The notes beneath the pieces were generated by a model, which saw only the letters and a program-made list of their open reading frames with translations, searched no databases and had not been told where the DNA came from. A stretch of DNA of 64,000 bases from an uncultured beta proteobacterium. Its GTDB lineage: Bacteria; Pseudomonadota; Gammaproteobacteria; Burkholderiales; SG8-39. Positions 1 through 64,000 of this stretch are shown piece by piece (position 1 is the first letter of the stretch; every line of letters begins with the position of its first letter). The position numbers and the translations under genes were made by a program. The stretch is from contig CAWBNB010000033.1 in the NCBI GenBank assembly GCA_963789885.1, positions 162,633-226,632 of the forward strand. Direction: 5' to 3'.

Positions 1-265
1 GCGCCGCAGTGGTAGGTCCATCGGGACGCCATGGCGCTTTGATCGCGCCGTCGGTCTGCTCTCCAACCACGTTCCCGTGCGTGTAACGCTCCCGCCGCCA
101 CGAAATCGTTTCGCATGACGGTGAGGCGGCACAAGTTCCTGACGACGGCGCCTCAATCAAGAAACCCGAACGCGCGGCAAGGACCCCACGCAAAGAGATC
201 CCGATACTGCCGCTCCGGAGGCAACGCTGCCCCCTTTCATGCAACCCAACAATGGAGACGTTTCG

Positions 266-895
266 ATGAAACACACCAACACGCTTCTGACTTCGGTAGT
301 GGCTGCCATGCTCGGTCTCGGCCTGATGGGCGCTGGGCAGGCCGCCCACGCCAAACATGTCACACCGCCACCCGTGCCCGGAAATCTAGAGGTGCCGGCA
401 GGGAACACCGCCTTCCTCGTGGGTCACGCCACCGGCACCCAGAACTACGTCTGCCTGCCCTCGGGCACTGGCTTCGCCTACGTACTCTTCACGCCCGAGG
501 CCACGCTGTTCGACAAGCATAATAAGCAAATCATCACCCACTTCTTCAGCCCTAACCTCGCCCCAGACCAGGGTGAGACCGCTGGCACGATTCGCGCCAC
601 GTGGCAGGACTCGGAGACGAGCACCGTCTGGGCCAAGGTGAACCAAGGCGACTCCGCCACCCACGCCACCAACTCCGACTTCGTCGCGGTCGGTGCCATC
701 GCCTGGCTCAAGCTTACGCGGGTTGGGGCCCAGGACGGACCGACCGGTGGCGACACGCTGTCGGACACCACCTTCATCCAGCGGGTGAACACCTCCGGAG
801 GGCTCGCACCGGCGGACTGTACCTCGGCAGCAGACGTCGGCAAGGAGGCGTTCGTGCCTTACAAGGCCGACTACTTCTTCTACTCGGCCGACTGA
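266..895 (+). CDS. DUF3455-family secreted protein
   Basis: Track ORF 239..895. The internal ATG at 266 gives MKHTNTLLTSVVAAMLGLGLMGAGQAAHA, which looks like a signal peptide. Motifs GTQNYVC, AIAWLKL, RVNTSGG..AP..C and VPYKADYFFY match my memory of DUF3455. Confidence 0.7.
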   Translation: MKHTNTLLTSVVAAMLGLGLMGAGQAAHAKHVTPPPVPGNLEVPAGNTAFLVGHATGTQNYVCLPSGTGFAYVLFTPEATLFDKHNKQIITHFFSPNLAPDQGETAGTIRATWQDSETSTVWAKVNQGDSATHATNSDFVAVGAIAWLKLTRVGAQDGPTGGDTLSDTTFIQRVNTSGGLAPADCTSAADVGKEAFVPYKADYFFYSAD

Positions 896-1179
896 CCTGC
901 CCGCTTCAGCGCTACCAGGGTCGAGTTCGTAAAGTCCCGCCCCGTTGCGACGCCCCATACAGCGACACACGACTGTCCGCTTCTCCGACGCTCGACAGGC
1001 AGCAACGGGTCGAACTCGGTCGGTCGCTGATCCCGAAAGGAACTCGGGATCAAGCTACCGCCCGATCACGCCTCTCTCGCGCCCTGTGACGAATTTGTGC
1101 CGTGAGTTGGATAGAATCGGGTCGTGCGAAGTGGGCCTGCGCGGACCGGTTTCTCAGTTAATCAATCGCTTGCCCACAC

Positions 1180-1263
1180 GCCGGGATGGCGGAACTGGTA
1201 GACGCACGGGACTCAAAATCCCGCGGTGGCGACACCGTGCGAGTTCGACTCTCGCTCCCGGCA
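1180..1263 (+). tRNA. tRNA-Leu (anticodon CAA)
   Basis: Cloverleaf folded by eye. Acceptor GCCGGGA/TCCCGGC, 3-bp D stem GCG/CGC, anticodon stem CGGGA/TCCCG with loop CT-CAA-AA. Long variable arm CGGTG..CACCG, T arm GCGAG-TTCGACT-CTCGC, discriminator A. CCA is not encoded. Confidence 0.9.
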
Positions 1264-1442
1264 GTCCTAGCATCTCTCTCCTGAGTGCAGCAACGTCGCG
1301 TCAGAGTGCAGTAATCCACTGATGCATTTGGCGAAGTAGGCTTACTTCGTCGTCGTTGCAGTGCGCGACGCATCCGCCTCAATGCGCCTCTATGCGCGAT
1401 TTACTGGCGGATAGGCTGGCGGATACGGAGGAGGGGCGAAAA

Positions 1443-2729
1443 ATGGCCAAGCGGCTCATTGGGGCGAAGCTGAACCTGCTTTCGGCGCGGCAGGTGTTCA
1501 ACGCGCGCGAAGCCGAGCTCTCCGACGGCGGTGGGCTCCTGCTCCGCTGCTTCGGCGCCCAGGCGGCCTGGGTATTCCGCTACACGAGCGCGGCGGGCAA
1601 GCGACGCGAAATGGGGTTCGGTACCTGCGCGCGCCACAGTCCGCAGAGCTGCGGGGGAGAGCCTTACTCTTGCGCGCAGCCTTGCAGCCCGGGCGCGCGC
1701 GATGCTGGCGAGCAACCCTCCTTTGGACCCGATCGACGAGCGCGCGAAGGCGCGGGCGGTCGCCCGCGAGTCCGCGCGCTCGCACAAGGAAGAGAAGCAG
1801 CGAGAGAAGCTCACGCTCGCGCGCGTTGCGCGCACGTACCACGAGAAATTCATCGAGCCGCTGAAGCGCTCGACGTTCGCGATAGAGTGGATCCGGTCGC
1901 TCGAGAATCACGTTCCGCCGGCGCTCTGGCACAAACCCATAGCGGAGATCACGAGGGCCGAGCTGCTCGACTTCCTGCGCGACATCCAGCATCGCATGGC
2001 CGACACCGCGCAGCGCGTGCGGCGGCGGCTCGACGAAGTGTTCGACGAGGCGATCGAGCGGGGGGCGGTGACGTTGAATCCGGTCGCCATGCTCCGGACG
2101 AAGCTTCGCCGGGAGAACAGGCCCAAGCGGCCCGTGCCGCGCCGCGCGCTGCCGTTCGGTGCCGTCCCGCAGTTCGTGGGGCAACTGCGCGGCAAGCCGG
2201 GCATTGCCGCGCGCTGCCTCGAGTTCACTATCCTGACCGCAGCTCGCACTGGCGAGAGCGTCGGCGCGCAGTGGCGCGAGTTCGACTTGCACGCGCGCTA
2301 TGGACAGTCCCTGGCGACCGGATGAAGGGCGGCGAGCCGCACCTGGTTCCCCTGTCCGAGCGCGCCGTCGCGATCCTGCGCGAGATGCAAGCCCTCGGCA
2401 CGCCCTACGTGTTTCCGTCGACGAGGAAGGGTGGTCCGATGTCGAACATGGCCATGCTGGTGCTGCTCAAGCGGATGAAGTACACCGACATCACGGTGCA
2501 CGGGTTCCGTGCCACCTTCAGCACTTGGGCGAACGAAACGGCCGCGGCGCGCCCCGACGTGATCGAGGCTTGTCTCGCGCACCGGGAGGGCGACCGGATA
2601 CGCGCGGCGTACAACCGCGCTCAATTCGCGGGCGAGCGCCGCAAGCTGCTCGAGGCGTGGGCCGCTTATCTCGACGGGCGAGAGCCGGCGAGCAACGTGA
2701 TTCCACTGGCGGGCGCGAAGGCGGCGTAA
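1443..2729 (+). pseudogene. int: P4-type tyrosine integrase, disrupted by two frameshifts
   Basis: N-terminus MAKRLIGAKLNLLSARQVFNAREAELSDGGGLLLRC..WVFRYTSAAGKRREMGFG (Arm/DUF4102-like) reads in the frame of 1443. The middle (..TLARSLAARARAMLASNPPLDPIDER...CLEFTILTAARTGESVGAQWREFDL) reads in the frame of ORF 1531..2325. The C-terminus (WTVPGDRMKGGEPHLVPLS...VHGFRATFSTWANE...LAHREGDRIRAAYNR) returns to the first frame. The shifts lie near 1620 and 2289. The gene sits immediately 3' of the tRNA-Leu. Confidence 0.85.
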
Positions 2730-2895
2730 CCCGTCAGACCGAATCCCGCGGGGCGAAGCGTAGCACCGAGGGCTGATCTCGACGCTGCGTCGGCCCGCAT
2801 CGGAGCGGAGGCTCGCGCCGCGCGAATCCGTCCGGGCTTGAACTCATGCGCCAATGTAGCTACAATTGAGCTACGTTACCGCTGTTGGGGAAGCC

Positions 2896-3210
2896 ATGAC
2901 CGATCTCTCGATGCCGAAGTCCACCGATGTCCGCTCCCGGATCGAGCCGGACCTTAAGGACCGCGCCGCCGAGGTACTCGCCGCCTGCGGCCTGAACCTG
3001 AGCGATGCAATTCGCCTGTTCCTGCACCAGGTCGTCGCCCAGCAAGGGCTGCCTTTCGACGTCAAGGCGCCGAACGCAGCGACGATCGCGGCGATGCGGG
3101 AAGCCCGGTCGATGAAGCGAGCGAAGTTCAGGTCTGCCCAGGGACTCTTCAATGACCTCGAAAAAGCCGGCGCAGCAAAAGCGCGCAAACCCGCCAAGAA
3201 GCAGCGATAG
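2896..3210 (+). CDS. dinJ: RelB/DinJ-family type II antitoxin
   Basis: ORF 2866..3210 with an ATG at 2896. The sequence VRSRIEPDLKDRAAEVLAACGLNLSDAIRLFLHQVVAQQGLPFDV is a typical DinJ/RelB ribbon-helix-helix region. It overlaps the downstream toxin gene. Confidence 0.8.
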   Translation: MTDLSMPKSTDVRSRIEPDLKDRAAEVLAACGLNLSDAIRLFLHQVVAQQGLPFDVKAPNAATIAAMREARSMKRAKFRSAQGLFNDLEKAGAAKARKPAKKQR

Positions 3211-3472
3211 CGCCAAGCAGTTCCGCAAGGATTGGGAGCGCCTGAGCCACTCCGGGCGCTACGACATGCGGCGGCTCAAGGAGGCGATGCTCCTGCTGAT
3301 CGCGAACGAGGGCCCGCTTCCGCCGGAGTACCGGGACCACGAGCTCACTGGTGATTGGAAGGGGTTCCGCGAGTGCCATATCGGCGGGGATTTCCTGCTC
3401 ATCTACCTTGTCCGGGAGGACGGCGCGATCATCTTCACCCGTGCTGGCACGCACGCCGACTTGTTCGAGTAG
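3152..3472 (+). CDS. yafQ: YafQ-family type II toxin (mRNA interferase)
   Basis: FRKDWERLSHSGRYDMRRLKEAMLLLIANEGPLPPEYRDHELTGDWKGFRECHIGGDFLLIY...FTRAGTHADLF matches the YafQ/RelE signature. The only in-frame start is the ATG at 3152, which overlaps dinJ by 59 nt. Confidence 0.85.
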   Translation: MTSKKPAQQKRANPPRSSDSAKQFRKDWERLSHSGRYDMRRLKEAMLLLIANEGPLPPEYRDHELTGDWKGFRECHIGGDFLLIYLVREDGAIIFTRAGTHADLFE

Positions 3473-3483
3473 GCGAGAGGCTC

Positions 3484-4076
3484 ATGCGGGAGGGACCGTT
3501 CCAGACACTGCCCGGCCGGGAGACCCGGCTCTCCTACGACATGGCCCCGGAGGATCCGAGCACGCGCCGGCACGTCCGCGGATCCGCTGCTTACGACGAG
3601 GCGACCTGCGCCTACGACGAAGCTAAACTCCCCTTTACCCGGGCGGCGAGCTCAACCTCCGCTTCCCCGGCCAGTATCGCGATGCCGAGACCGGGCTCTT
3701 CTACAACTACTTCAGAGACTACGATCCGCAGACGGGCCGCTACGTTCAGTCGGATCCGATCGGGCTGCGTGGCGGTATCAACCCGTACGCGTACGCGTAC
3801 GTCAACCCTCTTCGCTTCTACGATCCGCTGGGCTTGGAAGTGGCGATCGTCGGGCATCTGGCTGCAGGGCTACTCGGTACGTTCACGCACCCAGACTCGT
3901 ATCACCTGGCACTGTCACTGAACCCGGATAGCAAGTGCGAGTGCACCGGCGAAAGGCCTAAAACCGTTGGCGCGCAACGCGAGCGCGGGAGACTCGTAAC
4001 GAAGTTCGACTACCCCGGGGACCATCGCAAGTCGGGCGACCTTCCGGCAGATCGTCCCCACCCCCGCCGGGCATGA
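3484..4076 (+). pseudogene. Orphan Rhs-family C-terminal fragment (YD-repeat remnant, core end, short C-terminal tip)
   Basis: YD-like remnants (RLSYDMA, AAYDEA, CAYDEA) lie in the frame of ORF 3355..3921. There is a TAA at 3624, then the next frame reads LRFPGQYRDAETGLFYNYFRDYDPQTGRYVQSDPIGLRGGINPYAYAYVNPLRFYDPLGL. That is the Rhs core end with the DPxGL boundary, followed by an ~80-aa tip (EVAIVGHLAAGLL...). There is no N-terminal Rhs body and no start codon. Confidence 0.75.
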
Positions 4077-4333
4077 CCGATTGCGAGTTCATCGATCGCA
4101 TCATCGACGCGGCTCAAAGATACGGACAGTACCTTCCGTACACGGTCCCTCCGATCAGCCCAATCCCCGGTGTGAGAGATGCTCAGATACCATCAGGGGC
4201 GTACAACAGCAACTCGTTCGTATCGGGGGTCCTAGGCGCCGCCGGTGCGACTCCTCCCGAGCTCACCCTGCCAACTCGGCCGTGGATTCAAGCGCCCGGG
4301 TACGAAAACCCGATCCATATCTCTCCGCGATAA
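4073..4333 (+). CDS. Hypothetical protein downstream of the Rhs tip (immunity candidate or split part of the toxin domain)
   Basis: The ATG overlaps the Rhs-tip stop (ATGA at 4073-4076). The 86-aa product is MTDCEFIDRIIDAAQRYGQ...AYNSNSFVSGVLGAAG. I could not assign a family. Confidence 0.4.
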   Translation: MTDCEFIDRIIDAAQRYGQYLPYTVPPISPIPGVRDAQIPSGAYNSNSFVSGVLGAAGATPPELTLPTRPWIQAPGYENPIHISPR

Positions 4334-4339
4334 GACATC

Positions 4340-4645
4340 ATGGAAACTCGCCAATCATCAACGTTCCCTCTGACCGCGTGGCTGGGCGTGCCACTCGCGT
4401 ATGCGGCTCTCGCGGTGCTCGTCTACTACCTCACCATAAGTGCGACACGGCTTCCGCCGTCGGCATTGAACGTCGGACCGTGGGCAGTCTTGCTCTTTGC
4501 GCTCGTAGCGGTAGGGGTCACCCTTGTCTGGAGAAGCAAGACACCGCGTCGTCCGCTTCAGCTCGCCGTGTATGTGGTCTTAATGCCATTGCTCCTGGCT
4601 GTCGTTTACGGAATCGTGGCTTGCGCGTTTGGGGATTGCTTCTAG
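4340..4645 (+). CDS. Small integral membrane protein (three hydrophobic segments), possible immunity protein
   Basis: 101 aa with three hydrophobic stretches: AWLGVPLAYAALAVLVYYL, PWAVLLFALVAVGVTLVW and LAVYVVLMPLLLAVVYGIVACAF. It starts 6 nt after the previous ORF. Confidence 0.5.
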   Translation: METRQSSTFPLTAWLGVPLAYAALAVLVYYLTISATRLPPSALNVGPWAVLLFALVAVGVTLVWRSKTPRRPLQLAVYVVLMPLLLAVVYGIVACAFGDCF

Positions 4646-4742
4646 GGTCGCGGGCCGCGAGCGGCGGTCCGTTCCAATTGCAACTACTCCGGAGACCCCG
4701 CGGCGCGGGCGAACAGAGCTCTCAACCCCGGAAAGCCCCCCT

Positions 4743-4780
4743 CTCGACCCCCTCTCTCCGGGGGTCGAGCCCGATATTTT
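4743..4780 (+). terminator. Terminator-like hairpin
   Basis: Perfect 10-bp stem ctcgaccccc (4743-4752) / gggggtcgag (4760-4769) with a 7-nt loop, followed by cccgatatttt (T4 at 4777-4780). It lies about 100 nt after the 4645 stop. The spacer before the T run is not canonical. Confidence 0.35.
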
Positions 4781-5626
4781 CTCGGGTAAGCTCTCGGCAT
4801 CCGTAAAGTCCTCGCCGCGGAACTTCGGCCAGGCAGGGTAGCTACCAGACTTGGTAGTGTAAGGGAGCGTTGAAGCATCAGAGCAGCTGTACCTTCGGCT
4901 ACGCGCGTCGCCTGACGACGCCGTAGGCCGTCATCGAGAGCGATCGGCCGTGTCCTAGAGGCGCACCGATCCGCGTCGCAACTGAGGCGCCGAGCATCAT
5001 CGTCGGCGCAACTGGAAGAGCGCACCGTCCCAGCAGTCTGGCGAGCCCTGAGCTCGCGACGGTGCATCGCCGGCCTCCTTGGCCGGCAGAGCCGCTCGCC
5101 GCGAAATGCGCGTGCGTGAGATTCGGGCGAAGCGCTTCCCGCGCTCCCCTGAGTCTCCGCCGCGCGGCGTTCACAGGCGAGCGTCGTCACTGTGCCAGTG
5201 ACGACGCGAGCAAGTCCCTGCGTTTGCACGGGTTTGCTCGCACGGTTCGGAGTGAGTCCCCAAGTGACGGGGGTGCTCGACGCCCCCGACTGTCTTCCAG
5301 AGGCAGGTCGCAAAGGCCTGCACGTCCTTCGCCCAAGGAGGACAGCCCATCCGCGCCCTAACCGGCGCTCCTTGGACCCTGGGTCAATGGTCCCCGATGT
5401 GGCGGTCTCGTTCCTCGAGACGCGCATCGGCAGCCAATGCTGGCATGCAGCGGCGGCAGCTCAAGTGATCGAGCGACTGCATACGGGAGTGGTGTCCCGT
5501 GTCCCTCGATGTTCTCGCCTGGCCACGGCCGGCGGGACGGACAGAAACACTTACCGAAGCGATTACACCAACGACCGACGAGACGAGCAGACGCCGATCG
5601 CAGTGAACTTGAAAGAGGCAGCCTCA

Positions 5627-5872
5627 ATGGCCGACATCCTCTCGAACATGGTTCCTATTCTCGTCGATGCTGTCGAGGGAGCGCAGCTCCTTCGGATCTC
5701 CGAGCGCCGATTCCACGAGCTCAGGCGCGAGCCCGGGTTCCCTGCAGCGGTGGTTCTCGGCGCGCGTAGCGTGCGCTGGCTGCGCGAGGAGCTCGTCAAC
5801 TACGCACGTGGGCTTCCTCGCGTCGGCGTGCTGTACGAGCCTGTACAGCTCCAAGCGCGGCGTGCGAGATGA
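5627..5872 (+). CDS. AlpA/excisionase-type helix-turn-helix protein
   Basis: ATG at 5627 preceded by aagagg. The 81-aa product contains LLRISERRFHELRREPGFPAAVVLGARSVRWLREELVNY, an HTH_17/AlpA-like pattern. It sits at the tRNA-distal end of the island. Confidence 0.7.
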   Translation: MADILSNMVPILVDAVEGAQLLRISERRFHELRREPGFPAAVVLGARSVRWLREELVNYARGLPRVGVLYEPVQLQARRAR

Positions 5873-5951
5873 CTGTTCGCGGCGGATGCAGCGGCGGATA
5901 GTGTGGCGGATGCCGGAGGCACCTGCCCGGGAACCCAGCACTGGCGCGGGG

Positions 5952-5971
5952 GTTGACTCCCGTTCCCGGCA
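5952..5971 (+). repeat. Degenerate direct repeat of the tRNA-Leu 3' end (attR-like)
   Basis: gttgactcccgttcccggca aligns to tRNA positions 1243-1263 (gttcgactctcgctcccggca) with 18 matches, 2 mismatches and 1 gap. Confidence 0.45.
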
Positions 5972-6102
5972 CCACTAACACCCAATCCCACGTGCGTCAG
6001 CGTCGCATCGAGGCACAGCAGTCCTTTGACGCGCACGCACAATTCTCAGGCGGATCGACAGACGGATCGCGACGATGCGAAGCTGATCAAACCGGCGCCG
6101 GC

Positions 6103-6348
6103 CTAGCGGCGCACCCTGAAGACCGCCAACGCCGTGGGCAGTTCCTTCCCCTCGCGCATCATCTCAAGGCAGCAATGCATGCCGTAGTCGTAGTAGTAGC
6201 CGGCGAGCGTCTCGGCGACGTCTTGTGGGCCGATCGGCCACCACTTGCCTTCATCTTTGAAGCGCATCTCGAAGCGCAAGCCGATCGCCCGCCGCACAAA
6301 TGATTCCACCTCGGGCGTGCTCGGCGCCAATTGGAAAGTCGCGGTCAT
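6103..6348 (-). CDS. Hypothetical protein (81 aa)
   Basis: ORF with an ATG start and non-repetitive composition (..RFEMRFKDEGKWWPIGPQDVAETLAGYYYDYGMHCCLEMM..). No recognisable family and a weak SD. Confidence 0.4.
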   Translation of the reverse strand: MTATFQLAPSTPEVESFVRRAIGLRFEMRFKDEGKWWPIGPQDVAETLAGYYYDYGMHCCLEMMREGKELPTALAVFRVRR

Positions 6349-6584
6349 TCAGGCCTTGTCATCTGCCTGTCAGAGTACTACGCAAAGTCTCAGCGTCGAC
6401 CGTCTCCATATGACGACACCTTGCCGTCTTGACAGGTAGTTCGCCGTGAAAAAAGTCCCCTGTGCAAGCTTCCCCATGAGGGAGCCCGTGCCGCCGTTCA
6501 CGCGCGACGCCTCTCCGGCAATAGGCCCGAAAGCTGCTTCTGCACCCACATGTCCCGGTACCGCGGCTGTCATTTTTCAGACTG

Positions 6585-6884
6585 ATGACGGATACGATAA
6601 GCATCGAAGTGAAGACCGCGCGAGATGTCGAGCGACAGCTCGCGCGGATGGCCGCTCGTTCACCCAAGCTCGCGGAACTGCCGATCAGCCCGCTGTTTGG
6701 GGTGGACGATCTAGTGCGACTTGAACTCGCACTCGATCGCTTCGCCCAGGTGCATATTTCCGGACGGAGCAAGAAGCTCGTCGAGACCGTCCGAGCCGTC
6801 CTCAGCGTGGCGCGCACACGCCTTCGTGTGGCCGGCGCCATACGGCACGCCGTCGTCGTCGCGGAGGCTCGTCCGCGTCCGTAG
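6585..6884 (+). CDS. Hypothetical protein (99 aa)
   Basis: ATG ORF in a locally lower-GC stretch. No SD is seen and no family is recognised. Confidence 0.3.
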   Translation: MTDTISIEVKTARDVERQLARMAARSPKLAELPISPLFGVDDLVRLELALDRFAQVHISGRSKKLVETVRAVLSVARTRLRVAGAIRHAVVVAEARPRP

Positions 6885-6991
6885 ACCGAGCCGCGCTGCA
6901 CCGCTAGTCCGCACTGTCTAGCTCGTCCCGCCGATGGTGCCGGCCGGCCGGGCCTGCCACGCTCCCGCGTTTCACAGAGACGGAGTGAGCG

Positions 6992-7447
6992 ATGCTTCCT
7001 TCATTCAGCGAGATGTTCGGTCGTCTGCTGACCGCCGAGGGCCAGGGGCGGGCGGCCCGGACGGTGGAGTGGTTCGGCTGGCTGTGCCTTGCCGAAGGCG
7101 CGACGATGCTGTTCGCACCACATTTCGTCGCCGCGGTCCTGCACCTGCCGGCGCTCGGGGATCAGGCCGCGAACTACTTTCGTCTCGCGGGCCTGCTGGT
7201 GGGCGGTCTCGGGATGCTGTACGTCGTGGCGGGACGCTTGAACGCGACCGGCTTCGTGTTCGCGTCGCTGCTCGACCGGCCCCTGGTGCCCCCGACGATG
7301 CTCGTCCTCTGGCTCGTCGGGATCATTCCCGGCACGCTCGCGCTCGCGTTCGCGCTGATCGACGGCTCGAGCTTCCTGTGGACGTTCTTCACCTGGCGCG
7401 CAGAAGCGCGCGCGGGGATGGTGGCCGCGGTGGTGCGACCCGGATAA
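6992..7447 (+). CDS. Hypothetical membrane protein
   Basis: ATG preceded by ggag. There are four hydrophobic segments, for example WFGWLCLAEGATMLFAPHFVAAVL and LVPPTMLVLWLVGIIPGTLALAFALI. Confidence 0.5.
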   Translation: MLPSFSEMFGRLLTAEGQGRAARTVEWFGWLCLAEGATMLFAPHFVAAVLHLPALGDQAANYFRLAGLLVGGLGMLYVVAGRLNATGFVFASLLDRPLVPPTMLVLWLVGIIPGTLALAFALIDGSSFLWTFFTWRAEARAGMVAAVVRPG

Positions 7448-7457
7448 AGCGGAGGAC

Positions 7458-8177
7458 CTAACGCGCGGCCGCCGCGCCGTTGGCGGCTTCGGCAGTGACC
7501 GTCTCGAGGCGATAGCCGTGCTGGTAGACGGCCGTCAGCCGCCAGCCGTTCTCGGGCACTAGGCCGAGCTTCGCGCGCAGGCGGCTCACGTGGGTGTCGA
7601 CGGTGCGCGTGTTGAGGTCCGGGCTGCGGCCCCAGACCGATTCCAGGATGTGCCCGCGCGAGACCAGGTTCCCGACGTTGCGGAAGAGGAACACCGCCAG
7701 GTCGAAATCCTTCTGCGTCAACTCGACCGGCTGACCGGAGCGCAGCACCGAGCGCCGGTCCAGGTCGATCTCGAACTCGCCGACCTTGATCGCCTCGGTC
7801 GTCCGCGGCTGCGGCCGCGCCCGGCGGCCGAGGGCTTCGACCCGCGCGAGCAGCTCGTGCTTGCGCAGCGGCTTGACCAGATAGTCGTCGGCGCCCGCCT
7901 TGAGCGCCTTCACGATGTCCTGTTCGCTGTCGCGCGCGGTGGCGAACAGCACCGGCACGTTGTCGCGGACGTTCGCGCGCACCCAGGTCAGCACCGCGTC
8001 CCCGTTCACGTCGGGCAGCTCCCAATCGAGGACGAGGAGGTCGAAGCTGTCGCGGGTCATCACGCGCTGGAACTCGCGCCCGCGGTGGAAGGTGTGGCAG
8101 GCGTGGCCGGCGCCGGCCAGCCAGACCCGGACGAGGTCGGCCTGCGAGGGGTCGTCCTCGAGAATCGCGATCCGCAT
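7458..8177 (-). CDS. OmpR/PhoB-family response regulator
   Basis: REC domain (MRIAILEDDP...LLVLDWELPDVNG...ADDYLVKP) plus a winged-helix output domain (VELTQKDFDLAVFLF...GRSPDLNTRTVDTHVSRLRAKLG). Confidence 0.9.
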   Translation of the reverse strand: MRIAILEDDPSQADLVRVWLAGAGHACHTFHRGREFQRVMTRDSFDLLVLDWELPDVNGDAVLTWVRANVRDNVPVLFATARDSEQDIVKALKAGADDYLVKPLRKHELLARVEALGRRARPQPRTTEAIKVGEFEIDLDRRSVLRSGQPVELTQKDFDLAVFLFRNVGNLVSRGHILESVWGRSPDLNTRTVDTHVSRLRAKLGLVPENGWRLTAVYQHGYRLETVTAEAANGAAAAR

Positions 8178-8214
8178 GAGGGGAATCCCTGAAGTGGCGG
8201 CGCCGCCCGGCGCC

Positions 8215-8514
8215 TCAGTCGAACGTGACCTCTACGAGCTCGAGATACTCGGCCAGCGCCTCGACCGGCGGGCGGACGTCCTCGCCGCGCGCCGCGTTCC
8301 GCTCGATCTCGGCGCCGAGGCGGGTGATCTCGTCGAAGCCGTAACCCCCGCCCGCGCCTTTGAGGATGTGGCCGATCCGGCGCGCCTCCTCGAAGTCGCC
8401 TTTCGCAGCCGCCTCCCGCAGCCGCCCGATCTCGCTGCGGCGGTTGGCCAGGAACCGCGGGATGAGGTCCCGCAACTCGCCCGAAACCCGGACGCTGTGA
8501 CGCGAGGGTGCCAT
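8215..8514 (-). CDS. Hpt-domain phosphotransfer protein
   Basis: GHILKGAGGGYGF carries the conserved phospho-His context. The likely start is the internal ATG at 8514 (MAPSRHS...); the track ORF extends to 8556. Confidence 0.75.
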   Translation of the reverse strand: MAPSRHSVRVSGELRDLIPRFLANRRSEIGRLREAAAKGDFEEARRIGHILKGAGGGYGFDEITRLGAEIERNAARGEDVRPPVEALAEYLELVEVTFD

Positions 8515-8615
8515 CGTGCGAATTCTAGGATTCAAGGCCGCCCCTGTGCGCGGCAAAAAGTCCGATCAGGATGCAGGAACTGCATTGCAAAGCGGCAACA
8601 TTCATCGGGGAGAAA

Positions 8616-11105
8616 TCACGCACGTCCCCCGCGCTCGGCCGTCCGGCCGCCGGCGTCGGCCGCCTTCCGCGGCTCGCGCAGCAGCGGGCGCAGGGCGTTG
8701 CGCAGGCCCTCGAGCGAGATCGGCTTCGCGACGATCCCGTCGCAGCCAGCGGCCCGGGCGCGATCGGCCTCCAGGCCGTCGTGGTGAGCGGTGAAGGCGA
8801 GGATCGGCCCGGTGTAGTTGCGCGTGCGCAGCACGTGCACCGCCTCGTAGCCGTTCATCACCGGCATCTCCATGTCCAGCAGGACGACGTCGAAGCGCTC
8901 CGCCAGGGCTGCCTCGACCGCCGAGAAGCCGTTGGCGACCGCGCGCGTCTCGACGCCGAGCCGGGTGAGGAACACCTCCACCAGCGTGCGGATGTCGTCG
9001 TTGTCCTCGCCGACGAGCACCCGCCCGGCGAGCGGCTCGCGCGCGGCGAGCGCCTCGGTGATCGGCCGCACCGTCTCGACGCGGGCGGTCGCCTCGCTCG
9101 GGATCCGCACCCGGAAGGTCGACCCGACCCCGCGCTTCGACTCGACCTCGATCGTGCCGTTCATCAGCGACACGAGGTTGCGCGTGATCGCGAGGCCGAG
9201 CCCGGTGCCGCCGAAGCGCTGCGCGATCGTCGCGTCGGCCTGCTCGAAGGGCTCGAAGATCCGCGCGAGCGCGTCGTCCGGGATGCCGGGGCCGGTGTCG
9301 CGCACCTCGATCTGGAGCGCCGCCAGGTGCCAGGAGGCGACCAGCTCGACCGTGCCCGCCTGGGTGAACTTGAGCGCGTTCGAGAGCAGGTTGATCAGGA
9401 TCTGGCGCACCCGGAAGGCGTCGAGCGCGAGCGCCGGCGGCAGCACCGTCCCGCGCGTGAACCGTAGCCGCAGCCGCTTGTCGTCGGCGAGCGGCTGCAT
9501 GGTCGCGACGACGTCGCGCATCAGCTGCTCGGGGTCCTCCGGCGCCAGCGCGATCACCAGGGTCCCGGCCTCGATCTTCGCGAGATCGAGGTTGTTGTTG
9601 ATTAACGCGAGCAGGTGCTCGCAGTTCCGGCCGATGATCGAGCTGTTGTGGATGCGCGCATCGCGACCGAGGTCGTCGGTGAACTGGTTCAGCTTGTTGA
9701 ACCCCATGATCGACGTCAGCGGCGTGCGGAGCTCGTGGGTGAGGTGGTTCAGGAACTCGCTCTTCAGGCGGTTCGCCTGGCGCTCGGCGAGCGTCTCGTA
9801 GCGCAGCCGCCGCCGCTCGTCGGAGACCGCGTACAGCCAGAGCGAGAGCACGACCGCGAGCGACCCGAGGCCGGCGACCGCCGAGAAGAGCCACGTCGAC
9901 TGGATCCCGATCGCGTAGAGCCCCGCGCCGGCGCCGGCGAGGGCGAGCGGCGTCGCGATGAACGCGAGGAGGAGCGCGCGCCCGGTCGCGTCGACGCCGC
10001 GGCGCATCAGGAACAGCGGTACGAACAGCGCGCCGAGCAGCAGCAGCCCGTCGATCGCGAGGCCGGCCTGCGTCGCCACCTGCCCCGCGGCGAGGCTCGC
10101 GTAGGCGAGCGCGGCGATCTGCGGCGCGGACAGCCGCCCGACCGGCGTGAACGCGTAGTCGGCGGTCAGCGCGCTCGCACTGCCGATGAAGATCACCTTG
10201 CCTGCGACGTCGCGGGCGAGCCAGCGGCTGCTGGGCGTGCCGCTCGCCGCCGCCGCCGCCTCGTAGAACGGGATCACGCGCAGGTCCTCGACGTTCACCG
10301 GGAACCGCAGCGCGACTTCGCCGTAGGTCCCGAGCGGGATCACGGCCCGTCGCAGGTGCAGCCTCCCGTCGACGACCCGGAGCGGATTGAGCGTCGGGTC
10401 CGCCGCGGCGAGCGCGGCGAGCGGGAGGCTCGGGAGGACGTAGCCCTGGGTGCCGTGGAAGAGGGTGATCCGGCGCAGCACGCCGTCCTCGTCGGGTTTC
10501 AGGTTGATGACGCCGACGCCGGCCCGGCCCCCGGAGGCGAGCGACGGGGCAGGCAGCCGCAGGTACGGCCAGCTCGCGTACGGGAAGCGCTGCTCGTCGG
10601 CGCGCCACGGCGCGCCGGTCCAGGGCGGGTTGCGCGCGTACGCCGATTCCGCGAGCTGCCGCTGATAGGTCGGCGCAGCCTCGAAGGCCACCGGCAGCCC
10701 CGCGGCGGCGAGCGCCGTGTTGCGGCCGAGCGCCGCCGCGAGCACCTCGTCGCCGGGGCGCTCGTCGGCGATCAGCAGGTGAAAGGCAATGGCGCGCGCG
10801 CCGTGCGCCTCGAGGTAGCGCACGACGCCGGCGTAAACCTCGCGATCGGTGCGCCATTGGCCCATCGGCTGGGCCATGCGCCGCAGCGATTCCTCGTCGA
10901 CGTCGAGGACGAGCACGTTGTCGAGGTCGATGGTCCGGCCGGTCGAGCGCTGCAGCGAGTCGTACAGCCAGCTCGAGAGGCGATCGAAGAGGGTCGTCTG
11001 GGCGAAGAGCGCCGCGATCGCCACGCCCACCGCGCAGGCGCCGAGACCCTTCGCCACCCGCAGGGCGGCATCGCGGTTGAGTTCGCTCTTGATGAACGCC
11101 AGCAT
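8616..11105 (-). CDS. CHASE2-domain hybrid sensor histidine kinase (HisKA-HATPase-REC)
   Basis: Start at the ATG at 11105 (MLAFIKSELNRD..). It has an N-terminal periplasmic CHASE2-like region with a following TM cluster. H-box FLNHLTHELRTPL, N/G boxes (LINLLSNALKFT, DTGPGI, GGTGLGLAI), and a C-terminal REC (VLVGEDNDDIR...LLDMEMPVMNG). Confidence 0.9.
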   Translation of the reverse strand: MLAFIKSELNRDAALRVAKGLGACAVGVAIAALFAQTTLFDRLSSWLYDSLQRSTGRTIDLDNVLVLDVDEESLRRMAQPMGQWRTDREVYAGVVRYLEAHGARAIAFHLLIADERPGDEVLAAALGRNTALAAAGLPVAFEAAPTYQRQLAESAYARNPPWTGAPWRADEQRFPYASWPYLRLPAPSLASGGRAGVGVINLKPDEDGVLRRITLFHGTQGYVLPSLPLAALAAADPTLNPLRVVDGRLHLRRAVIPLGTYGEVALRFPVNVEDLRVIPFYEAAAAASGTPSSRWLARDVAGKVIFIGSASALTADYAFTPVGRLSAPQIAALAYASLAAGQVATQAGLAIDGLLLLGALFVPLFLMRRGVDATGRALLLAFIATPLALAGAGAGLYAIGIQSTWLFSAVAGLGSLAVVLSLWLYAVSDERRRLRYETLAERQANRLKSEFLNHLTHELRTPLTSIMGFNKLNQFTDDLGRDARIHNSSIIGRNCEHLLALINNNLDLAKIEAGTLVIALAPEDPEQLMRDVVATMQPLADDKRLRLRFTRGTVLPPALALDAFRVRQILINLLSNALKFTQAGTVELVASWHLAALQIEVRDTGPGIPDDALARIFEPFEQADATIAQRFGGTGLGLAITRNLVSLMNGTIEVESKRGVGSTFRVRIPSEATARVETVRPITEALAAREPLAGRVLVGEDNDDIRTLVEVFLTRLGVETRAVANGFSAVEAALAERFDVVLLDMEMPVMNGYEAVHVLRTRNYTGPILAFTAHHDGLEADRARAAGCDGIVAKPISLEGLRNALRPLLREPRKAADAGGRTAERGGRA

Positions 11106-11251
11106 GGCAACGACTATCGTTATTGTACTGGAACGATATGTCGCTGATCCTACAATCGAAGGCCGAGGCGCCGGGTCGCCGCAGTGTCGGAAATGCGGCA
11201 CACTACGCGGTCGCCGACGCGACGCACCGCCTTCGTAGCCGGAGGTCCGAT

Positions 11252-11779
11252 ATGCCAGACATCGTCCCGATCCACGGCCTGCACCACTTCGCTTGGCGGT
11301 GTCGCGACGCGGAAGAGACGCGCCACTTCTACGAGGACGTGCTCGGGCTGCCGCTCGTACACCTCATCCGCGCCGATCGCGTGCCCTCGACCGGCGAGTA
11401 CTGCCCGTACGTCCACATCTTCTTCCGGATGACCGACGGCTCGCACCTCGCCTTCTTCGATCTCGGCGACGATACCGCCGCGGCGCCCAGCCCGAACACG
11501 CCGGCCTGGGTGAATCACATGGCCCTGCGCGTGGGATCGCTCGCCGAGCTCGAGGCGGCGCGCAAGCGGCTCGAGGCGCACGGCGTCGAGGTGATCGGCA
11601 TCACCGACCATCACTTCATCAAGTCGATCTACTTCTTCGACCCGAACGGCTTCCGCCTCGAGCTGACCGCGGTCGTCGGCGAGTCCGGGTACATGGCGGA
11701 GAAGGAGCGGTCGGCGCGCGCGGAGTGCGCGGCCTGGACGCGCGAGAAGGCGGCGCGGCGGCGGCCTGCCGTCTCGTGA
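11252..11779 (+). CDS. VOC-family (glyoxalase/extradiol dioxygenase fold) protein
   Basis: ATG at 11252 preceded by ggagg. GLHHFAWRCRDAEETRHFYEDVLGLPLV...VNHMALRV...HFIKSIYFFDPNGFRLEL is a typical VOC pattern. Confidence 0.8.
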   Translation: MPDIVPIHGLHHFAWRCRDAEETRHFYEDVLGLPLVHLIRADRVPSTGEYCPYVHIFFRMTDGSHLAFFDLGDDTAAAPSPNTPAWVNHMALRVGSLAELEAARKRLEAHGVEVIGITDHHFIKSIYFFDPNGFRLELTAVVGESGYMAEKERSARAECAAWTREKAARRRPAVS

Positions 11780-11802
11780 ACCGTCTCGTGAACCGACGGG
11801 GC

Positions 11803-12792
11803 ATGAAGGTCTGCATCGTCGGCGCCGGCTCGGTCGGCGGCGTGCTCGGGGCGCGGCTGGCCGCGGCCGGGCACGCGGTCAGCCTCATAGCCCGCGGCGA
11901 CCACCTCGCCGCGATCCGCGCCGAGGGGCTCGGCCTCAAGGACGCCGACGGCGTGCGGCGTTTTCCGCTCCCGGTCACTGAGAATCCCGGCGAGCTTGGC
12001 CCGCAGGACGCCGTGTTCGTGGCGCTCAAGGCGTATTCGATCGGCCCGATGCTGCCGCGCCTCACGCCGCTCCTCACGCCCGACACGGCGGTGATCACCG
12101 CGATCAACGGCATTCCCTGGTGGTACTTCTGCCGGGAGGGTGGGCGCTTCGACGGCGCGCGCATCGAGTGCCTCGACCCGGACGGCGGGATGATCCGCGC
12201 GCTCGACCCGAAGCACCTCGTCGGGTGCGTCGTGCACGCCTCGGCGGAGGTGATCGCGCCGGGGCTCGTCCATCACACGAGCGGGCGCACGTTCATCCTC
12301 GGCGAGCTCGACGGCGCGACCACCCCGCGGCTCCAGGCGATCGGCGCGGCGATCGACGGCGCCGGGCTCGAAGCGCGGCGCTCGGCGCGGATCCGCGACG
12401 ACGTCTGGACCAAGCTGATCGGCAACACGTCGTTCAACCCGGTCGCGGCGCTGACCGGTGCGCTGATGAGCGAGATCAACGCCAGTCCGGGACTGCTCGA
12501 GCTGATCCGGCACATGATGGTCGAGGGGATGCAGGTGGCGGAGGCGCTCGGCGCGCGGATCAACGTCACGATCGACGAGCGCCTGGGGCTCGCGCGGAAG
12601 CTCGGCGCCGCGAAGGTCTCCATGCATCAGGACATCGAGAAGGGACGCCCGCTCGAGATCGACGCGATCGTCACCGTGGTCTGCGAGCTCGGTCGGAAGG
12701 TCGGCGTCGCGACGCCGACGATCGACGGCGTCGAGGCGCTGATCCGCGAGCGCGCCCGGCACCGGTGGGTGCCGGCCGGGGACGGGCGGTAG
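11803..12792 (+). CDS. 2-dehydropantoate 2-reductase family (PanE/ApbA-like) oxidoreductase
   Basis: MKVCIVGAGSVGGVLGARLAAAGHAV Rossmann motif; ..DVWTKLIGNTSFNP..SMHQDIEKGRPLEIDAI.. is typical of the ketopantoate reductase family. Confidence 0.85.
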   Translation: MKVCIVGAGSVGGVLGARLAAAGHAVSLIARGDHLAAIRAEGLGLKDADGVRRFPLPVTENPGELGPQDAVFVALKAYSIGPMLPRLTPLLTPDTAVITAINGIPWWYFCREGGRFDGARIECLDPDGGMIRALDPKHLVGCVVHASAEVIAPGLVHHTSGRTFILGELDGATTPRLQAIGAAIDGAGLEARRSARIRDDVWTKLIGNTSFNPVAALTGALMSEINASPGLLELIRHMMVEGMQVAEALGARINVTIDERLGLARKLGAAKVSMHQDIEKGRPLEIDAIVTVVCELGRKVGVATPTIDGVEALIRERARHRWVPAGDGR

Positions 12793-12805
12793 ACCGGAGC
12801 CGGCC

Positions 12806-14440
12806 GTGGCCGAGCAGCCCGCCTGGACCGGCGGCTACGAGCTCCCGGTCTACCCCTTCGTCCCGCCGCCCGAACTCGCGGACGGGAAGCGGCGGCGCTA
12901 CGGAATCGTGATCGTCGGCGGCGGGCTCTCCGGCCTGACGCTCGCCTGCGACCTCGCCAACCGTGGGGTCGAGTCGGTGCTGCTCGACGAGGACGACACC
13001 ATCGGCGTGCGCGGCGCCTCTTCGCGCGGCATCGTCTACGCGCAGAAGACGCTCGAGGTGTTCGCGCATCTCGGCACCTACCCGCGGATCCGGGAGAAGG
13101 GCATCACCTGGTCCGACGCGAAGACGCTCGCCGGCGAGGACGTCGTCTACTCCTTCAGCCTGCAATCGGCGAACGCGTCCGAGCAGCCGCCGTTCATCAA
13201 CCTGCAGCAGTTCTACGTCGAGTGGTTCCTGGTCGACCGCATCGCGACGCTCGGCCGTTGCGACCTGCGCTGGAAGAATCGCGTCACTAAGGTCACGCAG
13301 ACCGCCGAATGCGTCACCGCCGCGGTCGAGACGCCCGCGGGCGCCTACACGCTCGAGGCGGAGTGGCTCATCGATGCGACCGGCGTGAACTCACCGATCC
13401 GCCAGGGGTTCGGCCTGGAGACCAATACCTCGCGCATCGTCGACCGCTGGTGCATCACCGATGTCCGGTTCAAGGAGTTCTTCCCGACCGAGCGCTGGAC
13501 CTGGGTCGAGGCGCCGTTCAACGAGAACCGTGCGGTGTGGCAGCACCTCATGGGGGACGACGTCTGGCGGCTCGACTACCAGATGGCGGGCGACTGCGAC
13601 CCGGAGTACGTGAGCCGGCGCGAGGTCGCCGAGGAGCGACTGCGCGCGCATCTCGGCGACATCGAGTTCGAGCTCGTCTGGGTCGGGCCGTACGCCTACC
13701 GCGACCATCTGCTCGACGATTTCCGGCTCGGGCGCGTGTTCTTCGTCGGCGACGCGGCGCACGTCGTCAGCCCGTTCGGTGCGCGCGGCGGGAATTCCGG
13801 CATCCAGGACGCGTACAACCTCGGCTGGAAGCTCGCGCTGGTGACGAGGCGCCAGGCGCCGCAATCGCTGCTCGACACCTACAACGCCGAGCGCCAGCCG
13901 GCGGCGAGGCAGAACCTCGAGGTGACGAGCCGGACCTCACGCTTCCTCGCCCCGCAGTCGCCGGCCGAGCGCACGCTGCGCAGCGCGGCGATCGGGCTCG
14001 CGCGCGAGCATCCGTTCGCGCGCGCGCTCGTGAACACCGGCCGGATGTCGGTCGGCAACCCTTATCCGGATTCGCCGGCGGTCACCGGCGCGGGCTGGTC
14101 GCTGCCGAACGTCCCGATCACGCTCCCCGGCGGCGCGCCCTCGACGCTCGTCGAGCTCGCGCAGGCGATCGGCACGGCCTTCATCGGCGTCCTGTACGCG
14201 CCGACGAGCGGTCACGACATCGCCGGCTTCGCGCAGCTCGAGGCGACCGGCCTGCCGTTCCGCTTCTTCGTGTGCGGGCCGGGCGGGATCGGCGATCCCG
14301 AGGGGAAGCTCAAGGCCGTGCTCAAAGCCGCACCCGACTGCTTCGCCCTGATCCGCCCCGACCTCTATCTCGCCGCGCTGGTGCCGAACGCGCGCGCGAA
14401 CGAGGCCGAGGCCGTCCTGCGGAAGGCGCTTTGCCTATGA
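12806..14440 (+). CDS. FAD-dependent aromatic-ring monooxygenase (MhpA/PheA-TfdB-like)
   Basis: GTG start. VIVGGGLSGLTLACDLANRGV dinucleotide motif; GRVFFVGDAAHVVSPFGARGGNSGIQDAYNLGWKL FAD motif; 544 aa. Confidence 0.9.
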   Translation: MAEQPAWTGGYELPVYPFVPPPELADGKRRRYGIVIVGGGLSGLTLACDLANRGVESVLLDEDDTIGVRGASSRGIVYAQKTLEVFAHLGTYPRIREKGITWSDAKTLAGEDVVYSFSLQSANASEQPPFINLQQFYVEWFLVDRIATLGRCDLRWKNRVTKVTQTAECVTAAVETPAGAYTLEAEWLIDATGVNSPIRQGFGLETNTSRIVDRWCITDVRFKEFFPTERWTWVEAPFNENRAVWQHLMGDDVWRLDYQMAGDCDPEYVSRREVAEERLRAHLGDIEFELVWVGPYAYRDHLLDDFRLGRVFFVGDAAHVVSPFGARGGNSGIQDAYNLGWKLALVTRRQAPQSLLDTYNAERQPAARQNLEVTSRTSRFLAPQSPAERTLRSAAIGLAREHPFARALVNTGRMSVGNPYPDSPAVTGAGWSLPNVPITLPGGAPSTLVELAQAIGTAFIGVLYAPTSGHDIAGFAQLEATGLPFRFFVCGPGGIGDPEGKLKAVLKAAPDCFALIRPDLYLAALVPNARANEAEAVLRKALCL

Positions 14441-14450
14441 CCACCTTTAC

Positions 14451-14648
14451 ATGACCACCGATCCCAACATCCCCGATCCCGACGGCTTCTACGCCGCGCT
14501 CGTCGCCGCCCACGAAGGGCTAAGCGAGGCCCAGTCGGCGGAGCTGAACGCCCGGCTCGTCTTCCTGCTCGCGAACCAGGTGGGCGAGCAGGGCGTTCTC
14601 CTCGACTGCGTCGCCGCGGCCCGGAAGCCGTTCGCGCGCGCCGCCTGA
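14451..14648 (+). CDS. DUF2783-family small protein
   Basis: 65 aa. DPDGFYAALVAAHEGLSEAQSAELNARLVFLLANQVG matches my memory of DUF2783. That family commonly follows this type of FAD monooxygenase. Confidence 0.65.
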   Translation: MTTDPNIPDPDGFYAALVAAHEGLSEAQSAELNARLVFLLANQVGEQGVLLDCVAAARKPFARAA

Positions 14649-14894
14649 CTGGCTCCGCCGGTCGGGATGAACATCTTCGTCGTGAAGAGCCTCATCCGCG
14701 GCCTCGCGCGGCATCGTCCGGTCGGCCTAGGCGCTCGGTCCTAGTGCATGGGTGCGCTGGCGGGCGTCAACCGGAAGGTCTAGCATCGACTGCATCGGGT
14801 CCGTCGCGCGACGAGGGGAAGCGCCGGATCCGCGGGACCCGACGGGGCGAGCGGCGCCCGCACTCCGCCGCTCGAGAGGAAACCCTACAACAAG

Positions 14895-17800
14895 ATGAAG
14901 GAGAGGTCGCGGCCGATCGCGAAGCTCATCCGGCCTTCCGCCGGGGAGCTCCTGCGGCGCGAGCGCCTGTTCGCCGCGCTCGACGAGGCGCGCCGGCGCA
15001 AGGCGGTCTGGATCTCGGCACCCGGCGGGGCCGGGAAGACGTCGCTCGTCGCGAGCTGGATCGAGGCGCGGCGCCTGCCCTGTCTCTGGCTCGCGCTCGA
15101 CGCCGGCGACGCCGATCCGGCGTCGTGCTTCTTTCACCTCGCGGCGGGCGCCCGCGCGGCGTTCGGGATCGCCGACCTCCCGCCGTTCAGCGAGGCGCAG
15201 CGCGCGGGCGTCGGCCTTTTCGCCCGGCGTTTCTTCGAGCGCCTGTGCGCCGCGATCGACCCGCCCCTCGTCCTCGTCCTCGACAACTACCAGGCGTTTA
15301 GCGCGGACTCGCCGGTGCATGCGGTGACCGACGCGCTGTTCGCTTCGGTGCCGCCCGGCGTCCTCGCTGTCGTCGCGAGCCGCGAGGCGCCGCCGCCGCG
15401 GCTCGCGCGCTGGCTCGCGGGCGCGGACCTGGCGACGATCGAGTTCCCGGCGCTGCGCCTGACGCGCGCGGAGACGGCTGCGCTCGCGACGGCGCACGGG
15501 ATCGATCCGAACGGCCGGCTCGACACGCTCCACGAGCTCGCGCGGGGCTGGGCGGCCGGGGTCGTGCTGCTCGCGCGTGCGCTCGCGCAGGGGTTGCCGC
15601 TGCCGAAACCCGGCGACGCGCCGCCGGCGGCGATCTTCGACTACTTCGCGGTCGAGGTGTTCGACCAGGCGCCGTCCGCGATGCACGCGTTCCTGCACCG
15701 GACCGCCTTCCTCCCGAGCATGACCGCGGCAATGGCCGAGGCCGCGTCCGGCGAGCCGCGCGCGGGCGCGCTGCTCGAGGAGCTCCATCGCGCCCACCTC
15801 TTCGTCGAGCGCCGGGAGGACACCGAGATCGTCTACGAGTACCACCCGCTGTTCCGCGAGTTCCTGCAGGTTCGCGCCCGCTCGGCGTTCGACGCCGAGG
15901 GGTTGCGCGCAATTCGGGACCGGTCGGGACGGCTCGCGCTCGCCCGGGGCGAGGCGGAGGCGGCCGGCCGGCTGTTCGCGGCCAACGAGGACTGGGGCGC
16001 GCTCGCCAGCGTCTTCCGCGCGCACGCCGCGGGGTTTGCCGCGCACGGGCGCCACCAGGCGCTGCGCGGCCTGATCGATCTCGCGCCCCCGGCGGTCCGC
16101 GATGGGGAGCCGTGGCTCGCCTTCTGGCGCGCCTGGTGCCGGATGGCCGGTCAGGAGGACGGCTGGCGGACCCCGCTCGAGCGCGCGTTCGAGCGGTTCG
16201 CGGCCGACGGCGACTTCGAGGGCGCGTTCACGGCCTGCGCCTGGCTGCTGCGGACGAGCGTCGTCGCCGGCGAGGCGCAGCGCTGGATTGCGGTCGCCGA
16301 GCGGCTCGCTGCCGGGCATCCGGGCTTCGTCGATCCGGCGATCGAGGCGCGGGTCATCTGGCAGTTCCACCAGGTGCGGCAGTTTCCGCCGCACCATCCG
16401 CTCGTCGCGCGCTGGGCCGACCGCGCCGAGGAGCTCGTCCGCACGCTCGACCAGACGACGCTCCGGCTGCGGATGGCGGCGTTCGCCCTGAGCGTGCACT
16501 TCGCGCACGGCGACGTGCGCCGGATGGGCGCGCTCGTCGCCGCGACCCGCGGGCTCCCGGGACCCGGCGAGACCCCGCCGAGCGACGAGCTCGGCCTCCA
16601 GATGTTCCGCGGCTACTACCAGCTGCACATGAGCGAGCTCGAGGCCGCCGCGGCGACCCTCGCCCGCGTCGAGCGGCTCGCGGCGGAGACCGGCACTGCC
16701 GGCGACCTCGCAGCGGCCTGGCATCTCGGCGCCAGGGTGGCCCTGTGCCTGGGCGAGACCGCGCGCGCGCGGGCCTACCACGACCAGCTGGCGGCGCTCG
16801 GGGACTCGCTGCCGCCGTATCCCTGTCACGCCCATACGACTGCGGTCTACATCGCGCTGCACGAGGGCGACCTGGACGCCGCGGCCGCGGCCGCGAGCGC
16901 GGTCGTCGCCTACCAGGACGCGTTCCCGGTGTTCCGTCCCGTGTGGCGCGCCAACCTGGCGCAGGTCCTGCTCGAGTGCGGCGAGGTGGCGCGCGCCCGC
17001 GACGAGCTCGACGCGGTGGTCGCCGACGCGCGCGCGGCGCGGCTCCCGGCGACCGAGAGCACGGCGCTCCTGCTCCACGCCGCCGCGCTCTTCCGGTTGG
17101 GCGCCGGCGAGCGGGCGGCGGCCAGCCTCCGGGACGGCCTTGCCCGCGCGCGCGAGCTCGGCTGCGTGCCGCACCTGCCGTTCATCCTGCGGCCCACGCT
17201 CGCGCGTCTCGCCGCGCGCGCCCTGGAAAGCGGGATCGAGCGCGAGTTCGCGACCGACCTCGTCGCGTCCTGGCGGCTCGCGCCGCCGTCGCCCGAAGAG
17301 GAGCGCTGGCCGTGGGGAATCCGTGTGCGCGCGCTCGGCGTGTTCGAGCTCGCGATCGAGGGCGACACGCTGAACGGCGCGGCGCGGACGCAACGCAAGC
17401 CGGTCGAGCTGCTGAAGTGCCTGGTGGCGTTCGGCGGGCGCGACGTCGGGGCGGCGATGGTGATGCAGGCGCTCTGGCCGGAGGCCGAGGGCGACGCGGC
17501 GAAACGCTCGTTCGACGTCACGCTGCACCGGCTGCGGCGGCTCCTCGGGCGCGACGACGCGATCGTGCTCGAGGCCGGCAAGCTCGCGCTCAACCCGGAG
17601 GTCATGTGGGTGGACGCGCTCGCATTCGAGCGCCTGGCGGCCCGCACCGAGGAGGCGCTGCGCGGCGCGGCGCGGGCGCCGGCGCTGCCGGTCGGCGAGC
17701 TCCTCGATCGCACCCTGCGGCTCTATCGCGGGCCGCTGCTCGCCTCGGACGACGACGCCTGGGTCCAACCGCTGCGCGAGCGGCTGCGCAACCGCTACCT

Positions 17801-18062
17801 CGCGCTCGTCGAGCGCGCGGGCGAGTTCCTCGAGCGGAGCGAGCGCGCCGACGCCGCGCTTGCCTGTTACCAGCGCGCCCTCGATCTCGATCCGCCCGCC
17901 GAGCGCATCTACCAGCGGATCATGCGGTTCCTCCATGCGCGCGGCCGGCGGGCCGAGGCGCTCGAGGTCTACCGGAGCTGCCGCGAGATGCTCGCGGCGA
18001 CGCTCGGCGCGCAACCTTCGTCGGAGACCGAGGCGCTCCACCGGCTGCTGCGCGGCGGCTAG
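14895..18062 (+). CDS. STAND (MalT-like) ATPase fused to an OmpR-type winged helix and BTAD domain (SARP-like regulator)
   Basis: Walker A APGGAGKTSL and Walker B LVLVLDNYQ, followed by a long helical/TPR-like middle. The C-terminus has IRVRALGVFELAIEG...KPVELLKCLVAFGG...DVTLHRLRRLLG (winged helix), then LYRGPLL..DDAWV...YQRIMRFLHARGRRAEALEVYRSCREML (BTAD). Confidence 0.85.
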   Translation: MKERSRPIAKLIRPSAGELLRRERLFAALDEARRRKAVWISAPGGAGKTSLVASWIEARRLPCLWLALDAGDADPASCFFHLAAGARAAFGIADLPPFSEAQRAGVGLFARRFFERLCAAIDPPLVLVLDNYQAFSADSPVHAVTDALFASVPPGVLAVVASREAPPPRLARWLAGADLATIEFPALRLTRAETAALATAHGIDPNGRLDTLHELARGWAAGVVLLARALAQGLPLPKPGDAPPAAIFDYFAVEVFDQAPSAMHAFLHRTAFLPSMTAAMAEAASGEPRAGALLEELHRAHLFVERREDTEIVYEYHPLFREFLQVRARSAFDAEGLRAIRDRSGRLALARGEAEAAGRLFAANEDWGALASVFRAHAAGFAAHGRHQALRGLIDLAPPAVRDGEPWLAFWRAWCRMAGQEDGWRTPLERAFERFAADGDFEGAFTACAWLLRTSVVAGEAQRWIAVAERLAAGHPGFVDPAIEARVIWQFHQVRQFPPHHPLVARWADRAEELVRTLDQTTLRLRMAAFALSVHFAHGDVRRMGALVAATRGLPGPGETPPSDELGLQMFRGYYQLHMSELEAAAATLARVERLAAETGTAGDLAAAWHLGARVALCLGETARARAYHDQLAALGDSLPPYPCHAHTTAVYIALHEGDLDAAAAAASAVVAYQDAFPVFRPVWRANLAQVLLECGEVARARDELDAVVADARAARLPATESTALLLHAAALFRLGAGERAAASLRDGLARARELGCVPHLPFILRPTLARLAARALESGIEREFATDLVASWRLAPPSPEEERWPWGIRVRALGVFELAIEGDTLNGAARTQRKPVELLKCLVAFGGRDVGAAMVMQALWPEAEGDAAKRSFDVTLHRLRRLLGRDDAIVLEAGKLALNPEVMWVDALAFERLAARTEEALRGAARAPALPVGELLDRTLRLYRGPLLASDDDAWVQPLRERLRNRYLALVERAGEFLERSERADAALACYQRALDLDPPAERIYQRIMRFLHARGRRAEALEVYRSCREMLAATLGAQPSSETEALHRLLRGG

Positions 18063-18196
18063 CCGCGAGCGCACGGGTGCCGGCCATGACGAATGCATGG
18101 CACCCGTCCGAATGGACGATCCCGTCGTAAGGGGGCCGTATGGTGCCCGCGCGTAGTCTGCCGGCGTTTCCCTCACGTACGCCCGGGGTTTCACGC

Positions 18197-18370
18197 ATGG
18201 ACGCGATCCTGAACCCTCTCGTCTGGATGCTCGATGTGGCGCTGCTCGCGTCCCTCGTGTACGGCGGCTATCTCGTGCTCGGCGGGGGCGGTTTCCATCG
18301 CGATGCGCCCGAAGACGCCGCACTCCCGTACCTCGACGTGAGCGGCGACCCGAACTTCCACCATCGCTAG
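18197..18370 (+). CDS. Possible small membrane protein
   Basis: MDAILNPLVWMLDVALLASLVYGGYLVLGG has one hydrophobic helix. There is no other support. Confidence 0.2.
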   Translation: MDAILNPLVWMLDVALLASLVYGGYLVLGGGGFHRDAPEDAALPYLDVSGDPNFHHR

Positions 18371-18476
18371 CTGCGGCCGGAGCGCGGGCCGGCACCCAGC
18401 GGCGGGGGCGATGCCCCCGGCCGCGGGTGTCGTCTTTCCTCGAGTCCGGCGATCAAACGACCGCTGTGGGCAGTGC

Positions 18477-18600
18477 GTGGGATTTGAGTGGGATTTAGCT
18501 ATAGAGAGGGATAATTCCGAACGATAGCAGATCCTATATTTCTACAACTATATGAACTTAATATGATAATACCTTAACCCCCACGAATAATCCCACTCTG
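18477..18600. promoter_or_regulatory. AT-rich promoter island with a repeated GTGGGATT motif
   Basis: About 125 nt are far more AT-rich than the surrounding sequence (..tagctatagagagggataattccgaacgatagcagatcctatatttctacaactatatgaacttaatatgataatacc..). gtgggattt occurs at 18477-18485 and 18488-18496, an 11-nt phasing. The inverted copy aatcccac lies at 18589-18596. Confidence 0.4.
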
Positions 18601-18687
18601 ACAATGGGACGCAAATTGGTTGACATCCGGCACGGGAGGGGCCGACACTCATCCGAAAACCGCGCGCGTCTCGAGAAGGAGGAGGGG

Positions 18688-20079
18688 ATGGAAGCGGAAT
18701 CCCTGCTGCGGGAGATCACCGACTTCTGCCGTCGAACCGGCGTCGCCGAGTCCACGTTCGGCCGGCTGGCAGTGAACGACGGCAAGTTCGTCAACCGGCT
18801 GCGCGATGGCGGCCGGATCACCACCACGACCTTCGAGCGCGTCCGCTCGTACATCGCCAACGCGCCGGCTTCGGGCCACCCCGGCGAACGGCCGTTCCTG
18901 ATACCTCCTGCGGCCAACGCGCAGCCGGCGGGTAAGCCGGCGCCCGCCGCCGGCTCGCAAACGAGGAACTTCCGGTTCTTCGACAACCGCCAGAAGTACC
19001 TCCTGTTCGTGAGCACCTGCTCCGAGAAGGCGGTGATCGCGCAGCGGGTCGCGATGGAGCTCGCCAACCTGCACCCGCGGCCGCCGGCGGTGCGCCTCTT
19101 CGACGCCGGCGTCGGCGACGGCACCGTGCTTACCCGGACGATGCGGGCGATGCACAGCCGGTTCCCGACGATGCCGTTCTACATCGTGGGCAAGGAGATC
19201 AGCCTCGAGGACGTGCGGCTCGCGCTCGAGAAAATGCCCGACCGGTTCTACGAGCACCCGGCCTCGGTCGTGGTCATGACCAATCTCTACTACCGGGAGG
19301 CGCCGTGGCTCGTCCCCGGATCGGTGACCGCGGCGACGAGCCTCGTCTGGCACGAGGTCGCCCTGACCGGCACTACCGGCCACGAGTTCGAGGAGCAGAT
19401 CACCGCGCTCGGGCCGTTCCTCGCGGAGCACTGGCGCGCGCACGTCAACCCGACGAGCGGCAATCCGGTGTACGAGCGACCTGCGGTCCTGGTGCTCTAC
19501 CGCGACGACCACCGCTTCCTGCTCGACCCGATCATCCCGCGCCGGGGTGGCGCGGCCGCCGACTACGACCTGGTGATCGCCTCGCAGCCCTACCGCGCGC
19601 GCGCGCCGCTGGAGTTCAAGGCCGCGAAGGTCGTCGCGCCGCTCGCGAAAAGCCTCGGTCCCGGCGGCCGGCTGCTCGGCATCCACTCCCACGGCAACGA
19701 CCCCGGCGTCGAGATCCTGCAGGGCATCTGGCCCGGCGAGAACCCGTTCCAGCACGACCGCCACCAGATGCTCAAGGCGGTGAAGGACGCGCTCGGACCC
19801 GCGGCGCGCAACCTCAACTTCAATGCGTACGCGGACGCGCGGTCGCTCTTCCGCTATCACATGCACACGCTGCCCACCGAGATCTCCGAGTCGATCGGCA
19901 CCTCGACCCTGTTTGCCGCGTGGAACGCCGCGATCTACGTGGGCCAGATCGAGGACGCGCGGCTGGAAGAGATCATCCGCGGCACCCGTTACCTCGACGT
20001 CACCGGCGAAGTGCTGCAGAAGCACGGCGGGCTGTGGTTCTGGGACGAGTCGTACGTGATCTCGCGGCGGCGCGACTAG
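18688..20079 (+). CDS. Hypothetical protein: N-terminal HTH-like module plus SAM-methyltransferase-like domain
   Basis: ATG at 18688 preceded by aaggaggagggg; the track ORF starts earlier, at 18604. The N-terminus LLREITDFCRRTGVAESTFGRLAVNDGKFVNRLRDGGRITTTTFERVRSYI looks DNA-binding. A Pro/Ala linker follows. RLFDAGVGDGTVL resembles SAM-binding motif I. No confident family assignment. Confidence 0.7.
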   Translation: MEAESLLREITDFCRRTGVAESTFGRLAVNDGKFVNRLRDGGRITTTTFERVRSYIANAPASGHPGERPFLIPPAANAQPAGKPAPAAGSQTRNFRFFDNRQKYLLFVSTCSEKAVIAQRVAMELANLHPRPPAVRLFDAGVGDGTVLTRTMRAMHSRFPTMPFYIVGKEISLEDVRLALEKMPDRFYEHPASVVVMTNLYYREAPWLVPGSVTAATSLVWHEVALTGTTGHEFEEQITALGPFLAEHWRAHVNPTSGNPVYERPAVLVLYRDDHRFLLDPIIPRRGGAAADYDLVIASQPYRARAPLEFKAAKVVAPLAKSLGPGGRLLGIHSHGNDPGVEILQGIWPGENPFQHDRHQMLKAVKDALGPAARNLNFNAYADARSLFRYHMHTLPTEISESIGTSTLFAAWNAAIYVGQIEDARLEEIIRGTRYLDVTGEVLQKHGGLWFWDESYVISRRRD

Positions 20080-20101
20080 GGCCGACGACCGAGCGGACCA
20101 G

Positions 20102-21028
20102 ATGACCGGGATCCCCGCAGCCGTCGCCGAATCCTCGTCCGTGGACGGCGCGCTCCGCGCGTCGATCGTACGGCTCGCGCGCGGCGCATCGATCGAAACC
20201 TCGACCCGCAACCTCGCCGAGATCGACGGCTACGCCGAGCGGCTGCCGCCCGGCGCCGACGTCTTCGCGGCGTGGCTTCCCGGGACGCCGTACCACCACC
20301 TCGTGAGCGTCGCGAAGCGCCTGCGCCAGGCGGGCCTCAACCCGGTCCCGCATATCGCCGCGCGCCGGCTCGCAAACGAGGAGGCGGCGCGCGAGTTCCT
20401 TGCGCTGCTGCGGGACGAAGCGCAGGTGACGCGGGCGCTGCTCATCGCCGGCGACAGCCGCGTCCCGGTCGGGCCGTTCGACTCGAGCCTCGCGTTCCTC
20501 GAGACCGGGCTCCTCGAGGCGCACGGCATTCGCAGCATCGGCATCGCGGGTTACCCGGAGGGCCACCCGCGGATCGCCGAGAGCGCGCTCGAGGCCGCGC
20601 GCGACCGTAAGCTCGCGTATGCGGCCCGGAACGCGATCGACATCTTCATCGTCTCGCAGTTCTGCTTCGACCCGGAAGCGATCGTCGGCTGGGTCGAGCG
20701 CCTCCGCGCGCGCGGCGTCATGGTGCCGGTGCGCGTGGGCGTGCCCGGCATCGCAACCATCCGCACGCTCCTCAACTACGCCCGGCGGTGCGGCATCGGC
20801 AGCTCGATCCGCGCGCTCGGGTCCGATCCGATCTCGCTGCCCCGGCTGCTCACTCAGCAGGGACCGGAGAAGCTCGTCCGGCGGATTGCAGCGGCGGAAG
20901 CCGGCGCGAGCGTCGCCGGGTTGCACTGCTTCCCGTTCGGCGGGTTCGCGCCGAGCGCGCGCTGGCTGCAACGGGTCGCGGCGGGCCGGTTCCGGGTCGA
21001 CGACACGGGTTTCACGCTCGAGCCCTGA
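20102..21028 (+). CDS. Methylenetetrahydrofolate reductase (MetF)-family protein
   Basis: 308 aa. ..LLIAGDS..., IGIAGYPEGHP and FIVSQFCFD are typical MTHFR TIM-barrel motifs. Confidence 0.8.
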   Translation: MTGIPAAVAESSSVDGALRASIVRLARGASIETSTRNLAEIDGYAERLPPGADVFAAWLPGTPYHHLVSVAKRLRQAGLNPVPHIAARRLANEEAAREFLALLRDEAQVTRALLIAGDSRVPVGPFDSSLAFLETGLLEAHGIRSIGIAGYPEGHPRIAESALEAARDRKLAYAARNAIDIFIVSQFCFDPEAIVGWVERLRARGVMVPVRVGVPGIATIRTLLNYARRCGIGSSIRALGSDPISLPRLLTQQGPEKLVRRIAAAEAGASVAGLHCFPFGGFAPSARWLQRVAAGRFRVDDTGFTLEP

Positions 21029-21104
21029 AGTTCGGCGCGGCCGCGTCGCAACGCGATCGCGTAACATTCGGGCCCTCGTATCGTACCGATCAAGGAGCCC
21101 ACTC

Positions 21105-22223
21105 ATGACCCAGCGCACGACGCCGCCGTACCGCGCCGATCACGTCGGCAGCTTCCTCCGTCCCAAGGCGCTGCTCGACGCGCGCGAGCAGGCGCAATCG
21201 GGCGCGATCTCCCGCGCCGAGCTGCGCAAGGTCGAGGACGCGGCGATCCGCGACATCGTGAAGTTCCAGGAGGACCTCGGCCTGCAGGGCATCACCGACG
21301 GCGAGTTCCGGCGCACCTACTTCCACATCGACTTCCTCGAGCAGCTGGACGGCGTCGAGACGCGCGGCGGCATCACTGCAAGCTTCCACGGCAAGGCGGG
21401 CGACGTCAGCTTCGCACCGCCGGTCATGCACGTGACGGGCAAGGTCCGCCACGCGCGGCCGATCCAGCTCGCCGACTTCGAGTTCCTGAAGGCGGCGACG
21501 AAGCGCGTGCCGAAGGTGACGATCCCGTCGCCGACGATGCTGCACTTCCGCGGTGGTCGCGCCGCGATCAGCAGGGAGGCCTACCCCGACCTCGAGGCGT
21601 TCTACGACGACGTCGCGGCCGCGTATCGCGACGAGCTGAAGCAGCTCGCGGATGCGGGCTGCCGGTACGTGCAGCTCGACGACACCAATCTCGCGTACCT
21701 GTGCGACCCGAAGTTGCGCGAGGGTGCGAAGTCCCGCGGCGACGATCCGGACGAGCTGCCGCGCCGCTACGCGAAGCTCATCAACGCGGCGATCGCCGGG
21801 CGGCCGAAGGACATGGCGGTCTGCGTCCATCTTTGCCGCGGCAACTTCAAGAGCGCGTGGGTGGCCGAGGGCGGCTACGAACCGGTGGCCGAGGCGCTGT
21901 TCCGCGACCTCGCGGTCGACGGCTACTTCCTCGAGTACGACGACGCGCGTTCGGGCGACTTCTCGCCCCTCCGCTTCGTGCCGAAGGGCAAGATCGTCGT
22001 CCTCGGCCTCGTCACCACGAAGGTGGGCGAGCTCGAGAAGAAGGACGACCTCAAGCGCCGCATCGACGAAGCCGCGCGCCATGTGCCGCTCGAGCAGCTC
22101 GCGCTGTCGCCGCAGTGCGGCTTCTCGAGCACGGTGCACGGCAACGAGATCATGCGCGAGTCGCAGGCGGCGAAGCTCCGTCTGATCGTCGAGACCGCGC
22201 GGGAGGTCTGGGGCGCGGCCTGA
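21105..22223 (+). CDS. Cobalamin-independent methionine synthase family protein (single MetE C-terminal-like domain)
   Basis: ATG at 21105 preceded by aaggag. YRADHVGSFLRP..., ITDGEFRR, YVQLDD, VHLCRGN and LSPQCGFS are typical of the short MetE-like (COG0620) proteins. Confidence 0.85.
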   Translation: MTQRTTPPYRADHVGSFLRPKALLDAREQAQSGAISRAELRKVEDAAIRDIVKFQEDLGLQGITDGEFRRTYFHIDFLEQLDGVETRGGITASFHGKAGDVSFAPPVMHVTGKVRHARPIQLADFEFLKAATKRVPKVTIPSPTMLHFRGGRAAISREAYPDLEAFYDDVAAAYRDELKQLADAGCRYVQLDDTNLAYLCDPKLREGAKSRGDDPDELPRRYAKLINAAIAGRPKDMAVCVHLCRGNFKSAWVAEGGYEPVAEALFRDLAVDGYFLEYDDARSGDFSPLRFVPKGKIVVLGLVTTKVGELEKKDDLKRRIDEAARHVPLEQLALSPQCGFSSTVHGNEIMRESQAAKLRLIVETAREVWGAA

Positions 22224-22267
22224 AGCCGTCGCTGCCGCCGCCAGACCCCGCCGGACAGCGATCCGGC

Positions 22268-22281
22268 TTGATCTGGATCAG
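22268..22281. promoter_or_regulatory. FNR/CRP-family box candidate
   Basis: ttgat-ctgg-atcag matches TTGAT-N4-ATCAA at 9 of 10 positions. It lies about 300 nt upstream of napF. Confidence 0.3.
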
Positions 22282-22509
22282 AACCGCCGCCGCCCGTCCG
22301 GGCACCATTGAGTCACTCCTGGTGTTCGGCGGGATGGCCGAAGTCCGCAAGGGCGGTTGGCTTCCCGCCGCTTTTTTTCCCCGAACCCACTAAATTCACT
22401 GCCCGATCCGGGAGGTGATGGCGGAATCGAGCTGACGACCTGGCGCCGCGTCAACCGCTTGCGCCAAGCGCGCGATCGGCCCGCCAGCCGGTAGGGTATC
22501 CTCCCCGGA

Positions 22510-22523
22510 CTGACCAGGATCAA
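22510..22523. promoter_or_regulatory. FNR/CRP-family box candidate (weaker)
   Basis: ctgac-cagg-atcaa matches the consensus at 8 of 10 positions. Its centre is about 60 nt upstream of the napF ATG at 22580. Confidence 0.25.
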
Positions 22524-22579
22524 ACGCCGCGCCGCCCGGGCGCGGCGTACTCGTGGCCCGAGATCGCGCGACCAGAACG

Positions 22580-23059
22580 ATGAGCGGCTTGACGAGGAGG
22601 GGGTTTCTGACCGGACATGTCGCGCGCGCGCGTGGACGTCCCGCGATGCCCTGGTCGCTCACCGAGGACGAGTTCCTCGCGCGCTGCACGCGCTGCAACG
22701 CCTGCGTCGACGCCTGTCCCGAGCACATCGTCGTCCGCGGCTCGGGCGGATTCCCCGAGGTGGACTTTTCCAAGGGTGGCTGCACCTTCTGCGGCCGTTG
22801 TGCCGACGCCTGTGTCCCGCGTGCGCTCGACCGCGCGACGAGCGAGCCCTGGGCGCTGAAGGCGACGATCGGCGCCGGCTGCCTCGCGCGGAGCCGCGTC
22901 GTGTGCCGCTCGTGCGGCGAGCGCTGCGAAGTGCGGGCGATCCGGTTCGCGCTCGCCGCGGGCGGCGTCGGCGAGCCGGTAGTGGATCGCGATCGCTGCA
23001 CGGGCTGCGGCGCGTGCGTCGGGGTGTGCCCGGTGTCCGCGATCGACGTCGCCGCCTGA
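22580..23059 (+). CDS. napF: Ferredoxin-type protein NapF
   Basis: Four Cys clusters: CTRCNACVDACP, CTFCGRCADACV, CRSCGERC and CTGCGACVGVCP. It lies immediately upstream of napDAB. The start could be the ATG at 22580 or the GTG at 22553. Confidence 0.85.
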   Translation: MSGLTRRGFLTGHVARARGRPAMPWSLTEDEFLARCTRCNACVDACPEHIVVRGSGGFPEVDFSKGGCTFCGRCADACVPRALDRATSEPWALKATIGAGCLARSRVVCRSCGERCEVRAIRFALAAGGVGEPVVDRDRCTGCGACVGVCPVSAIDVAA

Positions 23060-23063
23060 GCGG

Positions 23064-23320
23064 ATGGACATCGCGAGCGCGGTCGTTCACGCAGCACCGG
23101 GCCGGAGCGCCGAGGTGCGCGCGCAGCTCGAGCGCCTGCGCGGGATCGAGATCCACGCCGAGACGCCCGAGGGGCGGTTCGTCGTGACCGCCGAGGACAC
23201 GCCCGAAGGCAGCGCGGGCGACGCGATCATGGCCCTGCACCGTCTCGATGGCGTGCTCGCCGCGGCGATGGTCTACCAGTACTGTGAGAGAAGCGCGACG
23301 ACCAGGAGGAGGCGCAATGA
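23064..23320 (+). pseudogene. napD: NapD chaperone with its 3' end out of frame (no in-frame stop before napA)
   Basis: [46 protein letters not shown]...[19 protein letters not shown] is NapD-like. The frame then runs on to 25337, out of frame through napA. Restoring one g in gag-ag-aag (about 23288) gives ..[12 protein letters not shown], with the TGA overlapping the napA ATG (ATGA at 23317-23320). Confidence 0.7.
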
Positions 23321-25809
23321 CGGTCAACCGACGCGACTTCATGAAGGCGAACGCCGCGGCCGCAGCCGCCGCGGCCGCGGGCATCACCCTGCCGGCGGCC
23401 CCGGCCGCCGCGGAGAACGCGGGCGCGGACAAGATCCGCTGGGACAAGGCCGCCTGCCGCTTCTGCGGCACGGGCTGCGGCGTGCTCGTCGGCGTCCAGG
23501 ACGGGCGGGTGGTGGCGACGCAGGGCGACCCCGAGGCCGAGGTGAACCGCGGCCTGAACTGCGTCAAGGGCTACTTCCTCGCGAAGATCATGTACGGCGC
23601 GGACCGGCTCAAAACGCCGCTCCTCAGGAAGAAGGACGGCAAGTACGACAAGAACGGCGAGTTCACGCCGGTCTCGTGGAAGGAAGCCTTCGACGTCATG
23701 GCCGAGAAGTGGAAGGAGGCGCTCCGCAAGGGCGGCCCGACCACGGTCGGCATGTTCGGCTCGGGCCAGTGGACGGTGTGGGAGGGCTACGCCGCGGCGA
23801 AGCTCTACAAGGCCGGGTTCCGCTCGAACAACCTCGACCCGAACGCGCGCCACTGCATGGCTTCAGCGGTCACCGGGTTCATGCGCAGCTTCGGCATGGA
23901 CGAGCCGATGGGCTGCTACGACGACTGCGAGCATGCCGACGCGTTCGTCATGTGGGGCTCGAACATGGCCGAGATGCATCCGGTGATCTGGACCCGGATC
24001 ACCGACCGGCGCCTGCAGCACCCGCACGTCCGGGTGGCGGTGCTCTCGACCTACCAGCACCGCGGCCACGAACTCGCCGACCTCAACATCATCTTCACGC
24101 CGCAGACCGACCTCGCGATCCTCAATTTCATCGCGCACCACATCATCAGCACCGGGCGGATGAACAAGGAGTTCGTGTCGAGGAACGTCAACTTCGTGCG
24201 CGGCAACGACGACATCGGCTACGGCCTGCGGCCGGAGGATCCGCGCGAGCAGAAGGCGAAGAACGCGAAGGACGCGGAGACGATGAAGCCGATCGACTTC
24301 GAGGCCTACGCGAAGTTCGTCTCCGACTACACCGCCGAGAAGGTCGAGCAGCTCTCGGGCGTGCCGGCGCGCCAGCTCGTCGCGCTCGCGGAGCTCTACG
24401 CCGACCCGAAGGTGAAGGTGATGTCGCTGTGGACGATGGGGTTCAACCAGCACACGCGCGGCACCTGGGTGAACCAGCTCTGCTACAACATCCACCTCCT
24501 CACCGGCAAGATCGCCGAGCCGGGCAACAGCCCGTTCTCGCTCACCGGGCAGCCGTCCGCGTGCGGGACTGCGCGCGAGGTCGGCACGTTCTCGCACCGG
24601 CTGCCCGCAGACATGGTGGTGACCAATCCCAAGCACCGCGCCGAGGCCGAGCACATCTGGAAGCTGCCGGCGGGCACGATCCCCGACCGGCCCGGCTATC
24701 ACGCCGTGCTGCAGAACCGGATGCTGAAGGACGGGAAGCTCAACGCCTACTGGGTGATGTGCAACAACAACATGCAGACCGGGGCGAACATCAACGGCGA
24801 GATCTGGCCCGGCTACCGCAACCCGGCGAACTTCGTCGTGGTGAGCGACCCGTACCCGACGGTCACCGCGATGGCGGCCGACCTGATCCTGCCCACCGCG
24901 ATGTGGGTGGAGAAGGAGGGCGCCTACGGGAACGCCGAGCGCCGCACCCAGTTCTGGCGCCAGCAGGTGAAGCCGCCCGGCGAGGCGCGCTCGGACCTAT
25001 GGCAGCTCGTCGAGTTCTCGAAGCGCTTCAAGGTGGAGGAGGTCTGGCCGGCCGAGCTCGTCGCGCAGAGGCCGGAGTACAAGGGCAAGACGCTCTACGA
25101 CGTGCTGTTCGCGAACGGACAGGTCAACAAGTTCCCGGTCAAGGAGGTGCAGCCCGGCTTCGAGAACGACGAATCGCGGGACTTCGGTTTCTATCTGCAG
25201 AAGGGGCTCTTCGAGGAGTACGCGAGCTTCGGGCGCGGGCACGCGCACGACCTCGCGCCGTTCGACGCCTATCACAAGGTGCGCGGGCTGCGATGGCCGG
25301 TCGTGGACGGGAAGGAGACCAAGTGGCGCTACCGTGAGGGCTATGACCCGTACGTCAAGAAGGGCGAGGGCGTGAAGTTCTACGGCAAGCCCGACGGCAA
25401 GGCGATCGTGATCGCCGTGCCGTACGAGCCGCCGCCGGAGGTGCCGGACAAGGAATACGACCTCTGGCTCTGCACGGGCCGCGTGCTCGAGCACTGGCAC
25501 AGCGGATCGATGACGCGCCGGGTGCCGGAGCTGCATCGCGCGGTCCCCGAGGCGGTCGTGTTCATGCATCCCGCGGACGCAAAGAAGCGCGGCCTCCTCA
25601 ACGGCATGGAAGTGCGGGTTAGTTCGCGGCGCGGCGACATCTACGCCCGTGTCGACATCCGCGGCCGCAACGAGCCGCCCGAGGGGTTGGTGTTCGTACC
25701 GTTCTTCGATGAGGGACGGCTCGTGAACAAGCTCACGCTCGACGCGACCTGTCCGATTTCGAGAGAGACCGACTACAAGAAGTGCGCCGTACGCGTGACC
25801 AAGGCCTGA
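23317..25809 (+). CDS. napA: Periplasmic nitrate reductase catalytic subunit NapA
   Basis: Tat signal [27 protein letters not shown]; 4Fe-4S motif [10 protein letters not shown]; molybdopterin oxidoreductase motifs throughout. 830 aa and intact. Confidence 0.95.
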
Positions 25810-25820
25810 GGGGCGCGCCG

Positions 25821-26255
25821 ATGATCCGGATCCTCTTCCTCGCCGCCGCCGTTGCCGCGTTCGCGCTCCCGGGCTTCGCGCAGGAAGCGAAGCAGCCCGT
25901 GGTGAAGCCGATCCGCGGCGACACGCCGATCCCCGAGACGAATCACTCGGGCACCTATCGCATGGAGCGCCACGACCGGCCGGTGGCGCGGAACTACGCG
26001 CAGCAGCCCCCGATCATCCCGCACAACATCAAGGGCTACCAGATCACGAAGAACGTCAACATGTGCATGGCTTGCCACGCGAAGACCGCGGCGCCGACCA
26101 CCGGGGCAACTCCGGTCGGGAAATCGCACTACCTCGATCGCGAAGGCAAGGAGTCGGTGAACATTTCGACGCGGCGCTACTTCTGCCTGCAGTGCCATAT
26201 CCCGCAGTTCGACGCCGACCCGCTGGTGTCGAACACCTTCAAGCCGGCGCAATAG
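25821..26255 (+). CDS. napB: Dihaem cytochrome c NapB
   Basis: Signal peptide MIRILFLAAAVAAFALPGFA; two CxxCH motifs (CMACH, CLQCH); PPIIPH motif. Confidence 0.9.
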   Translation: MIRILFLAAAVAAFALPGFAQEAKQPVVKPIRGDTPIPETNHSGTYRMERHDRPVARNYAQQPPIIPHNIKGYQITKNVNMCMACHAKTAAPTTGATPVGKSHYLDREGKESVNISTRRYFCLQCHIPQFDADPLVSNTFKPAQ

Positions 26256-26263
26256 AGTCGACC

Positions 26264-26900
26264 ATGGCGAACGATTTCGAGGTCAGGCGGCGCGGCTGGA
26301 AGCGGTGGATCCCCGCCTGGGTGTGGCGCATCGGACCCTGGACGGCGGTGGCGCTCTTCGCCGCCGGCATCGTGTTCTGGGGCGGCTTCAACTGGGCGTT
26401 CGAGCTCACCAACACCGAGAACGTTCTGCACCTCGTGTCACGAGATGGAGGAGAACGTCTTCAAGGAGTACCGGCACACGATCCACTACACGAACCGGTC
26501 GGGCGTGCGCGCCACCTGCCCCGATTGCCACGTGCCGAAGGAATGGGGCCCGAAGATCGTCCGCAAGATCCAGGCCTCGAACGAGGTCCTCCACAAGGTG
26601 CTCGGCAGCATCGACACGCCGGAGAAGTTCCAGGCGAAGCGCTGGGCGCTCGCCGAGCACGAGTGGGCGCGGATGCGGGCGAACAATTCGCAGGAATGCC
26701 GCAATTGCCACAACTTCCAGTACATGGACCTGAGCGAGCAGGGGCGGCGGGCGAACGCGACGCATTCGGTCGCCTTCACCGAAGGCAAGACCTGCATCGA
26801 CTGCCACAAGGGGATCGCGCACCAGCTGCCGCCGATCGACCAGGCGATCGGTGCGCCGCGCGTTGAGCCGTCGGCGGGGAAGTTCGCCCCGCCTCGCTAG
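26264..26900 (+). pseudogene. napC: Tetrahaem quinol dehydrogenase NapC with a 1-nt insertion in the first haem motif
   Basis: The frame of ATG 26264 reads ..[19 protein letters not shown] and then nonsense. Removing the g at 26423 restores [42 protein letters not shown]...CRNCH...[10 protein letters not shown]. That is the frame of ORF 26445..26900. Confidence 0.85.
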
Positions 26901-26919
26901 GCGCGGCGCTGCAGCCGCA

Positions 26920-28816
26920 TCACACCGGCAGATCGATCGGCGTGGCGCCGGCCGCGGGCGGCTTCGCCGCCGCCGCTCCGGGCTGCGATCCTGCAAGCAG
27001 CTTCCCGAACATCTCCGCCGGCATCGGCTTCGAGAACAGGAAGCCCTGCAGCTCGTCGCAGCTCTTGCTCCTGAGGAAATCCCGCTGGTCCGAGGTCTCG
27101 ACCCCTTCGGCGACCACCGACAGCCCGAGGCAGTGGGCCATCGCGATGATCGCGATCACGATCGCCGCGTTGTCGGGATCCGAGTCGACGCCCATCACGA
27201 ACGAGCGGTCGATCTTCAGCTCGTCGAGCGGGAAGCGCTTGAGGTAGCTCAGGGACGAGTAGCCGGTGCCGAAGTCGTCGATCGAGAGCGTGAGCCCCTG
27301 CTCCTTCAGCTCGTGCAGGGTGCGGATGTTGCGCTCCGCGTGCCCCATCAACGAGCTCTCGGTCAGCTCCAGGCCGATGTAGCGCGGGTCGAGACCGCTC
27401 GATTTGAGCGCGCTGACGACGGTCTCGACGATGCTCGCGGCGCCGAACTGCTTGCCCGACACGTTCACCGTCACCCGCGGCACGCGCAGGCCGGTGTTCT
27501 GCCAGGCCCGGCTCTGCGCGCAGGCGGCGCGCAGCACCCATTCGCCGAGCGGGACGATCAGCCCGGTTTCCTCGGCGACGGGGATGAACTCGACCGGGCT
27601 CACCAGCCCGCGCTCCGGGATGCGCCCAGCGCACCAGCACCTCGGCGCCGGTGCCGCGCCCGTTGTGCGCGCGGACCTTCGGCTGGTAGTAGAGGCGGAA
27701 TTCGCCGCGGTCGAGCGCGCGCCGCAGCTCGCTCTCGACGCTCAGGCGGTGCCGCGACTTGGAGTTGAGCTCCTTGGCGTAGAACTGGAAGCCGGAACCG
27801 CCCTGCTGGGCGACGTGGCGGGCGGCCACGCTGCAGTGGCTGAGCAGCGCGCCTGCCTCCATGTCGTCGTCGGGGAAGACCGAGATGCCGACCGTCGCGC
27901 CGATCGCGAGCTCCTGCCCGGCGGCGCGGAACGGCGCGGTCATCGCGGCGAGGAGACCCTGCGCGATCGGCGCCGCCTCTTCGCCGCGCGCGATGCCGGT
28001 GAGGAGGAGCGCGAACTCGTCGTCGCCGATGCGGTAGATCGTCGGCACGCCGCGTCGCTCGCCGCCCTCTTTCGCGCCCACGCTCGAGCGCAGGCCGAGG
28101 TCGAGCCGCATCGCGACGCCCTTCAGGAGCGAGTCGCCGATGCCGAGCCCGAACGCCTCGATGATCTGCTCGAACCGCTCGAGGTGCACGTGCATGACGG
28201 CGCCAGTGGTGCCGGCGCGCGCGGTCTCGCGCAGCGCCCGCTCCAGGCGGTCCATCAGCAGGCGGCGGTTGGGCAGCGCGGTCACGCCGTCGTAGTTGGC
28301 GAGGCGGTCGCGGTAGGCTTTCGCCGAGAGCGTGTTCCGGAGCCGCAGCGCGAGCTCGCTCGGGTCGGTCGGCTTGGCGAGGAAGTCGGTCGCGCCGAGC
28401 TCGAGCGCCTTGAGCTTGGTCTCGGCGTCGGTCGAGGAGGTGAGGACGATCACCGGGACGTGGCGCATCGCCTCGTCGGCGCGCATGCGCTCGATGATCT
28501 CGAACCCGCTCATCTCCGGCATGTTGAGGTCGAGCAGGACGACGTCCGGGTGGCGCTCGCCGATCAGCCCGAGCACCTTCAGCGGCTCGCTGCAAGCGAC
28601 GAACTCGCGGTAACCGGCCTCCTCGAGGAAGGTCTGCAGCACCTCGAGGTTGAGCGGCTCGTCGTCCACCATCATCACGACGGGGTCGTCGGCCCGCTCG
28701 GCCTCCCACCCGGCTTCGCGGCCGGCCTCGGCCGGCAGGCGGGCGACTTTGAGCGCGCTGCGTGCCGGCATCGGCAGCAGGCTCGGGGGGCCGTCAAATG
28801 TCAGGATCGTCGCCAT
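26920..28816 (-). pseudogene. REC-GGDEF-EAL protein with a single frameshift at the start of the EAL domain
   Basis: REC (VMMVDDEPLNLE...LLDLNMPEMSG), then a GGDEF domain with the variant motif RIGDDEF, then YYQPKV...EVLVRWAHP. One extra base follows (cc at 27615-27616 on the plus strand). The EAL continues in the frame of ORF 26920..27603 (..ERGLVSPVEFIPVAEETGLI...DDFGTGYSSLSYL..). Confidence 0.85.
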
Positions 28817-28913
28817 AAGTTATCCAATCTAAAGCGCTTTCCGTATCACCGCGCGTCAAAGCTGCGCATTCGTGCGGAATCTGCGCTGCCCCTGCTGTGC
28901 ACGATGCCGCACT

Positions 28914-31487
28914 TCACGCCGCCTGCACATCGGCGTCGTCCGGGACGACCAGCCGCGCCTCGAGGCCGCGCAGCTCGGCGAGCGCCGCTTTGGTGCCCTG
29001 GGCGTCGCCCGCCTTCGACAGGGTTTCGAGGTTGCGCGCGGGCGCCGTGAAATCGTCGTAGCCCACGGTACCGCCCGCCCCTTTCAGCCAGTGGGCGAGG
29101 GCCGTGAGCTCGACGAAGTTCCCGGCCGCGTGGGCCCGGTCCATTGCGTCGAGCTGCTCGCCCAGGCGGCCGGCGAACCGCGCGGCCGCGCTCCGTAGGC
29201 GGGGGTGGTTGGCGAAGCGGGAGACGATCGGCGGTCCACCCGCGCCTGCGGCCGGGCCAAGGTCGATCCGCTCCTCGAGCACCGGCATCGGGATGGACGC
29301 GCTGAGCGGGGCCGGGGCCGGCGCATTCTTTTGGGTCGGGGCGGGTGCGGCGTGCTCGGCCGGTGCCGGTGCCGCCTTCACGCGGCGGCCCGCTCCCAGC
29401 TTCTCCGCCAGCGTCCCGAGCAGGACGTCGATGTCGATCGGCTTCGTGACGTAGCCGGTGCAGCCCGCGGCCAGGATCTCCTGTTCGAACCCTTTCATCG
29501 CGTGCGCGGTGAGGGCGATGATCGGCAGCTTCACGCCACGGCTGCGGAGCAGCTTGGTGGCGGTGTAGCCGTCCATCACCGGCATGGACATGTCCATGAG
29601 CACCGCGTCGTACCGGCTCCGGGCGACCATGTCGACCGCGATCTGGCCGTTCTCCGCCTCTTCGGTGGCGAGCCCCGCCTCCTGCAGCACGAGCGTCACC
29701 AGCTCGCGGTTCTCCGGGCCATCGTCGACGACGAGGATCCGCCGCGCCGGGAACTCCCAGCGGAGGCTCGAGTCCGCGGCGAGTTCCTCGTCGACCCGCG
29801 TCGCTTCCGCCGGATCGAGCATGCGCACGCCGATGAGCGCTCCGGTGTCGACAGTCGCGGTGAACGTGCTGCCCTGGCCGGCGACGCTCGTGACGGTGAT
29901 ATCGCCGCCGAGCGCGCGGGCGAAGTTCCGGCTGAGGACGAGCCCGAGGCCGGTGCCGCCGAACTTCCGCGTCACCGACGTGTCGGCCTGCACGAACGCC
30001 TGGAACAGCTTCCCGATCTTGTCCTCGGGGATGCCGACGCCGGTGTCGACGACGTCGATCGCGAGCTGCGGCGCGGACCGCGTGCCCGCCAGCCGCGCGA
30101 CGACCCTCACGCCGCCGCGCTCGGTGAACTTGAGCGCGTTCCCGACGAGGTTGGTGACGATCTGCCGCATGCGGCCCGGGTCGGACTGGATCCGCTCGGG
30201 GAGCGGCGTCGCGGCCTCGAACGCGAGCGTCACGCCCTTCTCGCGCGCGCGCGCGTTGAACACCTTGACGACCTCGCGGATGACCTTGTGCGGCTCGCAG
30301 TCGATGCGCTCGACCTCCATGCGGCCGGCCTCGACCTTGGAGAGGTCGAGAATGTCGTTGATCAGCTCGATCAGATGCTTGCCGCTCGAGTGGATCGTGT
30401 CGAGGTGCTTGCGCGCCTCGCGCTCGTTCTTGCCCCAGCCGCGCTTGAGCACCTCGGTGAAGCCGAGGATCGCGTTCATCGGCGTGCGGATCTCGTGGCT
30501 CATGTTCGCCAGGAAGTCGCTCTTCGCGCGGTTGGCCGCCTCGGCGTCGTCCCGTGCCTGGCGGAGCTCCACCTTGTTCTGCTCGAGCTCGGTGACATCG
30601 TCGAGGCTGATCAGGACGCCGCCCGCTTTTCCGTCCGGACCCATGACCGGCGAGCAGTTGGCGCTGAAGGTGCGCAGTTGTCCTGCGTGGTCGGTGAAGT
30701 GGAGCGTGCTGTTCCGCTGCACCGTCCCTTCGCGCAGCGCCGCCGCCCACGGGGATTTTTCCTTCGGCAGCGGCGTGCCGTCCGGCCCGAGCCAGCCGAG
30801 CTCGGACACCTGGCGCGCGGCGAGCGTTTCCGGCGTCGCGCCGGTGAGCGTCGCGAACGCCTGGTTCGCGAGCACGATGTTCTGCTTCTTGTCGATCACC
30901 AGCAGGCCTTCGGCCAGCGTGTCGAGCGCCGAGCGCACGCGCGCCGGGACGGCGTGCGACACGTCGAGGTGGCGCAGCATGCGGCCGAGGTACATGTAGA
31001 ACGAGCCGAAGCACGAGACGAACATGAAGGCGACGAGGTAGAGCCAGGGCATCTCTATCCCGAAGAGGTGCGGCACCCCGGTCGGCCTGAACGCGAGCTC
31101 GAGCTGTCCCCAGCGCTCGCTCTTCGTGAGGATCGGCACCTGCATCTGCCGGTCGGTCGAGTGCTCGTCGGCGAGCGGCTTCCAGGTGTTCGCATGGTCT
31201 CCGGCGGCGGCCACCAGCACGCCGTCGGCGCGGCGCACGCCTGCCGAGACGAGGTCCTTGTTGCGCTCGAGCATGAACTTGAGCATCGCCTCCACGCGCG
31301 GCGCGCCCTCGGGCACGATTGCCGCGGTGCTGTTCACCGCGGTGAGCTCGGCGAGCGCGGTCCGCCCCTCGCGGATCGCGGCCGCGCGATCGGGCAGGAC
31401 GCCCACGAAGGCGCTCGCCATCACGATGCTCGCGACGAGGAACGAGAGCCCCATCGCGAGGTAAGCCTTCGTGCTGAATCCCTTCAT
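28914..31487 (-). CDS. Hybrid sensor histidine kinase (2 TM sensor, PAS, HisKA, HATPase, REC, Hpt)
   Basis: TM1 near the N-terminus and TM2 at LYLVAFMFVSCFGSFYMYL; PAS-like LAEGLLVIDKKQNIVLANQAF; H-box FLANMSHEIRTPMN. N/G boxes VTNLVGNALKFT, DTGVGI and GGTGLGL; REC ILVVDDGPENRE..LMDMSMPVMDG; C-terminal Hpt AHWLKGAGGTVGY. Its ATG overlaps the stop of the giant gene. Confidence 0.9.
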   Translation of the reverse strand: MKGFSTKAYLAMGLSFLVASIVMASAFVGVLPDRAAAIREGRTALAELTAVNSTAAIVPEGAPRVEAMLKFMLERNKDLVSAGVRRADGVLVAAAGDHANTWKPLADEHSTDRQMQVPILTKSERWGQLELAFRPTGVPHLFGIEMPWLYLVAFMFVSCFGSFYMYLGRMLRHLDVSHAVPARVRSALDTLAEGLLVIDKKQNIVLANQAFATLTGATPETLAARQVSELGWLGPDGTPLPKEKSPWAAALREGTVQRNSTLHFTDHAGQLRTFSANCSPVMGPDGKAGGVLISLDDVTELEQNKVELRQARDDAEAANRAKSDFLANMSHEIRTPMNAILGFTEVLKRGWGKNEREARKHLDTIHSSGKHLIELINDILDLSKVEAGRMEVERIDCEPHKVIREVVKVFNARAREKGVTLAFEAATPLPERIQSDPGRMRQIVTNLVGNALKFTERGGVRVVARLAGTRSAPQLAIDVVDTGVGIPEDKIGKLFQAFVQADTSVTRKFGGTGLGLVLSRNFARALGGDITVTSVAGQGSTFTATVDTGALIGVRMLDPAEATRVDEELAADSSLRWEFPARRILVVDDGPENRELVTLVLQEAGLATEEAENGQIAVDMVARSRYDAVLMDMSMPVMDGYTATKLLRSRGVKLPIIALTAHAMKGFEQEILAAGCTGYVTKPIDIDVLLGTLAEKLGAGRRVKAAPAPAEHAAPAPTQKNAPAPAPLSASIPMPVLEERIDLGPAAGAGGPPIVSRFANHPRLRSAAARFAGRLGEQLDAMDRAHAAGNFVELTALAHWLKGAGGTVGYDDFTAPARNLETLSKAGDAQGTKAALAELRGLEARLVVPDDADVQAA

Positions 31488-34400
31488 GTCGGCACACTCC
31501 CCACGTTGTCGTTGTCAGGCGTCGCGTCGTCGCCGGGCGCGTCGCGCGCGTCCCGGTCGTCGGCGACCAGATCCTCGAGCGAATCGTCGTCCTCGTCGCC
31601 CGCCCGGCCGCCCATGCTCCCGAGGACCGGCAGCGGGTCGACGAGGCGCCACGCCGGCAGCGACGAGAGCAGGCTCGCGATCAGCGCGCCGCCGCGCAGC
31701 AGCCAGAGGACGTAGCCCACCGAGAGACCCGTACTCACCACGAAAACCGAGCCGGCGACGCGCGCCTCGACCTTGATGTCCTCTTGGGTGCGCTCGCGCG
31801 CCTCGTCGAGCGCCTGGCGCATTTCGGGCGCGGCCATCGCGGCGACCGCCTGCATCTCGGCCTTGACCTCGCCGGTCGGCGGTTCGCCGCGGCTCTCCGT
31901 CTGCGGCGTGGGCCCGCCGGCGCGCGGATCGGTCGGCAAGCCACTCGACTGAAAGCCGATGGCGCCGGTCGGCGACGACCCGGCCTGCGTGACCGAGGTC
32001 GCGACCGCGCTGGCAGTCGCCGTTGTTGTCGCCGCTCCTGCCGCTGCGCCTGCGTCCGGAGCCGGTGCGGCCGTATCGCTCGGTCCGGGTCCGGCGGCCG
32101 CGCCGCCGCTGCCACCACCGCGGCCGCCGGCGGAGGGCGCGCTACCACTCCCGCCCGGAGCGGGCGCGGCCGGCGGTTCCGCGGCGGGCGTCGTGGCCGG
32201 CGTCGTGGTCGGCGGCGTGATCGGTGCGGGCGGGGCCGGCGGGGCGGGCGGGGCGGGCGGGGCGGCGAAGCCGATCGTCATCGTGTTCGCCGCCGCGGCG
32301 GTGCTCGTCGCGTCGTGGACGAGGAAGCCGAAGCTCGCCGCGACCGCGCTGCCGCTGGTGGGCGGCACGTAGACGAGCCTCCCGGCGGCGAGGTCCGCCG
32401 GCGTCACATCCTGGTTGACGGCCACCGCGACACCGTCGAAGAGCAGCGTGCCGTCGGCCGGCAGCGAGGTGATCGTCACGTGGTCGAGCGGATCGCCGTC
32501 GACGTCGGCGTAGCCGAAGTCGGACGCAGCGAAGCTGTACGTGGCGCCCGCGAACACGGTACCGTCGGCGCCCACCGGTGCATCGTTGACCGGCGTCACG
32601 GTGATCGTGACCGTGGCGACCGCGGACGCAGCCGCGCCGTCGGTCGCCTCGTAGGTGAAGGTGTCGACGCCGAAGAAGTTCGCGTTCGGCGTGTACACGA
32701 AGCTGCCGTCGGCGTTGAAGGCGACCGAGCCGTTCGCCGGGGCGGACACGAGCACGGCGGCGAGCGGATTACCGTCCTGGTCAGTGTCGTTCCCGAGCGT
32801 TCCGGACGCGGCGATCGAGAGCGGCGCGTCCTCGGCGGTCACGTAGGCGTCGGCGGCGGCGACCGGCGCGTCGTTTGCGTCGACGACGGTGATCGTGAGC
32901 GCCTGCGTGTCGACGCCGCCAGCGCCGTCCGCGACCTGGACGGTCACGTTGTAGACGTTGTCCGCGCCCGCGTCCGTCGGTGCTTCGAAGTTCGGCGCCG
33001 GGTTGAACGTCAGCACGCCGGTGACCGAGTCCATCGAGAACCGTCCAGCGTCGGCACCGGCGAGCGAGAAGGCGAGCGGCTGCAGGTCGACGTCACTCGC
33101 CGTGACCGCCGTGACCGCGGTGGTGTTCTCGGCCACGACGAAGACGGCGGTGGCGCCGCCGTCGGAGGTGATGATCGGCAGGTCGTTCACCGGGGCGACG
33201 GTTACCGTCATCGTGTTCGGCGCCAGGTCGAAGAGCGGGCCGGGCGGCACGCCGGTGTCGCGCACGCTGAACGTGAAGCTCGCGTAACCGGCGCCGTTCG
33301 CGTCCGGGACCGGGGTGAAGACGAGCAGGCCGGCGCTGATGTCGGCGACCGTGATCACCTGGCTCGGGATCACATCGACGCCGCCGAGCTGCAGCGTCGC
33401 CCCGGCCGGGAGCGAGATCGAGTCGATCCGCACGTCGGTCATCGCATCACCGAAGTCGACGTCGGTGAAGCCGAAATCGCCGAGGCTGAAGGTGTAGGTC
33501 GAGTCCTCGTTCAGAGTGACGGTGGTGTCGGTCCCGTCGGGCGCGTCGTTGACCGGGAGGACGTCGATCGTGGCGAGGTCGGAGTCGGAGAGCGCGCCGC
33601 CGGACCCGGTCGCGCCGAGGTCGTTGGTCGCGAGCGTGATGAACGCGAGGCCGTTGGAGTTCAGGTTCGGGGTGAACACGAGGCCGTTCAGCGCCGCGTT
33701 GATCGCCACCGCGGTGCCGGTGAACGTCATCGTGACGTCGCCCGCGCCGCTGCCGACGGTGAAGACAAGTCCCGTGGTGCCCGCGAGCGTCAGCATGCCG
33801 TTCGTCGCGGTCAGCGTCACTTGGAGCGGGTTCGTACCGGCATCGGGATCGCTGACCGCGATGCGGTTGCCGGTTCCGGTCGAGAAGACGAGCGCGACGT
33901 CCTCGGCGGAGATCTGCGCGCCGGGCACGATGTTCACCGGCGGATCGTTGACGACGTTCGCCACTGTCACCGTCACGGTGGCGGTCGAGGTTTCGCCGTC
34001 AGCGTCCTGGATCGTGTAGGTGAATGTGTCGGTGCCGCTGAAGGTTGCGGCCGGGGTATAGGTGAACGTGTTGCCGGCGTTGAGCGCTACCGTCCCGCCC
34101 TGAGCGCTCAGCGCGTCGAAGGTGACGATGGTGGTCGGCTGGTCGCCGAGCGCGTCGTTGAGGAGGACGTTGACTGTGGTGACCGAAATGCTCTCGTTCG
34201 TCGCGGCGATGTCGTCCGTGGCGACAGGGACGTCGTTGACGGGGTTGACCGTGATGCTGAACGTCGTCGATCCGATCGTGCCGCCCGCGCCGTCGCTCAC
34301 CGTGAAGGTGAAGCCGTCCGCCACGGTCTCCGAGTCGTCGTGCGTGTAGCTCACGCGCCCGTTGTCGAGGTCGTCCTGGGTGAACGCACCGCCGACACCG

Positions 34401-37400
34401 ACCGGAGCGCCGCTGAGGTAGAGCGTACCGTTGACGGGCGCTGAACCCACCGTGTAGACGAGCTGGATCGCGCTGTTGTCCGGGTCGGCTACGGCGAGCT
34501 CCGCGCCGGTGATCGTCGCTCCGGTCCCCTCGTTGACGGTGAGACCCGCGTTGGCCACGATCACTGGTGGCTCGTTGATGTCGCTGAGGTTGACGGTGAT
34601 GACGGCCGAGTCGTTCGCGGTGCCGTCGGTGGCGGTGACGGTCAGGTTGAAGACCGGGTTCGTCTCGAAGTCGAGGGCCGCCGGGTTGGCGACGGTGATC
34701 GCGCCGGTGGCCGAGTCGATTGCGAAGGCGCCAGCGGTGTTGCCGGCGGCGATCGAGTAGGTGAGTACCTGCCCGTCGCGGTCGGTGTCTGCTCCGGTGA
34801 ATGCCTCGTTGGCATCGAGGACGAAAGTGCCGAACGCCGAGTTCTCGGGGAGGTTCGTTGTCGCGTCGTCGATTTGCGGCGCGTTGTCGTTCGCGTTCGT
34901 CAGGTTGACGGTGATCTGGGCGGTGTCGTTGAACGTCCCGTCCGTGGCGTTGACCGTGAGGACGAAGACCGGCGTCGTCTCGAAGTCGAGAGCAACGGGG
35001 TTGGCGACAGTGATCGCGCCGGTGACCGCGTCGATCGCGAAGGCGCCGCCGGTGTTGCCGGCGACGATCGAGTAAGCGAGTGCCTGGCCGTCGCGGTCGG
35101 CATCGGTGCCGGTGAACGCGTCGTTAACGTTGTAGGCGGCAGTGCCGGATGGGGCGCCTTCGGTCAGCGCGGGTGCGGTCGCGTCGTCGATCTGGGGCGC
35201 GTTATCGTTGGCGTTGATCAGGTTGACCGTGATGATCGCGGTGTCGGGCGTGGTGCCGTCGCTGGCGACAATAGTCAGATTGAAGGCCGGGGTCGACTCG
35301 AAGTCGAGCGCGGCGCTGTTCGCGACCTTGATCGCGCCGGTGGCCGTGTCGATCGCGAACGCGCCGCCGGTGTTGCCGGCCGCGATCGAGTAGGTGAGTA
35401 TCTGGCCGTCGCGGTCATTGTCGGCGCCGGTGAACGCATCGTTCGCGTCGTAGATGATCGTGCCGGCCGGCGAGTTCTCGGCGATGCTCGTAGTCGCATC
35501 GTCGATCTGCGGAGCGTTGTCGTTCAGGTTGATCAAGTTGATCGTGATCGCGGCCGTATCCGACGTCGCGCCATCGGTCGCGTGAACCGTCAGGTTGAAG
35601 ACCGGCGTGGTCTCGAAATCGAGCGCGGCCGGGTTCGCGACCGTGATCGCTCCGGTGGCCGGATCGATCGCAAAGGCGCCAGCAGTGTTGCCGGCGGTGA
35701 TCGAGTAGACGAGCGGCTGGCCGTCGCGGTCGGCATCGGTGCCGGTGAACGCCTCGTTGACGTTGTAGACGGCGGTGCCGAACGCCGAGTTCTCGGCGAG
35801 GTTCGTGGTCGCGTCGTTGATCTGTGGGGCGTTGTCGTTGTCGTTGATCAGGTTGATCGTGATCACGGCCGTATCCGGCGTCGTGCCGTCGGTCGCCTGA
35901 ACCGTCAGGCTGAAGACCTGCGTGGTCTCGAAGTCGAGCGCGGCCGGGTTGGCGACGGTGATCGCGCCGGTGACCGAGTCGATCGCGAACCCGCCACCGG
36001 TGTTCCCGCCGATGATCGAGTAGGCGAGCGGCTGATCGTCGCGGTCATTGTCCGTGCCGGTGAAGGTCTCGTTGACGTTGTAGACGGCGGTGCCGTTTGC
36101 GCTGTTCTCGGGCAGTGACGGCGCCGTCGCATCGTTGATCTGTGGCGCGTTGTCGTTCAGGTTGATGAGGTTGACCGTGATGACCGCTGTATCCGGCGCG
36201 GCGCCGTCGGTCGCTTGAATGGTCAGGTTGAAGACCGAGGTCGTCTCGAAATCGAGCGCAGCCGAGTTCGCGACCGTGATCACGCCAGTAGCCGGGTCGA
36301 CCGCGAAGGCACCGCCGGTGTTGCCAGCGACGATCGAATAGGCGAGCGCCTGGCCGTCGCGGTCGTTGTCGGTCCCGGTGAACGCCTCGTTGACGTTATA
36401 GACGGCGGTCCCGTTGGCGCTGTTCTCCGGGGGAGACGGCGCGGTGGCGTCGTTGATCTGCGGAACGTTGTCGTTCAGGTTGATCAGGTTGACCGTGATG
36501 AGGGCCGTATCCGACGTCGTGCCGTCGGTGGCGCTAACCGTCAGGTTGAAGACCGGCGTGGTCTCGAAGTCGAGCGCAGCCGAGTTCGCCACCGTGATTG
36601 CGCCGGTCGCGGCGCTGATGGCGAAGGCACCACCGGTGTTGCCGCCAATGATCGAATAGGCGAGCGCTTGGCCATCGCGGTCATTGTCGGTTCCGGTGAA
36701 GGCCTCGTTGACGTTGTAGACGGCGGTGGCGAACGCCGAGTTCTCGGCGAGGCTCGTGGTCGCGTCGTTGATCTGCGGGGCGTTGTCGTTCAGGTTGGTC
36801 AGGTTGACCGTGATCACCGCGGTATCAAGCGTGGTGCCGTCGGTCGCCTGAACCGTTAGGTTGAAGACCGGAGTCGTCTCGAAGTCGAGGGCAGCGCTGT
36901 TCACGACCGTGATCGCGCCGGTCGAGGCGTTGATGGCGAATGCACCAGCGGTGTTGCCGCCGATGATCGAGTAGGCGAGCGCCTGTCCGTCGCGGTCGTT
37001 GTCGGTCCCGGTGAAGGCCTCGTTGACGTTGTAGACGGCGGTACCGTTGGCGCTGTTCTCGGGCAGGGCTGGCGCCGTCGCGTCGTTGATCTGCGGGACG
37101 TTGTCGTTGAGATTGATCAGGTTGACCGTGATGACCGCCGTATCCGGCGTCGTACCGTCGGTCGCCTGAACCGTCAGGTTGAAGACCGGCGTGGTCTCGA
37201 AGTCGAGCGCAGCCGAGTTTGCTGCCGTGATCGCGCCAGTCGCCGGGTCGATCGCAAAGGCACCACCGATGTTGCCGCCGATGATCGAGTAGGCGAGCGG
37301 CTGTCCGTCGCGGTCGCTATCCGTCCCGGTGAACGCCTCGTTGATGTTGTAGACGGCGGTACCGTTGGCGCTGTTCTCGGGCAGCGCAGATGCCGTCGCG

Positions 37401-40400
37401 TCGTTGATCTGGGGGAGGTTGTCGTTCAGATTGGTCAGGTTGACCGTGATCACCGCCGTGTCGGACAACGCGCCATCGGTGGCACTGACCGTCAGGTTGA
37501 AGGCCGGCGTGGTCTCGAAGTCGAGCGCGGCCGAGTTCGCGACCGTGATCGCGCCGGTCACGGCGTTAATGGCGAACGCGCCGGCGGTGTTGCCGCCGGT
37601 GATCGAGTAGGTGAGTGGTTGCCCGTCACGATCGTTGTCGCTGCCGGTAAACGCTTCGTTGACGTTGTGGACGACGGTCCCGTTGGCGCTGTTCTCGGGC
37701 AGGGCCGGCGCCGTCGCGTCGTCAATCTGCGGGGCGTTATCGTTCAGGTTGGTCAGGTTGACCGTGATCACTGCCGTATCCGGCGTGGTGCCGTCGGTGG
37801 CCTGAACCGTGAGGCTGAAGACGGGCGTCGTCTCGAAGTCGAGCGCGGCAGAGTTCGCGACCGTGATCGCTCCCGTCACGGCGTTGATGGCGAATGCGCC
37901 TCCGGTGTTGCCGGAGACGATCGAATACGCGAGCGGCTGGCCGTCGTGGTCGTTGTCGGTGCCGGTAAACGCCTCGTTGACGTTGAAGACTGCGGTGCCG
38001 TTCGCGCTGTTCTCGGGCAGTGGCGGCGCCGTCGCATCGTTGATCTGCGGGAGGTCGTCGACCGTGCTGACGGCGATCGCGACCGTGTCGATGTCCTGCA
38101 GTCCGACGGCGTCGGTGGACGTCATCGTAAGGGTGTCGGCCCCGTTGAAGTTCAAGTTGCCCTGATAGACCAGGCTCGCGAGCGTGGAATTGATCGCCCC
38201 CTGCGTGCCGGTGATCGTTACCGCGCCCGTCCCGCCGCCAGCCACCAGCGCGCCGCCCGCCGGCGTCACCGCGAGGGTGCCGTTCAGCACTGACAGCACG
38301 ACCGAATTGACGTTGCCATCGACGTCGCTCACGGAGATCGTGTTGAGCGCGAGCGGCGAGTCCTCGTTCACCACCCGCGGCCCGGGGACGTTGTTGACCG
38401 GCGCGGAGGTCACCTGGACGGCCGCGCCGAACTCGGAGGTCTCGCCGGTCACGCTGTCGGTCGCGGTGGCGGTCACCCATTCGCCGAGCGCCGCAGCAAT
38501 CGGGGCGCTTCCGCTCCAGATGCCGGCGCCGCTCGTCGTAACGTTGACGAAGCCGAGATAGCGCTGGCCCTCGCGGTTGCCAGTGGAGTTGGCGAAGAGT
38601 TCGATGCGGAACGCTCTCGACGCCGTGCTGTTCAACGTGACGTTGACGCTGCTCGTTGTTGGGTCGGACAGCACCGGGAAGTTCTGGAGGTTGTTGGTGC
38701 CGCTGTCGCTGTCGTAGGGGAAGGCGGTCTGGTCGTTCGCCGTGACGCCGTCGCCGCCCGGAACCTGGCTGAGGTCGATGCCGATCCCCCCGTTGCCGTA
38801 GATCAGGTTCCCGAGCAGCGAGTCGCTGTTGCCCGAGTCGACCTCCACCCCGCGCCCAGTGTTGCCGGAGATGATGTTGCCGTCCAGCGCACCCGTGCCC
38901 CCCACCAGCGTGCCGGTGCCGTCGTGGAGGTAGACGCCCTCCCTGCCGTTTGCGATCGTCCCCGTGTTGGCCGCGTTCAAGCCGATGTAGTTGCCGCGGA
39001 TGACGTTGTTCGACCCGCCGCCGGAGAGGTCGATCCCGGACCAGGCGTTACCGGAGATGACGTTGCGGGCGTCGACGTTCGACCCGCCGATCGTGTTGTT
39101 CGACGCCGCGTTCACCCAGATCCCGTCTTCGCCGTTAGCGATCGCGGACGTGCCGGCGGCGTTGGTGCCGATATAGTTGCCGAGGATGGAGTTGTTGTTG
39201 CCGGCGACCATGATGCCGTCGCTGGTGTTGCCGGCGACCACGTTCCGGTCGGCGCCGGTGGCACTGAGCCCGCCGATCGTGTTGCCGGCCGACGCGATCT
39301 GGATGCCGTAGCGGCCGTTCCCGGCACCCGCGGTTCCGGCCGAATTCGTGCCGATCCAGTTGCCGGCGATCGTACTGTCGCTGCCGGCGGTGATCGCGAT
39401 GCCGTCCTGCCCGAAGCGGTTGATCACGAAGCCGCGCACGAAGCTGTTTCCCGCGCCGATCGTCAGGCCGGTCGCCGAAGCGCCCGCGCCGGCACCGTTC
39501 AGCTCGATCAGGGGCGTGCCGCCGAACAACTCCTGACTGGTCGCGTCCAGCACCGCGGACTGGGTGATCGTCGGCAACGCAGCCGCAAGCGCGATCGTCT
39601 GCGCTCCCCCGCCGCTGATCGAGAAGTTCGAAGTCTGGCTGCCCGTGATGGCGTTCGCGTTCAGGATGAACTGGCGGAGGCTCCCCTGCTGCATGCGCGA
39701 GAACGAGGTGTCGTCATCGTTGCCGTCGCCGCGGTTGTTGACGATCGCGTTGAAGCTGAAGCCGGAGTCGACGCCAGTCACGTTCCCGCCGGCGAGCGTG
39801 ACCTTGGTGACGTGCTCGGCGGTGGTGATCGCACCGGCGGCGTTGTCGGACACCGCGGCGTTGCGGCCGCCGTAGAGCGAACCGGGTGTCGAGAGGAAGC
39901 CCGTGGCGGTGGCGGCGCCGATCACACCATACGTCTGGTCCGCCCAAACGTTCTCTTGCGTGAAGCCGGCGTTGTAGTTGCCGGCACCGGCGTCGATCTT
40001 TCGCGAGTTCACCACGACGTAGTACGTGCCGGGGGCGAGCCCGACGAAGCTGTACGTGCCGGCGCCGCTGGTCGTGGTGATGCCGACGAACGAGTCGCCG
40101 GAGTCGATCAGGCCGTCGCCGTCGTCGAGGTGGAGCCGCACTTCCGTCCCGGCGAAGACGGCGCCGCCGTCGTCCGCGAGGATCGCGTTGCCGTTGACGT
40201 CGTTGAAGATCGTGCCGGAAATCGAGAACCCGGCGGTCGCCGTCACGCCCGCCGAGAGCTCCGAGGTGCTGTTGTTCGTGAGGTTCGTCGCCGTCGCGGT
40301 GATGGTTTCGCCGACGGCCACCGTTGCGCTCACGTTTGCGAGGAAGGTGGCGGTGCCCGCGGCGCCGACGAGCACCGCCGTCGCGCCGAGGTAGCGCTGA

Positions 40401-43400
40401 CCGCTCGCGTTGTTCGCGAAGAACTCGACGCGGTAGCTAGTGCCCGCTGCGCTGTCGAGCGATCCGGCGACCGAAACGATCGCCCCGTTGACCGCTGCGC
40501 CGGTCAGCACCGGGAAGTTCTGCAAACCGTTCGGGCCGGTGTCGGCATCGAACACGCCCACGTCATTCGGGGTAGAGCCGTTCGTGCCCTCGAGGTCGAT
40601 GCCGATCCCGCCGTTGGAGTAGATCGCGTTGCCGAGGACGGCGACTCCGATCGTGGAATTGCCGGTCACCATCACGCCGTCCTGCGCGTTGAACGCAATG
40701 GTGTTGCCGGAGTTCGCCGCGGTCCCGCCGATGGTGTTGTTCGAGTTCGAGACCTCGACCCCCGACTCGGAGTTCGCGAGCGCGGCCGTGCCGGCGGCCG
40801 TGGTCCCGATGAAATTGCCCGCGACGATATTCCCCGTCGTGCCGCTGTCGCGGATCTCGATCCCGTCCTCGTTGCCGGAGATGACGTTTCGCTCCGCGGG
40901 GGTCGTGCCGCCGATCGTGTTCGCGTTCGCGCCGCTCTGGATGCGCACGCCGTCGGCGTTGCCTCGGTCGAGCGTGCCGCCGGCGTCGGTGCCGATGTAG
41001 TTTCCGATGACCCGGTTCAGCGTCGCGCCGCTGCCCGAGAGCATCACGCCGTGGTTCGAGTTGCCCGAGATCACGTTCCGCTCGCCGGCGGTCGTTCCGC
41101 CGATCACGTTGCTCGCGCCGCTGACGTCGATGCCTTCCTGCGCGTTGCCGAGCGCGCCCACGCCGGTCGCGTCGAGGCCGATGTAGTTGCCGGTGACGTT
41201 ATTGCCGCTGCCGGCGATCTCGATGCCGTCGCCGTCGTTCCCTGAGATGACGTTCCGCGCCGCGGCAGCGGAGCCGCCGATGATGTTCCCGGTCGCGGAT
41301 CCGTCGATGTGGACCCCGTCGCCGCCGTTGCCGAGGTCGAGCGTGCCGGTCCGGTCGGTACCGATGAAGTTGCCCCAGACGAGCGTGCCTGTGCTCGGGC
41401 TCTGGATCCGGATCCCGTCCCCGAGGTTGCCCGCGATCACGTTCCGGTCGTTTGCACCGGTACCGCCGATCGTGTTGTTCGCGCCGATCACGTCCACGCC
41501 CGGAGAGCCGTTGCCGAGGGCGACCGTCCCGCTCGCATCGACTCCGATCCAGTTCCCGGCGACGACGTTGTTGCTGCCCTCAACGTGGATGCCGTCGCCC
41601 TGGAACCGGTTGATCACGAAGCCGCGCACCGTGGACCCCGAGGCCACGACCTGGAGACCGTCGTTGAGCGTGGCCACGCCGCTGCCGTTCAGCTCGATGA
41701 GCGGCGTGCTGCCGAAGCCTTCCTGGGTGGTCGCGTCGAGAACCACCGTGTCGGTGATCACCGGCAGCGCGGACGCGAGCGCGATCGACTGGGATCCGCC
41801 ACCGCCGATCGAGAAGTTCGCGGTCTGCGTGCCGCCGATCAGGTTCGAGTTCTGGATGAACTGGCGCAGCGACCCTTGTACCGAGCGGTCGGTGTTCCCC
41901 GCGTCATCGTCGCCGTCGCGGTTGCTGGTGACCGCGCTGAAACTGAAGCCGTAGTTGACGTTTACGACATTGGCGTTGGCGACCGCAACCTGCGTCACGT
42001 GCTCGGCGGTGGGAAGGCTCGACGCATCGTCGGACACGCCGACATTCCGTCCACCGAAGAGCGCGCCACTCGTGGCGGTGAAGCCGGCGCCCTTCGCCGC
42101 GCCGGCGACAGCGTACGTCTGCTCGGCCCAGACGTTCGTGCCGCCCAGCGTCTTCGAGTCGACCGCGACGTAGTAGGTCCCGTCCAGCAGGTTGGCGAAC
42201 GTGTACTGGCCGGCGGCGTTCGTGGTCACCGTTGCCTGCAGAACATCGCCCGCGCCGATGGCGCCGTCGCCGTTGTCGAGGTAGAGGCTGACCGAGGCGT
42301 TGGCAAGCGTGAGTGTCCCGCCCTCCACGATGTCCGCATCGGCATCGACGTCGTCGAACACGGTGCCGCGGATCTCGTGCGCCGGCGCGGCCTGGATGTT
42401 CTGCGCGAACTCGGATGTGTTGTTCGTGACGGTGTTGGTCGCCGTCGCGCTGATGTACTCGCCGACGAGGACGGTCGCGGGCAGGACGATCTTGCTGAAG
42501 GTCGCGTTGCCGCTGCTGTCGGTCCCGACGTTCACGAAGCCGAGGTAGCGCTGACCCTCGCCCCGGCCGCTCGGGTCCTGAGTCGTCGAGGCGAAAAACT
42601 CGATCCGGAAGGTGCTGTTCGCGGTGCTGTTGAATGCGCCGGAAATCTGGATCTGGGAGCCGTTCGTGATCGCGAGCGCGAGCACCGGATAGTTCTGCAG
42701 GCCGTTCGGGCCCGCGTCGGGGTCGCCTGCTACGGCGTCGTTGAAGGTCACCCCGTCGCCGACTGCTGTGAGGCTGAGATCGATACCGAGCCCGGTGTTC
42801 CCGCCGATCGCGTTTCCGAGGATGGCGTTGCCGGAGGACGTCGAGCCATAGACCTCGACCCCGCCCAGACCGTTCCCCGAGATCAGGTTGCCCTGTCCTG
42901 CAAGGGTCCCGCCGATCGTGTTGTTCGAGGCACCGTCGATCCACACCCCGAAGTCGTTGTTCTTGATCGTGGCGCTCCCGTCCACGTTGGTGCCGATGTT
43001 GTTGCCGCGGACGACGTTGCCCGTGGAGGCCGCGATCACGACACCGTCCGTGGTGTTGCCGGAGATGAGGTTGCCGATGATCGAATTGTTGTCGGCTCCG
43101 GTGTTGAGCTCGATTCCCGCCCAGGCGTTAGCAATCGCTGCGGTTCCGGCGGCGTTCGTGCCGATGCGATTCCCCTGGATGAGGTTGAAGTCCGAATTCT
43201 GCAGGAGCACCCCTTGCCACCCGATGCCCGAGAAGCCATTGCCGGAAATGACGTTACCGGCGTCCGCGACAGTACCGCCGATGGTGTTGTTGTTGGAGTT
43301 AGCGACCCAGATCCCGGTTTCCCCGTTACCCATCCCGGAACCGGAGCCGGCGGCGTTCGTGCCGATGTAGTTCCCCTGAATGACGTTGCCGGAGGCACCG

Positions 43401-44692
43401 CTCGGGCCGTCGACGAAGATGCCGTCGATACCGTTGCCCGAGATCACATTGCGGTCAGCCGCGTTGGTGCCACCGACGATGTTGCCGCTGGACTGGAGCC
43501 AGATCCCCCAGTCGTCGTTGCCGGCCGGGACACCACCGTTCGCCTCAGTGCCGATGTAATTACCTTGGATCACGACGCGGGCGGCCGGGGCGACCACGAT
43601 CCCGGTGCCGCCGGTTGCATAGCTACCTCCGACACCGAAACGGTTGATGATCAGGCCGTGAACCTCGCTTGCCGTGCCGGCGGTGAACACCAGGCCGTCG
43701 GTGTTCTGGCCGGTGCCCGAGCCATTGAGCTCGATGAGGGGTGTGCTGCCGAACCCCGGCTGGGTCCGCCCGTCGATGATCACGCTGTCGGTGATCGTAA
43801 GCGTCGCGCCGATGTTGATCGTGCGGACGCCTCCACCGGAGATGTTGAAGCTGATCGTGTCCGCACCCGGCGTGTTGTTTGCCGCGAGGATCGCTTCGCG
43901 CAGTGATATACCGTCGCCCCCCGGCGTACCAATCAGAGCGGCGATAGAGGTAGTTGCGCCGTTGACGCTATCGGAGTTGTTGCCCACGGTGACCGTCAGG
44001 AGCGTGTGATCCCAGTCGCTCGCTCCGGCGAGGCCGTGGGCCTCGATCGCCCCGGTCTTGAACTCGAGCGTCCAGTCGCCGCCTTTCGCGGCCGCGCCGG
44101 TAAGGTTCTCGCTTGCGGCGACATCCGCGCCGGTCAGCCGCGCGATCGCGTCGATCAGGGACTGGCCTTGGGTGGTCGCGGCGAGATCGCAGCCGTAGAA
44201 CAGGATGTCGCCGTTGGCGGTGAGCGCATCTCCCCATTTCTTGATCTGCGCGGCGCGCTCGACCAGCGTCTCGAAATCGAGCTCCGTGCTGCCGAGCTGC
44301 ACCGCGCCGTCGTGCGCGTGGCTGATGATGTGGACCGCTTCGAGACCGGAGCGCTTCGCGAGCGTCTCGCTGATCGCACTCACGCCGTCGCGGCGAGAGT
44401 CGATCATGACGAACTCGAGGCTCCGTCCCTCGGACTGCGCGGTCGCGCGCATGTCGGTGACGAGGCGCTGGTAGTCGGGCGTCGCGGTATCGACGAAGAC
44501 GAGCTCGCTTGCGCGCTGAGCGGGCGCCGCGGCGGCCGAGATCACCACCGAGGGCGTGCCGACGTCAGTGAGCGAGCGGAACTCCGCTGCGAGTGTCGAC
44601 GGCGCCGCGAATAGCGCATCGCTCGCGAGCGGATTCAAGTCGGCGGAGAGGAGGAGTCGCGGCTCGAGTTCCTCGAGCACCGCTCTGCGCAC
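31484..44692 (-). CDS. Giant (4402 aa) DUF4347 / parallel beta-helix / cadherin-repeat surface protein
   Basis: Single uninterrupted 13,209-nt ORF. The N-terminus is MRRAVLEELEPRLLLSA, then a DUF4347-like block (ELVFVD..HIISHAHDGAVQLG..ILFYGCDLA..DWTLEF). Three ~2.1-kb supermodules follow, each opening with SLREA/SLRQF, then NVISGN-type beta-helix repeats and an SdrD-B-like fold (GTYYV). Next come 11 tandem cadherin-type repeats and further cadherin-like/VCBS-type modules. The C-terminus has a Pro/Ala/Gly linker, hydrophobic segment(s) and an acidic tail. The start is GTG with no obvious SD, so the exact start is uncertain. Confidence 0.9.
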   Translation of the reverse strand: MRRAVLEELEPRLLLSADLNPLASDALFAAPSTLAAEFRSLTDVGTPSVVISAAAAPAQRASELVFVDTATPDYQRLVTDMRATAQSEGRSLEFVMIDSRRDGVSAISETLAKRSGLEAVHIISHAHDGAVQLGSTELDFETLVERAAQIKKWGDALTANGDILFYGCDLAATTQGQSLIDAIARLTGADVAASENLTGAAAKGGDWTLEFKTGAIEAHGLAGASDWDHTLLTVTVGNNSDSVNGATTSIAALIGTPGGDGISLREAILAANNTPGADTISFNISGGGVRTINIGATLTITDSVIIDGRTQPGFGSTPLIELNGSGTGQNTDGLVFTAGTASEVHGLIINRFGVGGSYATGGTGIVVAPAARVVIQGNYIGTEANGGVPAGNDDWGIWLQSSGNIVGGTNAADRNVISGNGIDGIFVDGPSGASGNVIQGNYIGTNAAGSGSGMGNGETGIWVANSNNNTIGGTVADAGNVISGNGFSGIGWQGVLLQNSDFNLIQGNRIGTNAAGTAAIANAWAGIELNTGADNNSIIGNLISGNTTDGVVIAASTGNVVRGNNIGTNVDGSATIKNNDFGVWIDGASNNTIGGTLAGQGNLISGNGLGGVEVYGSTSSGNAILGNAIGGNTGLGIDLSLTAVGDGVTFNDAVAGDPDAGPNGLQNYPVLALAITNGSQIQISGAFNSTANSTFRIEFFASTTQDPSGRGEGQRYLGFVNVGTDSSGNATFSKIVLPATVLVGEYISATATNTVTNNTSEFAQNIQAAPAHEIRGTVFDDVDADADIVEGGTLTLANASVSLYLDNGDGAIGAGDVLQATVTTNAAGQYTFANLLDGTYYVAVDSKTLGGTNVWAEQTYAVAGAAKGAGFTATSGALFGGRNVGVSDDASSLPTAEHVTQVAVANANVVNVNYGFSFSAVTSNRDGDDDAGNTDRSVQGSLRQFIQNSNLIGGTQTANFSIGGGGSQSIALASALPVITDTVVLDATTQEGFGSTPLIELNGSGVATLNDGLQVVASGSTVRGFVINRFQGDGIHVEGSNNVVAGNWIGVDASGTVALGNGSPGVDVIGANNTIGGTGANDRNVIAGNLGDGIRIQSPSTGTLVWGNFIGTDRTGTLDLGNGGDGVHIDGSATGNIIGGSAAAARNVISGNDGDGIEIAGSGNNVTGNYIGLDATGVGALGNAQEGIDVSGASNVIGGTTAGERNVISGNSNHGVMLSGSGATLNRVIGNYIGTDAGGTLDRGNADGVRIQSGANANTIGGTTPAERNVISGNEDGIEIRDSGTTGNIVAGNFIGTTAAGTAALANSESGVEVSNSNNTIGGTAANSGNTIAFNAQDGVMVTGNSTIGVAVLGNAIYSNGGIGIDLEGTNGSTPNDVGVFDADTGPNGLQNFPVLTGAAVNGAIVSVAGSLDSAAGTSYRVEFFANNASGQRYLGATAVLVGAAGTATFLANVSATVAVGETITATATNLTNNSTSELSAGVTATAGFSISGTIFNDVNGNAILADDGGAVFAGTEVRLHLDDGDGLIDSGDSFVGITTTSGAGTYSFVGLAPGTYYVVVNSRKIDAGAGNYNAGFTQENVWADQTYGVIGAATATGFLSTPGSLYGGRNAAVSDNAAGAITTAEHVTKVTLAGGNVTGVDSGFSFNAIVNNRGDGNDDDTSFSRMQQGSLRQFILNANAITGSQTSNFSISGGGAQTIALAAALPTITQSAVLDATSQELFGGTPLIELNGAGAGASATGLTIGAGNSFVRGFVINRFGQDGIAITAGSDSTIAGNWIGTNSAGTAGAGNGRYGIQIASAGNTIGGLSATGADRNVVAGNTSDGIMVAGNNNSILGNYIGTNAAGTSAIANGEDGIWVNAASNNTIGGSNVDARNVISGNAWSGIDLSGGGSNNVIRGNYIGLNAANTGTIANGREGVYLHDGTGTLVGGTGALDGNIISGNTGRGVEVDSGNSDSLLGNLIYGNGGIGIDLSQVPGGDGVTANDQTAFPYDSDSGTNNLQNFPVLSDPTTSSVNVTLNSTASRAFRIELFANSTGNREGQRYLGFVNVTTSGAGIWSGSAPIAAALGEWVTATATDSVTGETSEFGAAVQVTSAPVNNVPGPRVVNEDSPLALNTISVSDVDGNVNSVVLSVLNGTLAVTPAGGALVAGGGTGAVTITGTQGAINSTLASLVYQGNLNFNGADTLTMTSTDAVGLQDIDTVAIAVSTVDDLPQINDATAPPLPENSANGTAVFNVNEAFTGTDNDHDGQPLAYSIVSGNTGGAFAINAVTGAITVANSAALDFETTPVFSLTVQATDGTTPDTAVITVNLTNLNDNAPQIDDATAPALPENSANGTVVHNVNEAFTGSDNDRDGQPLTYSITGGNTAGAFAINAVTGAITVANSAALDFETTPAFNLTVSATDGALSDTAVITVNLTNLNDNLPQINDATASALPENSANGTAVYNINEAFTGTDSDRDGQPLAYSIIGGNIGGAFAIDPATGAITAANSAALDFETTPVFNLTVQATDGTTPDTAVITVNLINLNDNVPQINDATAPALPENSANGTAVYNVNEAFTGTDNDRDGQALAYSIIGGNTAGAFAINASTGAITVVNSAALDFETTPVFNLTVQATDGTTLDTAVITVNLTNLNDNAPQINDATTSLAENSAFATAVYNVNEAFTGTDNDRDGQALAYSIIGGNTGGAFAISAATGAITVANSAALDFETTPVFNLTVSATDGTTSDTALITVNLINLNDNVPQINDATAPSPPENSANGTAVYNVNEAFTGTDNDRDGQALAYSIVAGNTGGAFAVDPATGVITVANSAALDFETTSVFNLTIQATDGAAPDTAVITVNLINLNDNAPQINDATAPSLPENSANGTAVYNVNETFTGTDNDRDDQPLAYSIIGGNTGGGFAIDSVTGAITVANPAALDFETTQVFSLTVQATDGTTPDTAVITINLINDNDNAPQINDATTNLAENSAFGTAVYNVNEAFTGTDADRDGQPLVYSITAGNTAGAFAIDPATGAITVANPAALDFETTPVFNLTVHATDGATSDTAAITINLINLNDNAPQIDDATTSIAENSPAGTIIYDANDAFTGADNDRDGQILTYSIAAGNTGGAFAIDTATGAIKVANSAALDFESTPAFNLTIVASDGTTPDTAIITVNLINANDNAPQIDDATAPALTEGAPSGTAAYNVNDAFTGTDADRDGQALAYSIVAGNTGGAFAIDAVTGAITVANPVALDFETTPVFVLTVNATDGTFNDTAQITVNLTNANDNAPQIDDATTNLPENSAFGTFVLDANEAFTGADTDRDGQVLTYSIAAGNTAGAFAIDSATGAITVANPAALDFETNPVFNLTVTATDGTANDSAVITVNLSDINEPPVIVANAGLTVNEGTGATITGAELAVADPDNSAIQLVYTVGSAPVNGTLYLSGAPVGVGGAFTQDDLDNGRVSYTHDDSETVADGFTFTVSDGAGGTIGSTTFSITVNPVNDVPVATDDIAATNESISVTTVNVLLNDALGDQPTTIVTFDALSAQGGTVALNAGNTFTYTPAATFSGTDTFTYTIQDADGETSTATVTVTVANVVNDPPVNIVPGAQISAEDVALVFSTGTGNRIAVSDPDAGTNPLQVTLTATNGMLTLAGTTGLVFTVGSGAGDVTMTFTGTAVAINAALNGLVFTPNLNSNGLAFITLATNDLGATGSGGALSDSDLATIDVLPVNDAPDGTDTTVTLNEDSTYTFSLGDFGFTDVDFGDAMTDVRIDSISLPAGATLQLGGVDVIPSQVITVADISAGLLVFTPVPDANGAGYASFTFSVRDTGVPPGPLFDLAPNTMTVTVAPVNDLPIITSDGGATAVFVVAENTTAVTAVTASDVDLQPLAFSLAGADAGRFSMDSVTGVLTFNPAPNFEAPTDAGADNVYNVTVQVADGAGGVDTQALTITVVDANDAPVAAADAYVTAEDAPLSIAASGTLGNDTDQDGNPLAAVLVSAPANGSVAFNADGSFVYTPNANFFGVDTFTYEATDGAAASAVATVTITVTPVNDAPVGADGTVFAGATYSFAASDFGYADVDGDPLDHVTITSLPADGTLLFDGVAVAVNQDVTPADLAAGRLVYVPPTSGSAVAASFGFLVHDATSTAAAANTMTIGFAAPPAPPAPPAPPAPITPPTTTPATTPAAEPPAAPAPGGSGSAPSAGGRGGGSGGAAAGPGPSDTAAPAPDAGAAAGAATTTATASAVATSVTQAGSSPTGAIGFQSSGLPTDPRAGGPTPQTESRGEPPTGEVKAEMQAVAAMAAPEMRQALDEARERTQEDIKVEARVAGSVFVVSTGLSVGYVLWLLRGGALIASLLSSLPAWRLVDPLPVLGSMGGRAGDEDDDSLEDLVADDRDARDAPGDDATPDNDNVGSVPT
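32231..32266. repeat. 9-bp in-frame microsatellite (about 4 units cggggcggg) encoding (PAP)n
   Basis: cggggccgg cggggcggg cggggcggg cggggcggc on the plus strand. It encodes APPAPPAPPAPPAP in the C-terminal linker of the giant protein. Confidence 0.7.
34570..38060 (-). repeat. Tandem array of 11 cadherin-type coding repeats, period about 317 bp
   Basis: Eleven junctions of the type NLNDN(A/V/L)PQI(N/D)DAT run from VDDLPQIN (about 38060) to NLSDINEPPVIV (about 34570). The near-identical plus-strand shadow ORFs 36414..36659 and 37365..37610 are offset by 951 nt, which is 3 x 317. Confidence 0.85.
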
Positions 44693-45354
44693 GAAGCTGG
44701 AGGCGCTGGCGCGGATCGGTGTGGGCGTGCGTGCGAGCGGTTTACGTCGCTGGCGCCCGACGCGCGCGCGGACGCGCGGGCGCGATGGCCCGTCCGGTGT
44801 TCTTCGCGGCGCGCTTCGCCTTCGTTGCCATTGCCGGTGGGTCCGTCTGACGGACCGCCCCCTCCGCGAGTGGTTCGGTCAACGCGCGAGCAAGATGCAA
44901 GCCCAAGGCGAGGCGAAGTTCGTGCTCGAACACACTGATCCAGAAGGGAAACGCGCTTTAGCGATGGGCAAATGCCACAGATCGATGCGAGTCGGGACGC
45001 GGAGCGTCACCGTCCATTCGCGTGCGATGCATTGCGCGCGATGGATGTGAACTGTCCTGTGCGTCAAATGTCACGGCCGCCGGGACGCACGATCGGCGCC
45101 CTACGGCCGCGTTGACGAAACGCGGCAACGGTTGCCGCTTTTCCGCCAATCGCGCGGGTTGCACTGCGAGTCGTCGCTCGCGCGCTTGCCTGCAAACGCG
45201 CACGTCCGCAAGAGGGCAGACGCTGCGGGATGTGAACATTGGCTTCCCCGGCGCGTGCAGTTACCTGCCGCCATCGGCGCGGTCGTTGCGATCGCGTCTT
45301 GGCCCGTCGCTTGCTCGCTCGTATCCGTTCGCGGGATGGCGGAGGATCGTGGCG
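44693..45354. promoter_or_regulatory. Divergent intergenic control region between the giant gene and the T1SS genes
   Basis: 662 nt without a convincing ORF. The 10-mer ggatgtgaac occurs twice (45043-45052 and 45228-45237). A perfect 17-bp palindrome gcggcaac-g-gttgccgc lies at 45122-45138, followed by ttttcc. Confidence 0.4.
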
Positions 45355-47496
45355 ATGAGTCGACACACGCAAACGGAAACGCCCGGCAGTGGCAGCACGA
45401 CGCTCGCCGCGGAGGATTTCCTATGGCTGGTCGCGAGCCTCGCGCGGCTCCACAGACTGCCGGTCGACGCGACGCTGCTCGCGCAGCAGTTCCCGCCACC
45501 GCATTCGCGCGCGTCGCTCGGCGCGGCGGCGGCGGCGATCGGGTTGCGGCTCGAACCGATCCCGGTCGGCGACGCGGGACTCGACCGGGCGGTCTCGCCC
45601 TGCGTCGCGTTCGTGAAAACGGAAGCCGGAGCGCCCGCGCGCGTGGCGGTCCTCGTCGCCGCCGACGCGGAGCGGCTGCTGTGCTTCGAGTCCGGACGCG
45701 AGTCGCCGCGCACTGTCGCGCGACGCGAATGCGAGACGATCTTCGAGGCGGAGGCGTTCCGCGCCGCTACCGGCGCGCCAGCCACCGACGACGCTGCGTC
45801 GCCGGCGCCGCGTGAGCCTTTCGGTTTCCGCTGGTTCCTCCCCGAACTCGTGAGGCATCGCGTGGTGTGGCGCGACGTCCTGCTCGCGTCGCTCGTCCTG
45901 CAGCTCGTGGGGCTGGCGACGCCGGTCTTCACCCAAGTCGTCATCGACAAGGTCGTCGTCCACCGCACCGAGAGCACTCTCGCGGTGATCGGCGTCGCGC
46001 TCGTGCTCTTCCTCGTCTTCAACGCGGCGATGACCTGGGCCCGCCAGTATCTGGTGCTCCACACCGGCAACCGGATCGACGCGGTGCTCGGCGCGCGGGT
46101 GTTCAAGCACCTCTTCGCGCTGCCGGCGCCCTACTTCGAGAGCCGCCCGACCGGGACGCTGACCGCGCGCCTGCAGGGCATCGAATCGATCCGCGAGTTC
46201 CTGACCGGCGCGGCGATGGCGGTCGTCCTCGATCTGCCGTTCACCCTGATCTTCCTCACGGTGATGTTCTGGTACAGCTGGCAGCTCAGCCTCATTGCGC
46301 TCGCGCTCGTCGGGTTGATCGCGGTGACGAGCGTGGCCGTCACGCCGATGCTCCGGGAGCGCCTCAACCGGCAGTTCCTCGCCGGCGCGCGCAACCAGGC
46401 GTTTCTCACCGAGTACATCGCCGGCGCCGAGACGGTGAAATCGCTGCAGATGGAGCCGCAGCTCGAGCGCCGCTACGGCGACCTCCTCGCCCATTACCTG
46501 GCGGCGAGCTTCGCGACCCGCTCCGCGGCCAACGGCTTCAACGCGCTCGTCCTTGCGCTCGAGCAGGCGATGACGGTGTCCATACTGGTGGTCGGCGCAC
46601 TGTTTGTCATGCAAGGGGACGGTTTCACGATCGGAATGCTGGTGGCGTTCCAGATGTTCGCGGGGCGCCTCTCGCAGCCGATGCTCCGTCTGGCCGGCCT
46701 GTGGCAGAGCTTCCAGCAGGCGACGATCGCCGTACGGCGCCTCGGCGACGTGATGGATGCGCCGCCCGAGCCGGTCGCCCTCACCCCGTCGCGCGCGCTC
46801 GGCCGCGAGGGCCGGGTCGAGATCGAAGGCCTGAGCTTCCGCTACGCCTCCAGCGCCCCGTATCTCTTCCGGGACTTCTCCCTCGACGTCGCACCGGGTC
46901 GGGCGGTCGCGGTGATGGGACCGTCGGGGTCGGGCAAGAGCACGCTCGCCAAGCTGCTCCAGGGCTTCTACGCGACATCGGACGGGACGATCCGCATCGA
47001 CGGCCGCGACATCCGGCACCTGGCGGCGAATGAGCTTCGCCAGTACTACGGTGTCGTGCCGCAGGAGACGCGGCTCTTCTCCGGCACGATTTTCGACAAC
47101 CTGGCGGTGGCGAACCCGCTTGCGAGCTTCGAGGACATGGTGCTCGCCTGCGAAATGGCGGAGGTGCACGACGTGATCGAGCGCCTCCCGCAGGGCTACC
47201 GCACGCCGATCGGCGAGCAGGGCGTCGGACTCTCCGGCGGGCAGAAGCAGCGTCTTGCCATTGCGCGCGCACTGCTCAAGCGGCCGCGGATCCTCGTCTT
47301 CGACGAGGCGACGAGCCAGCTCGACCACGCGACCGCGGAGGCGTTCGCCCATACCATCAACCGGCTGAAGGGCCGGGCGACGATCCTCTTCATCACCCAC
47401 CAGCTCCCGCGGGCGCTCAAGGTCGACGAGATCGTGCAGCTCGGCGCCCCGCGCGCGGCGAAAGAGGAGGCGGCGCCGCTGCGCGCCGAGGCATAG
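45355..47496 (+). CDS. Type I secretion ABC transporter (HlyB-like) with an N-terminal C39-like domain
   Basis: ATG at 45355. The N-terminal ~130 aa resemble a C39 peptidase-like domain, but I see no Cys in the catalytic-motif position (FLWLVASLARLH). Six TM segments; Walker A GPSGSGKST, signature LSGGQKQR, Walker B ILVFDEATS. Confidence 0.9.
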   Translation: MSRHTQTETPGSGSTTLAAEDFLWLVASLARLHRLPVDATLLAQQFPPPHSRASLGAAAAAIGLRLEPIPVGDAGLDRAVSPCVAFVKTEAGAPARVAVLVAADAERLLCFESGRESPRTVARRECETIFEAEAFRAATGAPATDDAASPAPREPFGFRWFLPELVRHRVVWRDVLLASLVLQLVGLATPVFTQVVIDKVVVHRTESTLAVIGVALVLFLVFNAAMTWARQYLVLHTGNRIDAVLGARVFKHLFALPAPYFESRPTGTLTARLQGIESIREFLTGAAMAVVLDLPFTLIFLTVMFWYSWQLSLIALALVGLIAVTSVAVTPMLRERLNRQFLAGARNQAFLTEYIAGAETVKSLQMEPQLERRYGDLLAHYLAASFATRSAANGFNALVLALEQAMTVSILVVGALFVMQGDGFTIGMLVAFQMFAGRLSQPMLRLAGLWQSFQQATIAVRRLGDVMDAPPEPVALTPSRALGREGRVEIEGLSFRYASSAPYLFRDFSLDVAPGRAVAVMGPSGSGKSTLAKLLQGFYATSDGTIRIDGRDIRHLAANELRQYYGVVPQETRLFSGTIFDNLAVANPLASFEDMVLACEMAEVHDVIERLPQGYRTPIGEQGVGLSGGQKQRLAIARALLKRPRILVFDEATSQLDHATAEAFAHTINRLKGRATILFITHQLPRALKVDEIVQLGAPRAAKEEAAPLRAEA

Positions 47497-47498
47497 TC

Positions 47499-48863
47499 AT
47501 GGTTTCGCTCCGTGCCGCCCTGAGCGCGCTCTTTGGCGCGACGCCCGCACCCGAGGTCTTCGCGCCTGACGCCCTTGCGCACGAGGACCGTCCGGCATCG
47601 CCGCTGCCGCGGTTTGTCCTGCGCGCCTGCAGCGCGCTGATTGCGGCGCTCCTCGTCTGGGCCACGTTCGGCAAGCTCGACATCGTCGCGGTCGCCGAGG
47701 GTCGCCTGATCCCCTCGAGCTACCTCCAGATCGTGCAGCCGCCCGAAGCGGGCACCCTGCGCGAGATTCTCGTTCGCGAGGGCGAGCGGGTGACCGCAGG
47801 CCAGCCCCTGATGCGCATGGACCCGAAGCTCGCCGATGCCGACCTGTCTGTGGTGCGACAGGAGGTCGCCCTGCGCCGGCTTCAGCTCCGCCGGATCGAT
47901 GCCGAGCTCGGCGGCGGGGCACTCGGCCAGGAAGAGGGTGACCCCCCCAAGCTCTATGCCGAGGTCGCGGCGCAGTGGGCGGCCAACCGCCGCGCCCTCG
48001 AGGACGCCCTTGCGCAGGAACGGACCGTGCTCGAGCGCGCGCGCCAGAACTATGCGGCGGCGGCGGAAATCAAGTCGAAGCTCGAGCAGACCCTGCCGCA
48101 CTACCGGGCCCAGGAACAGGCATTCGCGAAGCTCGCACGCGAGGGCTACGCGGGCGCGCTCGTCGCGCAGGAGAAGGAGCGCGACCGGATCGAGAAGGAG
48201 CAGGACCTGCGCAGCCAGGGGCACGCCATCCAAAGCGCCGAAGCGACCATGGCGCAATCGGAGCGGAAGCTCGCCCAGATCCAGTCGGAGTACCGGCAGC
48301 GGCTCCAGGCCGAGCGGGTGGAAGCCTCGGCGCAGGCGCAGCGGCTCGAGCAAGAGCTCGGCAAGCAGGAGTACCGGCAGGGGCGCCTCGAGCTGCGCGC
48401 GCCACAGGCCGGCATCGTCAAGGACCTCGCGACGCACACGCCGGGCACCGTGGTGACCCCGGGGACGGTCGTCATGACGCTCGTCCCCGCAGACGAACAG
48501 CTGCGGGCGGAGGTGTGGCTCTCGAACGACGACGTCGGCTTCGTGCACCCCGGACAGCCGGCGAAGCTCAAGCTCGCCACGTTCACCTTCCAGAAGTACG
48601 GGATGCTCGACGGGCGCGTGACGCGGGTGAGCGCCGATGCGACCGAGCGGTCCGCCGGCCGCTCCGATCGACCGGTGGCCGCGGCGGCCTACAAGACGCT
48701 GGTGGACCTCGGCGCGCAGCACCTCGATGCCGACGGGCGGCGCTACGAGCTCGCCCCCGGAATGCAGGTCAGCGCCGAAATCAAGCTCGGCGAGCGTACG
48801 GTGCTGGAATATCTCCTGTCGCCGGTGCAGAAGGCGTTCCACGAGGCGGGGCGCGAGCGCTGA
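47499..48863 (+). CDS. HlyD-family type I secretion membrane fusion protein
   Basis: N-terminal TM (ACSALIAALLVWATF), a long coiled-coil region, and the C-terminal HlyD motif (ERTVLEYLLSPV). It starts 2 nt after the ABC gene stop. Confidence 0.9.
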   Translation: MVSLRAALSALFGATPAPEVFAPDALAHEDRPASPLPRFVLRACSALIAALLVWATFGKLDIVAVAEGRLIPSSYLQIVQPPEAGTLREILVREGERVTAGQPLMRMDPKLADADLSVVRQEVALRRLQLRRIDAELGGGALGQEEGDPPKLYAEVAAQWAANRRALEDALAQERTVLERARQNYAAAAEIKSKLEQTLPHYRAQEQAFAKLAREGYAGALVAQEKERDRIEKEQDLRSQGHAIQSAEATMAQSERKLAQIQSEYRQRLQAERVEASAQAQRLEQELGKQEYRQGRLELRAPQAGIVKDLATHTPGTVVTPGTVVMTLVPADEQLRAEVWLSNDDVGFVHPGQPAKLKLATFTFQKYGMLDGRVTRVSADATERSAGRSDRPVAAAAYKTLVDLGAQHLDADGRRYELAPGMQVSAEIKLGERTVLEYLLSPVQKAFHEAGRER

Positions 48864-49080
48864 GCTGTGCTGGCGGGACAATTGCTTATTAATCGGGGAA
48901 CGACCGACCATGTCGGCGTACGTTGGGCTGGAGCAGTTGTCCGATCAATGAACTACGGACGCGCCGCCCGACGAGGCACGTCGACGGGAATGACCAAAAG
49001 CGGTCGCGGCGCGTCAGGGCTTGTGACGTAGCGGGGCACTTCCGGCTGCAGTGGTAGTTATGGACGGGGAGAAGAACCGA

Positions 49081-50979
49081 ATGTTGATCACTGGCACCGA
49101 TGGGGATGACGTCCTGACCGGTACGGATGCCGCGATACGCTCGACAGGGTCTCGGCGGGAACGATATCCTGAATGGTGGAGCGGGTGACCGACATCCTGG
49201 AAGGCGGGGACGGCGACGACACCTATGTGTTCGGGCCAGGCTACGGCACCGACACGGTCAGCGACCTGGCGGCACCGACACGTACGACTCGACGGCGTCA
49301 CGCCCGACGACGTAAGCCTGCGTGCCTTCGGGGAAGGGCCTTGTCGTCACCATCAACGGGACCGGTGAGCAGCTGGTGCTGTCGAACTGGTTTGCCTCGC
49401 CACATCGAGTCGTTCGTGTTCGACGACGGCACCACGTCTGGACCGCGACGACCTCCTGGCCATCTGGACAACACCGCCGCCGACCGCGGTCGACGACTTC
49501 GCCAGCGTCCTCGAGGACGCGACGGCGCCGGTGACCGGCAACGTGCTCCAGAACGACCTCGACGAGTCCGGTACCGGGCTCACGGTCAAGAATGCAGGAG
49601 ACTACCAGGGGGCCTACGGGACGCTCTCGCTCGCGGCCGATGGGTCGTACAGCTACACTCTCAATTCGAGCCTGCCCGAGATCCAGGCGCTCGGCGCCGG
49701 GCAGACGCTTACCGAGTCGTTTGCGTACGGCGCGTTCTACGTCGTGAGCGACAACGTCCCCTTGAACCCCCAAGAAGCGACGGGCTATATCACCGTCACG
49801 GTGCAAGGCGTCAATGACGCCCCGGTCGTGGCGACCCCCCTCGCCAACCACGGCGCGACGGCGGGCCAGGCATTCTCCTTCGCCCTGCCGGCCGGTTCGT
49901 TCACCGACGCCGATACCGGCGACAGCCTCGCGTACAGCGCGACGCTCGCCGACGGTTCGGCGCTGCCGGCCTGGCTCGCGTTCAACCCGGGAACCGGGAC
50001 ATTCAGCGGTACCGCGCCCGGGGCAGCGGGCGGCACCACGCTCGAGATCGAGGTTACCGCGAGCGACCTCGCGGGCGAGCAGGCATCGGACGTCTTCGCC
50101 TTTGCGGTCGCCTCCCCGCCACCGCCGCCGTCGCACGACGGCCGGCACATCGTCGGCACGCGGCGCAAGGACCATCTCGACGGCACGTCCGGCGACGATT
50201 TCATCGAGGGCCGGAACGGCAACGACACTTTGCACGGGAAGGGCGGCGTCGACGTACTCCAGGGCGGACGCGGTAACGACAAGCTCGAGGATCGCGACGG
50301 GAACACGCTTTTCGACGGCGGGCGCGGCAATGACCGCCTGACCGGGGGCCGCGACGCCGACTTCTTCGCCGGCGGACGCGGCAACGACCGGCTCCAGCTC
50401 GGCGGCGGCGCCGACGTGGTCGCCTTCAACAAGGGCGACGGCGTCGACCGGCTGTTCGGGGAGCGCCAGGACGGCGTGCTGAGCCTCGGGGGCGGGATCC
50501 GCTACGAGGACCTGCGTCTGCGCAAGCAAGGCAACGATCTCGTGCTCCGGACGGGCGGCGGCGACCAGGTCGTCCTCGAGGATTGGTATCGCGGCCAGCA
50601 GTCGATCGTTACCCTGCAGGTCGTCGCCGAGGCGATGCGCGGGTTCAACCAGGGCTCGTGCGATCCGTTGCGCGACGACAAGGTCGAAACCTTCGACTTC
50701 CGCAAGCTGGTGGCCGCCTACGACGACGCGCGCGCCGCCCATCACCACATGCGGAGCTGGAACATGATGAACGAGCTCCTCGCCGCGCATCTCGGCGGCA
50801 GCGACTCCGCCGCGCTCGGCGGCGATCTCGCCTACCGCTACGGGATGACCGGCACGCTCGCCGGCGTCGGGCTGAGCACGGCGCGGGATACCGTTGCAGC
50901 ACCGGGATTCGGGACCGAGCTCCAGACCGTCCACTCCGCGGCGGCGGTCGGCTCGGATCCGGTCAAGCTCGGCGCCTAG
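49081..50979 (+). pseudogene. RTX-type calcium-binding secreted protein, 5' end broken by about 7 frameshifts
   Basis: Protein sense can be followed across frames. The pieces are MLITGTDGDDVLTGTDA / DTLD / GLGGNDILNGGAGD / DILEGGDGDDTYVFGPGYGTDTVSDL / LDGVTPDDVSLRAFGEG / GLVVTINGTGEQLVLSNWFAS / HIESFVFDDGTT. A single frame then runs from about 49441 (DRDDLLAIWTTPPPTAVDDF...) to 50979. That part carries VCBS-like and Ig-like modules and GGxGxD nonapeptides (GGRGNDKLE, GGRGNDRLT, GGRGNDRLQ). Confidence 0.8.
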
Positions 50980-51030
50980 CCGCTACCGCGCCGCGGTCTC
51001 GACCGCCAACGGGGTCCCCTCCGCCGCGTT

Positions 51031-51050
51031 CCGGCACCGCCGGGTGCCGG
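51031..51050. terminator. Hairpin between convergent genes
   Basis: ccggcacc-gccg-ggtgccgg: 8-bp stem with a 4-nt loop. It lies between the RTX stop (50979) and the outer-membrane gene stop (51063). There is no T tract. Confidence 0.25.
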
Positions 51051-51062
51051 CCGTGCCGCGCG

Positions 51063-53441
51063 CTACCAGTTCGTGTACGCGACCGAGAAGCCGAACACGT
51101 TGTTGTGGTAGGTCGGGCTCTGGTGCCCGGTCAGCAGCACGCTGTTCGTCGCGAAGGGGTTCCCGGGATACGCCCAGTCGCTCGAAGACAGATTCTGGTA
51201 CAGGTAGTTCAGGCGGAACAGCAGGCTCTTCGAGTACTGGTATTTCCCGTAAAGCTGAAAGTAGTTCGAGCTCATCGTGACGTCCGGGATCGGCTGCGCG
51301 CCCAGGGCACTGACTTGTCCCGGCGCCGCCCACGGTCCGCTGATCGAGTACCCCCCTGTGCCGTCGGTATACACGTACTGGCCGCCGACGTCGTACCTGT
51401 TGTCAGCCGGTTTGAAGTTGATGCCCAGACCGAAGGTGTTGCCGCTGTTCTTGATGGAGTCGTTGTAGTCGCGAGCCGTGCTCGTGCTGGTCGCCGCGTT
51501 CCACGCCCGGTTTGCCTGGTCGGTCGAGAACTGCGTGTAGGTGTAGAAGGCGAAGGCGTTCCAGCCCTCGGCGAACAGCCACGAGCCGTCGATCGAGTAC
51601 GTCTGCCCGACCACGTTCGTGAGGCCCTGGCACTCTGAGGGCATCGGGACGTTCGGCGGGATCTGATCGGGCGAGCCGCCACAGTTCGGTCCCTTGTACT
51701 GCGTCTGGTACCAGTTCGCGTTCAGGCCGATCGAGATCCGTTCGATCGGCGTGATCGTCCCGGTCGCGATGATCGCGTTCTTGTTGTAGTCCGCGAAAAT
51801 GAACTGGCGCAGCGTCGGCAGGTTGTTGATGTTCGCCGTGCTCGCGACTCGCCCGGCGGTGTATGCGGCGTAGTACGCGTTCTGGGACGCGAAGGTGGAA
51901 CCGCTCCGCTGGTCCCACACGTAGCGCAGCGCCCCGGTGAAGCTCTCGGACATGATCCGTCGCAGCTCGACCCCGAGGAGGTTGTTCTGGGTGTTGGCGC
52001 GAAATTCCCAGTTCGAGGGGCTGTAGCTCACGTTGGTGTACTGATACCAGCCCCGGAGCAGCGTGCGCTGGAAGATCTGGTAGTCGGCGTCGATCTTGAA
52101 CCGGTTCTCTGTGGCGTCGGTCGGCAGATTCGTGACGATCTGCGCGCTGGTGTTCGCGTTGTTGATAGGTGTGGGCTGGTTGTTCGCATCGCCCTGGACG
52201 TACGCGTACTGGTTGGACGGCGACGTGTTGTTGCGGTCCATGTAGTGGTAGTTCAGCTTCAGCGACAGCTTCGAAACCGGACGCATCAAGAATGTGAGAT
52301 CGACCAGCGTGTTCTTGATTTCACCGTTGAGTGAGGTGCGCGGCAGGCCGACCGGCACCAGCAGGTTCGTCCCCGGGGTCTGTGCAGCGGTGTTGATGGT
52401 GTAAGGCAGGAACGGATCGTTCTGCGACATCACGCTGTAGGAGACCGTGCCCGTCAGCCGCATGCTGGGCGTGAAGTTCCACGCCCCGGTCGCCTGGGCC
52501 TGCCAGAAGTCGTTGCTCGGCATCAGCCCCATCCGGCCAAAGCCAGTGGGGAAGCCGCTACCACCAGCGAAGGCGAGGCTACCGGCGCCGGCGCCGCTGG
52601 CGTAGGGGTTCTGCCAAACCAGCGAATTCGCGTCGTTGTCGTACTTCGAGTACCAGTAGGAAAGGTTGAGCTGCCCCTGCTTCCCGCCCCACTCCGCCTT
52701 TACCTGGACCTGCTGCTGCGTGTCGTTGATCTGGTAGGGCAGGATCATCGAGCGCCCGCCGGGGCTGACCCCCATGAGCGACCCGATCAGCTTCGTGCCA
52801 TCGCGGTCGATCTGGCCGTAGTCCGCCGAAATCTTCCAGTCCCCGAGATGGAAGCCGCCGCCGGCCTTGTACACGTCCCAATCCTGCTTGACGTCGAACC
52901 CCTGGAGAAACGGCGAGAACGCTCCGGCAAGGGTGGGATTGTTCACGCCGGCGTTCTGCGGCACGTTCGGAAACCCTGCCGGGGTGGTCAGCCTGCTGCC
53001 GCCGGTTCCGTTCAGGATGAACTTCGTGTCGTTGAACTGGGACCGCTGCAACTGGTCCCACCCGGCATTGACCCAATAGAGGCCCTGCCTGCCGAATTCA
53101 GCCCCCAGCTGGAACGTGGGCAAGCCGAAGTTGTATGCGGAAGCGTTCAGGTAGTTCGCGCCATCACCGTAACGCTCTCGCACGTTCGCGTTGCCGATCA
53201 GGAATCCGCCCGAGTGCGTCAGGCCGGTGAACTCCCCGAACTTGAACGAGCTATTGCTGTTGTAGCCCCACCCAAGCTCGAGGTAGTTGGAGTCGTAGCG
53301 CGTCATGTCCGCGCCCGTGGTCAGCGGAACCTGGAACATCGGTTCGGCGAGCGCCGCGCTCGACGTCGCGAGGGCGAGCGCGACCGCGGAGACCAGAGGC
53401 TTGAGCGGGTGATCCTTCCCTGCCCGGGTGGCCTTTGTCAT
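51063..53441 (-). CDS. MtrB/PioB/MtoB-family outer-membrane beta-barrel (porin of a porin-cytochrome complex)
   Basis: 792 aa. Signal peptide ..LVSAVALALATSSAALA; alternating beta-strand pattern with aromatic residues; C-terminal ..FGFSVAYTNW; N-terminal YLELGWGYNSNSSFKFGEFTGL typical of the family. It lies directly downstream of a decahaem MtrA-type gene. Confidence 0.85.
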   Translation of the reverse strand: MTKATRAGKDHPLKPLVSAVALALATSSAALAEPMFQVPLTTGADMTRYDSNYLELGWGYNSNSSFKFGEFTGLTHSGGFLIGNANVRERYGDGANYLNASAYNFGLPTFQLGAEFGRQGLYWVNAGWDQLQRSQFNDTKFILNGTGGSRLTTPAGFPNVPQNAGVNNPTLAGAFSPFLQGFDVKQDWDVYKAGGGFHLGDWKISADYGQIDRDGTKLIGSLMGVSPGGRSMILPYQINDTQQQVQVKAEWGGKQGQLNLSYWYSKYDNDANSLVWQNPYASGAGAGSLAFAGGSGFPTGFGRMGLMPSNDFWQAQATGAWNFTPSMRLTGTVSYSVMSQNDPFLPYTINTAAQTPGTNLLVPVGLPRTSLNGEIKNTLVDLTFLMRPVSKLSLKLNYHYMDRNNTSPSNQYAYVQGDANNQPTPINNANTSAQIVTNLPTDATENRFKIDADYQIFQRTLLRGWYQYTNVSYSPSNWEFRANTQNNLLGVELRRIMSESFTGALRYVWDQRSGSTFASQNAYYAAYTAGRVASTANINNLPTLRQFIFADYNKNAIIATGTITPIERISIGLNANWYQTQYKGPNCGGSPDQIPPNVPMPSECQGLTNVVGQTYSIDGSWLFAEGWNAFAFYTYTQFSTDQANRAWNAATSTSTARDYNDSIKNSGNTFGLGINFKPADNRYDVGGQYVYTDGTGGYSISGPWAAPGQVSALGAQPIPDVTMSSNYFQLYGKYQYSKSLLFRLNYLYQNLSSSDWAYPGNPFATNSVLLTGHQSPTYHNNVFGFSVAYTNW

Positions 53442-53473
53442 CTTCGTGCTCCCTTATCTTGAGCCGCTGACGC

Positions 53474-54454
53474 TCAGCGAACAAAGAAACGGCCGGACGG
53501 ATGGTTGCTCCCGTGGACCTTGGAGTGGCAGTTCGCGCACCCCTGACCGAGCATCTGGGCACCCGGCGCGATGGGCGCAGCCCCCGTCGATCCCGGGTAG
53601 GGCGGAATGTTGCTGCCGCTGTAGAGGGTGCTCGGATGTCCGGAGACCGAATGGCACTGCTGGCAGAGGAACGGCGCGCGCACCTTCAGTAGCGACGGGT
53701 TGTTGGCGCCGTGCGGGTTGTGGCATTCAGCGCAGTTCTCCCGTGCCGGCGGATGCTCCCAGAGGAACGGGCCGCGCTTGTCCCCATGGCACGTGTAGCA
53801 GGTCTCGTTGACCGTGTTGCGGATCAGGTTGAACTCCGAGACCGAGCCGTGCGGCTGATGGCAGGACGAGCAGGTCATCCAGCCGGTGCGCAGCGGGTGG
53901 GTCGAGAAGCCGAAGATCTGGGCTCGCTTTTCCTTGTGGCAGGTAAAGCACACGCCCGCCTGTGTCTCCTTCACCAGCACCTGGTCCCTCGCCGCATGGA
54001 CGGTGTGGCACGACGCGCACGTGAGTTGCGAGCGCTCGTGCCCGCTGCCCTGGAAATGAATGCGGTTACCACCCTGGTGACAGGTTAGGCACGCCGCCAC
54101 CTGGACGTTAGGCGGCGTCGTATCGTTGTTCCGCTTGAAGGTGCGGTCCGGCTTCGGCCGCTCCTTCGCGTCCGCCGGCTTGTTGATGTGGTTCTCGCTA
54201 TCGCCGTGGCAGCTCGTGCAGGTCGGCGTGCGCTGGTCCGCGTTCACGCCGTGGCGCGTCTTGGCGATCGCCAGGACCGGGTACTCGTCCTCCGCGTCGT
54301 GACAGCGCGTGCACTTCGCGTCGCCCTTCAGGACGAGGTCCTTGGGGGCCTCCTTCTTGGCCTCCTGGGCCTGCACCGCGAGCACCAGGCCAAGGGCGAC
54401 GACAACACCCCCCAGCGCGGTTCCGAACCGGCCGATCACCCCTTCCATCTCCAT
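53474..54454 (-). CDS. MtrA/DmsE/MtoA-family periplasmic decahaem c-type cytochrome
   Basis: 326 aa with a signal peptide. There are exactly ten CxxCH motifs: CTRCH, CTSCH, CLTCH, CASCH, CFTCH, CSSCH, CYTCH, CAECH, CQQCH and CANCH. Confidence 0.9.
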   Translation of the reverse strand: MEMEGVIGRFGTALGGVVVALGLVLAVQAQEAKKEAPKDLVLKGDAKCTRCHDAEDEYPVLAIAKTRHGVNADQRTPTCTSCHGDSENHINKPADAKERPKPDRTFKRNNDTTPPNVQVAACLTCHQGGNRIHFQGSGHERSQLTCASCHTVHAARDQVLVKETQAGVCFTCHKEKRAQIFGFSTHPLRTGWMTCSSCHQPHGSVSEFNLIRNTVNETCYTCHGDKRGPFLWEHPPARENCAECHNPHGANNPSLLKVRAPFLCQQCHSVSGHPSTLYSGSNIPPYPGSTGAAPIAPGAQMLGQGCANCHSKVHGSNHPSGRFFVR

Positions 54455-54514
54455 CTCCTCTCCCTCCGGGGCGCGCGGCGCTGGCCCGCTCTTCGCGCCC
54501 GGGTTCGATGCAAG

Positions 54515-55120
54515 TTACTTGTCGATCTTCAGCTCCTGGGGTCCCGGCCCGCCTTCGGGCTCCTTGTGCGCGATACCGAAGTGACAGTCGATGCAGGTCT
54601 TGCCCTCGGCCTTGCCCTTCGCGTGCCGCGCCTTGGCGCGCTCGGACTGCAGATCGGAGCTCATCGCGTCGGCGTGATGGCAGTTGCGGCACTCGAGCGA
54701 GTCCGTCTTCTTCATCCGGGTCCAGACGTGGGTCGCGAGCTCGTACCGGTGCGCCTCGAACTTTTCCTTCGTGTCGATGACGCCGGTGAGCTTCCCCCAG
54801 ATCTCGAAGGTGGCGAGCACCTTGCGCCAGATCATCGGGCCCGGCTCGCGCGGGACGTGGCAGTCCGGGCAGATGGCGCGTACGCCGGTCCGGTTGGTGT
54901 CGTGGATCGTGCCCTTGTACTCGGCGTAGACGTTGTCGCGCATCTCGTGACAGGAGATGCAGAACTTCTCGGTGTTCGTCCAGGCGAGACCCGCGGCGCC
55001 GGCGACCACGAACCCACCGGTAATGACGAGGATGACGAGCGCGGTTACTGCGACCCGCAACGCGACCCGCGCGCGGCTCTTCGATTCGCCGCGAATCGCC
55101 TCCCAGATCTTCCTGAACAT
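54515..55120 (-). CDS. NapC/NirT/CymA-family membrane-anchored tetrahaem quinol dehydrogenase
   Basis: N-terminal TM (VAVTALVILVITGGFVVAGAAG). Four CxxCH motifs: CISCH, CPDCH, CRNCH and CIDCH. It is clearly a paralogue of the napC in this window. Confidence 0.9.
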   Translation of the reverse strand: MFRKIWEAIRGESKSRARVALRVAVTALVILVITGGFVVAGAAGLAWTNTEKFCISCHEMRDNVYAEYKGTIHDTNRTGVRAICPDCHVPREPGPMIWRKVLATFEIWGKLTGVIDTKEKFEAHRYELATHVWTRMKKTDSLECRNCHHADAMSSDLQSERAKARHAKGKAEGKTCIDCHFGIAHKEPEGGPGPQELKIDK

Positions 55121-55153
55121 CGCCGCCCTCCCTGCGTGCGATCTACAACCCGC

Positions 55154-55501
55154 TCAGCGCGACAGGATCCACTCGATCACGTTGTTGATCTCGCCCTCGT
55201 TCTTGGTCTTCAGCGAGTCGTGCAGCTCTTCCTTGCCATCGAGCTTGATCTTGGGATTGGTCGTCAGATGGACGAAGAGGGTCTTCTGGGCGTCCGGCTT
55301 GTCTTTGTACTTGGCCGCGGTTTCCTTGAACGACGGGCCGTCCTTCTTGCGATCGACCGAGTGGCACTTGAAGCAGTTGCTCTTCTTCATCAGGGCTTCG
55401 GCCGCACCGGCGTCGAGGGCAAACGCGTTGGTTGCCACGACCGATCCGAGGATCGCCGCGCACCCGCCGCCAATCACTGCCCCGAAGACCTTGCGTCTCA
55501 T
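55154..55501 (-). CDS. Monohaem class I c-type cytochrome (MtoD-like position)
   Basis: 115 aa. Signal peptide MRRKVFGAVIGGGCAAILGSVVATNAFA and a single CFKCH. It is the first gene of the four-gene cluster. Confidence 0.8.
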   Translation of the reverse strand: MRRKVFGAVIGGGCAAILGSVVATNAFALDAGAAEALMKKSNCFKCHSVDRKKDGPSFKETAAKYKDKPDAQKTLFVHLTTNPKIKLDGKEELHDSLKTKNEGEINNVIEWILSR

Positions 55502-55672
55502 GTCAGTCTTCCTCGCCGAATCCGTCTACTTTAGAACCACTTTTGATCGAAGGGAAGGTCGGGTCAATTTTGGTGTATGCGGATGGCCGGTCAGCCCCGA
55601 TGACTGCGCGAGCGACCGCCTCGTAGGCCCCGTACCGCCCGTTGCGGGGAGGGGGCTCGGTGCAGCGGCGGG

Positions 55673-56252
55673 CGAGATCGGACCAGAACTCATGCGGGAT
55701 CCCCGGCCGGGGGGGCGGACCGTGTCGCCACACCCCGCATTGCTCGGACCACCAGGGCTGCAGCGCGCGCGTGACGGGCGCCGGCACCGCCAGTGCCTGC
55801 GGCCCGAGCAGCGCTGCGAGTGCCCGGCCCAGGTCGCCGGCGGCGATCGCTCGCAGGTATGACTCGGTGGACTCGGCGTTGGAGGGCCGTGCGCGGCGCG
55901 CGTATCGCGGCACCACTGCGGAACGAAAGCCCGTGGCAGCGCCGCCGCGGGACCTCAGCTTGGGGAGGCGCACCGGCACTCGGCCGATGCCGGTGACGAT
56001 CATCCGCTCCGGGTGCAGTCCGTTTCGGACCACGCCACGCGACCCTTCCGCGAGGCCTGGCTGAACGGGCTGTCCCCGGAAGTGCCGGAGCTCCGCGTTG
56101 ATCGCCTCCACGATCAGGGATCGGGCGCTCTCCCGCAGCACGGCGGCCAGTGCATTCACGCCGTCCTCCGAGATCGGCGCCCTCGACGCCGCCGCGCCGT
56201 TCGACCCGTATAGAGCCTCGCAGACTTGCCTCAGGTTTCGGTCGACGCTCAT
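55673..56252 (-). mobile_element. IS256-family transposase N-terminal remnant (DDE domain missing)
   Basis: VVRNGLHPERMIVTGIGRVPVRLPKLRSRGG..FRSAVVPRYARR...YLRAIAAGDLGRALAALLGPQA..VTRALQPWW resembles the N-terminal half of IS256-family transposases as I recall them. The similarity ends before the catalytic region. The ORF then reads through to 55503, 2 nt from the cytochrome start. Confidence 0.55.
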
Positions 56253-56559
56253 CACCGCACAGATTACTTTCGCTGCACCGCAGCGCAGTTGACGAACATC
56301 AGAACAGGCGGGCTCGGGAGCAATCTTGATGCAATTACGCGACACGCCCGCTTTGCCGGGGCCGCGAAGCCTGGCCGGCGCCTATCGGCCGCGATCTACC
56401 CCGTGCCGGCCCCCGAGGCCGGACTCGCACCCGACCCTTTAACGGAGCGGGCGATTCGCGCGCGGCCGCCGGGCGCATCGAGCGATTGATTCAGGTCAAC
56501 TCGGCAAGCGCGAAAGAGAGTCTGCTAATCTGAAGGTGATGTCAGGAGGGGGCGCTTAT

Positions 56560-57657
56560 ATGAACGCCGAGCAGTGGATCGACAGGTGTGGCCCGCGAGC
56601 CTTGACAGCAAGGCGGCTCGTGTGGGTCGTATGGGCAGTTGCTTTCGCTGCGCCATTCACGTCGCAAGTGGCGAACGCTCAAGGCACCGAGCGGAGCGGC
56701 AAGGACGTGGTCGAGTCGGTCTGCATCACGTGCCACGGAACGGGCGCGCAAGGTGCGCCCAAGATCGGCGACCGGAAAGCGTGGAGCAAGCGCGCGTCGC
56801 AAGGTCTCACCAGCCTCACCGAACACGCGCTCAAAGGGATCCGGCAGATGCCGGCACACGGCGGCAGCCCCAATCTCACCGATCTGGAAATCGCGCGCGC
56901 GATCGCTTACATGGTCAACCGGTCGGGCGGCCACTGGGTCGAGCCTGCCAGCGCAAAGGACCTGGCGGGCGAACGTACCGGCAAGGAGATCGTCACGGCG
57001 CAGTGCGCCAAGTGCCACCAGACCGGCGAGGGCGGCGCGCCCAGGATCGGCGACCGGAACGCCTGGGCACCGCGAATGGGGCAGGGCTTCGACAATCTGG
57101 TTCATTCCGCGATCAAAGGGCACGGCGGAATGCCGGCTCGCGGCGGTATGGCCGACGCGACCGATGCGGAGATCCGGAACGCGATCAACTACATGTTCAA
57201 CCCCGCTGCTGCGGCCCCGCAGAAGGCCGGCGCCGCGGCGAAATCGGCCGCCGCGCCGCCCGCCAAGCCGGGGGGCAAGCGCGTAACCGTGAGCGGGATG
57301 GACGTGTACCTCGGGTTAGTCTCGGCGGAGACCCTGCGCGGTTATCCGCGAGACGCCGTGGAGAGATCGATGCATGGCGGGGTTCCGAGCGGCGCCGGCC
57401 AGTATCACGTGAACGTTTCCCTGTTCGATGCCAAGACCGGGGCGGCCATCCCCAACGCGGAGGTGGAAGTGGAGATCGACGAGGTCGGGATGACGAGCGA
57501 GTCGAAGAAGCTCGAGCCGATCGTGATCCACGATACCGCGAGCTACGGGAACTACTTCAAGCTGAGCGGAAAGACGTCTTACGAAATTATCGTGCGGGTT
57601 AAAAAACCGGGTTCGTCGCAATCCGTTGAGGCCAGGTTCGAGCACAAGACCAGCTGA
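56560..57657 (+). CDS. Dihaem cytochrome c5-type protein fused to an unassigned ~130-aa C-terminal domain
   Basis: ATG at 56560 preceded by aggaggggg, with a signal/anchor segment. There are two c5-like units (CITCHGTGAQGAPKIGDRKAW...MPAHGG and CAKCHQTGEGGAPRIGDRNAW...MPARGG). An Ala/Pro linker follows, then a beta-rich domain (YHVNVSLFDAKTGAAIPNAEVEVEIDEVG...YGNYFKLSGKTSYEIIVRVKKPG). Confidence 0.8.
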   Translation: MNAEQWIDRCGPRALTARRLVWVVWAVAFAAPFTSQVANAQGTERSGKDVVESVCITCHGTGAQGAPKIGDRKAWSKRASQGLTSLTEHALKGIRQMPAHGGSPNLTDLEIARAIAYMVNRSGGHWVEPASAKDLAGERTGKEIVTAQCAKCHQTGEGGAPRIGDRNAWAPRMGQGFDNLVHSAIKGHGGMPARGGMADATDAEIRNAINYMFNPAAAAPQKAGAAAKSAAAPPAKPGGKRVTVSGMDVYLGLVSAETLRGYPRDAVERSMHGGVPSGAGQYHVNVSLFDAKTGAAIPNAEVEVEIDEVGMTSESKKLEPIVIHDTASYGNYFKLSGKTSYEIIVRVKKPGSSQSVEARFEHKTS

Positions 57658-57691
57658 TCGGTTCGCGCATGGCTATGCCCGCGCCGTGGCG

Positions 57692-58921
57692 CTAAGGCAC
57701 GGCGGCCTCGATTACGACCGCGACCCCGGTCGCACCGACCTTCACCGGCTTCGAGACGCCCTGCAGGTCGCCGCTCTGAGCCATCGGGTTACCGGACCGT
57801 GAGATCCGCGCGCCCACCACCACTTCCGTGGCACCCGAGAGCTTCCGGTCCGGTGCCATGGCCATCGTGTCGTCGAGGGAGAACTCGAGGGGGAGGTCCT
57901 TGACCTGGCGCCGCATCACCGCGAGCGGCGGGCCGGGACCGCCGGTGGCGCGCGCGAAGACGAACACGGTGTCGGTAGGCGCGGCTTTCGACGCGAGCTC
58001 GGCGGCGAGGCGCACCGTACCCGCAACCTTGGCTGCGGCGGCGGCCGCCTTGGCGGCGGGCGCGTTCGCAGTGGGTGCCTTCGCCGCCGGGTTGGCTGCG
58101 GCGAGCTCGCGCGCTTTCGCGATGCTCGCGCCGACGGCATGCGCCTCCTCTGAACCCGGCTCGAGGCGGGACTGCACTTTCTCCCACTGGCGGATCGCGC
58201 CGGCGTAGTCCTCGCGCTGGAACGCGACCGCGCCGCTCAGCATCAACCCGAGCGGATTCTCCGGATCGAGCTCGAGCGCGCGCGCGACGAGCTCGGCCGG
58301 CTTGCCCTGGAGGTTGCCGCCGTGGGCGAGCGCGAGCGACTCCGCGTAGTCGACGAGGAGCCGCGAGTCGTTGGCGACGACTTTCTCCGCCTTGGCGTAG
58401 GCCTGCGCGGCCTCCTCGTTGCGGCCGAGCACGCGGTACGAGCGGCCGAGCATCGCCCATCCTTCGGCGTCGTCGGGCCGGTTCTGGAGGCGCTGCGCCA
58501 GCTTGTCGACCATCGCTTCGATGTCGGCCCGCCCGAGTTGCGGCTGCGTCTCCTCCGGGTTGAGCGCCCCCGGGGCGCCGAGGAGGAGGTAGAGCCCCGC
58601 CGCCGTGACCGGAAGCGCGATCGCCGTCGCGACGGCGGCAATCGGGCGGCGGCGCGCCGCCGACGGCGCGCTCTCCGCGACCGCGGTGTCTTCGAGGAGC
58701 CGGCGCTTCAGTTCGAGCTTCGCCTGCTCGTACTCCGGGCTGGCGATCGTGCCGGCCGAGTGGTCGCGCTCGAGCTCGGCGAGCTGGTCCCTGAGGACGG
58801 CGGCATTGGTCGCTGCGGCGTCGGCGGCCGCAGAGGCGCGCGGCGCCCGCGCGAGCGGCCACAGCAGGAATCCCAGCGTCGCCGCGACGAGGGCGAGCGC
58901 GCCAAGCGCGAAGAGGATCAT
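57692..58921 (-). CDS. ccmI: Cytochrome c maturation protein CcmI (CycH)
   Basis: ATG at 58921. N-terminal TM MILFALGALALVAATLGFLLW, a second TM, TPR-like repeats (GWAMLGRSYRVLGRNEEAAQAYAKA), and a C-terminal domain. It is last in the ccm operon. Confidence 0.85.
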   Translation of the reverse strand: MILFALGALALVAATLGFLLWPLARAPRASAAADAAATNAAVLRDQLAELERDHSAGTIASPEYEQAKLELKRRLLEDTAVAESAPSAARRRPIAAVATAIALPVTAAGLYLLLGAPGALNPEETQPQLGRADIEAMVDKLAQRLQNRPDDAEGWAMLGRSYRVLGRNEEAAQAYAKAEKVVANDSRLLVDYAESLALAHGGNLQGKPAELVARALELDPENPLGLMLSGAVAFQREDYAGAIRQWEKVQSRLEPGSEEAHAVGASIAKARELAAANPAAKAPTANAPAAKAAAAAAKVAGTVRLAAELASKAAPTDTVFVFARATGGPGPPLAVMRRQVKDLPLEFSLDDTMAMAPDRKLSGATEVVVGARISRSGNPMAQSGDLQGVSKPVKVGATGVAVVIEAAVP

Positions 58922-59409
58922 GCGGGGCGGTCGTCCCCCGCCTCGCCGAGGAGCCGCGCGACGCGCGCCTCCTCCTCGGGCGAGAGCGCCGCCGCCACCA
59001 CGCGCGTGCGCCGCCGCCGGACGTACCAGGCGAGCCCGCCGGCGGCCGCCGCAAGCAGCACGAACGGCCCCGCCCAGAGCGCGGCGGTGGTGCCCTTGAG
59101 CGGCGGGCGATAGCGGATGAAGTCGCCGTAGCGATCGGTCATGTAGGCGAGGATCTGGTCGTCGCTGCGGCCGGCCTTGATCTGCTCGCGGATCTGGCGG
59201 CGCAGATCCTGGGCGAGGTCGGCGCGCGAGCCGGCGAGCGACTCGTTCTGGCAGACGAGGCAGCGGAGCTCCTCCGCGATCGCGTTCAGGCGCCGCTCGA
59301 CCGCTTCGTCCTCGGCGAGCGGCCGCGCTGCCTGCGCGAGCACCGTGCCGGCGAAGGCGAGCAGCGCGAGCAGGGAGAGCGCCAGCCCGAGAGCGCCGAG
59401 TCGCTTCAC
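58918..59409 (-). CDS. ccmH: Cytochrome c maturation protein CcmH
   Basis: GTG start overlapping the ccmG stop. LRCLVCQNESL motif and a C-terminal TM. Confidence 0.85.
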   Translation of the reverse strand: MKRLGALGLALSLLALLAFAGTVLAQAARPLAEDEAVERRLNAIAEELRCLVCQNESLAGSRADLAQDLRRQIREQIKAGRSDDQILAYMTDRYGDFIRYRPPLKGTTAALWAGPFVLLAAAAGGLAWYVRRRRTRVVAAALSPEEEARVARLLGEAGDDRPA

Positions 59410-59930
59410 TTCCCAAGCTCCTTCAGGAGCGGCGCGATCTTCTTCTCGACCGTCTCGGGGGTCACCGGCCCGATGTGCTTCAGGCGGATCACGCCCGCCT
59501 GGTCGATCACGTAGGTCTCGGGGACGCCGTAGACGCCGTAGTCGATCCCCACGCGGCCGTCGACGTCGACCGCGCTCGCGACGTAGGGGTCTCCTAGCTG
59601 CTTGAGCAGCCCGAGCGCATCGTCGCGGCGGTCCTTGTAGTTGAGCCCGTAGATCGGCACGGTCTTCGTCCCCGACAGCTTCATCAGTACCGGGATCTCG
59701 TCGCGGCAGGGCGCGCACCACGACGCCCACACGTTCAGGACCCAGACCTTGCCGCGGAGCGCCTCGGGCGAGAGCTTCTCGCCGGGCTCGTCGAGGCGCG
59801 GGAGCGAGAACGCTGGCGCCGGCTTGCCGACGAGCGGCGAAGGGACCTCGCGCGGATTGAGCGAGAGGCCGATCGCCAGCAGGAGAACGAGCAGCCCGAA
59901 CGCACCGAGCGCGAGAACGAGCCGCGTCAT
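59406..59930 (-). CDS. ccmG: Thiol:disulfide oxidoreductase CcmG/DsbE
   Basis: N-terminal anchor, WASWCAPCRDE thioredoxin motif, and GVYGVPETYVID. Confidence 0.9.
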   Translation of the reverse strand: MTRLVLALGAFGLLVLLLAIGLSLNPREVPSPLVGKPAPAFSLPRLDEPGEKLSPEALRGKVWVLNVWASWCAPCRDEIPVLMKLSGTKTVPIYGLNYKDRRDDALGLLKQLGDPYVASAVDVDGRVGIDYGVYGVPETYVIDQAGVIRLKHIGPVTPETVEKKIAPLLKELGK

Positions 59931-61882
59931 CCGCGCGCCCCGCCGCCGGCGAGCGCGGCGGCGAACCGCTCGGCCACCCGCACCCGGTAGCGGCGGTCGG
60001 AGGCGGCGAGGAAGCCGCCGAACGCCATGAACAGCGCGCCGAACCAGATCCAGTCGACGAACGGCTTGTGGTGGGCGCGCACGCTCCAGGCGCCGCCGTC
60101 GAGCGGTTCGCCGAGCGAGACGTACACGTCGCGCGTGAGGCCCGTGTCGATCGCGGCCTCGGTCATCGGCATCTGCGACGAGAAGTAGGCGCGCTTCTCG
60201 GGCCGCATCGTGCGCAGCACCTGGCCGTCGCGCTCGAGCGTGAGCTCACCGCGGCTCGCGCGGTAGTTCGGGCCGTCGACCTCGCGCACGCCGGCGAAGC
60301 GGAGCTGATACGGGCCGATCGCCACCGTTTCGCCCGGCGCCATGCGCACGTCCTTCTCCGACTCGTAGCCCTTGACGAGGGCGACGCCGGTCACGCACAC
60401 CGCGAGGCCGAGATGCGCGAAGTGCATCCCGTACCATGCCCGCGGCTGGCGCGGTCCGCCCTGCACGATCCGTTCGCGGATGTTCGCCGCGGTCGCGCAG
60501 GCCACCCACGCTGCGAGTGCGGCACCGAGCGCCGCGAGCGGCTGCCAGCCGCCGAGCGCGAACGGCACACCGATGCCGGCCGCGACCGCGACCGCAGCGG
60601 GCACCGCGAGCCGCCGGGCGATCGCGCGCGCCGAGGCTTCCTTCCACCGCGCGAACGGGCCGGTCGCGACGAGGAAGAGGAGCGGCACCATCAGCGGCAC
60701 GAAGACCGCGTTGAAATAGGGCGGGCCGACCGAGAGCTTGCCGAGACCCATCGCGTCGATCACGAGCGGGTAGAGCGTGCCGAGCAGGACCGAGGCGGCC
60801 GCCACGACCAGGAGGACGTTGTTCGCGAGCAGCAGCGATTCGCGCGAGACGAGCGCGAACTGGCCGCCGGTCGCCGTGCGCGGGGCGCGCAACGCGAACA
60901 GCACGAGCGAGCCGCCGATGACCAGCGTGAGCAGCGCGAGGATGAAGACGCCGCGCCGCGGATCGGTCGCGAACGCGTGCACCGACGTGAGCACCCCCGA
61001 GCGCACGAGGAAGGTGCCGAGCAGGCTGAGCGAGAATGCGGTGATCGCGAGCAGCACGGTCCAGCTCTTGAACGCACCGCGCTTGTCGGTCACCGCGAGC
61101 GAGTGGATGAGGGCGGTGCCAACGAGCCACGGCATGAAGGACGCGTTCTCGACCGGGTCCCAGAACCACCAGCCGCCCCAGCCGAGCTCGTAGTACGCCC
61201 AGTAGCTGCCGAGGGCGATGCCGAGCGTGAGGAAGATCCAGGCGGCGATCGTCCACGGCCGCGACCAGCGCGCCCACGCCACGTCGAGCCGGCCCGCGAT
61301 CAGCGCGCCGAGGGCGAACGCGAATGCCACCGAGAAGCCGACGTAACCCATGTAGAGCATCGGCGGATGGAAGATGAGGCCGGGATCCTGCAGGAGCGGG
61401 TTGAGGTCGCGCCCGTCGGACGGCGGCGGCAGGACGCGCTCGAACGGGTTCGACGTGAACAGGGTGAACAGCATGAACCCGGCGCTCACCAGGCCGAGCA
61501 CGCCGAGGACGCGCGCGACCATCGCGTCGGGGAGCTGCCGGCTCGCGATCGACACCGCGGCCGACCAGCCCGAGAGCATGAGGAGCCACAGGAGGAGCGA
61601 TCCTTCGTGGCCGCCCCAGGTGGCGGCGAACCGGAACGGCGTGGGCAGCTTCGAGTTCGAATGGTTGGCGACGTAGGCCACCGAGAAGTCGTTGCCGACG
61701 AACGCGAGCGCGAGGCAGCCGAACGAGAAGAGGACCAGCAGGAACTGGGCGCGGGCGGCGGGTCGGGCGATCGCGATCCAGCGGGCATCGCCGCGCGCCG
61801 CGCCGACGAGCGGCAGCACGCCCTGCACCGCGGCGACGCAGAGCGCGAGGATCAGTGCGAAATGGCCGAGCTCGGGGGTCAT
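59927..61882 (-). CDS. ccmF: Cytochrome c haem lyase subunit CcmF
   Basis: 651 aa and polytopic. [18 protein letters not shown] is the WWD motif. Confidence 0.95.
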
Positions 61883-62325
61883 GGTTTCACCGTTTTCTGC
61901 GCTTTCGCCGCCTGCTCGAGCGCGTGCGCCGCTTCGGGCGGCATGTAGTTCTCGTCGTGCTTCGCGAGCACCTCATCGGCGCGGAAGATCCCGTCGTGGC
62001 CGAGCCGCCCTTGTGCGACCACGCCCCTGCCTTCGCGGAACAGGTCCGGAAGGATGCCCTTGTAGGTCACCGGGATGCTCCTTGCCGTATCGGTCACGAT
62101 GAACTCGACCGTCAGGCCGTCGCCGAGGCGCTTCAGGCTGCCCGCCTGCACCATGCCTCCCACCCGGAACGCGCGGTCCTTCGGCGCCTCGCCGGCGGCG
62201 ATCTGCGACGGGCTGAAGAAGAACACGAGGTTCGACTGGAACGCGTTCAGCACCAGCGCGGCGGCGACCGCGATCGCAGCTACCCCGGCCCCGATGATCG
62301 CGAGACGCTTATGCCGCGGCTTCAC
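61879..62325 (-). CDS. ccmE: Haem chaperone CcmE
   Basis: N-terminal anchor, OB-fold, and [12 protein letters not shown] carrying the haem-binding His motif. Confidence 0.9.
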
Positions 62326-62503
62326 TTGGAGTCCTCCTGGCGGCGCCTTCGAGCGCCTTCAGCCGCGCCGCCGCCGCGCGCCGGCGCGCACGCACGACGA
62401 CCGGCTCGATGATCATGCAGAGCGCGACCACGCCGTAGCCTCCCCACACGTACGGCGCGTAGCCGCCCATCGCGAAGAACTCGGCTGCGCTCCCCCAGGT
62501 CAT
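62309..62503 (-). CDS. ccmD: Haem exporter protein CcmD
   Basis: 64 aa with one TM ([20 protein letters not shown]). Its ATG overlaps the ccmC stop (ATGA). Assigned mainly by position between ccmC and ccmE. Confidence 0.7.
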
Positions 62504-63231
62504 GCTGCCACCAGCTCGTGCACCCAGCCCGAATGGCGCTCGCGCTCGAGGATGATCGCCCGCACTCGCGCGAGCGCGACCGCGATCGAGTACATCCAGA
62601 ACGCGAACACCATGACGATCATGCCGGCGAACATCACCGCGGCCATCGACGGCGCGCGCGTCACGCTCACCGAGGCGCCCTGGTGGAGCGTGTTCCACCA
62701 CTGCACCGAGAAGTAGATGATCGGGATGTTGACGGCGCCGACAAGGGCCAGCACCGCGCAGGCCTTGTCCGCGCGCCGCGTTTCGTCGATCGCCGCGTGC
62801 AGCGCCATGACGCCGATGTACAGGAAGAGGAGCACGAGCTCGGAGGTGAGGCGCGCATCCCAGACCCAGTAGGTGCCCCAGGTCGGCTTGCCCCAGAGCG
62901 CGCCGGTCCAGAGGCTGAGGAACGCGAACAGCGCGCCGGTCGGCGCGAGCGCCGCCGCCATCATGTACGAGAGGCGGGTGTTGAAGACGAGGCCGATCGC
63001 CGCCCAGCCCGCCATCACCAGGTAGATGAACATCGACATCCAGGACGCCGGGACATGCACGAAGATGATGCGGTAGGACTCGCCCTGCTGGGCGTCGGTC
63101 GGCGCGACGAAGAAGGCGATGTAGAGCCCGACGAGCGCGAGGATCGCGGCCGCGCCGGCGAACCACGGCACCATCTTCCCGGCGAGCGGGTAGAAGGTCT
63201 GCGGCGAGGAGAAGCGAAACCAGTTGGCCAT
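62500..63231 (-). CDS. ccmC: Haem exporter protein CcmC
   Basis: WGTYWVWDARLTSELVLLFLY is the WWD motif; 243 aa and polytopic. Confidence 0.9.
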   Translation of the reverse strand: MANWFRFSSPQTFYPLAGKMVPWFAGAAAILALVGLYIAFFVAPTDAQQGESYRIIFVHVPASWMSMFIYLVMAGWAAIGLVFNTRLSYMMAAALAPTGALFAFLSLWTGALWGKPTWGTYWVWDARLTSELVLLFLYIGVMALHAAIDETRRADKACAVLALVGAVNIPIIYFSVQWWNTLHQGASVSVTRAPSMAAVMFAGMIVMVFAFWMYSIAVALARVRAIILERERHSGWVHELVAA

Positions 63232-63232
63232 G

Positions 63233-63916
63233 TCATTCCAGCGCTATGCGCAGGGCCGCCGTGATCGCCCACGGCGCGAAGAAACCCGCAATCACCAGGC
63301 ACGCCCCAAGCAGAGACAGGTGCGCGGCGGCCCCGGTTCCCGCGAGATTCGCGTCGACCGCGCCGGCGCCGAACACCAGCGCCGGCACGTAGAGCGGGAG
63401 GACGATCAGCGCCACCAGCAACCCGCCCCCGCGCACGCCGAGCGTGAGCGCCGCCCCGATCGCCCCGACCAGGCTCAGCACCGGGGTGCCGAGGAGAAGG
63501 GAGGCGACGAGCACCGCGATCGTGTCGGCGGGCAGGCCGTATTGTAAGGCGAGCACCGGGGCGGCGACGATGAGCGGCAGCCCGGACACGAGCCAGTGCG
63601 CGGCGACCTTCGCCGCGGCCAGCAGCACGAACGGCTCCGGCGAGAGCGCCAGCTGCTCGAGGGTGCCGTCCTCGTAGTCGGCGGCGAAGAGTCGGGCGAG
63701 CGCGAGCATGGTCGCGAGCAGCGCACCGACCCACAGCACGCCCGGCCCGATCCGGCGCAGGAGCTCGGGCTCCGGCCCGATCCCGAGCGGGAAGAGGCTT
63801 GCGACGATCACGAAGAAGAACACCGGTGCGAGCGCGTCCGACTTGCGGCGCAGCGCGAGCAGCAGGTCGCGCCGCAGGACCCCGAGCGCGGCGGCGAGCG
63901 CGCCCGCTTCGGTCAT
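63233..63916 (-). CDS. ccmB: Haem exporter permease CcmB
   Basis: 227-aa polytopic protein between ccmA and ccmC. The FFFVIVASLFPLGIGPE region is typical. Confidence 0.85.
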   Translation of the reverse strand: MTEAGALAAALGVLRRDLLLALRRKSDALAPVFFFVIVASLFPLGIGPEPELLRRIGPGVLWVGALLATMLALARLFAADYEDGTLEQLALSPEPFVLLAAAKVAAHWLVSGLPLIVAAPVLALQYGLPADTIAVLVASLLLGTPVLSLVGAIGAALTLGVRGGGLLVALIVLPLYVPALVFGAGAVDANLAGTGAAAHLSLLGACLVIAGFFAPWAITAALRIALE

Positions 63917-64000
63917 GCACCCAGCTTCAGCGTGTCGAAGCGCGCCCGCGTCGTGACCGGCTGATGGCTCGTCACCACCGCGAGCCCGCCCGTCTCGAGG
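63913..64000 (-). CDS. ccmA: Haem exporter ATPase CcmA (C-terminal fragment; continues beyond the window)
   Basis: The reverse strand reads ..LETGGLAVVTSHQPVTTRARFDTLKLGA*, overlapping the ccmB ATG (ATGA). Only 28 codons are visible. Confidence 0.6.
   Translation of the reverse strand, partial: LETGGLAVVTSHQPVTTRARFDTLKLGA

Follow-up and report, generated by a model that had tools for sequence, protein, structure and literature searches.

What does a tightly packed set of cytochrome and outer-membrane barrel genes do in an uncultured member of the Burkholderiales, and how is it controlled? We addressed this question in a 64-kb stretch of DNA, hereafter the window, in which a preliminary description had claimed four co-directional, closely spaced genes matching the mto cluster of the Fe(II) oxidizer Sideroxydans lithotrophicus ES-1. 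As can be seen in Table 1, the four ORFs all lie on the minus strand, and their coordinates give intergenic gaps of exactly 33, 60, and 32 nt, as claimed.

Table 1. Features of the mto locus, in coordinates of the window
Feature	Position	Strand	Description
mtoB	51063..53441	-	792-aa MtrB/PioB-family outer-membrane barrel
mtoA	53474..54454	-	326-aa periplasmic decahaem cytochrome, ten CxxCH
cymA/imoA-like	54515..55120	-	201-aa NapC/NirT-family tetrahaem cytochrome, one N-terminal membrane helix
mtoD	55154..55501	-	115-aa class I monohaem cytochrome, signal peptide (…NAFA/LD)
Upstream gene	55503..56252	-	Short IS256/Mutator-transposase-derived protein; core ~55728-56141
Cis element	55539..55576	-	Conserved; putative right-inverted-repeat relic; promoter/operator candidate
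FNR/Anr-type box TTGACCTGAATCAA	56486..56499	.	Divergent intergenic region, 247 nt 5' of upstream gene ATG
Dihaem cytochrome c neighbour	56536..57657	+	Divergent; PF13442, PF00034 twice
System I ccmI, ccmH, ccmG, ccmF	57692..61882	-	Pfam CcmH/CycH, Redoxin, CcmF; ccmE to ccmA lie beyond

The Four Genes Encode a Complete Set of Mto-Family Proteins

Counting CxxCH motifs gave one in the monohaem cytochrome, four in the NapC/NirT-type tetrahaem protein, ten in the decahaem protein (precisely the number announced beforehand), and none in the barrel. All four genes are full length relative to their counterparts in related genomes and show dN/dS values of 0.10-0.26 in comparison with a relative at 91% MtoA identity. 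They are therefore genuine genes under selection, not open reading frames arising by chance in GC-rich DNA. In profile searches, all of the mto proteins pass the curated family cut-offs wherever one applies, and the MtoD, CymA/ImoA, MtoA, and MtoB families of ES-1 are all matched.

The decahaem protein, MtoA, which carries a Sec signal (…VQA/QE), belongs to the MtrA/DmsE family: it scores 270.6 bits against TIGR03508 (DmsE-family decahaem; cut-off 192.2) and matches Shewanella baltica MtrA (6R2Q_A) with an E value of 5e-70 and 42% identity over 303 residues. Extracellular DMSO respiration by a DmsEFAB system was considered and rejected, because dmsAB are absent beside the locus, where the neighbours are RTX-like, type I secretion, dihaem cytochrome c, and ccm genes. 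As for the barrel, its anticipated place in the MtrB/PioB family is borne out by 354 bits against PF11854 (cut-off 23) and 322.8 bits against TIGR03509 (cut-off 240), as well as by the position of its start just past mtoA. MtoB has a signal peptide (…SSAALA/EP) and an aromatic C-terminal residue (…AYTNW), matches S. baltica MtrB (6R2Q_B) across its full length (E 3e-7), and is 85% identical to the MtoB of the related locus L002, with a dN/dS of 0.26.

[quoted passage not shown] It scores under the NapC and TorC equivalog cut-offs and is therefore not filed as NapC, with which it nevertheless shares 58% identity over the haem domain of the napC product encoded in the same window. This likeness, together with a shift of frame in napC between the membrane anchor and the first CxxCH, and with the role of Shewanella CymA as a hub for several reductases (PMC8805035), could mean that the main task of the CymA-like protein and MtoD is to supply NapAB, the periplasmic nitrate reductase whose genes lie 25 kb away, the two acting as its quinol dehydrogenase and shuttle. 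We consider this very unlikely. An assembly error may account for the napC frameshift, and cymA, mtoD, and mtoAB are inherited as a unit even in loci without nap genes nearby (e.g., L085); a role in serving NapAB would, moreover, be compatible with conduit function.

The best solved relative of the monohaem protein is Sideroxydans MtoD (4XXL; E 1.6e-23), whose ligand identities (His47 and the distal His95) come from PMC4412085. The protein in the window is likewise a bis-His cytochrome, with His47 and His94 as ligands, the latter aligned with the distal His95 of 4XXL; no Met is placed as distal ligand in it, and the bis-His pair is invariant in 58/58 homologues. Since 2026, the ES-1 pathway has been held to run via a fifth protein, PmcA, and not via MtoD; in ES-1, MtoD binds neither ImoA nor MtoA, PmcA being the partner in its stead (PMC13390432). 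A CxxCH census of the 64 kb found no PmcA-type His/Met monohaem protein, the only other c-type ORFs being NapB, NapC, the dihaem protein, and one with a chance motif; nor was there a monohaem ORF 3' of cymA in the ES-1-type loci that were fetched. Here mtoD abuts cymA and PmcA is missing, raising the possibility that the CymA-type protein truly has MtoD as its partner, unlike in ES-1.

The Conduit Belongs to a Large Betaproteobacterial Radiation and Has Close Relatives Transcribed in Soil

The Mto radiation is large, with >600 matches among species genomes, and the gene order mtoD-cymA-mtoA-mtoB recurs in 21 of 82 loci. In an MtoA tree with S. baltica MtrA as a long-branch outgroup and without PioA or PioB sequences, the MtoA of the window sits in a 10-member clade of Burkholderiales and Casimicrobiaceae MAG sequences (SH-aLRT 99), itself nested in an 80-row betaproteobacterial clade (SH-aLRT 97) that also includes MtoAs from MAGs of Gallionella, Sideroxydans, and Sideroxyarcus. 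The conduit is an ordinary member of the betaproteobacterial Mto radiation.

Conservation extends beyond the four genes. A neighbourhood of ccm, dihaem c, upstream gene, mto, RTX, and type I secretion genes is shared by L001-L004, L087, and L088, and the ccmA-to-ccmI order is identical in L002. The dihaem cytochrome c, a possible candidate for a periplasmic partner of the conduit, is syntenic in L002, L003, and L088 and lies near mto clusters in L010 and L031; its C-terminal domain weakly resembles P19/FtrA Fe-transport proteins (PF10634; E 5.6e-4, 20.6 bits, under the cut-off of 21). The habitat is soils and wetlands. The mto genes of close relatives are transcribed in soil, where metatranscriptome contigs 90-99.6% identical to the locus span mtoD, cymA, mtoA, and parts of mtoB, with a depth that peaks on mtoD, contig depth being a poor measure of expression.

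What is directly established for the conduit comprises gene integrity, family membership, haem ligands, purifying selection, synteny, and the soil transcripts of relatives. That it is a functional Mto-type porin-cytochrome conduit in an uncultured soil or wetland member of the Burkholderiales is, in our judgment, highly probable. It would add such organisms to a very large set able to exchange electrons with iron minerals or humics, an addition that helps in interpreting iron and nitrogen cycling from metagenomes but comes as no surprise.

A Transposase-Derived Gene and a Putative Inverted-Repeat Relic Precede mtoD

The module as preliminarily described stands for its four genes but left out a conserved fifth gene and the cis elements upstream of mtoD. 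The product of this upstream gene retains the dimerisation, N-terminal DNA-binding, and HTH domains of IS256-family transposases such as ISCth4 TnpA (6XG8) and lacks the DDE catalytic domain, so that PF00872 and NF033543 are matched over their N-terminal part only. Residues 1-130 of the IS256 transposase bind the ends of the element. The protein belongs to a short family of 25 clusters (178-287 aa, 48-91% identity vs. 36-40% to full-length transposases), the profile of which matches the ISCth4 transposase from residue 28 to ~175. Consistently, a fold model of moderate confidence (pLDDT 68) has 6xg8_A as its top match. An active IS256-family insertion sequence was rejected, as the short family is without the D, D, and E columns and the window contains no second inverted repeat.

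The gene lies directly 5' of mtoD in seven lineages, between which MtoA has diverged to ~50% identity; all have kept the DNA-binding domains, and the catalytic part has been deleted to varying extents. Its core shows dN/dS values of 0.19-0.24 and an excess of third-position changes in three comparisons; in an independent soil strain, third codon positions likewise account for 15 of the 22 differences. Unlike IS256 elements, the gene is single copy, fixed beside mtoD, and under purifying selection, without a DDE domain or a left inverted repeat; being single copy, fixed, and selected, it displays the pattern of domestication.

As in the ISCth4 element, for which a domain map and a -35 element within the right inverted repeat have been described (PMC7780238), the gene is followed by a stretch that is similar to the inner part of the right inverted repeat and includes a -35-like hexamer. 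This 14-bp motif, ACACCAAAATTGAC (55576-55563), is similar to the right inverted repeat found in an active relative and overlaps the hexamer TTGACC (55567-55562), which is followed, after a 17-nt spacer, by AAAAGT (55544-55539), 66 nt 5' of the mtoD ATG. In five lineages, AAnAGT stands exactly 17 nt from the hexamer. No left inverted repeat or inverted copy of the motif occurs in the 64-kb window. The exact motif is present once in each of eight fetched loci with the upstream gene and in 0/80 others, and the ninth locus with the gene, L087, has a one-base variant. Gene and motif thus co-occur strictly (9/9 loci with the gene vs. 0/79 without it), and the motif is read in different frames across loci.

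These features are what is new here: a conserved, catalytically dead IS256 fragment, together with its old binding site, that sits at the promoter and may regulate the operon. We see an even chance that the upstream gene encodes the domesticated DNA-binding module of an IS256 transposase and that this module, by binding the inverted-repeat relic over the mtoD -35, modulates the operon; the protein would act on the motif ACACCAAAA within 55520-55600. The wider proposal, that the N-terminal half of a transposase and the inner right inverted repeat were co-opted as an EET regulator-operator-promoter cassette, placed between an ancestral FNR-dependent promoter and mtoD and selected in several Burkholderiales lineages, is tentative and falls just short of an even chance. 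If true, it would be a clean prokaryotic case of a transposase that has become a local transcription factor, a counterpart of the Mutator-derived factors known from plants. Mutator-derived transcription factors and other transposase-derived regulators are its eukaryotic analogues (bioRxiv 10.64898/2026.08.24.746577).

Alternatively, gene and motif might together be a slowly decaying IS256 insertion whose protein is functionless and whose relic is kept solely as the mtoD -35. Several observations fit this reading, which we find doubtful though quite possible. The ends of IS256-family elements contain outward-facing -35 elements and give rise to hybrid promoters (PMC7780238), and the 14-bp motif could be conserved purely as promoter. 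The tail of the ORF, which reads through the mtoD promoter and ribosome-binding site, is only weakly constrained (dN/dS 0.4-0.6), and the soil metatranscriptome contigs leave the gene almost uncovered. It is also absent from many sister clusters and, because it is scattered on the MtoA tree (≥5 gains or losses), dispensable. However, functionless decay sits poorly with the constraint on the core, with the third-position excess extending to the independent soil strain, with DNA-binding domains retained in all seven lineages, and with the strict co-occurrence of protein and motif.

An FNR-Type Box and the Direction of Electron Flow

A second cis element lies in the divergent intergenic region. 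It is the sole match to TTGAYN4RTCAA in the 64 kb (0.05 expected), occupies the same position in L002, L003, and L088, and is also found 5' of the upstream gene in L043 and L085 (as near-matches in L085). In relatives, FNR-type boxes occur in 20 of 59 regions upstream of mtoD, where ~1 would be expected. From this we infer that the conduit may be regulated by an FNR-type factor via the box at 56486-56499. We found no description of the regulation of the mto pathway in the literature; expression in ES-1 is known only to follow solid Fe(II), and the enrichment of boxes provides a testable hypothesis of oxygen control. The box itself fits either direction of electron flow.

As for how the conduit would work, MtoB is predicted to form an outer-membrane barrel around the decahaem MtoA. 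A search of the 64 kb for CxxCH in all six reading frames found no MtrC/OmcA-type or any further multihaem ORF, so that the locus is not of the MtrCAB type, and since there is no MtrC-type partner, MtoA itself would meet the extracellular redox partner. The soluble bis-His MtoD and the membrane-anchored CymA/ImoA-type protein would link MtoA to the quinone pool as well as to high-potential acceptors in the periplasm, and the adjacent ccm operon would mature the 15 haems.

The preliminary description held that the direction of flow cannot be read from the sequence, and we agree. We lean modestly towards electron uptake at low oxygen, with Fe(II) minerals or other reduced solids being oxidised. 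The hints are the lack of MtrC, the MtoD-type bis-His cytochrome, and the detection of MtoA and ImoA in ES-1 only on solid magnetite (bioRxiv 10.1101/2024.09.20.614158). Conversely, the CymA-like protein could oxidise quinol in anoxia and, by way of MtoD and MtoA, deliver the electrons outside the cell to Fe(III), Mn(IV), humics, or an anode. The FNR-type box, which suggests low-oxygen induction, and the soil and wetland habitat would suit such an outward conduit. In Shewanella, ImoA can take the place of CymA in oxidising quinol, and electrons can travel from CymA to MtrA on either MtoD or PmcA (PMC13390432). Homologues of mtoD and cymA are also found with the MtrCAB clusters of Group 4 of Baker et al., which is dominated by Betaproteobacteria, and the betaproteobacteria that these authors list as carrying MtrCAB include the Fe(III) reducer Albidoferax ferrireducens (PMC8805035). 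Yet the window encodes no MtrC/OmcA-type surface cytochrome, and the nearest named relatives of known physiology are iron-oxidising Gallionellaceae. The potential of ES-1 MtoD is +155 mV, and a high-potential acceptor has been proposed as the recipient of its electrons (PMC4412085, PMC13390432); a similar value here would make MtoD a thermodynamic sink on the outward path (PMC4412085). We regard outward flow as unlikely, the small remaining probability going to bidirectional or other use of the conduit.

Comparison with Known Systems

In ES-1, the corresponding genes encode MtoD (Slit_2498), MtoA (Slit_2497), MtoB (Slit_2496), CymA/ImoA (Slit_2495), and PmcA (Slit_2494). Both systems have the same four families in one co-directional cluster, a bis-His MtoD, no MtrC, and proteins with ten, four, and one haems. 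Against L073, a Sideroxydans sp. MAG locus used as proxy for ES-1 (its MtoD is ~90% identical to the 4XXL sequence), identities are 47% for MtoA, 48% for MtoD, 54% for CymA, and 25% for MtoB. The locus differs from that of ES-1 in its gene order (mtoD-cymA-mtoA-mtoB vs. mtoD-mtoA-mtoB-cymA-pmcA), in its MtoD subtype (LTTNPK…GKEE.H vs. ITSGEK…GHEEEH), in its host, a high-GC soil member of the Burkholderiales and not of the Gallionellaceae, and in the IS256-derived gene and inverted-repeat relic upstream.

With Shewanella MtrCAB (6R2Q), which works mainly outwards, the locus shares an MtrA-type decahaem protein that is 42% identical and an MtrB-type barrel that aligns end to end. In contrast to MtrCAB, it has no MtrC, and CymA and a periplasmic carrier are encoded within the cluster. 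PioABC of Rhodopseudomonas palustris TIE-1, which is used for electron uptake, is similarly an MtrAB-type two-component conduit without MtrC. However, the decahaem protein described here is without the long N-terminal extension of PioA (~540 aa), no HiPIP (PioC) gene is adjacent, and, unlike in PioABC, a NapC/NirT cytochrome and MtoD are present.

An intact four-gene set for a predicted electron conduit

The four co-directional genes lie exactly where the preliminary description had placed them, separated by gaps of 33, 60 and 32 nt, and its count of exactly ten CxxCH motifs in the decahaem cytochrome proved right, the other three ORFs having one, four and none. When set against the MtrB/PioB profiles, the barrel falls inside that family rather than outside it, with 354 bits for PF11854 and 323 bits for TIGR03509 (curated cut-off 240). 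The decahaem protein scores as a member of the DmsE/MtrA family (TIGR03508, 271 bits; cut-off 192) and the tetrahaem protein as NapC/NirT (PF03264, E 1e-65), the latter remaining under the NapC and TorC equivalog cut-offs. Among solved structures, the small cytochrome is best matched by Sideroxydans lithotrophicus ES-1 MtoD (4XXL, E 1.6e-23), the decahaem protein matches MtrA of Shewanella baltica MtrCAB (6R2Q_A, E 5e-70, 42% identity), and the alignment of the barrel with MtrB (6R2Q_B) runs the full length. As read from the sequence, three of the four proteins carry cleavable signal peptides, the tetrahaem protein is anchored by one N-terminal membrane helix, and the last residue of the barrel is aromatic. 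These family scores and structure matches, together with dN/dS values of 0.10-0.26 against L002 (a metagenomic relative whose MtoA is 91% identical), establish that the four genes are real and intact.

Every defining feature of the claimed MtoA, MtoB, MtoD and CymA/ImoA gene set that can be read at the sequence level is present, and those of MtrC, PioC, DmsAB and PmcA were not found at the window locus. By these features, the conduit is classed as a predicted new member of the Mto/Mtr/Pio type already known. The absence of dmsAB speaks against DmsEF, and that of both an adjacent HiPIP gene and an extended PioA-type N terminus against PioABC; both readings were rejected.

Features of the mto locus and of compared loci (window coordinates unless a locus is named)
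Feature	Position	Strand	Description
mtoD-type monohaem gene	55501-55154	minus	115 aa, 1 CxxCH, class I cytochrome c
cymA-like tetrahaem gene	55120-54515	minus	201 aa, 4 CxxCH
mtoA decahaem gene	54454-53474	minus	326 aa, 10 CxxCH
mtoB barrel gene	53441-51063	minus	792 aa, 0 CxxCH
Upstream gene (transposase-derived)	56252-55503	minus	ends one base before mtoD start codon
Inverted-repeat-like motif	within 55520-55600		ACACCAAAA + TTGACC, upstream of mtoD
FNR-type box	56486-56499		upstream of the upstream gene
Dihaem cytochrome c gene	56536-57657	plus	divergent from mto operon
RTX/cadherin-like gene	about 49000-51000		converges on mtoB
napC	26256-26900	plus	frame change
Tandem mtoD paralogues, L005	6409-7168		ahead of cymA
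Tandem mtoD paralogues, L006	6302-7196		ahead of cymA
Tandem mtoD paralogues, L008	6290-7168		ahead of cymA
Tandem mtoD paralogues, L009	6423-7170		ahead of cymA

Relatives and genomic neighborhood

A protein search with the decahaem sequence scored 8,000 candidates, of which 6,797 were relatives; those with names are mostly Burkholderiales MAGs. A scan with one genome per species gave at least 600 stretches, 594 of them confirmed, from which the best 80 loci were taken. In a maximum-likelihood tree, the window MtoA and that of L002 belong to one clade (SH-aLRT 99) whose 10 rows come from Burkholderiales and Casimicrobiaceae MAGs; this clade is nested in an 80-row betaproteobacterial radiation (support 97) that also contains MtoAs from Gallionella, Sideroxydans and Sideroxyarcus MAGs, with S. 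baltica MtrA as a long-branch outgroup. For MtoA and MtoB of ES-1 and PioA and PioB of TIE-1, this tree uses substitutes, namely loci from Sideroxydans and Gallionella MAGs and the MtrA sequence from the PDB, and so it does not separate Mto from Pio. ES-1 was represented by two Sideroxydans sp. loci, L073 and L064, whose MtoD is ~90% identical to the 4XXL sequence. The stretch occurs in public metagenome runs from soil, wetland, sediment and wastewater. In L007, a contig binned as "uncultured Myxococcaceae," an mtoAB pair nests among the closest Burkholderiales relatives of the window, which reflects either horizontal transfer or a binning error. L001, a 1.08-Mb ENA contig of the same species, is near-identical to the window with many frame breaks (ccmF is fragmented, and just six CxxCH of mtoA are in frame), which look like long-read indel error rather than biology.

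The window shares with L001-L004, L087 and L088 a neighborhood comprising ccmA-I, a divergent dihaem cytochrome gene, a short upstream gene and the mto genes, continuing into a convergent RTX/cadherin-like gene and then type I secretion genes. The RTX/cadherin-like gene has HemolysinCabind, Cadherin_4 and He_PIG domains and, together with the HlyD and ABC type I secretion genes after it, is syntenic with mto in L001, L002, L004 and L087. The C-terminal domain of the dihaem cytochrome is a borderline PF10634 (P19/FtrA Fe2+ transport) match, at 20.6 bits against a cut-off of 21, and its gene recurs beside mto clusters in L002, L003, L088, L010 and L031. The mto module of L085 is located elsewhere, between surE-pcm-nlpD and an MFS gene, consistent with the modular mobility described for Mtr clusters (PMC8805035). 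A repeat search around the mto cluster found only short chance repeats, and a hairpin after mtoB is no better than in shuffles (z −0.6).

The nearest GTDB relatives (L005, L006, L008 and L009) have two tandem mtoD copies ahead of cymA, and in L005 and L008 a Crp-like cyclic-nucleotide-binding gene and a GGDEF gene lie just upstream, in place of the transposase-derived gene. Other loci vary in gene content: L062 (Duganella alba FT9W) has two full MtoA-MtoB pairs in opposite orientation and a third, weakly MtoA-like match, L011 a second MtoA-like gene after mtoB, and L024 a dihaem MtoD-like ORF after cymA.

Electron path and partner cytochromes

Homology to MtrAB (6R2Q) and MtoAB predicts that the barrel sheathes the decahaem protein and that the haem chain of the latter crosses the outer membrane. 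There is no MtrC-type or any other multihaem ORF in the whole 64-kb window, so MtoA itself would have to meet the external partner. As for the monohaem protein, its ligand residues predict an MtoD rather than a PmcA type. In the alignment, His47 and His94 fall on His47 and His95, the bis-His ligand pair of MtoD (PMC4412085), both are invariant in 58 of 58 homologues, and the window protein has no Met able to act as distal ligand; PmcA is His/Met (PMC13390432). No PmcA-like gene is present at the window locus, nor was a monohaem ORF found after cymA in the ES-1-type loci, which leaves the haem ligands by themselves to distinguish MtoD from PmcA.

The CymA-like protein has CxxCHxM at its first haem, a motif typical of NrfH/CymA quinol sites (PMC10654088), and shares 58% identity with the haem domain of the NapC encoded in the window. 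In that napC gene, the frame changes between the membrane anchor and the first haem motif (FCTSCHEM…), which indicates either a pseudogene or an assembly error.

A transposase-derived gene upstream of mtoD

The upstream protein matches only the N-terminal part of IS256/Mutator transposases in profile searches. It belongs with short proteins of 178-287 aa that form 25 clusters (48-91% identity) and are distinct from full-length transposases, which are 407-426 aa long and only 36-40% identical. A single-sequence search of the PDB gave no match for it; the family profile matched 6XG8, the ISCth4 transposase, from residue 28 to about 175 (E 3.5e-11). That stretch corresponds to the dimerization (1-56), N-terminal DNA-binding (56-108) and HTH (108-165) domains of ISCth4, which bind the subterminal transposon end (PMC7780238). 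In an AlphaFold model (pLDDT 68, pTM 0.72), a long helix leads into a four-stranded sheet, which is followed by a three-helix bundle; the best Foldseek match of the model is 6xg8_A (probability 0.95, E 0.047). The catalytic D, D, E columns of the full-length relatives are absent from all short members; the extent of the deletion varies by lineage, and the N-terminal domains persist.

The gene lies directly 5′ of mtoD-cymA-mtoA-mtoB in every readable context, in seven lineages (window, L001-L003, L012, L043, L085-L088), including the relocated L085. Its core (residues 38-175) has a dN/dS of 0.19-0.24, third positions being clearly over-represented among the changes, and its tail is weakly constrained (0.4-0.6). 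An independent soil strain differs at 22 sites over 246 nt, 15 of them third codon positions, without gaps. The short-protein family, fixed context, retained domains, core dN/dS and unequal catalytic deletions argue that this gene is more than debris. The distribution of the gene on the MtoA tree is scattered, two well-supported clades together requiring five or more gains or losses; this implies repeated loss, or movement between clusters, and a conduit that can do without the gene. Conversion of transposases to regulators has eukaryotic parallels in the Mutator superfamily (bioRxiv 10.64898/2026.08.24.746577).

A probable inverted-repeat relic and candidate oxygen-control boxes

The interval from the upstream gene's core to mtoD contains the motif ACACCA[AG]A[AT]TTGAC, found exactly once in each of eight fetched loci with the upstream gene, with a one-base variant in the ninth (L087), and in none of 80 others. 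Its reading frame varies between loci, giving YTKID in the window and DTPNLT in L085, so the conservation is at the DNA level and not at the protein level. The motif resembles the inner part (CACCAA[GA]ATT) of the right inverted repeat of an active transposase relative (six copies, L089-L094), CGTCACCAAGATTCGCGCATAGCTC, which starts 8 nt after the stop codon. In mto loci it ends in TTGACC, followed in five lineages by AAnAGT at exactly 17 nt, and the −35 hexamer in these lineages starts 66-89 nt ahead of the mtoD start codon. Outward −35 elements are known in IS256-family right ends (PMC7780238). No promoter emerged from a σ70 consensus scan, and terminator-like sites were no more frequent than chance predicts. 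The relic is likely to form the −35 region of an mtoD promoter and is also the predicted binding site of the retained DNA-binding protein. A left inverted repeat was sought and not found, a near-match at 22312 (two mismatches) being at chance level.

In the fetched loci, TTGAYN4RTCAA occurs in 20 of 59 regions, each the 260 nt upstream of the first mtoD, against about one expected (background 0.017 per 260 nt); among the regions of L005-L084, such boxes accompany both the gene order of the window and that of ES-1. FNR/Anr-type boxes are thus candidates for a general oxygen control of mto clusters. Where the upstream gene is present, no box lies between it and mtoD (0 of 7 lineages), and in five of seven the box lies upstream of it, L085 having near-matches only; the window box is the sole match in 64 kb (0.05 expected). 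In the simplest history, an IS256-family element would have landed between mtoD and an FNR-dependent promoter; the catalytic part would later have decayed, while the DNA-binding half and right end were kept.

Contigs of two soil metatranscriptomes, 90-99.6% identical to mtoD, cymA, mtoA and parts of mtoB, show that the mto module is transcribed in soil; they derive from close relatives, are sparse and give no transcription start. Summed contig depth, a poor measure of expression, peaks on mtoD, and the upstream gene has almost no contig coverage.

Direction of electron flow

As the preliminary description had cautioned, nothing in the sequence decides the direction. The CXXC motif of Shewanella MtrB, a possible marker of direction, does not enter into this argument. 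On balance we lean slightly toward electron uptake, for which we count the absence of MtrC, the MtoD-type cytochrome, the sequence kinship with iron-oxidizing Gallionellaceae, and the detection of ES-1 MtoA and ImoA only on solid magnetite (bioRxiv 10.1101/2024.09.20.614158). Outward reduction, which we regard as rather unlikely, gains from several cautions on uptake: the Betaproteobacteria-dominated Group 4 MtrCAB clusters of Baker et al. also carry mtoD and cymA homologues, their listed betaproteobacterial MtrCAB carriers include the Fe(III) reducer Albidoferax ferrireducens, and Mto and Pio proteins form no function-specific clades (PMC8805035); moreover, ImoA can oxidize quinol in Shewanella (PMC13390432). 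The FNR-type boxes do not settle the direction, since low-oxygen control fits anaerobic reduction as well as Fe(II) oxidation that is microaerobic or nitrate-dependent.

Comparison with known Mto systems

The conserved transposase-derived gene with its putative promoter relic, and the general FNR-box enrichment, lift this conduit slightly above the ordinary; neither is described in PMC8805035, PMC6295460, PMC10654088 or PMC13390432. In ES-1, a 2026 study found that MtoD (+155 mV) binds neither ImoA nor MtoA and proposed that it feeds a high-potential acceptor such as an oxidase, whereas PmcA (−143 mV) binds both (PMC13390432). The window differs from ES-1 in having no PmcA-like gene, in its MtoD subtype and in that mtoD abuts cymA; here MtoD may be the partner of the CymA-like protein. 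Its order, mtoD-cymA-mtoA-mtoB, departs from the mtoD-mtoA-mtoB-cymA(-pmcA) of ES-1; among the loci compared, each order occurs in 21, the others having mtoAB alone or different combinations, so that the arrangement seen in the window is a common variant.
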